Of a DNA stretch of 64,000 nt, positions 1 to 64,000 are shown one piece after another (the first letter of the stretch is position 1; each line of letters opens with the position of its first letter). The notes under the pieces were generated by a model. That model saw nothing but the letters and a program-made list of their open reading frames with translations. It searched no databases and had not been told where the DNA came from. Source of the DNA: Sphyrna mokarran (taxonomy: Eukaryota); contig JAGIQG010000040.1 of assembly GCA_024679065.1 (NCBI GenBank), forward strand, positions 10,974,001 through 11,038,000. The letters are read 5' to 3'. Made by a program: the position numbers and the translations under genes.

Positions 1-739
1 TTTCAGCTCTGCAGTGGATTAATGATATCAGGACATTTCTCCAGAGGAGCGGGATTCTCCAGTACCCTGGTTAGTATTTAATACTTTCCTAAATTCGGTG
101 ATACACCAGCAGCTGCGGATCCTGGACACTGCCGTGAACTATAATGGTTCGCTCTTATTATTTTTATTCACTTATGGAATGTGGATATCGCTGGCAGGTC
201 AGCATTTACTGTCAATCCCTAATTACCCCCTTCAGAAGATGGTTGTGAGTCCCCTGATTGAAACTCTCCAGTCCGTGAGGTATGCATACACACAGGGCCC
301 TTAGGGAAGAAGTTCCAACATTTTCATAGAGCGACAGTGAAGGAAATGCCAAAGTATTTCCAAGTCAGGATGTTAAGTGATAATGGTGTTCCCAAGCATT
401 TGCTGCCCTTGTCTTCCGAGATGATATATAATTTTGTAAATGTGCACACCTTTATCGTGGAATCCTAGAGGCGTAGGCCAAAGTCATAGGTAGAAGAAGG
501 ATTGGAATGAGGTGTTCACTGAATGTTAAAATGACGGCGTGAGCTTGTTGGGCTGAAGTGCTTGTTTCCTGTGCTGTGTTGTTCTTTGTTCTTTGATAAC
601 GGCCATGAGTTTGGAAGGTTCAGCAGAAAGAGACTTGGAGAATCACTGCTGTGTATCTTGTGGATGGCAAACTCTGCTACCACTGTGTTTTGGTGGTGGA
701 AGAAGTGGATGTTTGTGAATGAAGTACTTGATGCTAAAG

Positions 740-1105
740 CGGCACAGGTGCACAGTGGTTAGTACTGTTGCACCCCCCTTGCCCTCCCCCCCACCTCCAT
801 CCCTTCCCCCACCCCCCCACCGTGCCCACTGCGACAGGGACCTGGATTTGATTCCCGGCTTGGGTGATTGTCGGTGCAGAGGTGCAGAGTCTGCACGTTT
901 TCCTCTTGTCAGCGTGGGTCTGATCCACAGGATACACAGCAGTCATTCTCCAAGTCCGGTTTCCTCTGAAAGACGTGCTGATTAGATGCATTGGGTCATG
1001 CTACATTCTTCCTCAGCGTCCCCGAACAAGTGCAGAGTGTGGTGATTAGGAGACTTTCACAGTAACTTCATTGCTGGTTTAATCTAAGTCTACTTGTGAC
1101 ATTTA
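740..1105 (+). mobile_element. Shark tRNA-derived SINE with a C-rich insertion
   Basis: Head 'gcacagtggttagtactgttgc', B-box-like 'gatttgattcccgg' and body/tail shared with the copies at about 3.1, 10.6, 33.1 and 37.4 kb; poly-C tract at about 775-820. Confidence 0.7.
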
Positions 1106-1424
1106 AAAAAAAACATTTAATCAAGCGGAGCTGTTTTGTGCTGTTTAGTCAAATTTCTGAGTGTTGCTGGAGCTGCATTCATCAAGCAAGTGGTTAATAC
1201 ACTACCACAGTCATGATTATGTCTTGTGGATGGTGCAGAGGATTTGGGAGTTTAAGAGACACGTTATTCAGCACAGGATTCCCAATCTCCGCCATGCTCT
1301 TGCAGTCGGAGCACTTGTATGGTTAATCCAGTTCAGCTTCTGAGCAACGTTAACCCTCAGGCTGTTGATAGTGTGGGTGGACCATTTAGAAATCTACAAG
1401 GAGGCATGTACAGATTGAATAGTC

Positions 1425-1742
1425 AGAAACTTCTTTTTCTCTCAGTATGGAAGAGTCAATTATTAAGGAGCATAGAGTTAAGGTTTGAAGGAGATGTGCG
1501 AGGCATTTTTTTTTTTTACACAGGATGGTGGATGGTGGAACTCGCTGCCAGGAATGGTAGTGGAAGCAGATACGATAGTGAGTTTTAAGAGGCATCTGGA
1601 CAAATACATGAATAGGATGGGAATAGAGTGAAATGGCGCCAGAAATGTGGGAGATTTCAGTTCAGTCGGGGCAGCATGTTCAGTGCAGGCTTGAAGGGCC
1701 GAAGGGCCTGTTCCTGCGCTGTAATTTTCTTTGTTCTTTGTT
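1425..1742 (+). mobile_element. CR1-like LINE 3' fragment
   Basis: Ends in the CR1 3' motif 'gggccgaagggcctgttcctgcgctgta...ttctttgttctttg' seen on the other CR1 copies in the window. Confidence 0.6.
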
Positions 1743-2516
1743 TCAGTCATGGTAACGCCAGTAAATGACAAGAACCGATTGTTACCTTCTTTCCTGTTGG
1801 AGTTGGTCATTGTCTGGAACGTGGGTGGTGCAATGTTATTTGCAGCTTGTCAGTCCAAGCCTGGATAATGTCCAACTATTGCTACATTTGTAATGCATTA
1901 CTTCATGATCTGAGGGATCATGAATGGTGCTGAACATTGTTCAGTTATCAGCGAACATCCCAACATCTGACCTTAACAATGGATTGAAGGTGATTGATGA
2001 AGCAACTGAAGCTGATTGGTTCTGAGACACTGAGGAACTCCTGCAGTGAAGTCCCGAGACTAGAATAATTGACCTTCAATCATTAGTCAGCTAATCTTTC
2101 AAAAAGACAACATTCTGAGGGACAATGACGCCGAAAGTGTTCAGGGGATGGATAATATTTAGGGACGTTCTTCTTGTCATAAAACACTCTCAGGGGAGGC
2201 AGGAGCGCAGTGATATTGTCAATCCAACGATCCAGAATATTAATGTGTGTTCAAATTCACTGACAGATGCGAAATTTGAATGTTAAAGAAATACAATTAG
2301 AATTCTAATGATGACCAATGGAATTATTGCCGTTTATCATTAAAACTCATTTGGTTCACTAATATCCTTTAGGGAAGGAAATCTGCCGTCCTTACACTGC
2401 CTGGCCGGTAAGTGAATCTTAAATGCCCTCTGCTGAAGGGCAATTTAGGATGGGCAATAAATGCTGGTCAAGCCAATGACACCCACATCACATGAACGGA
2501 AATAAAATAAACTTAC

Positions 2517-2828
2517 CAATCCCAGCTGTGGGTAGGGTGTTTACTGAGTAAATCTGATTATTGTGAAATGCCTTGCACGTGATGTTTGGCGATTTCCCGG
2601 GTTGGGAGAAAAAGAGGAAACCCGAGCTCCTGTAATTCCCACTCTCCAATGGGACACTGGATCTTGTCACATTGACCTCCTGGCCGGATCCTGTGTACAG
2701 GGAGAGCTGGATTGCCTTGGGGGAGAAGTCCGAGGCCAAGCAGACTGCAGCGGTGCTGGTGTTGGTGGCTCCCGGTGGCACTGGCGGGTAAAAGACACTC
2801 AATTTTGGTTCTTTTAGGTTTTTCACTT
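2517..2828 (-). CDS. TRDC: TCR delta-type constant Ig (C1-set) domain exon
   Basis: Acceptor ttttttcAG before 2828 and donor GTAAGT after 2517; 312 nt, phase 1-1. Protein (K)VKNLKEPKLSVFYPP...AAVCLASDFSPKAI...NVTRSS...SGNYRSSGFL...NITCKAFHN has both C1 cysteines and closely resembles shark TCR-delta C as recalled from memory (KLSxFY, AAVCLASDF, NVTRSS, NxTC). Hinge/TM exons not found within the window. Confidence 0.88.
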
Positions 2829-3116
2829 CTGAAAAAATTAAGAAATAAAAGGAAATAACCAGAATATAAAAGATTACCTCTTCCACCCTCTAATCCCATT
2901 CGATTAGACCCGCATTTTTCCTGTGCTTTAACCCGATATAAGTTTCTACACTGATTACTGAATGCTGAGAATGGATTAGCAATCTTATTCCCTTGGCGGA
3001 GAGAAGTCTGAGGAGTGACGCCGCTCTCTCACTCTCTCTCTCACACACACACTTAGTTCCCACTGTTTTTTTTTTAATATTTTAAAGAGAACAATATTTG
3101 GACAAGAGACTGATGG

Positions 3117-3420
3117 AGGGCGGCACTGTAGCACAATAGTTAGCATTATTGCCTCACAGCGCCAAAGACCCAGGCTCAATTCCGGCCTCGGCTCACTCTC
3201 TGTGTGATCTCCCGGTGGGTTTCGTCCGGGTGCTCCGGTTTCCTCTCAGAGTCCAAGGATGTGCGGGTTAGGTTGACTGGCCAAGCTAAATTGACCGTTA
3301 TGTCAGAGGATTAGTTGAGTAAATATGTGGCATAATGAAGTTAGAGCCTGTGTGGAATTAGGGTCAGTGCAGTCTCGATGGGATGAACGGCCTCCTTCTG
3401 TACTGTAGCGATTCTTTGAT
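3117..3420 (+). mobile_element. Shark tRNA-derived SINE
   Basis: 'gggcggcactgtagcacaatagttagcattattgcctcacagcgcc...ggctcaattccggc' A/B-box head plus CR1-like tail. Confidence 0.75.
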
Positions 3421-4420
3421 ACACTTTTTCCTTCTCCCTGAGTAGAAGGAGGCCATTCGGCTCACCCACTATTCAATGAAATCGCGACTGATCTGATGTG
3501 ATAATCCTCAACTCCATTTTCCCACAATATCCCCATCAGCCTTGTTTTCTTGCAGATTAAAAACCTGTCCATCCCTGTATTCAAAGTATTTAATAGCAGC
3601 CCTATACAACCATCTGCGATAAAGAAGTCCACAGATTCAATACCATTTAAAGGAAGAAATTCTTCATCTTCTCTCTCTTTAAATCGACAACCCCTCACTC
3701 TTGGTTTTAACCTCTAGTCCTAGACTCTTCCAACAAGGAATAAAATAGAAGTCTACATTAGCCCTTCGTATCTGAGCCGTCTAAAGACAACCCAACTGAC
3801 TTTTCTAATCCCATTTCCAGCACTTGGCTCATTACTCTGTATGATATGGCATCAAAAATGCATAACCAAGTGTTGTGAGAGTCTCTGTGGCTATGACTGT
3901 ATCAGATAGTGAGTTCCAGATTTCCCTCTAACTCTCCTACCCTGTACCTTAAATCAATGTCTCCTCTACACCACACCCTTCCCTCCAGAAAAAACGTTCC
4001 TCATTGATCCCTCTAAAATGGGGATAGGTGTTTTCCTGACTATGTTATCTCTGCCCCTCATTCAGGTGAAGTGACTTTTACAGTGTTGCCTAACTTTATG
4101 ACTCTAATGGGGTGGGCCTGCTTTAACTACCTATCAATGTATCATTTAAAAGCATTACACACAACCCATTTCAGGTGGGTTTTTATGATAAAGACCAGTT
4201 AGATGTTTTAAGGAAACAATCCTGATATGTGGAAACAATAAAGCTCTCATCTGCTCTATCTCAATGCCCAGTGAAGCTGTTCTTTGGATTCCCAATGAAA
4301 ACTGCTCACCCGTTCCATACAAAAACAGTAATAATTGAAATATCACAGCGACTGTATGTCTCAATGAAGCCATAGGGGAAAAATAACATATTGAGCAATC
4401 ATCCAGAGTTAGTTACTTAC

Positions 4421-4483
4421 TGGGTTCCACTATCAGCCTGGTTCCAATGCCAAAGATGAGCTTTCTAGTCTCGCCATATGTCA
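4421..4483 (-). CDS. TCR alpha/delta-type J segment (TYGETRKLIFGIGTRLIVEP)
   Basis: KLIFG-x-GT motif; GTAAGT donor at 4420-4415; phase 1 and in frame with the C exon; preceded by a 12-RSS. Confidence 0.92.
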
Positions 4484-4511
4484 CACAATCTTTCATTCCA
4501 TAACAAGATCT
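4484..4511 (+). other. 12-bp-spacer RSS of the TCR J segment
   Basis: Heptamer CACAATC (4484-4490), 12-nt spacer, nonamer ACAAGATCT (4503-4511); non-consensus but keeps CAC and ACAA. Confidence 0.75.
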
Positions 4512-4773
4512 CTTGCGGTCTGGTCCACCTCTCTCTGTCCCTCTGTCGTGTCCCACTTGGGGTCGGTCAGACTAGTAATGGTGTACTCTCAGTGAATATC
4601 ACTGTGGGAATGGAAGGAAGTTGTGGGGAGTGCTGTGGAGGGGGAGGGGGTGTGGGTAATGTTGGCTACAATTGAGAGAGCTTGGTGTTCTGCTGAGTGG
4701 CTGGGAGGTTATTGACCCGCTTTAAGGAGGTTTCAGCTATTATGGTACCACGATATAATCCCCACCATGTTCA

Positions 4774-4812
4774 GGTTTCTGTACCCCTCTCTCCGGGTTC
4801 TATATCACGGAG
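4774..4812 (-). other. Duplicated, degenerate 23-RSS (heptamer CTCCGTG)
   Basis: 61-bp-period tandem copy of the V 23-RSS region: nonamer ACAGAAACC, 23-nt spacer, heptamer lacking CAC. Confidence 0.7.
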
Positions 4813-4834
4813 TCTATAATGCCCACCATGTTCA

Positions 4835-4873
4835 AGTTTCTGTACTGCTCTCTCCGTGTTCTCTATCACTGTG
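4835..4873 (-). other. 23-bp-spacer RSS of the supporting TCR V
   Basis: CACAGTG (4873-4867), 23 nt, ACAGAAACT (4843-4835). Confidence 0.92.
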
Positions 4874-5179
4874 TTGTGCGTTGACTCAGTGCACAGTAGT
4901 ACACAGCCGAGTCGCTCAGTTGCAGTTTGGAGATTGTTAATCGGCTGATTTTCTCGCCAGAATCGATAGAAGCAGAAATTCTGTCTCCGGCAATGTTTTC
5001 TTTGTTGTCCCCTCCTGAAGTGTGTGCCTGTTGCAATAATTTCGGAGCCTGCCCTGGAGATTGGCTGTACCAGTGTACTGTGTACTGACATAACCCTGAA
5101 TATTCACATCTTAGAATAACCGTGTTCCCTGCAGCAGAGGTTTGGAGAGGCGGATTCTTGGACACCAGGGAACTGGAAT
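4874..5179 (-). CDS. Leaderless supporting TCR-delta-type V segment (STCRdV-like) with CDR1 cysteine
   Basis: Acceptor tcctccAG before 5179, phase 1. (D)SSSLVSKNPP...LRCEYSGLCQYTVHWYSQSPGQAPKLL...DSAVYYCALSQRTT with canonical C/W/YYC and an extra Cys in CDR1 (5090-5088). No credible leader exon upstream. These are the hallmarks of the supporting V of NAR-TCR. Confidence 0.9.
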
Positions 5180-6888
5180 CTGGAGGATTAAAAAAAATGA
5201 TGTTTTATCCACTTTTTTACCGTGCAACATGGGAATCACAGGAATATGTCTTCATTTGCGGTATTCTAATTAAATATTATAAAATTTCATATTAAATCTG
5301 ATGGAACTATATTCACTCTTATTACGATACAAACTAGTGAAGCCTGAGGCAATATCTCTTACACACCAAGTACTACTGATCTGGAATGTATTGTCATAAT
5401 GAGTTGTGGGAGCAGATTCAACAGTGAATGACCAGTTGGTCATTACCAAATGGTCAAGTACCGGCACAGGAAAGGCAAGCAGGGTAATGGGGAAAAATTC
5501 GTGGGCATTAGGAAGAATTGGATTTCATTTATAAAGGGCCAACATCTACAAGAAGGGCCGAATGCCATTCTTCCACCCTACATGATCCTGCGATGGAGAG
5601 TACAATCCAGCTTCTATTTTCATTATTGACAGACAAGCACTAGGGAACATTTTATCATCAGTGAAGCAATCCGTTTCCAGACATGATTGTCCCAGGATAA
5701 CCCAGATAAGCTCCACACCAAGCACAGCAAGATCCATCAGAATGTTATTGTGATTCATCAGCTCCAAAGGGGCTGTTGCAATAATTTGGGACAGCCCCAA
5801 AATTATGGGGCTGATAATTTTGGGAGTTTATGTTTGCCTTTTCATCCATTTGTTTATCTATTTTTCTATTTCTATTAAAATAGGGGACTGTTTAATCAGT
5901 TTCATTTTATTTATATTTTCATGTTCTATTGTTCGGTGTCTTGTAATCATGAGAACTTGTCTCAAAGTCTCCCAGCTGTCTGTTGGGTTCAGTATGTTCA
6001 GTTTCCACAGTGGTTTTACAGTTACACCGTCTCTTCCGGCTCTCTGACAATTTTAACTCCTTCTGCACATTAATGTTCTTTCCCTGGTTTTTGGGGCAGG
6101 GTTTTCTCTATGTTTTACGTTATTAAGAGTCTGCCAAAATATATTATACCATTTGGCCCAACTGATTTATGTTGCAAATTTATCCAAACGTACCTCCTCC
6201 ACCCGAAAATCCAGTTGATATTTACATCCAGCTCCCTTTGTAAATTTATTACCTTCTCCCCCCGTATGTTCAAGATGCCCCACAAATGCAACAAAACTAC
6301 CTTCTCCAACAGTTCTATGTGCCAAGTTCTGACAATCCACCGTACAGTTATTCCTCTCAATCTGTTTATTAGTTTTATTAGTGCCGATCATGTATAAATT
6401 GTTCTAAACTCACATACAAATAAAGAACTGGTCAACACCCACACATTAAACAATCAGAATTTAAACGGTTTCTATGAATTCTTCTCTTCCCTCTTTACCT
6501 TCCAGAGGGAACTTTAAAATCTTCCCTGTTTTCAACAAAGTTGGGGCTAAATCACCAACACATTCCTGAACTTATCCAGTAAAAAAAGATGCTTTTAGTT
6601 TGGAAAATCTTGTCTGTAATTGCCTTGAATACACAAAACCACTGAGCATTCACAGTTTTCTGATATAAACGCTTCTCAGATACTCATAAAAGGGAATAAC
6701 CGAAAGAATTTATCTTCTTCTCAATTATTGACAATTATTTAAAAGTTGTGACCCAAAGCTAAAGGCGTCCCTGACTGGACACACGTCCAGAATCTGTTTC
6801 GTCAAACCTCCGGAGAATATTTTCTGTTGAATTGGCTGTCATGCTTCTGAACTCTTAAGAAGGTAGCATTTGGATACTTAATATCCAA

Positions 6889-8040
6889 TATGCATTTTGG
6901 CCAGAAAAATGTAGAAGAGAGTTATAGGATAAAAGGTAAAACTATGCAGAGCATAGAGACGCAGAGAGACTTGGGGGTGCAGGTTCACAAGTCTCTGAAG
7001 GTGTCCTCACAGGTGGAGAAGATGATAAAGAAGGCGTATAGTATGTTAGCTTTCATAGAAAAGGGTATAGAATACAAGAGTAGGAGTTTGATATTGCATT
7101 TGTATAGAACGTTGGTTAGGCCTCACTTGGAATACTGCGTCCAGTTCTGGTCGCCGTACTATCGGAAGGATGTGGAGTCCTTGGAGAGATTGCAGAGGAG
7201 GTTTACCAGGATGCTGCCTGGTATGGAAGGACTGTCTTATGAGGAACGATTAGATAGACTGGGGTTGTTTTCCCTTGAAAGACGTCGGCTTAGAGGGGAT
7301 CTCATAGAGGTGTATAAGATTATAAGGGGTATAGATAGAGTAAATGGAGGTAAACTTTTTCCACCTTCAGAAATGGATTGGACGAGGGGTCATGGCCTTA
7401 GGGTGAGGGGGCTATGTATAAGACGAATACTAGAGGGCAGTTTTTCACACAAAGGGTAGTGGGGGTGTGGAATGCACTGCCGAGTAAGGTGGTGGGAGCA
7501 GGCACGCTAGGGCTGTTTAAGGGTCTCTTGGACAGCCACATGAGCGGTATGCAGATAGAGGGATATAGTAGGACTGTTTAACTATGGCTTTTTTTCCACA
7601 GGTAATTCGGTCCATACTTGACCAACAGGAGCATGCATTCGGCAGGTGGTGCGGGTACAGCTCTTGGATGTTGATTCATGGGTTGCCTGGTACCTCATGT
7701 CGTAAATGAGTGCTTTATGTGGACCATCTGAAGGGCACCATGACAGCTCAGAAACTATCGATGTGGCTGTGCAGACACTTGGAATTGGGCCGGTGTCTGC
7801 GGGAGTTTGCGCGTTCTCCCCGTGGTTGCGTGGGTTTTCTCCGGGCACTCCGGTTTCCTCCCACAACCCAAAAATTCGGTCTTAGGCTGATTGGGAAACA
7901 AATTGTCCCTATAGTGAGAGTCTTCCATATTAGGAATAACCTAAATTTAGAATAGGATAATGGAATTGCTACTATATAGTTATGACGGTGGCGCGGGCTC
8001 GTTGGGCCGAAGGGCCTGTTTCCCGTGCTGTGTTGTTCTT
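6889..8040 (+). mobile_element. CR1 LINE 3' fragment (RT C-terminus) interrupted by a SINE-like insert at about 7580-7960
   Basis: ORF 6890-7459 has CR1 ORF2 motifs (LVRPHLEYCVQFWSP, LERRRLRGDLIEVYK); CR1 tail resumes at about 7985-8040. Confidence 0.85.
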
Positions 8041-8239
8041 AATACCTTCACATAGGGCAATCGCTTTCAGTATAGAATCTGGCATGGTAATCATTGGTTC
8101 ACTTACTTCAAAGAGATAAGCCATTCCTGATGGTTGTGTTAAAATCGTTTCAGAGTGCTCCAGATTGGGCTCCAGATTGGGCCACATTTCATTTATCACC
8201 ACAATCAATTCCTCTTCCAAGTGGTGTTGAAAACAGAGG

Positions 8240-8920
8240 AATTCAATATCTAGGGGAACGGATGGGGTGAACAGCAGATCAATGGCAGATGGAACTTAAT
8301 CCTGAAAATTGTATGGGGATGCACGTTGGGAGGGGTAACAAGACAAGGGAGTATTTAATAAATGGCAGGACACTGGAAAGCTCAAATGAACAGAAAGATT
8401 TGATTCCTTGTCCACAAATCACTGAAGGCAATAGGACATGATAATTGGGGCAGACGGGACAATCGCTTTAATAAGTCATGGCATAAATTATTAAAACTGC
8501 CGGGTTATGTTAGAGCTGTACAAAGGTTTCGATAGGCCACATCTATCGCCTCACTATTGAAAGAATATGATTTCACTGAAAGAGTACGGAGGAGATTCAC
8601 CATAATGTTGCCTGCGATGGAGCATTTGAACTTCAAGATGAGCCTGGATAAGCTTATATTGTGCTCTTCAGAGCAGAGACCCACTTTGAGATCTATAAGT
8701 TTATACAGGAATTGACAGGGTAAATGGGAATCAAATTCTCCTCACAGTTGAAGGGTCAATAAATAGGTGGCATATGTTTAGAAAGGGAGATGGACGTAGA
8801 TGAACTTGCAAAACATTTAAGGCTGTGGGTCTAGTGCTGGAAGATGGAATTCATGAAGATTTTGTTGGTACAGACTTGATAAGCTGAAGGGCCTATTCCA
8901 TGTTATATAATTCTGTGATA
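8240..8920 (+). mobile_element. Decayed CR1 LINE fragment
   Basis: Degenerate CR1 RT 3' sequence; closely paralogous to 10060-10495. Confidence 0.65.
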
Positions 8921-9498
8921 GCAGATTTCAATATGCTGTACCAACAGGCAAGGAAGACATCATGGAACATTCTTCATCTTAGAAAGAAGTAAAAGAAACA
9001 ATCTTTAATTAGTGGAATGGCCTTGGAAGTAATTGACAACTTAAATGGCCAATCAGGGCATTAATGGGAGGATTGGGTTTGCCATGGTCATTTCCGGTGC
9101 CATGTCACAGCCAAGTACAATATCTGAATATTCCTCTTTCAGACGCCACAACAATTTGTTTCTACTCAGTGCCTCGCTCAGCTTCATTACAGACAGCATG
9201 TAAAAGTAAACCATATTGCTTTATACTGATGACCATATTTACTACACCAGGTGGAAACGGCAGATTTCCATCCGTAACGGGTTTATCATCGCCATACTGA
9301 GACTGGTCTTTACTTCCAGTTGCTCACATAAATTTCCATTAAATTGCACCAGCTGCCCTGGTGAGATTTGACCGTGTGCAGGCTGAGCACTGGGTCACAG
9401 AAATACTAACGCAATTACATTACCACCACATCACCAACTCCACAGTGCGGACATGAACCCAGTAAGTCTGTAAGATATTTCGGCTTGGAGTCACTTAC

Positions 9499-9846
9499 CA
9501 GCTGTGACATTCACCACCGTTCCAGGTCCGTCTGCATAACCCGCTTTTGAAACGCTAGTTCCACATCCATGTTTATACTGAGCTTTACAGTAATAGATGG
9601 CGGTGTCTTCAACTCTCACATCCTGAATTTCAAGAGAAAATGTGTTTTGTGCTTTATTCACCGATACAACAAATCTTCCTCCGCTGGAGATCCGCTCCCG
9701 TTCTTTCCCGCTCTGGGTTTGCCTAAAGAAATGTCCGCCCTCCAAACTAGAATAATCAGCTTTGAAAACACAGGTGATGGTGAGAGACTGACACTCCTTC
9801 CTGGTCACCGCTTTTGGGCTCTGTGTCACTGACTGACTGAAAGATT
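9499..9846 (-). CDS. Germline-joined NAR-type V(D)J exon (fixed second variable domain)
   Basis: Acceptor atttccAG before 9846 and GTAAGT donor after 9499; 348 nt, phase 1-1, open. (E)SFSQSVTQSPKAVTRKECQSLTITC...GHFFRQ...YYCKAQYKHGCGTSVSKAGYADGPGTVVNVTA; V and J are fused with no RSS; about 72% amino-acid identity (67/93 by hand) to the V at 14534-14820. Confidence 0.92.
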
Positions 9847-9985
9847 CTGGAAATTAAACACAGAGAGTTTAATGGGCCGTCAGAGCCAAATCACACAACA
9901 GAGTTAAACCCCAAACAATGTCTGTAATTGGGATAAATTGGAGCAGATTTATATCCAATCCACACAATGTGGGTTAGTTTGAATA

Positions 9986-10004
9986 GTACTCATAGGGTAA
10001 ACAG
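9986..10004 (-). pseudogene. Destroyed leader-exon remnant of the germline-joined V
   Basis: Homologous to the 3' end of the leader and its donor at 14961-14979; donor GTGAGTAC has become ATGAGTAC (9993) and homology ends after about 11 exonic nt, so there is no ATG. Confidence 0.8.
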
Positions 10005-10059
10005 ACTCCCTCCTCACTCTCTCACTGCACTGTGTGTATGTCTGTGTGTGGAGGATGGT

Positions 10060-10495
10060 GGGTATGTAAGCTTTCACATGGCACGAAGATTAACAGAATG
10101 GCTAATAGTGAGGAAGACGGTCAAAGATTGTCGGATAATATTGACAGCTTGGTCAGATGGCAGGTCAATGGCTCATGGAACTTAACACTGAAAAGTGCGA
10201 GTGGACGCACGGTGGGAGGAGTAACAAGACAAGGGAGTATTTAATGAATGATAGAGCACTGGAAAACTCAAATGAACAGAAAGATTTGACTCCTCATCCA
10301 CAAGGCCCTGAAGGCGATAGGAGATGATACTAGGGGCAGACGGGACGATTGTCTTTATAAGTCGTGCAAAAACAAAGAATATTAAAACAGCGGGATTATG
10401 TTAAAGCTGTACAAAGCTTTCGATAGGCCACATCTGGAGTACTGTGTACAGTGCTGTTAGCCTCAGTATTGAAAAAAATATGATTTCACTGAAGG
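10060..10495 (+). mobile_element. Decayed CR1 LINE fragment
   Basis: Paralogous to 8240-8600 (shared 'gtaacaagacaagggagtattt', 'ctcaaatgaacagaaagatttga'). Confidence 0.65.
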
Positions 10496-10594
10496 TTTAG
10501 AGAGGAGGTTTGTGAGAGAGTCTGTGTGTGTCAGAGAGAGAGAGGGAGAGGAGAGAAAGTGTATGAGAGAGAATGTGTGATAGAGAGCCACAAT

Positions 10595-10815
10595 GAAGTG
10601 TTTGATTCGATTTCTGGCTTGGGTCACTATCTGTGTGGAGTTTGTAAGGTCTCCTCCTGTTTGTGCGCGTTTCCTCCGGGTGTTCCAGATTCCTCCACAT
10701 TCTGAAAGATTTGCTAGTTCAGCGCATTGATCCGAATAGGCGCCAGACTAGGGGAATTTCACAATAATTTCATTGCACTGTTAATGTAAGCCTCACTTGT
10801 GACTAAAAAAAAACT
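10595..10815 (+). mobile_element. SINE (5'-truncated), preceded by a GA-rich low-complexity tract
   Basis: Body 'ctatctgtgtggagtttg...ttcctccgggtgttccag' and tail 'aatgtaagcctcacttgtgactaaaaaaaa'. Confidence 0.65.
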
Positions 10816-13673
10816 TTATCCTCTCGTGTTTCTCCAAACTCTGGGGGAAAAAAGACCCACCATGTTCCCCCCTTGAAGAGAGAGTGAATTGTTGCTGGTT
10901 TCTTCCCTAAGGAAAGCATACATTGATTCAATAGTTCCAACTGATAGGAAAAGCAAATTAGTGCAGATGCTGGTATCTGAAATCAAAAGAGAAAATGCTG
11001 GAAAATCTCAGCAGGTCTGACAGTATCTCTAAGGACAGAAAAGAGCTGATATCGCGAGTCCAGATGACCCTTTGTCAAACATTATCTTGAATGCCTTCAA
11101 CACTGACTATCCACAACTCTCGGGTGCACATAATTCTCACATTCACCACAATGGCTTTGACTGAAGAAGTCTCTCCCCTTCTCAGTCCAAATGGCTGAAC
11201 AGGTTTTCTGCAAATCTGACCCCAAGTTACAGACTTTCTACTCTAGAAAAACACAAACACCCAGAGTTTGTCTTGTCATATCCTTTGAGAATAAAATAAA
11301 TTCTATTGAGTTCACTCCTTATTCCTTTAATCTTAATGTAAGTGAAAAAGGCAATGGGTCTTCAATCCCTTCTCAAAGGACAAGCATTTTATCCAAAGAC
11401 TCTATTTGAAGAACTATCGTTAAATTCCCTCTGAAATATGTAGATCCTTCCTAAACAAAGAGACCAAATATTACACTACAACCATAATCTCCACAAATTT
11501 CAATATCAATCCTGAGATGTTAGGGTGTTGTATTTTCAGTTTTCTTCAGAAACAATCCAATCCTTCTCTCTCTGTCGATTAGAACAAAGAACAAAGAATA
11601 AAACAGCACGGGAAACAGCCCCTTCGGCCCAACGAGCCCGCTCTGCCACCCCGATATTCCCACCTCTACCCGCGATCCCTGTCCATGTTTATAGATCTAT
11701 GGTTTAAAAACCAAATTTGAGACAATTTAGGGAGAATTTGTTTTGCTAATTGCTTGTTCTAATGGAATATCACCTTCGCATTTGTTTGCTGTTGTTCCTG
11801 TTCCCCTTCAGACGATTTTCACATCATCTTTACTCTCTCATTGCACTGTGTGATTTCAATTAACAGTAATCAGGAATACAAATATATTACAGCAATAGCT
11901 CAGAAACAACCATCACCGCCCTTCTGTATGTCCTGACCCATTGGCAGGACAGACTCAGCAGAGCTGGCGGCACAATGGGGTATAGTCGGGAACCACTTGC
12001 CCTGAGAGTTCTCAACATCGACTCTGAACCGCATAAACACTTCTGACATCAGGTCAGACATTGACAAGGGAACTGCTGCTGACTACTACGTGGCTCCGCT
12101 GATGTATCTAAACTCCTCTATTTTGAACAAAAAAAAATGAAGGAAGCAGTGAAGATGGCAAGAACACAGAATGAACTCTGTTTGGGGGGCTTGAATATTC
12201 ATCACTACGATTGGCTCGATAGCATATAGCTCGACATAACTGCTAAACTGGAACTGTGGCAGGGAGCAAGGAAACTGCCAAGAGGGCAAAACACATACTT
12301 GACCTCATCCTCAGCAAAATAATTGCCGCAGAGGCATCACCAGAGCAGTGTCAGCAGGACTGACAACTTACAGTCCTCGTGGACACAAAGTCCTGTCTTC
12401 ACATTGAGCTACGCTCCATCCTGTCGTCTGCCACAGTCACTGTGCTAAATGGGATAGGGTTTGAGCCGATCTAGCAACTCATTACTCGGCATCCATGAGG
12501 CATTATGGACCATCGGCAGCAGCATTGCACTGAAACCCAATCTGTAACCTTGTGGCTCAGCATATCCACTGCAGTGACATTAGCAGACACGGGATTAACA
12601 CTGGTTCAATGAAGACTCCAGGAAGCAACAGCAGCAGCAACACCAGGCAATGCTATAAGTGATTTGTCAATCCAGTAAAGATAAGGCTAAGCTTTGGCAA
12701 CAATTTTCATCCTGAGGTATTGAGTGGATGATCCATCTCAACTACGTCCGGAGGTTCGTAGTGTCGCTGATGTCAGTTTCCATCAAACTGAATTCACTCC
12801 ATGTGATTTCAGTACCGGCTGAAGGCAATGGATGCTGCAAAGACTGTGGGCCCTGGAAATATGCTTGTAACAGTACAGAAGACCTATGCTCCAGAATTAA
12901 CCACTCACGGTGGAAAATGAAAAGAAAAGTTATTGTTTATATTGAGGAAAATTTTTAAATATATACAATGTCATTGATTCCAGTCATTGACTTCTCTAAT
13001 ACAAAATTCCTTCAAACCTAGAATAAGTATTGTTTAATTCTCTGTTCGCAGTCTGGGTCAGATAATGATGGAGTCGCTGCCTTTAAATGACATCGATCTC
13101 ATTCAGCCGGTAGCTTATTCACATTGCACGGCTGGGACTGCGATCTATTGCCGAGGAGAGAGCTCTGACATTCCGCTGTGGGGCTGTAAACGGCAGACAT
13201 ATCTCTCACATTCACTTCTTACAACCAGACTGGATTCTAGAGTGTCCTCAATTTAAGTTTGTTGAAAAAAAAACTATCAGGAGTGTCAGACTGGTTGATG
13301 TTGATGTGCCTCTTAAAGCAACGTTCGCCCAGATGTTGTCAACTCTCTCAGAACCCTGAACACCAGGACCCGCACCCCGCGCCCCACCACCCTCTCGCCC
13401 CGAACCCCCTCCGCCCCCGCCCCAGTCTCCCCCCAAAGTTTCATCCCACTACCGCTGCCCCGCTGACAAACTCCATCAGCTCTCAAAGAGACTTTCCCCG
13501 GAACTGACTGGAGCCAGTTCCAGAATCACACCCTGCTCCCAACTCCTAATCTGTAACGGATGATTTTCCACAGGAAGATTGGATGGGATTGAAACCAGAC
13601 TGATCACAATGATAAAGTGAAGGGGGAGATTAAAGGAGACAGACTGTAACAAGACGGGATTGGAGTCACTTAC

Positions 13674-13723
13674 CGGCTGTGACCCTCACCACCGTCCCGG
13701 ATCCATCCGCATAATCATATTTA
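13674..13723 (-). CDS. NAR-type J segment (KYDYADGSGTVVRVTA)
   Basis: DG-x-GT motif as in IgNAR J segments; GTAAGT donor at 13673; phase 1; perfect 23-RSS upstream. Confidence 0.92.
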
Positions 13724-13762
13724 CACAGTGACTCCATCTTCAATCTCCCCGGTACAAAAACC
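13724..13762 (+). other. 23-RSS of the NAR-type J
   Basis: CACAGTG (13724-13730), 23 nt, ACAAAAACC (13754-13762): perfect consensus. Confidence 0.95.
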
Positions 13763-14074
13763 ACCAATATCCCAATCTGCCGGAAAACCATCACCAGTCA
13801 TTGAGAAGTGTCCAATTATTCGGGGGATTTAAAATCAATAAATAATACTCAAGGTTTCAACGTCTCTGTCGGTTCAAATTGTAATTTTGTGAGGCCCGAT
13901 CTCTCAGTAAATGGCCGCAGGAAGGAAATATTCACTTTATATATAGCAAAAAAAATCAAGGAAAGATGTGAATGGTGGAGATTACAGTAGAAATAATCCC
14001 GATCACAGCGATAATATCATCAAACCAATGATTCACTCTCTGGGTACTGAGTATTGATAGTGTAATTGTGCACA

Positions 14075-14146
14075 GGTATTTGTTCAACTTCTTTCCACCG
14101 TGACCATCCCATATATTACACAGTGTTACAATTCAGCATCAAAACC
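14075..14146 (-). other. D segment (coding 14103-14118, TAATATATGGGATGGT) flanked by 12/12 RSSs
   Basis: V-facing side: CACAGTG (14119-14125), 12 nt, ATCAAAACC (14138-14146). J-facing side: CACGGTG (14102-14096), 12 nt, ACAAATACC (14083-14075). Confidence 0.9.
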
Positions 14147-14495
14147 TCGGGGACTGGGTGGGATGTTGGAACATGAATTAAACAGCGCGGAAAGTGGCTC
14201 CCAGTTCCGGCTGTGAGCCGAGGATCCCATCTGGTGTCAGGGTTTGTAACTGGGATCAGTCATTTCCATTCTCAATTCACCGACAACACTCCCGGGAATG
14301 ACAGCCCCATCCACTCACACTCCGTATTTATAAAACTCAACATAGCAACGGTGATAATCAGGTCTTATTAAAAATAAACTGTGGCACCGGGAGTTTGAGA
14401 TACAATTGTGGCGATTGCGGGAGGCAGACAGGGGGTACCGTTCAGGGTAGATAAACTCCGGTTTTTGCTTTGGTTCTGTGAGAATCTGCAGAGAG

Positions 14496-14533
14496 AGTTT
14501 TTGTATCGCGGGAAGCCGAGGCCCATCACTGTG
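14496..14533 (-). other. 22-bp-spacer RSS of the NAR-type V
   Basis: CACAGTG (14533-14527), 22 nt, ACAAAAACT (14504-14496). Confidence 0.92.
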
Positions 14534-14820
14534 TCTGTATTTATAATGAGCTTTACAGTAATAGGTGGCGGCGTCTTCAACTCTCAAATCCCGAATTTCC
14601 AGCGAAAACGTCTTTTCTGCTTTGTTCACAGACACAATAAATCTCCCTCCGTTGGAGATCCGCTCCCGCTCCTTCCCGGGCTGGGTTTGTTTGAAGAACT
14701 CGCCGTTAACCAAAGGGCGAGCAAAGAATCCACCATAGAAAACACAGTTGATGGTGAGAGACTGACACTCCTTCTTGGTCACCGCTTCTGGGCTTTGTAC
14801 CACCGACTGACTGAAAGATC
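14534..14820 (-). CDS. Rearranging NAR-TCR-type V segment
   Basis: Acceptor atttccAG before 14820, in frame with the leader. (R)SFSQSVVQSPEAVTKKECQSLTINC...GEFFKQ...ERISNGGRF...DAATYYCKAHYKYR; short FR2-CDR2 region as in IgNAR V, extra FR1 (A-B loop) Cys at 14767-14765. Confidence 0.92.
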
Positions 14821-14968
14821 CTGGAAATTAAACACAGAGAGTTTAATGGACCATCAGATCCGAACCACACAACGGGGCTAAAACCCCAAACAGAGTCTGT
14901 AATTGGGATGGACTGGGACAGCTTTATATCCAATCCACACAATGTGGGTTAGTTTGATCGGTACTCAC

Positions 14969-15011
14969 GGGGTAAACAGGCACACAGGGTGAAAACAAGA
15001 AGGATTCTCAT
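14969..15011 (-). CDS. Leader (signal peptide) exon MRILLVFTLCACLP
   Basis: ATG at 15011, hydrophobic core, 43 nt phase 1, GTGAGT donor, 148-nt intron to the V exon. Confidence 0.9.
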
Positions 15012-15029
15012 CTCCCTGCTGCCCGGAGC

Positions 15030-15050
15030 TGATGGTTTATGTGACGGGGA
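15030..15050 (-). promoter_or_regulatory. Candidate V promoter elements (CRE half-site next to CATAAA)
   Basis: Minus strand reads CGTCACATAAA about 25-35 nt upstream of the leader ATG; CRE-like motifs are typical of TCR V promoters. Motif match only. Confidence 0.3.
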
Positions 15051-15299
15051 GCTGGAGACTGCAGAGTCTGACTGCTCTGGGACACTGGATCTCAGAACTG
15101 AACTGAAATACCTCAGGCCTGAACATTGTTAATTTAGGCCACGCCCATTGTTTAAAAGAAAACTCGAGAATGGAAAGGTGACAGAAAGCTGGGAAGATTC
15201 AGTCGAGGCTCCACAGTTATCACTGACTCGGAGCTCCCGACCCCAAAATCTGATCCCGTAACTCCTCTGGGTGTTGCCTCTCAGGGTTTGTGATGGTCC

Positions 15300-17330
15300 C
15301 TCTTTGTCAAAAGTAAGGAAGATTCTTCTTTTATTTCCGTGTCCAATTGTAGAGATGGCAGTCAGGGCAATGATATGCTCCTCCTGCTAGATGTGGGAGA
15401 TTAGGGAACTGTCTAGAGTCTCTGGCGATCATGTCTGCAGGAAGTGTGATCAGCTGTAGTTCCTCACACACCGCAGGGTTCGGTTGGAGCAGCGGCTGGA
15501 AACAATCTCACTGGATCCAGGGGGAGGGAGCCAAATGGATACAAAATTGGCGTGATGACAGAAGCCAGAGGGTGGTTCTAGAGAGTTGTTTTTCAAACTG
15601 GAGGACAGTGAAGAGCAGTGTGCTTCATGGATCGGTGCTGGGTACACTGTTATTTGTCATTTTTATTAATAATTTGGATGAGAAATTTAGAGGCATGGTT
15701 AGTAAGATTATAGATGACACCAAGATTGGTGACATAGTGGACAGTGAAGAAGGTTACCACGGATTGCAACGGGATCTTTATCAATTGGGCTAGTGGAGTG
15801 ATGAACGGAAGATGGAGTTTTATTTAGATAAATGCGAGGTGATCCATTTTGGTCAATCAAACCAGGACAGAACTTACTCATTTAATGGCAGGGTGTTGTG
15901 CAGAGTTATAGAACAAAAAGATCTAGCGGTAACGGGTTCGTAGCTCATTGAACGTGGAGTCACAGGTGGACAGAGTGGTAAAGAAGGCATTCAGTATGTT
16001 TCGTTTAATCATTAGAACCTGAATACAAGAGTTGGGACTTCGTGTTGAAGTTGCACAAGACATTGGTAAGGCCACACCTGGAATACTATGTGCAATTCTG
16101 ATCATCCTATTATAGAAAAGATATTATTAAACTAGAAAGAATGCAGAAAAGATTTATTAGGATGCTACTGGGACTTCATGGTTTGAGTTATAAGGAAAGG
16201 TTGGGTTTTTTTTCCCCTGGACTGTATAAGATTGAGCGGTGATCTTATAGGGGTGAATGTCGCCTAAACGGGTCGATATAATAATGAGGGGCATAGATCA
16301 GTTTGATGGGCAAATTTTTTTCCAAAACGTAGGGGAGTCTAAAACTAAAGTGTGTAAATTTGAGCTGAGAGGGGAGAGTTACAAGATGTTCCAGAAGGAC
16401 AATTTATTCACACAGAGGGTGGTGAGTGTCTGGAACAAGCTACCAAGGGTAGTAGTAGAGGCGGGTACAACTTGTATTTTTAAAAATATTTTGGACAGTT
16501 ACATGGGTAAAATGAGTATGGAGGGATATGGACCAAACATGACAAGTGGGCCTAGCTTAGTGTTTAATAAAAGGGTGACATGGATAAATTGGGCCGAAGG
16601 GCCTGTTTCTACGCTGTAAACCTCTATGACTCTATGGCTGCCGAACATACAGGGAGAAGTGAGTGTGATAGAACTAGCTTCAAGAAGGTGTCACACCACA
16701 AGTCCACATCCAGATAGATAGAAGAGTGACTGCCAGGATAGACAGGCATGTATTGCAGCAGTTTTGTGACAATTCCCTCTCATGCAGATATACTGTTTTG
16801 GATAATGTTGGGGGAGGGGAAATAGCCTCTCAGGGGAAAATACCAGCAGCAGCCAGACTTCTGGCACCATGACTAGTTCTACTGTAGAGAAGGATCGAGC
16901 TAGGTCCAAGTGAATGAAAGTCGTAGAAGAACTCGATAGTCAGGAGCATAGACATGCGTTTTCATGGCAGCGAACAACATTCTAGGATGTTGTGTGGTCT
17001 CAATGGTTTCAGAATCCTGGGTGTCTCTGAGCAGGTACAGGGCATCCTGAAACGGGAATGTGAACAGATAGATGTCATTGTCCACATTGGCATTAATGAC
17101 AGAGGGGAAAGGGGAAAGAATGAAAGGGGAAGAGGGCCTGTGAAGACAACTCAGGGAGTTAGACAGAGCAGGACCTCTGGGATAGTAATCTCAGGATTAT
17201 TCTCCATGCTACTTGCTAGTAAGGCTTGCAAAAGGGAGATAGTATAATTGAATCTGTGGCTAAAGACCGGGTGTTTGAGGAAGGGCTTTAGATATATGAA
17301 TCACGGGGATATCTTCAGACAAATGAAGGA
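15300..17330 (+). mobile_element. Decayed CR1 LINE fragments (RT region about 15510-16635 nested in ORF1/esterase-like remnants)
   Basis: Degenerate '[17 protein letters not shown]...DDTKIG' in ORF 15431-15793; tail '(ctctatga)n' at about 16622-16635; flanking fragments include 'VIVHIGIND'. Confidence 0.7.
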
Positions 17331-17454
17331 TCGTATTGGAGGATTGTGTTTTTTTTTCTTATTCCTATTGTATTTATTTTAATATAATTTAATGCAGATG
17401 AACCTATTCACATAATCTATACCAATCTCAGGAACAGTGACAGTGAACTCGAAG

Positions 17455-17700
17455 ACATACACACACGAACACATTCACAGATATGCACTCTCAAACCGAC
17501 ACAGGAAAACTCACAGGCACACACACACAAACATATACAGATATACACAATCTCAAACAAATAGCTGCAGACAAACTGGCACACACAATCACATTCACGA
17601 ACACACACAGACATGCACACAAAAACATAGACTTACACAAACACAAGCAGTGACACACGCAGACATACAACTATCACACACACTCTCACAAACAAAGAGA
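17455..17700. repeat. Degenerate CA-rich microsatellite
   Basis: Imperfect (CA)n tract. Confidence 0.8.
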
Positions 17701-17764
17701 TAAACTGAGACAATGACCAGTTGATGTTATTCTCTAATCCACCTGCTGCAAACTAAAATAATAT

Positions 17765-18655
17765 AAGAACTCTCACAACACCAGGCTAAATTCCAACAGG
17801 TTTATTTGGTAGCAAAAGCCACAAGTTTTAAGAGAGGTTCTCCTTCCTCGGGTGAGTGGGAGTTCTGTTCACAAGCAGGGCATATAATGACAGAAACTCA
17901 ATTTACAAAATAATGGCTGGAATGCAAATTTTTATAGGTTATCAGGTCTTAAACATACAGATAATGTGAGTTGGGAGAGGGTTCAGCAAGTTTAAAGAGA
18001 TGTGCGTTGTCTCTAGCCGAGACAGTAAGTGAGATTTGGCAAGAACAAGGAAAGTCATGGGGGTTTCAGTTAGCGTGACGTGAACCCAAGATCCCGGTTC
18101 AGGCGTTCTCATGTGTTTAGAATTTGGCTATCAGTCTGTGCTCAGTGATTCTGTACTGTCGTGTGTGGTGAAGGCTGCCTTGGACAAAGTGTACTGAAGA
18201 TCAGAGGCCGATTGCCCGTGACCGCTGAAGTGTTCCCCAACAGGAAGAGAATACTCTTGCCTCATGATTGTCGACTGGTTTTCATTCAACCGTTGTGGTA
18301 GTATCTGCATGGTCTCTCCAATGTACCATGCTCTGGACATCCTTTCCTGCAGCATTTCAGGTAGACAACGTTGGCCAAGTTGCAAGGATATGCACCGTGT
18401 ACTGGGTGGATGGTGCTCTATGTGAGACTGTACCTTTAACACTTGATTACCCGTAAAGACTCGCATTCCAACCATTATTTTGCAAATTGAGCTTGTATTT
18501 TATATGCCCTGTTTATGAACTGAACTCTCACTTATCTGACGAAGGGCAGTACTCCAAAAGCTTTTGCTACCAAATATACCTGTTGGACTTTAACCCGGTG
18601 TTGTGAGACTTCTGACTATGGTTAGCCCAGTCCGATGCCGGCATCGCCACGTCAT
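17765..18655 (-). mobile_element. Penelope-like element remnant with GIY-YIG fragment and inverted terminal repeats
   Basis: ORF 18131-18475 contains YIGET...L..RLNE...LPVGEHF. About 17765-17900 and 18470-18612 are inverted copies of each other (ctcacaacaccagg...tttggtagcaaaagc / gcttttgctaccaaa...ccggtgttgtgag). Confidence 0.75.
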
Positions 18656-19129
18656 CACTAAAATCATAACAGAAGTAAATCAAAAGTTTGTGAAATGAGA
18701 AAATGTATAAATTTTCATAGCTCAGAATGGGGGTACAATTGATGATTTCTCTGTTGTCTGTGATCTTTGAACAAATACAGAATTAGAAAGATTATAATAT
18801 TTGAATAGTAATATCTAATGTATAAAGTATCTGGGAACAGAGCGATTTGACACAGACTGGAAGACAGACTGAGGTAATGAGATTGAAGCAGCTGTTCCGA
18901 ATGAATGGTTTTATTGCAGAGAAGGATGTGTGGATGGGAGAGAGAGAGATGGATGGAAAGAAGGAGGGAGGGTGAGATGGATGGAGGGGTAGATAGGTGA
19001 ATAGAGGCGAATGTAAGAAGCTGAAGTTTCCAGTTGAAGAGGTTCCCAGTGTCTCTGAGCAGCTGAACTGGGGAAGCCTTTGGGCAGACACGGTGCTGCT
19101 GCTATTTCCCTTCCTGACCATCAGTCGTC

Positions 19130-19745
19130 GTTGTGACACGCCCGGACACTGCTCCGCCCAGTGTCACCTCTTGCCCGCTTCGGCCCTTTTGCTGCTCGTT
19201 GGCGGAACATACGGGGCCTATAGAGAGGCGGGAACAGTAGCCATATTGTCGTGACGTCACCATCAACCCCTCCCCCCCCGGTCGAGGAAAAAAGGACGGT
19301 TCAGAAATGTAGAAAGTGAGAGAAATTCCCACCCGGAAATCCCACCGGGAGCGGAATTAAAATTAAACAAAATACATATTTTTATAAAGAGTCAAGTAGT
19401 GGAACTGCGCATGTGCCGTAGTATTTTCCCAGCGTACACCGCGCTTTGTGATTGTTTTAAAAAAACACGTAATTAAAAAAAAGAAACGATATTCCCGAAT
19501 GGAGAAGGAACCGAAAGTCTGACGGGTGAGGATGTGAATAGTAATCATCAAGATTCAAAATATTAAAAGATTAAAATGTAATTGCCTGGGCGCATGTGCG
19601 GCAGTGGAATTCTCCCAGAGTGCAGCGCGTGGGACGCCGTCTCCCTGGCAACGCAAAATGGCCGCTGGCCGTATCCCCTGGCAACGCAAGATGGCCGCGG
19701 CGGCGGCCGTCATTGCAGCGCAGGCGCAGTGAAGTCCTGCCTGCA
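19130..19745. promoter_or_regulatory. CpG-island promoter
   Basis: High CpG; full CRE TGACGTCA (19252-19259), ETS-like CCGGAA, NRF1-like GCGCATGTGC x2, YY1-like AAAATGGCCGC/AAGATGGCCGC, ZNF143-like TTCCCAGCGTACACCGCG. Confidence 0.65.
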
Positions 19746-20214
19746 GCCCATTGTCCAGATTGCCCCCCAGTGGATGTGGTGGGGATGGTGCAGCAGATGG
19801 AGCAACAATCCCAGTTTCAATGGGGGGAAGAGAAGCTGCAATGCTGCTCCCTGTTGTTCACTCCTCTCCCCAGTCTCAGCATTGCAGAGTGTTTGAACAA
19901 GAGGGTGCATTGTCACAGCAGCACCTACCCCTGCAGTTTAAGTTTATTTATTAGTGTCACTAATATGTCGGCTTACATTAGCACTGCAATGAAGTCACAG
20001 TGAAAATCCCCCAGTTGCCACACTCCATGCCTGTTCAGGTCCATTCAAGAATTTAGCATGACCAATGCATCCTAACGAGCACGTCTTTCAGACTGTGGAA
20101 GGAAACCAGAGCACCCGGAGTAAACCCACGCAGACATGGGGAGAATGCACAAATTCTATATAGCTAGTGACCCAAACCGGGAATCGAACCCGGCTTCCTT
20201 GCTGTTCTTTGCAT

Positions 20215-20850
20215 GAATCACAAAAAGCTAATAAGCAGCTAAAGCAAGTAATTAGGAAAGGTATCATTTGAGGGGAATTGGTTACATAAATATGGAGATT
20301 ATGCTTCAGTTATCCAGAGCACCAGTGAGACCAGATCTGAAGTATTGTGTACAGTATTGGTCATCTTGTTTAAGTAAGGATGTAAATGCATTGGAAGCAG
20401 TCAATTGACCAAACTAATGCCAGAAATGTGTGGACTATGGGTAAAACTTGAATAGGCTCGACTTGTGTCTGCTGGTGTTTAGAAGAGTGAGAGAAATTTG
20501 ATCAAAACATTGAAGATTCTGAAGGGTCTTGACAGATTGGTGTGGAGAGGATGTTTCTTCTTGTGTGAGAATCCAGAGATAGAGGTTCCTGTTTAAAAAA
20601 AAAAGTTCACACATTTAAAACAGAGGAGGTGAAATATTTTCTTTCAGAGAGTCATCTGGAATTCTCTTCAGAAAAAGCGGTGGGAGCAGAATCTTTGAAT
20701 ATTTTTAATGCTGTTATAGGATAGGTTCTTGGTAATAGATGATTGCGGGTAGGCAGGATGTAGATTTAAAGTTATCAGATCAGCCGTGATCTGATTAAAT
20801 GATGGAGCAGACTCAAGGGGTCAATTAGTCGAATCCTACTCCTTGTTCCT
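20215..20850 (+). mobile_element. Decayed CR1 LINE 3' fragment, preceded by a minus-strand SINE at about 19940-20200
   Basis: Degenerate 'gtgagaccagatctgaagtattgtgtacagtattggtc' and CR1-type tail. Confidence 0.6.
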
Positions 20851-22987
20851 GTGAAAACATTAGCAGTGAGATGTGTGACTGTCTTAGCCTGTTGTTCGAC
20901 TGCAGGAAATCTCAAGTTTAGTAGTTTGTAGCTTAGTCATGTGTAATGATCATGTAATTGAAGCTTATTAATCAATTAACCTGATGTCAAATTGTGCTTC
21001 ATTATAATATATTAGTATCATGTCACTGGCTTTGTCTGTAATTGCATTTTCATTTGACAAGTGTAATATATCACGTGAATGTGGACCAATGTAAATTTAC
21101 ACTTTTATACTTTAATTACAGAGTCCTGTGGATCCCATCAACTCTGGATGAGCTAAGATCTGGAACTGTGAACTCATCATCCATTGACAATAACAGTTAT
21201 ATTTGAGTTTCAGGCCATATTGTGTGAAGAAATCAGCTGTGAAGGTTCAAACTTCAGTACTGTGTCGTAAATTAGTTTAAACTTTTAACTTGTAATATCT
21301 TAAAAGAAGCACTCACTTTCCTTCACACTCTATAATTATATTTAGTTTGAAAAACTAAAGGTTTCAGTTTAATTTTTATAGCTCAGAAGTTATTCTGAAT
21401 CATTAGTTTTGAACTTTTATTAATTGAAGGTATTATATTGTATTTATATGTGTTTCCTGCTATTTCAGCTTTTTTACACTGATTTAATGTCCACCTTCTT
21501 TGGATTTCAGATATGAAATAACTTCATAATTTCTGTATTAGTTTAAGATTGTGTGTCACAATGTGTCCCTTTAATTCACTGTGTTCCAAGCTCTGGCAAC
21601 CATTACAAAAACCAACAAGCACTTTCTTTAACCAAAATATTTACTGATAGTCACCAGCCCCAGTGAGAACTCGAAAGGTTTCTACACATCAAATAGACAT
21701 TTGAGATACTGAACCCAAATGTTAACCATTAGGATTTGATACCATAAGCTTTCTTATTTCAAATAAGCGGACAAAGAAGCTCCATTATCTGAGTACAAAG
21801 CTCAGTTTAATGAAATCATAGAAAAGACATTTGGGACAAACTCTGAAAGTAACTGACACATTAGAGAGCCAGACGCAAAATTGCAGGAAATGATCAGTCG
21901 ATGATCATCACCATTAAGAAATCAATCAGAAACTGATTACACACCACCTAAATAAGTCAGGGACTGATTATGCAAACCAGTGTTCAGGAACACCAGGGAT
22001 CAGGTACAGGGGCTGTGTCTAGAAATGGTTAATAACCATCAGCTTTCAGCTGCCCAGTTCACAGCTCAGAAAAGCTGAGTAGGAAGAAGATAGACAACAG
22101 TCAACAGAACAAGAAACAGTGTCACAGTCGGCTGGAGAGTGTGGGCCAGTGTTACAAAGTGAACTGACTGCTTCCACTGCCTTTGTTAAGTTTTGCATTT
22201 TGCACTTGTGTGATTAACTGAGTAAATTCTGTAACAATATTTGCACCCAGTATGGTCCGGTAGCTAGTTGTAAATGGAAGTCCTTTTTAGATCAGCTCCC
22301 AACTAAATCCAACAATTGTAATTGACTTTAAGTCTTACATTTAAGTTGAAGTGAACCCACATCTTTCAGAAAATCTCTGCCAACTTTGGCACAGACCCCC
22401 AGCTGTTAGCCAGGAATTCTTTGTAGGAGTAGCTTGGGACCAGTTTTGCTTTTATCATTTCTGGAACCTAGGTCAATGCGGAGTGGTCTGTCTGGTTTTA
22501 TCATTGACTCTTCTGTAACAATATGACACAACTGAGCAGCTTGCTCAGATAGAGAGCTCTGAATCTAGAATATTACCTCTGTTCTGCAGAACAAGTAACT
22601 ATACTCTGTCTGTATTATAGCAGTGCTGTAATAAAGTCAGTTAAAGACAATCTGCTGAGACCAATATTACCCCTTACACAACCTCCAGAAAAACAGAACA
22701 CTGCTCATTATCACATTGCTGTTGAGCTTTACCCCGCTGAAATCAATATTATCCCTCACCCATTCTCCCCAACAACAGAACACTGGCAGAATCACATTGC
22801 TGTTGTGGATGCTGACTGCACACCAAGATGCACTGAGGTTGTGTAAGGAGCTATATAAATGCAAATTCTGTTGACTCCAGCCCAGTTACTGTACTTTGCA
22901 GCAACATCATCAACACTCCCCCAGTGTCATGACAAACAAGGTTCAGTCCTGAATCTGATGAACAACAGCAGAATCAGAGCAGAGCTG

Positions 22988-23857
22988 TTATCTGTGAACT
23001 CGCTGGTGTTTCACCAGATCGGATGATTCGATAAATCTCTTCCCGCACTCGGAGCAGGTGAACGGCCTCTCCCCAGTGTGAATGCGCTGGTGTGTCAGCA
23101 GGTGGGATGAGCGCGCAAATCCCTTCCCACACTCAGGACAGGTGAACGGCCTCACCTCAGTGTGAATTTGTTGGTGTGTCAGCAGGTTGGAGGACTGAGT
23201 GAATCCCTTCCCACACTTGGAGCAGATGAATGGCCTCTCCCCAGTATGAACTCGCTGGTGTACAGTGAGATGAGATGATCGCCTGAACCCAGTCCCACAG
23301 TGTGAGCACTGGAACGGTCTCTCCTCAGTGTGAACAAGCTGATGGGACATCAGTTCACCAGAACTTTTGAAGCACTTCTCACACTCTGGACATTTAAACG
23401 GTCTCTTGTCAGTGTGAACTCGTTGGTGTGTCTGAAGCTGGGTTGCTGTCCTGAAACTCTTCCCACACTTTGAGCAGCTGAACAGTGTGTACTCGGTGTG
23501 AATGCGCTGGTGCTCCCTCAGTCCGTGAGGGCTTTTAAATCTCTTCTTACAATTGGGGCATTGAAACTCCCTCTTATCAGTGTGAACTTGCTGGTGTTTC
23601 AGTAGGTGGGACGAGCGAGTGAATCCGTTTCCACACACCGAGCAGGTGAATGGCCTCTCCCCAGTGTGGAGTCGCTCATGCAGCTGAAGACAGATAAACT
23701 GAGCGAATCTCTTCCCACATACGGAACAAATGAAAGGCCTTTCCCCGGTGCGTCTGCGTCGATGAATTTCCAGCTCAGATGGGGATCTGAATCCCTTTCT
23801 ACAGTCCACACATTTCCATGGTTTCTCCCTGGCTTGAACAGTACTTCCTGCTTCCAT
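22988..23857 (-). CDS. C2H2 zinc-finger protein (10 fingers, first lacking its last His)
   Basis: 289-aa ORF of tandem CxxC...HxxxH repeats with TGERPF linkers; no KRAB/SCAN domain visible. Confidence 0.85.
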
Positions 23858-24714
23858 GTTTAAAGGCCGATGATATTCAAGTCCTGATGAATCGAGTGAC
23901 TCTGTCAGATTTTGAGGTTTAGTTTGACTTTCCTGACTGTGAACCTTTCAAATAATCTGTAAAATGAATTTAAGACAGAATCAAGGATATATAAAAGAGA
24001 ACTCACAAAAACACAAAGGCAGGTTGTAAATTTGGGCTAAATTAATCTCATAATTCGTGGGGCTAGTGCTAGGAAAAAGTGACCCTGAAAACTGCTGGCA
24101 TCTCATAACAATCCAACTGGTTCACTAATGTTCCTAAGGGAAGGGAACCTGCCACCCAGTCTGGGCTTACACAAGACTCTGTTTCCATGGGAGGAGGGAG
24201 AGAGGCAAAGGCAATGGTAAAAAAGAGGGAGAGAGGCAAAGGAGAGGTAAAAGAGATGAACTTCAGAGATCTGCAAATGAATTTGAATTTCAAAATAATC
24301 ATCGAAACCCATATCTCCATTCACTGGAAAGACAAGAGCAGCTGGTGTCTGGGAAATCCATCACCTCCAAGACCCACACCAGTGAGTTCAGACTGGGGAG
24401 AGACCAGACTCCTTCTCCACGTGTGAGAAGATACATTCGATCATCTAATCAGCTGACACACCAGTGAGTTCAGCAGTGATTACTGGGGTTGGATTCTGCT
24501 GTTGTTGCTGCTGTTAATGACATTCAAAACTGAACTTTGTTCATTCTGATCATTTGCGTTTGTTTCTGTTGTTGTTTATAATTTCTGGAACTCTTTTAAA
24601 TGTTTAATATTCTGGAACTTACCTTGTAACCCTTACTCTTCTAATAAAGTATCTTTTTTTATTCAATAGCAAATAGTGATTTAGTTGTAATTTTTTCAAC
24701 TGAGTCAGAGCAGA

Positions 24715-25335
24715 GGAATAACCTCTCCCCAGTGTGAATTTGCACGGTCCAAAAGTGAGAGAACCTGAACGGTATTTCATCAGTGTGGACACATTGATAG
24801 GATAACACTTCCCTGGAACTTTTCCAGCTCTTCTCGTCGTCTGGGCAATTACAAAAATCACTCCAGAGTGTGAACATGTTTGTGTGTCATGCGGTGGGAT
24901 GACTGAATGAATTATTTCCATCTCTGGAGCATTTGAACAAAAATCCGTCAGTGTGAATATGTCAGTGAGCCAACAGGTTGGATGATGGGAGCGAAATCAG
25001 TCCAACACACGGAGCCGGTGAACGGCCTCTGCCCACTGTGACTGCACAATGAGCTTCCAGCTCAGACAATTAACTCAGTCCCTCATCACTGTCCTCACTC
25101 TAACATGGTTCCTCCCCAGGATGTTTATATTTGTAGCTCCTGAGGCCAAATGATCAGCTGAATCCTGATCCACAAAGAGAAGAGCTTTACCCACTGTGAA
25201 CAATGCTTTATTCTTCAATGTTTAAAGTCTGAATGTTAATCAATTTACCGTTAACTGGGAAGCTCTGTCAGATCCTGATGTGATGTTTGTTCGAAGATTC
25301 CTGACTGCAAATCCTCCTCTTCTAAAACCCTGAGT
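24715..25335 (-). pseudogene. Decayed C2H2 zinc-finger gene
   Basis: Fragments such as [11 protein letters not shown] and QIHTGER with stops and frameshifts; retains the upstream acceptor module shared with intact ZNF genes. Confidence 0.65.
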
Positions 25336-26039
25336 GTAAAAGAAAAACAGAGTGAAAAAGAATACACAGAAACACAAAGGCAGGTTCTGAAACTGAGCTG
25401 AAAAGATCTGGTGATTTGTGGGGTTAGCACTAGGAAAAAAATGAATGTAAAAATCGCTGGAGTATCATAAAAACCCACTGATTCACTGATGTCTGGCAAA
25501 GAAAGGACTGAATATCACCCATTCAATAGGAACATGGATGATTTGACATTTCTCATGTTCACTTTCTTACTCTTTCCCCGTAACCCTTGATTTCCATCCT
25601 GATCAAAAATATACACAAAGTCCCTGCCCCCACAGCTCTCTGTGGCAAGGAATTGCAAAGACTCTCAACCCTCTGGGAGAAGGAATTGCTCCTGATCTGT
25701 GTGTTAAATTAGCACCTTTTGTTCTGAGACTGTGTCCTCTAGTCCTAGACTCTCCCATGACAGGAAATATCTGCTGAGAATTTACCTTGTCAAGTCCCTA
25801 AAGAATCCGATATGCTTCAATAAGATCACCTTTCATTCTTCTAAACTCCAATGAGGAGAGTCATAACCTATCCTCATAAAACAATTCCTCCATAACAGGG
25901 ATAATCCTTGAGGATCTATCCTGAACTGCCTTCAAGCAAATAATATTTTTCCTTAAATAAGGAGACCAAAACGGCTCACCATCTTCCAGATATGGTCTCA
26001 CCAGTACCTTGTACAGTTGCAACAAAACTTCCCTAAGAC

Positions 26040-26322
26040 TGGTACCTCACAGCACCAAAGATCTGGTTCAATTCCCAGCTTGGGCCACTGTCTGTGTGGA
26101 GTTTGCACATTCTCCCAGATTCTGTGTGGGTTTTCTCCGGGTGCTCCAGTTTCCTCCCACAGTCCCAAGATAAGCAGGTCAGGTGGATTGGCTATGCCAA
26201 ATTGTCCCTTCGTGTTCGGGGGACTAGCTTGATAAGTACATGGGGTTATGCGTGGGATTGTGATCGGTGCAGACTCGATGAGCCCAATGGCCTCCTTCTG
26301 CACTGTAAGATTCTATGATTCT
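26040..26322 (+). mobile_element. SINE inserted in a minus-strand CR1 fragment (about 25520-26040)
   Basis: 'cctcacagcacc...ggttcaattcccagcttgg' head and standard body. Confidence 0.7.
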
Positions 26323-26514
26323 CTGATTTTTAGCAACTTCTCAGCCATCTTTATGCTCATTTACATTCCCTTCATCCCATTCCACCCCACAGTATAAATC
26401 TTTTCTGATTACCTTTGTCCTTAGCTCTGACATAGGCTCGTCCAGACTGGAAACAGTGCCTCTATTCTCTTCCCCCAGGAGCTGTCAGACCTGCTGAGAT
26501 TTTCCAGCATTGTC

Positions 26515-26885
26515 TGCTTTAGCTCCGCCCACTGACCGCGCATGCGCTCCGCTCCCCGCTGAACAAACATGGCGGCCGCGCCCCTGGGCCGGATCCCGGA
26601 TAAAATCCCCACAAACCCGGGAGCCGCAGGCTCTGATTCCGGCCTTGCGGTCTACAGCGGGTGTTTTTGAAGCCCCCGCTCCCTCCCCACCCTGGCTCCC
26701 GGCTCCATTCCTCCCTCCGCCCCACTGATTCTCACCCGCTAAAACAAACCGCTCCCGCACTCGCAGGGCTCCGAGAGAAGTGACACTGCGCATGCTCCAG
26801 AGGCAGCACCGCGCCTGCGTACTGGCCTCCTGTGGAGTGAATAGGGCACTTTCACACCCGCAGCGAATGCTGGGTGATAACTGCA
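26515..26885. promoter_or_regulatory. CpG-island promoter
   Basis: NRF1-like CGCGCATGCGC (about 26537) and TGCGCATGC (about 26786), YY1-like AACATGGCGGC (about 26566), ZNF143-like TCACCCAGCATTCGCTGCG on the minus strand (about 26858-26877). Confidence 0.7.
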
Positions 26886-27269
26886 CCATTGAAATCTTAG
26901 TTAATACAAAATAGATTTGTGAACATTTGAAATGAATTAACAAAATATTGTGAATTGGTGATCTGCTAAGCTCCATTTCTGTAAGCTCTGCTGTGGATCA
27001 CACAGAAATATCACCGCTTTTATACCGTTTTCCCTCTCACTTCTTCCTTGATGATGCTGATTCTGACTGGGTTCAATCGTGATGTGGAGATGCCGGCGTT
27101 GGACTGAGGTAAGCATCGTAAGAGATCTCGCAATACCAGGTTTTAGTCCAACAGTTTTATTTGGTAGCACAAGCTTTCAGAGTGTTCCTCCTTCAGGTGA
27201 GTGAAGAATTGTGTTCACAAACAAGGTATACATAGACACAGACTCAATTTACAAGATAATGGTTGAACA

Positions 27270-28320
27270 TAACAATATAAAAAATAGGAGCAGGAGTAGG
27301 CATCGAGCCCATCAAGTCTGCCCTGCCATTCAATAAGATCATGGCTGATCTGAAGTGGATCGGTTCCACTTTCCTACTTTCTCCCCATAACTTTTAATTC
27401 TCTTGTCTATCAGAAACGTACCTACTTGTGATTTAAATATATTCAGTGAAGTAGCTTCCACCACTTCAATGGGCAGAGAATTCCAGAGACTCACCACCCT
27501 TTGAGTGAAGTTCCTCCTCAATTCCGATCTAAACTGCCCCTCTCCCCCAGCAGCGAGTTCCAGGCACTCATCACCTCTATGTAAAAAAAAACTTGCTTTG
27601 TACATCTCCTTTAAACATTGCCCCTCGTTACTTAAACCTATGCCCCCAGGTAATTGATTCTTCCACACCGGGAAAAAACTCTTGACTATCCACTCTGTCC
27701 ATGCCCCTCATAATTTTGTAGACTTTATCAGGCCGCCCTTCAACCTCCATCATTCCAAGTGAGAACAAACCAAGTTTCTCCAGCCTCTTCTCATAGCTAA
27801 TGCCGTCCATGTCAGGCAACATCCTGGTCAATTTTTTCTGTATGCTCTACAAAGCCTCTATATCTCTCTGGCACTGTGGCAACCAGAATTGAACACTATA
27901 TCCAAGTGCAGTATAACCAAGATTTTATAAAGCTGCAACATGACTTGCCAATTTTTAAACTGTGTGCCCCGGCCAATGAAGGCAACCATGCCATATGCTT
28001 TCTTGACCACCTTCTCCACCTGCATTGCCAGTTTCAGTGTACCAGTACACCGAGATCCCTCTGTCTATCAATACTCTTAAGGGTTCTGCCAGTTACTGTA
28101 TGTTTCCTATCCGGATTAGACCTTCCAAAATGCATTACCTCTCATTTGTCCAGATTAAATTCCATTTGCCATTTCTCCATTCAAGTCTCCAATCGGTCTA
28201 TTTCCTTCTGTATCCTCTGAGAATCCTCATTGCTATTTGCAAATTCACCAACCTTCATGTCATTTGCAAACTTACTAATCAAACCGGTTACATGTTCCTC
28301 CAAACCATAAATATAACAAA
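27270..28320 (-). mobile_element. CR1 LINE fragments
   Basis: ORFs 27339-27668 and 27628-27831 carry CR1 motifs (TRMLP, SYEKRLEKLGLFSL, FTQRVVSLWNSLP). Confidence 0.8.
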
Positions 28321-29211
28321 CAGAGTCATTTATAGAAATTACAAAAAATTGTGTGTCGGTATGTGCCTGTATGTGTCAGAGTGGGAGTGTCTGCCTCTCT
28401 GTGTCTGTCTGTGTGTTTTGAAGAAACCTTTGCTAACTGATGCCTATTGTTTCCTTGTGTTAGTTTAATCACGACAGTATCTGAGAAATCAACTTCAGTT
28501 TTATCTGATGTGACTTTAAGTTTAACAGAGGGATTGAGGGTTTTTAAAAATTCTTTCCTTTCTACCTCAGTGTAGGTCAAAACTCCCCACATACGAACAT
28601 AGGAATAGGAGTAGGCCATTCAATCCCATGAGTCTGTTTGCCCCATTAAATGAGATCATGGCTCTTCAGTGGCCTAACTCTATATAACTGCCTTTAGCCC
28701 ATATCCCTTCATAACTTTGTTTAACAAAAAATATACCTATCTCAAAATTTAAAGGTGGCAACAAATTTAGCATCAATTGCCTTTTGTAGAAGAGAGCTCC
28801 AAACCTCTACCATCTTTTCTGCGTAGACATGCTTCCTAATATCCCTCCTGAAAGGCCTCACTCTAATTTTTAGACTGCCTCCTGGATCTAGAAACTCTGT
28901 GATGTGGAGATGCTGGCGTTGGACTGGAGTAAACATAGTAAGAAGTCTCACAACACCAGGTTAAAGTCCAACAAGTTTATTTGATAGTAAACCTACTATC
29001 TACTACACTGCTCCTTTGTCAGGTGTGTGGAAGGTTCTGATCAGAGAACGGCATATAATGACACACACAGTTTACAGAATATGGATTAGAATGCAAGTCT
29101 TTACAGGTAATCTGCTATTCAAGTCTTAAAGATGCAGGCAACATGAGTAGAAATAGCATTAGGCATAGATTAAAGAGATGCATATTGTCTCCAGACAAGA
29201 CAATATCTTGT

Positions 29212-29672
29212 CTGGTCTTATGAGGCAGGTCTTATGAGGAGGTCTTATGAGGCAGGTCTTATGAGGAGAGGCTGAGGGATTTGAGGTTGTTTTCGTTAGA
29301 AAGGAGGAGGCTAAGAGGGGACCTGATCGAAACATATAAGATGATTAGAGGTTTAGATAGGTTGGACAGTGATAGCCTTTTTCCTAGGATGGAGAAAGCT
29401 AGCACGAGGGGACACAGCTTTAAATTAAGGGGTGATAGTTATAGGATGGATATCAGAGGTAGGTTCTTTACCCAGAGGGTGGTTAGGAAGTGGAATGCCC
29501 TGCCTGCGGCAGTTGTAGATGCGCCAAGTTTGGTGGCATTTAAGAGGTTAGTTGATAAGTTTATGGAAGAGAAGGGAATGGTTTAGGTTTGGAGGGGCAT
29601 TGCTTTTTATATTGGTCGGCGCAACATCGAAGGCCGAAGGGCCTGTTCTGTGCTGTAATGTTCTATGTTCTA
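29212..29672 (+). mobile_element. Young 5'-truncated CR1 insertion
   Basis: Near-identical to the 3' end of the 48.3-50.9 kb element; open frame LFSLERRRLRGDLIETYK...; (gttctat)n tail. Confidence 0.88.
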
Positions 29673-30734
29673 ATAGGTGAGATGCCCTAAAACTATGTCA
29701 CCTCATGACTGACCCCTCAATCAAGGTTCTATTCACCCAGTCCATATTCTTCATAATCTTATATACCACAATCATGTCCCTCTCCACTTCCTCTGCTCTA
29801 AAGTAAACACTCCAAACCTATCCAGTCTTCTTATAACTCAAATATTTCAACTCTATTGCTGGGTCAAAATCCTGAATTTGACTCAACATCCTGGTGAATA
29901 TCCTCTGTACCCCTTCTAGAAACTGGAAAATTTACCTTTAAAAAGTATTTGGATGAGCACTTGAAATATTATAGTATTTATATAACAATATGGAACAAGT
30001 GCTGGCAATCACATCCTTCCTATAGTGAGGTGACCAGAACTACTCCAGCTGTGCCCTAACTGACATGTTGTACAACTCCAACATTATCTCCTTGTGCTTA
30101 TACTGTATGCCACCACTGATAAAAGCAAGTGTCTCATATGCCTTATCTATTCTATTCAGCTGCTCTGCTACCTTAAGAGTGAATAAGTACTTCAAGATCT
30201 ATCTGCTCCTCTAATTTTACCTCGTGTCCTTCCAATCATTAATTATTTCCTATCTTGTTACTTCATCCAAAGTGTATCACTTTGCACTTATCAAGATTAA
30301 ATACTGTATTTTTTTATTAGTTTGTGGGACATGGGCATCGCTAGCAGGCCATCCCTAGCTGTCCTTGAGGAGGTAGTGGTGAGCTACCTTCTCGAACTGC
30401 TGCAGTTCATGTGCCGATGGTTTACCTACAATGCGGTTAGGGAAGGAATTCCAGGATTTTGACCCAGTGACTGTGAAGGAACGACGATATATTTCGAAAT
30501 CTACCACTGTTCTTCCTATCCGATCAATCCAACTATATCTTGCTGCAACCTACGACAGAGTTGGGTGGACTCTAAAAGGACCCTGGGTTTCTGGAATACT
30601 CGCCCAGTAACAACCCCACCACACAACTAGTAGATGTATTAATTCGTTTAATAATTTTATATATTAGCCCTATAGTTTTGATCATAACTGGATGATAAAG
30701 AACAGTTTTCTGTAGAACACGATCTCCTTCCTAT

Positions 30735-31000
30735 GGCGGTGTTCTTACCCAGCATTCACAGCGGGAGAGAATGTGCCATATTGTCACAATAGCAGCCGCT
30801 TGCGCAGGCGCAATAGCTGTTTCTAAGTGGAGCATGCGTTGTGCAGGTTCGGGTTGGCCCATGCGCAGTGTGGGTGCTGGAGCTGCAGGGAAGTGGGTGC
30901 AGAGGCTTCAGAAACAGTCAGTGGAGGAGGCCTCAAACCCAGAATAAAACACCCCGGGCCCGAGTTTGCACCGAGCCGCGGGGTAATTGCAGCACAATCG
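30735..31000 (+). promoter_or_regulatory. CpG-island promoter of the downstream ZNF gene
   Basis: ZNF143-like TTACCCAGCATTCACAGCG (30745-30763), NRF1-like TGCGCAGGCGCA and CATGCGCA; paralogous to 41860-42240. Confidence 0.65.
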
Positions 31001-31630
31001 TGAGGTGGTGATAATATCAGTGATCCAGCCGAGTGTTCTGGGGATGGGTTCAAGTCCCATCATGGAGCCTGGGGGGTGAGATTTAAATAGAATTCACGAA
31101 ATGCTGTAAAATCTGGATATAATTTCATCTGAGTAACCATTACAGCTGTGAACAATTTTAAAAATCCACCCTGTTTATTCATGAGTGTCTGCTGTCTTTC
31201 CATAGACTTGTCAACGTGCAATTCCGTCTCTAACTGCCCTCCTCAGGGGCAGGAAATAAATGCTGGTCTTGACAATAAAACCTACATCATATGAAGTAGT
31301 GAAGGAGAAACACTGATAGACTTGGGTTAATGGCTGTCATCTTTCTCGGAGGCAGGACACATGCACAGTTATCACTGTCCCTGCGAGAAAATCCTGGACT
31401 GACAGTGATAGATTTTGGAGTCTCCTTTTCCAGAGGGTTAGAAGAGGAGAATTTACACACAGTAAATTCAAATCAAGAGAAACATTTGCTTCAATTTTTA
31501 ACTTCAGACTTTTTTTTACATGATATTAGAAGTGCCGGAGTAGAAGGGAGAAAGCTGAAACCAAAAGTTGCATCAGGATCTGATGCTATCGTTTAAATTA
31601 TTGTAATCTGAATATCATTGTGTTTTGAAC

Positions 31631-32666
31631 ATGGAAGGGGAAAGCACAGTTAATAGTGGAGAGAAACTGTACATGTGTTCTGTGTGTGGACGAACATTCA
31701 GCCGATCATCTGGCCTGTTGAGACATAAATGCAATCACAACAGGGAGAAACAATGGAAATGTGCAAACTGTGGGAGGAGATTCAGATTTCCATCTGAACT
31801 GAAAACGCATCGACACAATCACACTGGAGAGAAACCATTCACCTGCTCTGAGAATGGGAAGGGGTTCACTACCTCATCCATCTTGTTAACACACCAGCGA
31901 CTTCACACTGGGGAGAGACCGTTCACCTGCTCCGAGTGTGGGATGGGATTCATTTGTTCATCCCACCTGCTGAAACACCAGTGGGTTCACACTGGGGAGA
32001 GGCCATTCACCTGTCATGATTGTGGGAAACGATTCATTACCTCATCAATCCTGCTGACACACCAGAGAGTTCACACTAGAGAGAGACCATTCCGATGCCC
32101 TGATTGTGGGAAGGGATTCCCTACCTCTTCTATCCTGCTGAAACACCAGCGAGTTCACACTGGAGAGAGGCCGTTTACCTGCTCTCAGTGTGGAAAGGGA
32201 TTCACTGATTCATCCTGTCTGCTGAAACACCAGAGAATTCATAACGGGGAGAGGCCATTTATCTGCTCCGAATGTGGGAAGGGATTCACCCAGTCATTCA
32301 ACCTCCTAAAACACCAGCGAGGTCACACTGGAGAGAGGCCATTCACCTGCTCTGAGTGTGGGAAGGGTTTCAGTCAGTCATTCATCTTGTTGAAACACCA
32401 GCGAGTTCACAGTGGGGAGAGGCCATTCACTTGCTCAAGTTGTGGGCAGGGATTTATTGATTCGTCCACCCTGCAGAGACACCAGCGAGTTCAGTGGTGA
32501 GAGACCATTCACCTGCTCTGATTGCGGTAAGAGATTCAGTCAATCATCCAACCTGGTAAAGCACCAGCGAATTCACACTGGGGAGAGGCCATTCACCTGC
32601 TCCATGTGTGGGAAGGGATTCACTCAGTCACCTCACCTGCTGAAACACCAGCGTGTTCACAAATGA
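31631..32666 (+). CDS. C2H2 zinc-finger gene (12 fingers) with a frameshift at about 32490
   Basis: ORF from ATG 31631 ends HQRVQW* at 32500; two more intact fingers continue in another frame to 32666; 'gttcagtggtgag' lacks 2 nt relative to 'gttcacagtggggag'. Confidence 0.8.
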
Positions 32667-33065
32667 CTACAAGAACTAGATCTTGCTCGAGGTTCAACTA
32701 TTTTCATTGATCTGTGTGTCTGCTGATGTTAATAAACCCTAGCCCAATTGGAAGGATTATATTTTGGGTGGAACTCAAATACACAAGCTTTATGTTTAAC
32801 ACAGTGTGATAGTTCCATATGAAGGGCTTCCCCCTTCCCGTCTGCTCCATCCTCACCTCCAACCACAAGTGTGAGGAGCTTCTTTGTCGCCAAGATGGAG
32901 ACAATCTGATCTGCTGCTTCTCTCCCTTCCATTAGCCCACTGGGCCAAACTGTCTCTAAATTTCCTTCTGATCTGACTCTTGAACTCATAAGTGAAAACA
33001 GGAAGTGCAGTAAAAACTCAGCAGGTCTGACAGCCTCTCTGGAGAGAGAACAGGTTTAATGTTTT

Positions 33066-33230
33066 GGGTGGTATGGTAGCACAGTGGTTAGCACTGCTGC
33101 TTCACAGTGCCGGGGACCCAGATTTGATTCCCGGTCACTATCTGTGTGGAGTTTGTATGTTCTCCCCGTGACTGTGTGGGTTTCCTCCGGGTGCTCTGGT
33201 TTCCTCACACATTCTGAAAGACGTCCTGGT
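33066..33230 (+). mobile_element. SINE
   Basis: 'gcacagtggttagcactgctgcttcacagtgccggggacccagatttgattcccgg'. Confidence 0.75.
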
Positions 33231-35344
33231 TTTGGAACTGAAGAGTCATATTCAACTGGAAAAATTAACTTTTTACAGATACTGTCAGATATAATGAGAT
33301 TTTGCAGCAACTTCAACTTGAATGCTGGAAATATGCTGTCGAATCAGAGATTGGTGTAAAATTGGGATCTACTCCAAAATGAAAGTAAAACAGCAGATTA
33401 AAGTTTGTAAGCTGTAAATTACTGTCTTTATTATACTGTATCTGCCATTTAAAGGCCAGTTTTAACTCATTTAAAAGAAACCTGTTTAAAATATATTTGT
33501 TAAAGTCGACATTAAAATACTATTGGATGAGTTCACAGGAGCTTGTTAATCGCTGGGAGAGTTATACAAAAGACATTGGATCTCCAGGTAGAGAATTTGC
33601 AGGAATTCCCTGTTTTATTGATGGATGTGTGTGTTAGACACCAGGATGACTAAAAATGCACAAATCTGGGACATAGTGGTGATATGATTCTGACAGTTAC
33701 TCTGGGAATCACTCCCACAGTGAAACTTCAGCACTGACCCTGCTGAATGTTATAGGCTCAGGGAGTGGGGCCTCCAGGAGAGGACAATAAAAAAGCTGGG
33801 TTTTTGTATCCTGACTAATGCATGGTGAGGAAGCAGAAAACTCCTTACTAAAGGACTGTTTGGGATTTTACCTGTCAGCGTAGGTTCAGGGGTGAATGAT
33901 TCCTGACTCCCTGAGGTGTCTGATATTGAACCTAGCTTGGAACAGGATGGATTCAATTTCCAGAAATAGGGACAAATATCATTCACAACTGAGAGGAAAA
34001 CAGCTACCTTGATTAATGACTTGGATGAAGGGATTGACAGTATTGTCGCCAAAATGAATGATACAAAGATAGGTAGGAAAGCAAGTTGTGAGGTACATGT
34101 TAAAAATCTACAAGGGACATAGATAAGTTATCTGAATGGACAGAAAAATGACAAATAGAGTCCAGTGTGGGAAAAAGGGAGCTTTTTCACTTTGGCAGGA
34201 AGACTAATAAAGCAGAAAATTATTTAAATACAAGAAACTGAAGAATACTGCTCTACAGAAGAATCTGGGTGTCCTTGTATATGAATCATGAAAAAATGGG
34301 ATGAAGGTACGGCAAGTAGAGAAGGTGAAAGGAGCATTGGTTTTACTGCAAGGGTTTTCAAGAGTTTGAAAAAGGGAACTTGTTACGATAACACAGGACA
34401 TTGCTGAGATACCACCTGGAGTACTGTGGAAGTTTTGGTTTTCCTACTTAGGGAATGACATGCTTTCATTGAAGTGAGTTCAGAGAAGGTTCACGAGGCC
34501 GATTCCGAAGCTAAATGTGTTATTTTTTGAGGAAATGTTGTGAAGGTGTAGGGGAGAATTCTCTCATCCTGCCCACCACAGGAATCTTAATTTCTCTTAA
34601 GGGGAAAAGCAAAATGTAAAGTTTATTTTTAGTCACAAGTAAGCTTACATTAACACTGCAGTGAAGTTACTGGGAAACTGGAGACAATCAATTTAAAACA
34701 GTCGCTAAGAAATCCAATAGGATATCCAGGATAAATTTCGCTACACAAAGAGTGGTGAGAATATGGAAATCATAACTAAGGGAGTGAAATGAACGTTTTT
34801 TTAGGGGAATCTGAACAAGTACTTATGAATGGTTTTATACTTCATTCAGTATTTATTTCAAAAAGACTAAAATCAATAAAGTGACAGAAGATAATTTGAA
34901 AGGTGTGAGTCTCTGTATGTGAGGGTGTCTGTGAGTGTGTGTGTTGCCTTTCATTGGTGTCACAGAATCCTTCCTCTGAGCAGACAATCTGGCCCTCGAA
35001 TGATGTGACTTGCACAACTCAGAGATTCTCCATTCAGAATGGAACCACAGGCTGACATCTCTACAACCAGGCACCACTTCTGGAAAATGCGAAGTGACTA
35101 CAATTTTCGAGATTGATTTCTTTGCTCTCAATATTTTCTCAGTTCATAAGTTCATAAATTCCATCAGTACATTACCCTTGAACACATTGATGGTCTCCAC
35201 TTTAAATACTTCCCTCAGTCTTACCAACATATAGCAATTGGATTGCTGCTATTACGGGGATTCATTTTGAAATTCTGTAAATCTGATTCCCACCTAATAC
35301 CAACCCATATCTCCATCTGAGTTCCAGATTTTTCTTAAAACACA

Positions 35345-35635
35345 GGCAGTCTGATAATAATTAGCGTTGCTGCCTCACAGTGCCAGGAACCCGGGTTCAA
35401 TTCACGCTTCAGCTCACTGTCTGTGTGGTGTCTGCATGTTCTGTGTAGGTGTGGTTTCCTCTGAGTGCTTTTGTTTTCTTCCACACTCCAAAAATGTGCA
35501 GATTAGATTGATCGACTACGCTAAATTGTGTCGAGGATTGGCAGGATAACTACATGGGTTACACGGATAGGGCAGTGTGAGATCGTTGTCAGTTTAGGGT
35601 CAATCACCTCCTATTGCAATGTAGGGATTCTATAC
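35345..35635 (+). mobile_element. SINE
   Basis: 'gctgcctcacagtgccaggaacccgggttcaatt' head and standard body. Confidence 0.7.
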
Positions 35636-35954
35636 TGTCTGTACTTTCATTACATTGGATCCAATACTCTGTTCACTAACTGGAATAAACACTGTGTTAG
35701 TTATACTCACAGTAACTCAATCCAAAGTAAATCAAACCAATCAATGACGAAGGGTCATCCAGACTCGAAACGTTAGCTGGAATCTCTCTCCACAGTTGCT
35801 GTATAAGCCCTACTGAGACTTTGTAGTATTTTCTACTTATCTTTAAGTCAGTGTTTTGCTGTGTTTTCTCTGTGCTCCATCCCCATTCTGATTGTACTCG
35901 AGCCTGTGTGTGTCATTGTTACACTGACACTCTGTTATTATTGGACAAGCAGCA

Positions 35955-36380
35955 AGTAACCGTCACAATGCCCGGCTGATTGACGGCGGCAAGGACCAAT
36001 GGAAAAATGAGGGGCTGGCGGTCCGCGCGAAAGAGGCTGGTCTTCCAACCAATCACAGTGAATGAGGGGCGGGGCCCGCTCTGACTGGCGCATGCGTATT
36101 GTGGGTAATGGCGACGGAAAACGGCTGTTTTTTCGGCTCGGAGATAGGCGAGAAATGATTGACGGTACGGAGGAGGTGCGGGATCTCCCGGGTGGGCGAA
36201 AACGCTGCGGAAGCGGGTTGTGAAATCCGCGAACTTCGGTAAAGAGGTTCACGGATCCAGTTTATACCGAGCGACACTGCAACTCCTCATGTTCGGGCCA
36301 CATTCACGGCCGCCATCTTTATTGGAGGCAATATGCAACAAGGCGCATGCGCAGCCGCCATTGTTTCGGGGTAATGATGT
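35955..36380 (+). promoter_or_regulatory. CpG-island promoter and probable non-coding first exon of the ZNF gene at 38 kb
   Basis: Two CCAAT boxes, GC box GGGGCGGGG, NRF1-like GCGCATGCG x2, YY1-like GCCGCCATCTT (about 36309-36319). Confidence 0.7.
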
Positions 36381-37089
36381 CATTGAGTGGGAGGAGCTTG
36401 TTCCCCATTGTTCAGAATGGAGACAAAATGTCCATCAAACTGCATCAACCCTCTGAGTCCCAATGTCTTATTGATGAGGCAGAGCGGTGGCAGAAAAGGA
36501 AAGAAACCCTTTGACAACGGGTCATCTGGCCTCAATATCAGCTCTTTTCGCTCCTTACAGATGCTGCCAGACCTGCAGAGATTTTCCACATTTTTTCTTC
36601 TGGAAAGGGAAATAAATCCTGCTTTCCAGATCCCACTATATCATGGGATGCCTTCCCCATTTGCCCAAAGATTTGTGGGCTCAGGTCAGTCCCATGAATA
36701 TCTATGGCCGAAACTCATAACCCTGAGGAGACATCACCCTCGAATCGAGGGCTTGTTGACAATGACAAAGGGAAAAGTGTAGCAGGGAGCCTAAGTAGTT
36801 GTCCTGGTAAATTCTTATTGAATTTCATTTTCTGACTGATAGTGATGCCTTTTGTACATTTCATTTACAGTGTATTAGAGGAGGATTTGCAGCCATCTCA
36901 AATGGAACCTTGCATTGTCAACCGACATTGTTAGTCGATTCATCAGGACCTGGATGTAGCCATCATTTAAACGTAAGCAATGAGTTCCAAGTCATTACCC
37001 CTCATGGTATAAAATTTCTTCCTCATATTGCTCTGTAGATTTTGCTCAAAATCTTAAATCTGTGCCCCTTAATTCTTTTGTAGTTGTAG

Positions 37090-37605
37090 AATCATAAAAA
37101 CCCTACAGTGCAGAAGGAGTACATTCAACCCATCAAGTCTGCACTGACAACAATTCCACCCAGACCCCATCCCCGCAACTCCACCTATTTATCCAATAAT
37201 TCTTCTAACCTATGCATTCTGGGACAGCAAGGGGCAATTTAGCATGGCCAATCAACTTAACCTACAGATCTTTGGACTGTGGGAGGAAACTGTGGCACCC
37301 AGAAAAAACCCATGCATCCGCAGGGAAAATATGCAAATAGACAGTGACCCAAAGCGGAAATCGATCCTCATTCCCTCGAGCTGTCAGACAGCAGTGCTAA
37401 TCACTGTTAGTGGCACAGTGGTTAGCACTACTGCCTCACAACGCCAGGGACCTGGGTGCTCCAGTTTCCTCCCACAGTCTGGAAGACGTGCTGGTTAGGT
37501 GCATTTATCTGAACAGGTGACAGTGTGTGGTGAGTAGGGGAATTTCACTGTAACTTCTCTACATTGATAATGTAAGCCTTACTTGTGACTAATAAAAAAA
37601 CTTTA
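37090..37605. mobile_element. Two head-to-head SINEs (minus about 37090-37405, plus about 37410-37605)
   Basis: Reverse-complement SINE body followed by 'ggcacagtggttagcactactgcctcac'. Confidence 0.65.
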
Positions 37606-37990
37606 TTTGTACCACTGTGCCATCCAAATCAGCTGATAGGAACAGCTTTTTCCCCCTTCTCACATGTGTGCGCGCTCCCCCTCTTCTCGCGCGCCCCTTA
37701 AACACAAACCCTGTTCCTCCCTCTTTGCTCCTCCCACAAGGGCGAACGAGTTGGGTTTTTATGACAATCCAGCAGTTTCCAATGGTTACTTTTTCCTAGT
37801 TCCAGCCCCACAAATGGCCAATCAACCTCAGACTAATTCATTCAGCTCAATTTCACAATCTGCCTTTGTGCTTTTGTAGGTTCTCTCTCACTCCCATTTT
37901 ACTGTTTTAAATCTATTTCACAAGATTTTAGAAGGAGAAGATTTGTAGTTGGGAAATTGAAACCAAACATCACATCAGGATCTAATACAG

Positions 37991-38821
37991 ATGGATTTTA
38001 TCGTAAATAGAATATCATTAGATTACATGGAAGGAAAAAACACTGTTCACACTGGGGAGAAACCGTACACATGTTCTGTGTGTGGACGAGGCTTCAGTCG
38101 ATCATCTGGCCTGTTAGAACATAAATGTACTCACAATGGGAAGAAACCATGGAAATGTAGAGACTGTGGGAAAGGGTTTGATTATCCATCCAAGTTGGAA
38201 ATTCATCAACGCACTCACACTGGGGAGAGACCATTCACCTGCTCCCAGTGTGGGAAGGAATTCAGACACTCATACCACTTACAGACACACCAACATATTC
38301 ACGCAGGTGAGAGGCCGTTCACTTGCTCCCAGTGTGGGAAAGGATTTGCTCATTCCTCCAATCTGGTGAGACACCAGCGAGTTCACACTGGGGAGAAACC
38401 ATTCCAATGTTCAGATTGCAAGAAGTGTTATAAAAGTTCTGGGGAACTGATATCCCATCAACGCATTCACACTGATGAGAGACCCTTTCGGTGTTCTCAC
38501 TGTGGGACTGGATTCAGACGATCATCTGACCTCACTGTACACCAACGAGTTCACACAGGTGAGAGACCTTTTAACTGCCCAGATTGTGGGAAGTGCTATA
38601 AAAGTTCTGGGGAACTACTGTCCCATCAACGTATTCATACTGACATGAAACCTTTCAGGTGCTCTCAGTGTGGAACGGGGTTCAGACGATCATCTGACCT
38701 TACTGTACATCTGCGAATTCACACTGGGAAGAAGCCATACTCCTGCTCCGTGTGTGGAAAAGGATTCACTCAGTTATCCAACTTGTTAATGCACCAGCGA
38801 ATTCACAAGAAATCTCAGTGA
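37991..38821 (+). CDS. C2H2 zinc-finger protein (9 fingers), intact
   Basis: 276-aa ORF (family-conserved MEG start at 38027), nine complete fingers, upstream acceptor at about 37924. Confidence 0.88.
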
Positions 38822-41800
38822 TTGGATTTTGCTGTACATCACATTCTGGACTAAACCAGCTTTGTTGAGGTCTGTTCCTGCTGATGTTCATAACATCCAA
38901 CCCAATTATAAGGTATGAGGAGCTTATGGAGTTTCTTGTTTTGATCTTAGTGACAATCTAATCAGCTGCTTCTGCTGCTTTCCTCCCTTCCTCTAGCTCT
39001 AACTGTCTCATGGGCATCACTATTTGGCCTGCATTTATTGCCCATCTTCTGTTGCCCTTAAGAAGGTGTTGCCGGCTTCTTGAATCGTACAGTCCATGTT
39101 GTGTGGGTTGACCCATAATGCCGTTAGGGAGGGAATTCCAGGAATTTGACCCAATGACTCAAAGGAAATCAGGATGGTGAGTGGCTTGGAGAGGAATTGC
39201 AGGTGGTGGTATTTCCATTTATCTGCTGCTTTTGCCCTTCTAGATGGCAGTGGTCACAGGCTTGGAAGGTGCTGTTTAAGGATCTTTGGTGAATTGCTGC
39301 AGTGCATTTTGTAGATAATACACAACGCTGCTCGTGAGTATCGGTGGTGGAGGGAATGAATGTTCGTACGTGTGGTGCCAATCAAGCAAGTTGCTTTTGT
39401 CAAGCTTGGATGGTGTCAAACTTATTGAGTGTTGAAGCTGCACCCATCCAGGTATGCAACGAGTATTCCATCACACTTCTGACTTGTGCCTTGTAGATGG
39501 TGGATAGGTTCTGGGGAGTCAGGATGTGAGTTACCTAATTTCTAGTAATCCTGGTTTCTGACTTGTTCTTATAGCCACTGAGTTTATGTGGTGAGTCCAG
39601 TTGAGGTTTTGGTCAGTGGTGACTGTAAGGATGTTGACAGTGGGGGGTTCAGTGATGATTCCACCATTGAATATCATGAGGCGATGATTATAGTGTCTGT
39701 AGTTGGTGATGGTCATTGAGTGGCATTTGCTCATTTTCTTAAATTGATGGAGTGTGAGAGTGATAATTACAGCAGGAAACAGAGTGGCTGTGTGAATTTA
39801 AACTGAGAGTTCGATGTGTTAGTAGGGTGGGTACAGAATAGAAATAGATCTGAATGGGCTGTTAGTGATCAAAAAAGATGCATGCTGTGCCACAAAGTAT
39901 CATGAGTAAAATATGATTAAAGAGAATTTACTTTTCTTTTAAATTATCAATGTTATAAAGAGATGACGTGTATCAATTCTGGGAGAGATTAGTTCTGAGG
40001 AAATTGGGTGAGAATAGAGAGATGAAAGGAAAGAACATAGTTAAGGGGATACTGAAACCTATGAAGGGAGTTGTTTCAGACCTCAGCCAACAGCAGTAAT
40101 ATTTGGTTAACTGCCAGAAAGCAGCGTGAAGGAGGCTGTATGTGAAAAGCCAACTGCTGGTTAACCTCAGAAGCAACACCGACAGGAATAAAGGCACTCA
40201 GTGGTTAAAATAAAAAGTCACTGTATTTTTATAAATCTTAAAATCTATAAGGTGTTGCTGGACAGATTGCTGAAGGTAGTTAAATTGAGATTGTTTGGAA
40301 CTGTTTAACGTACTGGTACTGTGTGAAGCCATTGTATTATTTTAAATGTAATTCTATTTCATTTGTTTTTTTCTCCCATTTCTTAATTAACATTTTGATT
40401 GCTATAAAACCATCACAAAAAATCAGGGACTTAATTTCTGGATTTCACAACCTCTCCTCATGCAATATAAATTACAGACTCAGATTTGTTGTGTATTTGG
40501 GATATTGCTGTGTGTGGCATGGTCCCTTTAAAACGACAGTCACATAATCACTCTGTGACATCATCGGCTCTCTGCAGGCTGCCAGGAGTTGGGGAATTGA
40601 AGTTGTCGAGTGCAAACCAAAAACAAACCTGTTTACTGTTTTTATTCAATCTTGTATGGACCTCTTGAATTATTCCCGTCTCTGCATCCTCCCCAACTGT
40701 AGACAGCACAACATTGAGCAAAATCTGTGTCCTTAACATTAAATAAACTCCAGCTTAGTTACAGGAGTTGGCATTCCAGATAAAAGTCAACTAAATCAGC
40801 TTTGTATTCAACAAGGTGTATCAAGTCTTTTTGAATACCCCTTCACAAAGGATTCTGTCTGTTACCTCCATCCTCAGCTCCAACAAGTGTGAGGAGCTCA
40901 TGGCGTCTCAGGTGACACAGTGTTTAGTACTGCTTCCTCAGTGCCAGGGACCCAGGTTTGATTCTCGTCTAGTGTGACTATGTGGAGTCTGCATGTTCTT
41001 CCCGTGTCTGCATTGAAAAAACCTGAGTTAACAAAAAATAGCATCGGAAGAGTTGGAGATGCCTCTGCAGTATTCATGGACATTCTTAAACTGCACAAAG
41101 TTTCCTTGACTGAATAGTGTCAGGTGGGAATTTTCATACAGTTTTAGAAATAAAACTATTTGCAGTTAAGAATGCCATTCAGCCCATCAAGTCGGGACCA
41201 ACCACAATCCCACCCATGGCCTATCTTCATAACCCATGCATTAACTCTAGCTGGTCCCCCTAACAATTTTTAGCATAGCCAATCCTCCTAACCAGCATAT
41301 CTTTGGACTATGGGAGGAAACCAGAGTGCCTAGGGGAAACCCAAAGTCCACACAAATAGTGACTCAAGCTGTGAATAGAACCTTGGTCCCTGGTGCTGTG
41401 CGACATCAGTGCTAACCACTGTGCTGTCCCTCAACATTGTTTTTGAAAATAGGGCAGTGCTGACCCAGTCAGTTCTGGAATGTAAGTGGTCAGTTATCCT
41501 ATTTACAGCAGCAGACCCATATCAGAAAGAAACCATTCAGATATGTGTGTAAATAGATTTATTCATTTTGCCCTTCTGTAACATATTTAAAAGATCAAAG
41601 GATTTGATCAACCATGAGTTCACTCTTGTTGTCAAGTCTGCATGTGTGTGGAGAGGGGAGTTCATTACACCAATTGACACCTTAAGGAGTTCATCTTCAG
41701 GTGTAGATGTTGTTTTGCAATTTATTAAAGTCAGGACAGAGCTGTAGTGCTTACTGACACTAGCTATTTATTTAGTTATTTAAATTTTATACCTTGGTGG

Positions 41801-41859
41801 TTTGGCTTCGGTCGTAATTGAATCACAAAACATGATTATTTTTATGCAGTAACTCACTC

Positions 41860-42240
41860 CAATGGTGGCTATCTTACCCAGCATTCACAGCGAATCAGAA
41901 TATGGTCTATCCGTTCAACAGACTTTGCGCATGCGTACTGTAGCTCTACGGCGCATGCGCAGTGAGTTTTGCTGCTGCAGTCGCAGCGAGGCGGTTTATC
42001 GGCCCCGGGTTTCCAAGGAAACGGCTTATTCTGGAGGGTAATGGAGGCGGCGGGGCGGATGGAGAGACTTCATAAGCTCCCAGTACAGACAGGAAAACCC
42101 GAATAATAACTGCTCGGTGCCGCGTTCGTACCATTCGGGGCGGCGACCACAGATTACTGAGTTGGAGGCTCCGAATTAACGGCCTCCATCTTTACGGGGA
42201 GGTGGGCAGCAGTGCGCATGCGCGGTGCTCCCTGCCAGCA
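41860..42240 (+). promoter_or_regulatory. CpG-island promoter
   Basis: TTACCCAGCATTCACAGCG (41874-41892), three NRF1-like GCGCATGCG motifs, GC boxes, YY1-like CCTCCATCTT. Confidence 0.7.
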
Positions 42241-42616
42241 GGAGGAGAGAATGTTGTGAATTTCTATCCTGGACTGACAGTGATGGAGTTTAGAAACTCC
42301 TTTTACAGGGAGTTAGAGGGGGGAGGATTTACACACACAAAACCCAACCCAAGAGAAACGTTTCTCGCTTAATTTCTATTCTTGACTGACGGTGATGATC
42401 TTTTTTACAGGAAATTTGACGACAAAATTTGAAGGGAAACTCAAACCAGACACCAGATCAAAACCTGACAGAGTCCATTCCATTCATCAGAACCTGAATG
42501 TAAGTGTGTCTGTCGAAAAAAGATCCAAACACTTGTGTGAGCGGAAGTAGGAAACAATAATGTCATGGAAGGATTTGCAAAAAAGGGATGCAATTTGCAA
42601 AAAAAAAAATCCAAAA

Positions 42617-43795
42617 GGAGTTTTTTGAAAAGGTGACCAAAGAGATGGATAAGGGTAAGGCAGTTGACGTGGTATATATGGACTTCAATAAGGTGTTCGA
42701 TAAGGTTCCCTGTGGAAGGCTTCTGCAGAAAATGCAGATGTATGGGATTGAGGGTGATTTAGCTAATAGCATTAGGAATTGGCCAGTTGATAGAAGACAG
42801 AGGGTGGTGGTTGATGGGAATTATTCATCATGGAGTTTGGTTACAAGTGGTGTTCCTCAGGGATCTGTTTTGGGGCCTCTGCTGTTTGTAATTTTTATAA
42901 ATGATCTGGATGAGGGTATAGAAGGATGGATTACTAAATTTGCTGATGACACCAAAGTTGGAGGAATTGTAGATAGTGAAGAGGGGTGTTATAGTTTGCA
43001 GAGAGACTTAGACAAGTTGCAGAGCTGGGCCAAGAGGTGACAAATGGAGTTTAATGCGGAAAAGTGTGAGGTAATTCACTTTGGCAGAAATAACAAATGT
43101 ATAGAGTATAGGGCTAATGGTAGGACTCTTAATAGTGTTGATGAACAGAGGGATCTCGGTGTATATGTGCATAGATCCCTGAAAGTTGGCACTCAAGTTG
43201 ATAACATTGTTAAGAAGGCATACGGAGTCTTGGCTTTTATTGGTAGGGGGATTAAATTTCAGTGTTGCAACTGTACAAAACTCTGGTGTGGCTGCACTTG
43301 GAGTATTGTGTACATTGTGGAAGCATTGGAGAGGGTGCAGAGGAGGTTTACCAGGATGTTGCCTGGTATGGAGGGAAGGTCTTATGAGGAACGGCTGAGG
43401 GATTTGAGGTTATTTTCATTCGAGAGAAGGTGGCTAAGCGGTGACCTTATTGTGGTATATAAGATGATCAGAGGATTAGACAGGGTGGACAGTGATCGCC
43501 TTTTTCCTCGGATGGAGAAGATTAGCACAAGGGGACATAGCTTTAAATTAAGGGGTGGTAGTTATAGGACGGATGTCAGAGATAGGTTCTTTACCCAGAG
43601 GTGGTGAGGGCATGGAATGCCCTGCCTGCAGCAGTTGTAGATGCGCCAAGTTTGGGGGTGTTTAAGTGGTCACTGGATAGGTTTATGGATGAAAATGGAA
43701 TGGTTTAAGTTAGAGGGTTATTGCTTTTTCTCCATTGGTCAGCACAGCATTGAGGGCCGAAGGGCCTGTACTGCGCTGTAATGTTCTATGTTCTA
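42617..43795 (+). mobile_element. 5'-truncated CR1 LINE (RT domain)
   Basis: [36 protein letters not shown]; frameshifts; same subfamily as 48.3-50.9 kb. Confidence 0.92.
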
Positions 43796-45149
43796 AAACT
43801 TCATCACATCCTTGAGTGAAGAAATCCTTCCTCATCTGAGCTTTGTCTCCATTTTCCAGCCTGTTCCAATAAGTCTTGACTCCCTTGTCATTCAAAAACA
43901 GTCTTAAGTTATCCTTGAAGATATTCAATGCTCCATGGCAGACAAAGCCAGATATTAACAATTGTCTGAGGGAAGGGATTTGTGCAAATATATAATTAGT
44001 TCCAATCCAGTGTTACAGAACAAGATAAGTGCATTTTAATACCGAGCCATAAATAATATCTCTAATCTCTACCATATAACAATATCAGACATGTCGCTGT
44101 TCTATATTAGTATACTGTCCCCTTTAATATATTTCAGAAATGAGATGGGCACACGTAGGAAATAAACTTGCAGGGGAAAGGGAACGAAGAAGGGGAATGG
44201 GATTGACTGGATTGTTCGACAGAAGTCAGCATGGACTTGAGTTACTGAATGGATTCCTTCTGTGCTGTAATGACTCTGAATGGAAATATATTACAGAACT
44301 ACATTGCCTCATTACAAGACAAGAAAGAATAAATGGACTTTGTTACAGAACCATAAATAATGTCAGATCCTTAATATAACAACACTCGGCATATCTCTGT
44401 CCTATAATAATTTATCATTCTAATAATTTAAATGTCAGCCATCTCTGAGGGAAACCAGCTCTTTCATTGTGAACATTAGGAAAGAGACCATCCTTTTAGC
44501 CAGACAAATAAATGTATCAAGCTGAGGGACCAAAGGATGTCAATGTCTTTGAGAGAATCATAATGCGGAAATTGGCCAGTGAGCTTCAGAATGAAATTTG
44601 CTCCTCCATGCAACATCTGGGAGGAAGTCAGTGTTTCCCCCTTTCCACTTCTTTTCTCATTCTGGGGGAAACTGGGGATTTGCAGCAACCGAAGAAAAAG
44701 AAAGTGAATCCAGTCTTACATTCCACACATTTTTATTCCAGTCGTATGTGTATAGATCGATCTGGCAGCGTCATGGGGATTTTCAGCTCTCTGTCCAGGA
44801 CAGGAAGCATTGAGCGTGGATCTGTCAATCAGCACCTTCAGGAGAATTGGGAGGGCGAATATTAGATACAGCAGAGTGAGATTGGAGTGAGAATGTGGGA
44901 TGGGGATTTACAGCTTTTGAGGAATGGGAGAGCAAAAAAATTCCATACAAAGTACAATTGTTTGTTCTGAATTTCAATCCTGTGCTAACATTGATGACTT
45001 GTGTCAACTTATTTTACAGGATATTGAAAGAGGAATCGCAAGCTGAAATCTCAACCATCACATCTAGATCTGGCAGAGTCATATTCCTTAGCACCTGAAT
45101 ATCATTGGCCGTTGAATCTGGAAGATTTGAAAAGGTTTTAAACATCAGT

Positions 45150-45717
45150 GTGACTGGAAAAGCACCAACACTCTGCCACACTCAAGTGAGAGTGTTCCAG
45201 TGCACTGACTGAAGAGCTTTAACCAGTTACACTGAATAAATACCACACCATTCACAGCGGGGAGAGACTAGACACATGTTGTGTGTGTGGGTGAGGCTTC
45301 AACTGATTGTCCACCCAAGTGAGAGACAAGGACACCTGCCCCATGGAGAAACCATGGGAATGTGCTGACTGTGGAAAGAGATACAGTATACCCTCTCTGC
45401 TGGATGCTCATCAGCGCAGCCACACTGGGGAAAGGCCATTCACTTGCTCTCAGTGTGGGAAGGGATTCATTCGGTTCCAGCACCTGCAATTACACAAGCT
45501 TGTTCACAGTGGGGAGAAGCCGTTCACCTGTTCACAGTGTGGGGAGGGATTCATTTGGTCATCCAGCCTGCAGAAGCACCAGCGAATTCACACTGGGGAG
45601 AGGCTGTTCACCTGCTCTCAGTGTGGGAAGAGATTCACTCGGTCATTCAACTTGCAGATACACCAGCGAATTCACACTGGGGAGAGACCGTTCACCTGCT
45701 CTCAGTGTGGGAAGATA

Positions 45718-45750
<33 letters not shown>

Positions 45751-46075
45751 CACTCGTCATTTTCACTTGCGATACACCCAGCGAATTCACACTGGGAGCG
45801 ACCGTTCACCCTGCTCTTCCCAAAAGTTGGGGGGGGGGGGGGGGGGGGTGGGGAAGAGATTCACTTGGTCATCCAACTTGCAGATACACCAGCGAATTCA
45901 CACTGGGGAGAGGCCGTTCACCTGCTTTCAGCATGGAAAGGGATTCAGTCAAGCATCCATCCTGCAGAGACACCAGCAAATTCACAGTGGGGAGAGGCCA
46001 TTCACCTACTCTCAGTGTGGAAAGGGATTCAGAGTTTCACCCCAGCTGCTGAGACACCAACAAGTTCACGAGTGA
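45150..46075 (+). pseudogene. C2H2 zinc-finger gene, disrupted (decayed 5' fingers; T29 and G20 runs inside the array)
   Basis: Fingers in ORFs 45307+ and 45767+; frame broken at 45715-45850; last fingers lack Cys (FTCFQH, FTYSQC). Confidence 0.7.
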
Positions 46076-46319
46076 TATTCAGGGTTGGATTCTGCTGTTA
46101 TTGTTTCAGTTCTCAGTTACATCCGGGACTGCATTTTGTTCATTCTCACAGTTGATCAATGCGAAGGGTTTCTTTCTGTTGGACTGACCAATCTCTTGAC
46201 TTTGCCTCCAGTAGGCTGATGCTCTTTGAGTCTTGTTGTGAATACCTGGTTTTAAATTTCATAAGGATCACAGGGTGACTGAGGATTAGGAAGGTCTGAG
46301 ATATTCTGTCTGAAACACT

Positions 46320-46640
46320 GCCCCCTCTCCGCCCACCCATCCCGCCACACACACAAATGCCTATCCAATTTCCTTTGATTATTTTCACTTCCTCCACCCT
46401 CGTAGGGAGCAGGTTCCAAGTCAATACCATTCGCTGCAGCGAAATATTCTTCCTCATGTTCCTCCCCCTGTATCTCTGACTCAAATCTTAATACTGGGTC
46501 CCCTCTTGTCCTTGCCCTATCAGCTAATGGAAACAGCTTTTCTTTGTCCACCTTATCTAAACCTGTCAGATTCTTGTCCACCTCTATCAAATCTCCCTTC
46601 AACCTCCTTTGCTCCAAGGGGAACCATCCCAGCCTGACAT
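46320..46640 (-). mobile_element. CR1 LINE 3' fragment
   Basis: LEQRRLKGDLIEVDK motif in ORF 46252-46656. Confidence 0.75.
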
Positions 46641-48314
46641 CGACAATAAAGAACAAACTAACAAAATATTGTAATACCTGAAACTGAATGGGAATGTTGA
46701 ATTTCTGTTTTAAAGATATTGTGAATACATTGTCCTGGACAATAATGAAATTGGGTAACGCAGTTTGGATATGGTTGAATGGAATATATCAATCTGGTAT
46801 CCACCTACAGTTAGTGAAAGTCTGGAATATGTACCTGGAAATCACTCCCTGACAGCACTGTGGATGTATTTACAGGCATTGTAGTAGTACAGGAAGGCAG
46901 TGTTGGGGTTGACCATGGCCGAGGCAGCTACACACAGCCACATATTCTGTTATAATTGAAGGACTGCAGATTGAATGTGAGGCATTATGGGACTGGACTG
47001 TCTTGACCACATTCCTGTGACTGCTCAGTTTCTGTAATTACAGACCATTAACGCTGCTTAGCAGGGCCTCCAGGGAGGACCCAGTGAGAATATTTACTGG
47101 GAATGAGTTGGAATTAAACTTATCCAAGGACCAGCTGGTGTTAAGCAGATGTTTTTCCTGAATCTGTAAAAAGGGGAGTCTGACAAATCAACAAACAGTG
47201 GGAAGTAGTTGGTTAAGAAATCAAGATGTGTTCTCAGGCATTGTTTAAATTAATTTATCCTAAACTTGTGATAAAAACTGTGACTGATTTGTGATCTGAT
47301 AGTCAGTGAAGTGATGGTATTCTCCAAGTAGCACTGGACTGAAAAGCGGACCCTCTGAGAGTAGATCCGAATGGTTATTATCTTACCCCATCATGGCCAG
47401 TGAAAAATCAGAGCTTGAGTGGGATCCGGATAGGTCTCTTACCTGTCGTTTGGAAACTAAGAACACACAACCTATCGATAAAATGATTTGAGAGTCGAGC
47501 CATTTTGAGTCTGGATGACACTTCATAAGAACTCTTATAAAGGGTTATCCAGACTCGAGACATTGGCTCTATTCTCTCTCCACAGATGCTGTCAGAGCAG
47601 TGTTTTGTGTTTTTGTTTGATTCCAGCATCTGCAGTGTTTCACTTTTTTATGATAAAATGAGGTTTGGAATCCCCAGGACCCTCTCCCAAAACAGAGAGA
47701 GTGATGGGAGAGGGGAAAAAAAGGATAAGAATGAAAAAGTCTGGCTTCTGATTCTCTGAGCCTGTGTAGAATTAACAAAATGGAGTAAAGCATAGAAGTT
47801 ACCCATCCCTATCAATAACTGATCAATTACAACGATTAGGTTGAAGAATGTAATAAAAAATGAATAGATGAAGTATAAAATGAAGTCTGTTTTGTTAGAA
47901 AAGTTTTTTAAAATTATGTAAAATGCTATAATTATGCAAGTTTTTTCTGCTCATTCCCCACTCCTATAGGCTCTGTAGAGAAGTTAACCCTTTCAGCAAT
48001 CAGTCAATTTGTTTTTAAGTCACTTGGAAACGCGTCTCTGTTTTAGTTTATAATTGTATCTTTATTCGAACCAGTTAACTCTGGAAATTTTAAATGTAAC
48101 CTGGAGGAATTTGGAATAACTGAGAATTCTCTCGTTGTCACCTCAACTTCAGATAAAGAACAAAAATTTACAGGTGGTAACGGTAACTCAATAAACTGTT
48201 TGTTGATTGAATCAGGCTTGAGTGTTGAATGATTCTTCTGAGTTCATTGCCCCCAACACATTGGGTACATTACCACTGGAGACCAGATATTGCCAAAATC
48301 TTCAGACAATGGAT

Positions 48315-62107: not shown

Positions 62108-62440
62108 AGGTTAAAGCTCTGTTGGAGCAAATCTGCCTGTCTGCAATGTCCAACTCCGCTGTGTTGCTGCAGGTTCCGATGGTTAGACTGAGAGCCCATG
62201 TCACTGAATTCAGGAATTGCGTTATTTTCAATCTGATTTTAAAACGTATCCCGAAGATCAAAATTTAAAAGCGTTTCGCCTCGCAAATATGCAAGGGAGC
62301 GCAGGTTTCCCTGGGAATGTTACTGCCAGAGATATCAATGCCATTGCTTTACTAATTGTTCTTTTTCTATTTGGACAGAAAAAAAATCCTCAAATATCTC
62401 CTCAAACCTGCTGCACTATTTTGTGATTAAAGTGATACAA

Positions 62441-62460
62441 CACCACCATCTGCTGGCGGC
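62441..62460 (-). promoter_or_regulatory. Candidate CTCF site
   Basis: Minus strand GCCGCCAGCAGATGGTGGTG matches the CTCF core CCASYAGRKGGC at most positions; motif match only. Confidence 0.4.
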
Positions 62461-62714
62461 CCAGAGCGACTGCAGGCCCTGGTTGTTGTGAGTCTGCGAA
62501 CCGGTTGCTGAAATATGAATATTGAACGGTATTGTCCGAGATTGGAGTTCGGCTGGATCTCGGATCTCGGCTGGCGTATAACCAGACGATGCAGTTATCA
62601 GACGTTAATCACATTCAGAATCTTAGTGGATAAATATTCCTGTTCTCTTTAATTCGTTTGTCAGATATTTTCACGGTTTAGTCTTAAAAAAAGCACAAAG
62701 AATCAGACATTTAC

Positions 62715-62746
<32 letters not shown>

Positions 62747-63173
62747 GTATTAGGGCTACAGAGATACAGGGGGTCATACACAGATTTAGGGACACATATA
62801 GATGCAGATACACCAAGATTCAGGCACAGACATATAGAGATACTGGTAACTCGAAAGATACAAGGGCGAACACAGAATCAGGGACATACAAACAGTGAAT
62901 CTGGGCATTCCCAGATACAAAGGGCACACACAGAATTAGAGGCTTATACAATCTCTCAGTTTGTACCCTGCCAAACTTTCTCTCGTAATCCCAGACTTCA
63001 AAATCGAACTTTCTTGTCAGTGCGTCAAAAACGCGTTTCTCATTTCACAGAAAGTATTTGAGGGTGAAGTCAGAGCAATGATAACATGTCTTTAACATCG
63101 AGGTTAGGATAATGTTGAGCAACAAACTGAAGTCAAACAATTTAGCTTATCCGACATGAGAAAGCTTGATGGA

Positions 63174-63245
63174 TGTTTCTACCTGGTTTTGAACCGGGAT
63201 CTTTCGCGTGTGAAGCGAATGTGATAACCACTACACTACAGAAAC
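63174..63245 (-). pseudogene. tRNA-Val (CAC), degenerate copy
   Basis: 72 nt, 1-nt deletion and T-arm mismatches. Confidence 0.75.
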
Positions 63246-63666
63246 AACCTGAAAAACAGCGGAACAAATCTGCCTGTCTGCAATGTTCAACTCCGCTGTG
63301 TTGCTGCAGGTTCCAATGGTTAGACTGAGAGCCCATGACACTGAATTCAGGAAGATAACTGTTACTTTCAATCTGATTGTCCGACTTATCCCGAACATCC
63401 AAATCTAAAACTTTCGCCTCCCAAATATCTAAGGGAACAATGATTTCTGCCCATTGATTAATACATCATTTTCATCTTTCTTCAAATAATCATCCGCATT
63501 TTGTATCATCAGCGCTTTGTAATCTGTCGCTCCCTTTTTTCTTTGTTTTTTATATGTCACATTTCCAATTCAAATCCTGAAGAGGAAATCTCCCTGATAC
63601 TGATTCCGATAGAACTGGTGCAGACCGGGAAGAAACGCAGGATTGTTGTACAGCAATAAATCTACA

Positions 63667-63696
63667 TTCCCTGACCGGGAATCGAACCCGGGCCGC
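63667..63696 (-). pseudogene. tRNA-Glu 3' fragment
   Basis: Only the last 30 nt of the Glu-CTC gene remain; the 5' half is deleted relative to 59829-59900. Confidence 0.85.
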
Positions 63697-64000
63697 TAAT
63701 CGGCTTTTTATAAAATATTAATTTATCCATAAACCACCTGCTTTTATTTTCTTTCTGTCTTTTTATTCACCAAATACAAGTTTTCTTCAAATGGTCATCT
63801 TTATTTCACACACAAGTGCCTGTTTCAGCCAATGAAAGCAGTGATTCCTGTTCGCTGGAACATGAAATGGACAGTGAGGGGAAATAGTCCCGCAAACTGC
63901 TCATGTGACACCTTCAATTTCCAAAACTCACCAACCTCATCACTATGGCCTTTCTTATTTCAGGGAAAGCGTTTGAGGGTGAAGTCAGAGCAATAATAAC

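Follow-up and report, generated by a model that had tools for sequence, protein, structure and literature searches.

NARTCR is described as a receptor chain of three Ig domains in which both V domains are somatically rearranged (PMC12227049, PMC5931798), and its hallmarks are given as a Cys in the a-b loop of the NAR-type V, the lack of the WYRK Trp, and a Cys in CDR1 of Vδ, the two Cys residues forming a putative interdomain bridge (PMC1845163). Shark TCR genes, in turn, are described as translocons (PMC6795676). TCRμ clusters, as portrayed in PMC7615758, are arranged in tandem as Vμ-Dμ-Jμ-Vμj-C, each with its own C and with an invariant, already joined V downstream of the rearranging V, and Vμj, which is without a leader intron, has been attributed to retrotransposition (PMC2275272). 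The supporting V2-J2 of platypus TCRμ is reported without a D (PMC7615758), and according to a 2023 review no animals but marsupials have pre-assembled TCR domains. In cartilaginous-fish Ig genes (NS4/kappa, lambda, and IgM1gj), germline-joined members are characterized by an RSS-free, in-frame junction, have kept their introns, and stand among split paralogues (PMC2193156).

The window analyzed here, a stretch of 64,000 nt from Sphyrna mokarran, contains a NARTCR minicluster with a germline-joined NAR-type V exon that was likely made by RAG long ago and that, on balance, is best read as the predicted invariant middle domain of a three-V TCRδ chain. The likeness to NARTCR includes a NAR-type V with a leader and an a-b-loop Cys, a leaderless Vδ with a CDR1 Cys, and TCRδ-type C and transmembrane (TM) sequences, as set out in PMC1845163. 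Unlike NARTCR, however, the joined-exon clusters carry one to four germline-joined NAR V exons between the two V, every cassette includes a J and a C of its own, and no D was found for the supporting V. With marsupial TCRμ, the locus shares tandem clusters with their own C and a germline-joined V located 3' of a rearranging V. Nevertheless, Vμj is VH-like, acts as the supporting domain, pairing with Vγ, and lies next to C, whereas the shark exon is NAR-type and is separated from C by Vδ-J; moreover, Vμj is without a leader intron, whereas the shark exon retains both intron flanks. Since the supporting Vδ keeps its own RSS behind the joined V, four extracellular domains are predicted, against three in TCRμ. 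The shark exon is not orthologous to Vμj, and the gene is a NARTCR variant and not a member of TCRμ. A convergence on the TCRμ design, as proposed in the first-pass annotation, does not hold, since the joined V of TCRμ is the supporting V and the shark joined NAR V precedes the supporting Vδ. Germline-joined fish Ig genes possess a promoter and leader of their own, and their V is N-terminal, whereas the shark TCR exon is leaderless and internal; their joints have been dated to 0-49 My (PMC2193156), whereas the shark TCR join is probably far older.

In the mostly open-access literature searched, no germline-joined NARTCR V, three-V TCR chain, or NARTCR cluster with its own C is reported, and table S1 of PMC12227049 is possibly relevant to the novelty of the own-C clusters. 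With this locus, germline V(D)J joining would reach a shark TCR gene, and the intron-retaining route, put forward in PMC2275272 as an alternative for Vμj, is the one actually used at the shark locus. In being self-contained and having a C each, the NARTCR clusters resemble TCRμ in organization, contrary to the translocon description, and a predicted TCR chain with at least four extracellular domains tests the limits of receptor length under antibody-style antigen binding.

The minicluster, the joined exon, and its copies

On the minus strand of the window, the order is leader, V1, D, J1, joined exon, leaderless Vδ, J, and C1 exon. The leader exon of the rearranging NARTCR V (14969-15011; 43 nt, phase-1 donor GTGAG) is followed by a functional leader intron of 148 nt (14821-14968), the unrearranged V1 with its RSS (14496-14820; V1 itself 14820-14534, a-b-loop Cys, RSS spacer of 22), the D segment (14075-14146; D itself 14118-14103, with a 12-spacer RSS on each side), and J1 (13674-13762; J1 itself 13723-13674, with a 23-spacer RSS and a phase-1 donor at 13673). 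Downstream of the joined exon lie the leaderless supporting Vδ (4835-5179; Vδ itself 5179-4874, CDR1 Cys, 23-spacer RSS), the cluster's own Jδ-type segment (4421-4511; J itself 4483-4421, FGIGTRL, degenerate 12-spacer RSS), and its own TCRδ-type C1 exon (2517-2828), while intact connecting-peptide (CP) and TM exons are found just outside the window (C994:10973707-10973610 and 10973175-10973068). In agreement with NARTCR, V1 has a leader, an a-b-loop Cys, and its own D and J with RSSs and is without the WYRK Trp, and the supporting Vδ is leaderless and has a CDR1 Cys and an RSS. The C exon is of the C1 set, is accompanied by a connecting-peptide Cys and a TM exon, and matches the translocon C at C994:5.36 Mb at 79%; we take it to be of δ type from this likeness together with a familiar TM motif. 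The closest proteins to the window C and Vδ are from Mustelus (80% and 83%, respectively), which points to a carcharhiniform-like shark.

No D was located between the supporting Vδ and J of the window cluster, where a Vδ with a 23-RSS joins a 12-RSS J, an arrangement that is α-like or resembles that of platypus TCRμ, although the platypus has no germline-joined V. The 23-RSS of Vδ is followed by degenerate tandem RSS copies (4873-4421; a 61-nt repeat, with one extra copy on C1271). Upstream of the cluster, the window contains four ORFs of presumed C2H2 zinc-finger arrays (22988-23947, 31607-32500, 37961-38821, and 45307-46155) and fragments of what, from their motifs, we assume to be LINE ORF2 (43041-43607 and 48229-49698).

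The germline-joined NAR-type V-junction-J exon (9499-9846, minus strand) has an open frame over its 348 nt, phase 1 at each end, Cys residues at positions 18, 25, 86, and 94, and a GTAAGT donor at 9498, and its CDR3 reads KAQYKHGCGTSVSKAGYA, followed by DGPGT. A scan that recovered the RSSs of V1 (14533), D (14119 and 14102), J1 (13724), and Vδ (4873) found none inside the joined exon, which bears out the earlier description of V and J fused with a CDR3 and without RSS. The exon is preceded by a relic leader intron of 147 nt (9847-9993), whose acceptor TTTCCAG is intact and which is identical to the functional intron in 127 of 148 columns (86%). The old leader donor reads ATGAG, with the GT>AT change placing an A at 9993, and only about 11 nt of the leader exon are still alignable (9994-10004), without an ATG or a hydrophobic stretch; the 400 nt located 5' of 10004, compared with the upstream DNA of four NARV genes in search of a relic promoter or leader, scored no better than shuffles. 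The homology of the leader intron, the mutated donor, and the loss of the rest of the leader were therefore correctly described in the first-pass annotation. At the other end, the 14-nt J donor flank (GTAAGTGACTCCAA) is indeed identical to that of J1, as had been noted, but the same 14-mer is present in six of the nine rearranging J segments checked, the translocon J included, so it marks a retained intron flank and gives no sign of copying from the neighboring J1. Beyond these 14 nt the likeness is weak and exceeds all 300 shuffles for two of the nine J flanks.

The joined exon is situated within a block of about 5 kb in the J1-Vδ intron, the rest of which aligns at about 70% with all three of the non-joined clusters compared. 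It is flanked by direct repeats, an upstream copy at 10160-10510 that is 77% like the downstream copy at 8274-8597, which are a likely substrate for unequal crossing-over. A LINE-like fragment of about 1.15 kb (8038-6883) is present in the window cluster and missing from C180, C47, and C1271.

DNA and protein searches of the genome recovered seven joined exons, namely that of the window, one each on C180 and C47, and four in tandem on C1271. These copies, on four contigs, are 89-100% identical in protein and have a common junction, and all seven have 348 nt, an open frame, AG/GT ends, and AT at the old leader donor. Since one T cell could not produce seven diverged copies with one junction and a dead donor, the joined exon is germline, inherited DNA. 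The four clusters with joined exons are 92-99% identical, and their differing V1 types and flanks indicate that most of them are paralogues, although C180 and C47, which match at 98.9% across 18 kb, are possibly allelic. Each tandem unit of C1271 measures about 2.3 kb; the units are 90-96% alike and are bounded by the same repeat that flanks the single exon of the window; unequal crossing-over between flanking repeats would have produced this four-copy array.

The TCRδ-type C exon has 13 matches genome-wide, two of which, at 3.9 and 5.4 Mb of C994, lie among ordinary V genes in a translocon-like region that also holds NARV-J-Vδ cassettes without their own C. Outside the translocon, 11 units of L-V-D-J-Vδ-J are found, nine of them with C, CP, and TM; joined exons are present in four of the 11 clusters examined, which therefore depart from the NARTCR pattern of exactly two V, both rearranged, and absent from the other seven. 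Self-contained NARTCR miniclusters with their own J, Cδ-type, CP, and TM exons are located at C994:10.43-12.33 Mb, C180, C47, and C1271 (L021-L066), and Mustelus models on separate scaffolds (P0016, P0017, P0022, P0023, and P0026) suggest the same kind of self-contained clusters. The CP exon of the miniclusters is 18 nt shorter than that of the translocon. Among incomplete clusters on C994, d1 has a C with no CP or TM found, and d2 has no C nearby; C-CP-TM without V or J within 20 kb occurs at 11.956-11.960 Mb of the same contig, and the short contigs C1307 and C1427 hold V-D-J only.

Relatives in other sharks and the age of the join

The junction comparison scored 52 junctions from 50 proteins, out of 56 longer relatives; five relatives that escaped the pattern were inspected by eye and are unlike the window junction, and one had no J. 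Against the window core, five of the 52 junctions reach scores of 23-28 (Cetorhinus P0003, Carcharodon P0004, P0001 with two domains, and P0005), whereas the remaining 47 score <=-2. The lamniform junctions come from automatic gene models read as protein, and those of P0003 and P0004, though from different genera, are the same (KAQYRYRCGSTVSKDAYE). The GSTV in P0003, P0004, and P0062 could be J-heptamer read-through; consequently, P0001 and P0005, in which there is no such motif, weigh more. XP_041031384.1 has two such joined domains in tandem ahead of Vδ, the basking-shark cluster comprises four accessions, and a leader is included in the models of four of the five lamniform proteins that share the junction (P0003, P0004, P0005, and P0062). 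In the basking-shark models, the CDR1 Cys of Vδ is replaced by Arg; P0001 is misnamed as DSCAM-like.

Of the 56 database models in which a CDR3 seemed present, we discounted the majority as RSS read-through by automatic annotation (TVMG, HSDG, SLC, SLW, and GITV). Since many of the NCBI NARTCR models (P0007-P0056) splice V to J through such read-through, their apparent CDR3 is not evidence of germline joining. A near-length homologue search returned three proteins, all of them unrearranged V that simply run on into RSS or flank, and a junction-focused search found no joined orthologues beyond P0001-P0005.

The near-identical junction in white-shark and basking-shark models indicates that the join is probably ancient, and it seems rather likely from these models that the lamniform genes are orthologous to the joined exon. 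If so, the join would predate the lamniform-carcharhiniform split. This split is placed at roughly 170-190 My. The V-region tree groups the joined copies with the lamniform V weakly (81/77), and in further tree tests constraining the two together reached the highest likelihood obtained (+9.7 relative to the unconstrained search, p-AU 0.71), but neither a placement beside the minicluster V of the same genome (p 0.34) nor one beside the neighboring V1 (p 0.22) was rejected. Identity to the 13 unrearranged minicluster V is 81-87% throughout for the three joined copies examined; given also the presence of the junction in lamniform models, the joined exon is not a recent copy of the neighboring cassette. 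In Heterodontus francisci, P0002 (XP_067869961.1) reads J, then two identical junctions unrelated to the window CDR3, and then Vδ, a possible case of independent germline joining in the horn shark.

Predicted chain and selection on the joined exon

J1, the joined exon, and Vδ are all in phase 1, so the default predicted splice gives three V domains; J1-to-Vδ skipping and leader-to-joined-exon splicing would be in frame as well. T cells would rearrange V1-D-J1 and Vδ-J and then splice L-V1DJ1-joinedV-VδJ-C, with the joined domain as a spacer or stalk in the chain, and from splice phases the tandem C1271 cluster is predicted to encode a chain of up to six V domains. A structure model of the joined domain (pLDDT 89) has a complete VNAR-like fold, with VNARs as its top structural matches and NARTCR-type sequences as its relatives, and places Cys94 on the F-G hairpin tip (CDR3) and Cys18 in the a-b loop before strand B; the single-sequence fold of P0001 (pLDDT 38) was too low to use. 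The a-b-loop Cys18 would bond down to the CDR1 Cys of Vδ. An inserted NAR domain would then orphan the a-b Cys of V1 unless it offered a Cys on top, a position that Cys94 fits, and an upward bond from Cys94 would reach the a-b-loop Cys of the overlying domain, creating a stackable module. All seven copies retain Cys94, despite a synonymous change in its codon, as do the five lamniform junctions; variation at Cys94 and Gly95 is confined to synonymous changes, whereas residues 92, 93, and 96 are altered. The predicted disulfide between Cys94 and the a-b-loop Cys has a little less than an even chance of being real, and, since the tandem domains of the horn shark (P0002) are without a CDR3 Cys, stacking need not depend on Cys94. 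A broader and more speculative proposal, which we advance tentatively, is a TCRδ of variable height, in which an ancient joined NAR domain with a Cys at each end would serve as a disulfide-linked stackable spacer, so that different clusters would present the antigen-binding NAR domain on chains of two, three, or six V, with a join that predates the lamniform-carcharhiniform split and a second origin in horn sharks.

Alternatively, the joined exon could be N-terminal, the leader splicing over the unrearranged V1-D-J to give an invariant, innate-like two-V NARTCR that would need only Vδ-J rearrangement. The opossum TCRμ1.0 is an analogue of such an invariant N-terminal form, and so are the neonatal germline-joined shark Ig genes. 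This arrangement is compatible with the leader donor and the joined-exon acceptor being both in phase 1, with unrearranged V1 having no donor of its own, and with the reading of leader-joinedV-Vδ in the four lamniform models, and germline-joined shark Ig genes are reported to be expressed early in life (PMC2193156). However, the single Cys at the CDR3 tip would lack a partner, the four intact copies in tandem on C1271 are hard to explain if just one could occupy the N-terminus, and the J1 donor, being closer, would be expected to compete. We consider it unlikely as the main product, although the N-terminal and three-V isoforms may both be present. The description of an obligate internal exon in the first-pass annotation was too strong, since the upstream phase-1 leader donor could splice directly onto the joined exon.

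Among six copies of the joined exon, with each distinct change counted once, there are 13.7 synonymous and 12.3 non-synonymous changes (omega 0.28-0.37, p 0.002-0.014); when C1271d is added, the pooled omega of the seven copies is 0.45-0.60 (p 0.01-0.14). Against the window copy, pairwise dN/dS is 0.00 for C1271a (p 0.002), 0.20 for b (p 0.002), 0.26 for c (p 0.001), and 0.38 for d (p 0.04), and among the C1271 copies it is 1.25 for b-d and 3.6 for c-d, neither of which is significant. Between the window and C1271a, none of 230 first and second codon positions differ, versus 61 of 897 positions in the downstream intron (p 8e-7), and between the two copy types the relic introns are 13% different, with exon dN and dS of 0.024 and 0.12. 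C1271c was left out of the intron comparisons owing to a deletion in its unit. C1271a and b differ by 0.3% in the intron, yet have 13 exon differences; conversion between copies is evident, and thus the comparisons are non-independent and homogenization of the exon can mimic constraint. The dead donor in every copy implies that constraint acted after leader loss, when translation was possible only via an upstream exon, and purifying selection on the joined exon after donor loss is supported by the six copies and more weakly with the seventh. In C1271d, an 1185-nt repeat (a LINE fragment related to the LINE-like fragment of the window) lies beside the acceptor and interrupts the relic intron, and this copy may be relaxing.

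The exon could also be a skipped, decaying relic or a gene-conversion donor, kept intact in appearance by conversion among copies. Germline-fused pseudo-V genes of this kind act as conversion donors in the chicken. The mosaic divergence among copies, the relaxed appearance of C1271d (1 synonymous and 12 non-synonymous changes relative to C1271c), the seven of 11 miniclusters examined that are without the exon, and the in-frame J1-to-Vδ skipping would all be accommodated. Nevertheless, the synonymous excess among six copies argues against it, as does the junction kept across shark orders; in simulations of neutral evolution, an open frame flanked by both splice sites survives in just 27%, 8%, and 2% of cases at 5, 10, and 15% divergence per branch, and the CDR1 of the exon is absent from all 13 rearranging V. 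A relic or donor is accordingly quite improbable, and the joined exon is probably functional, judging from its sequence and predicted splicing. The aromatic content of CDR1, tried as a mark of the joined V, did not separate it from rearranging V (3 versus 2-4).

Origin of the join

V and J are fused in frame in inherited DNA, with both breaks within a few codons of their coding ends; the RSSs are gone, and the leader intron and the flank of the J-C intron are both kept, as expected of a RAG-type germline-joined V. The retention of both intron flanks excludes a retrocopy of processed mRNA, in agreement with the earlier claim that the exon was not retrotransposed. These features are those used by Lee et al. 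for germline-joined Ig genes (PMC2193156) and make RAG in germ cells the likeliest agent, which we infer with good confidence; of the RAG-type germline join claimed before, the germline part is borne out by the seven copies with their common junction and dead donor. A duplicated NARV-D-J cassette inside the J1-Vδ intron would have undergone germline joining and, later, leader loss.

The join could instead stem from an ordinary deletion or from a short conversion tract templated by the cDNA of a rearranged transcript, a possibility that concerns its origin only. The junction has no trace of D, P nucleotides, or RSS: none of six D sequences, aligned on both strands with 1000 shuffles each, exceeded shuffles (p 0.09-1.0), contrary to the D alignment foreseen in the first-pass annotation, no P nucleotides were recognizable, and a search for a relic J RSS gave p 0.49 and 0.86; the joint is old and its parent cassette is gone. 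In addition, the inserted stretch is long in comparison with the little TdT activity noted for described shark germline joints (PMC2193156), and a conversion tract confined to the junction would leave both introns intact. However, both breakpoints lie near the V and J coding ends, in frame and with the RSSs excised, as in the joints of PMC2193156, germline RAG joining is established in sharks, and a chance deletion would rarely strike both ends, which makes a non-RAG origin improbable. A 10-nt word, consisting of a heptamer end and the first bases of the D of cluster b (L050, C994:10511968-10512018), is common to this D and the window-type junction (9564-9555); it is missing from copies c and d, was seen post hoc, and is possibly due to chance.

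That the assembly caught a somatic T-cell rearrangement, or is in error here, is extremely improbable in view of the seven copies on four contigs, the lack of any unrearranged V closer than 87%, the working leader that a somatic joint would retain, and the 31-mer content of sequencing runs from at least five other organism labels. In this survey of 31-mers, 24 runs are listed, none of them RNA, which bears on expression in neither direction; with nine rows <0.2 and X1 (a possible source) set aside, 14 of the 24 (seven studies; five organism labels besides that of the best holder, plus unlabelled runs) hold 21-31% of the words. The same words are found at <=0.6% in unrearranged paralogues and at 17-100% in the six other joined copies, which suggests close orthologues in related species, as judged from shared words rather than from the junction itself.
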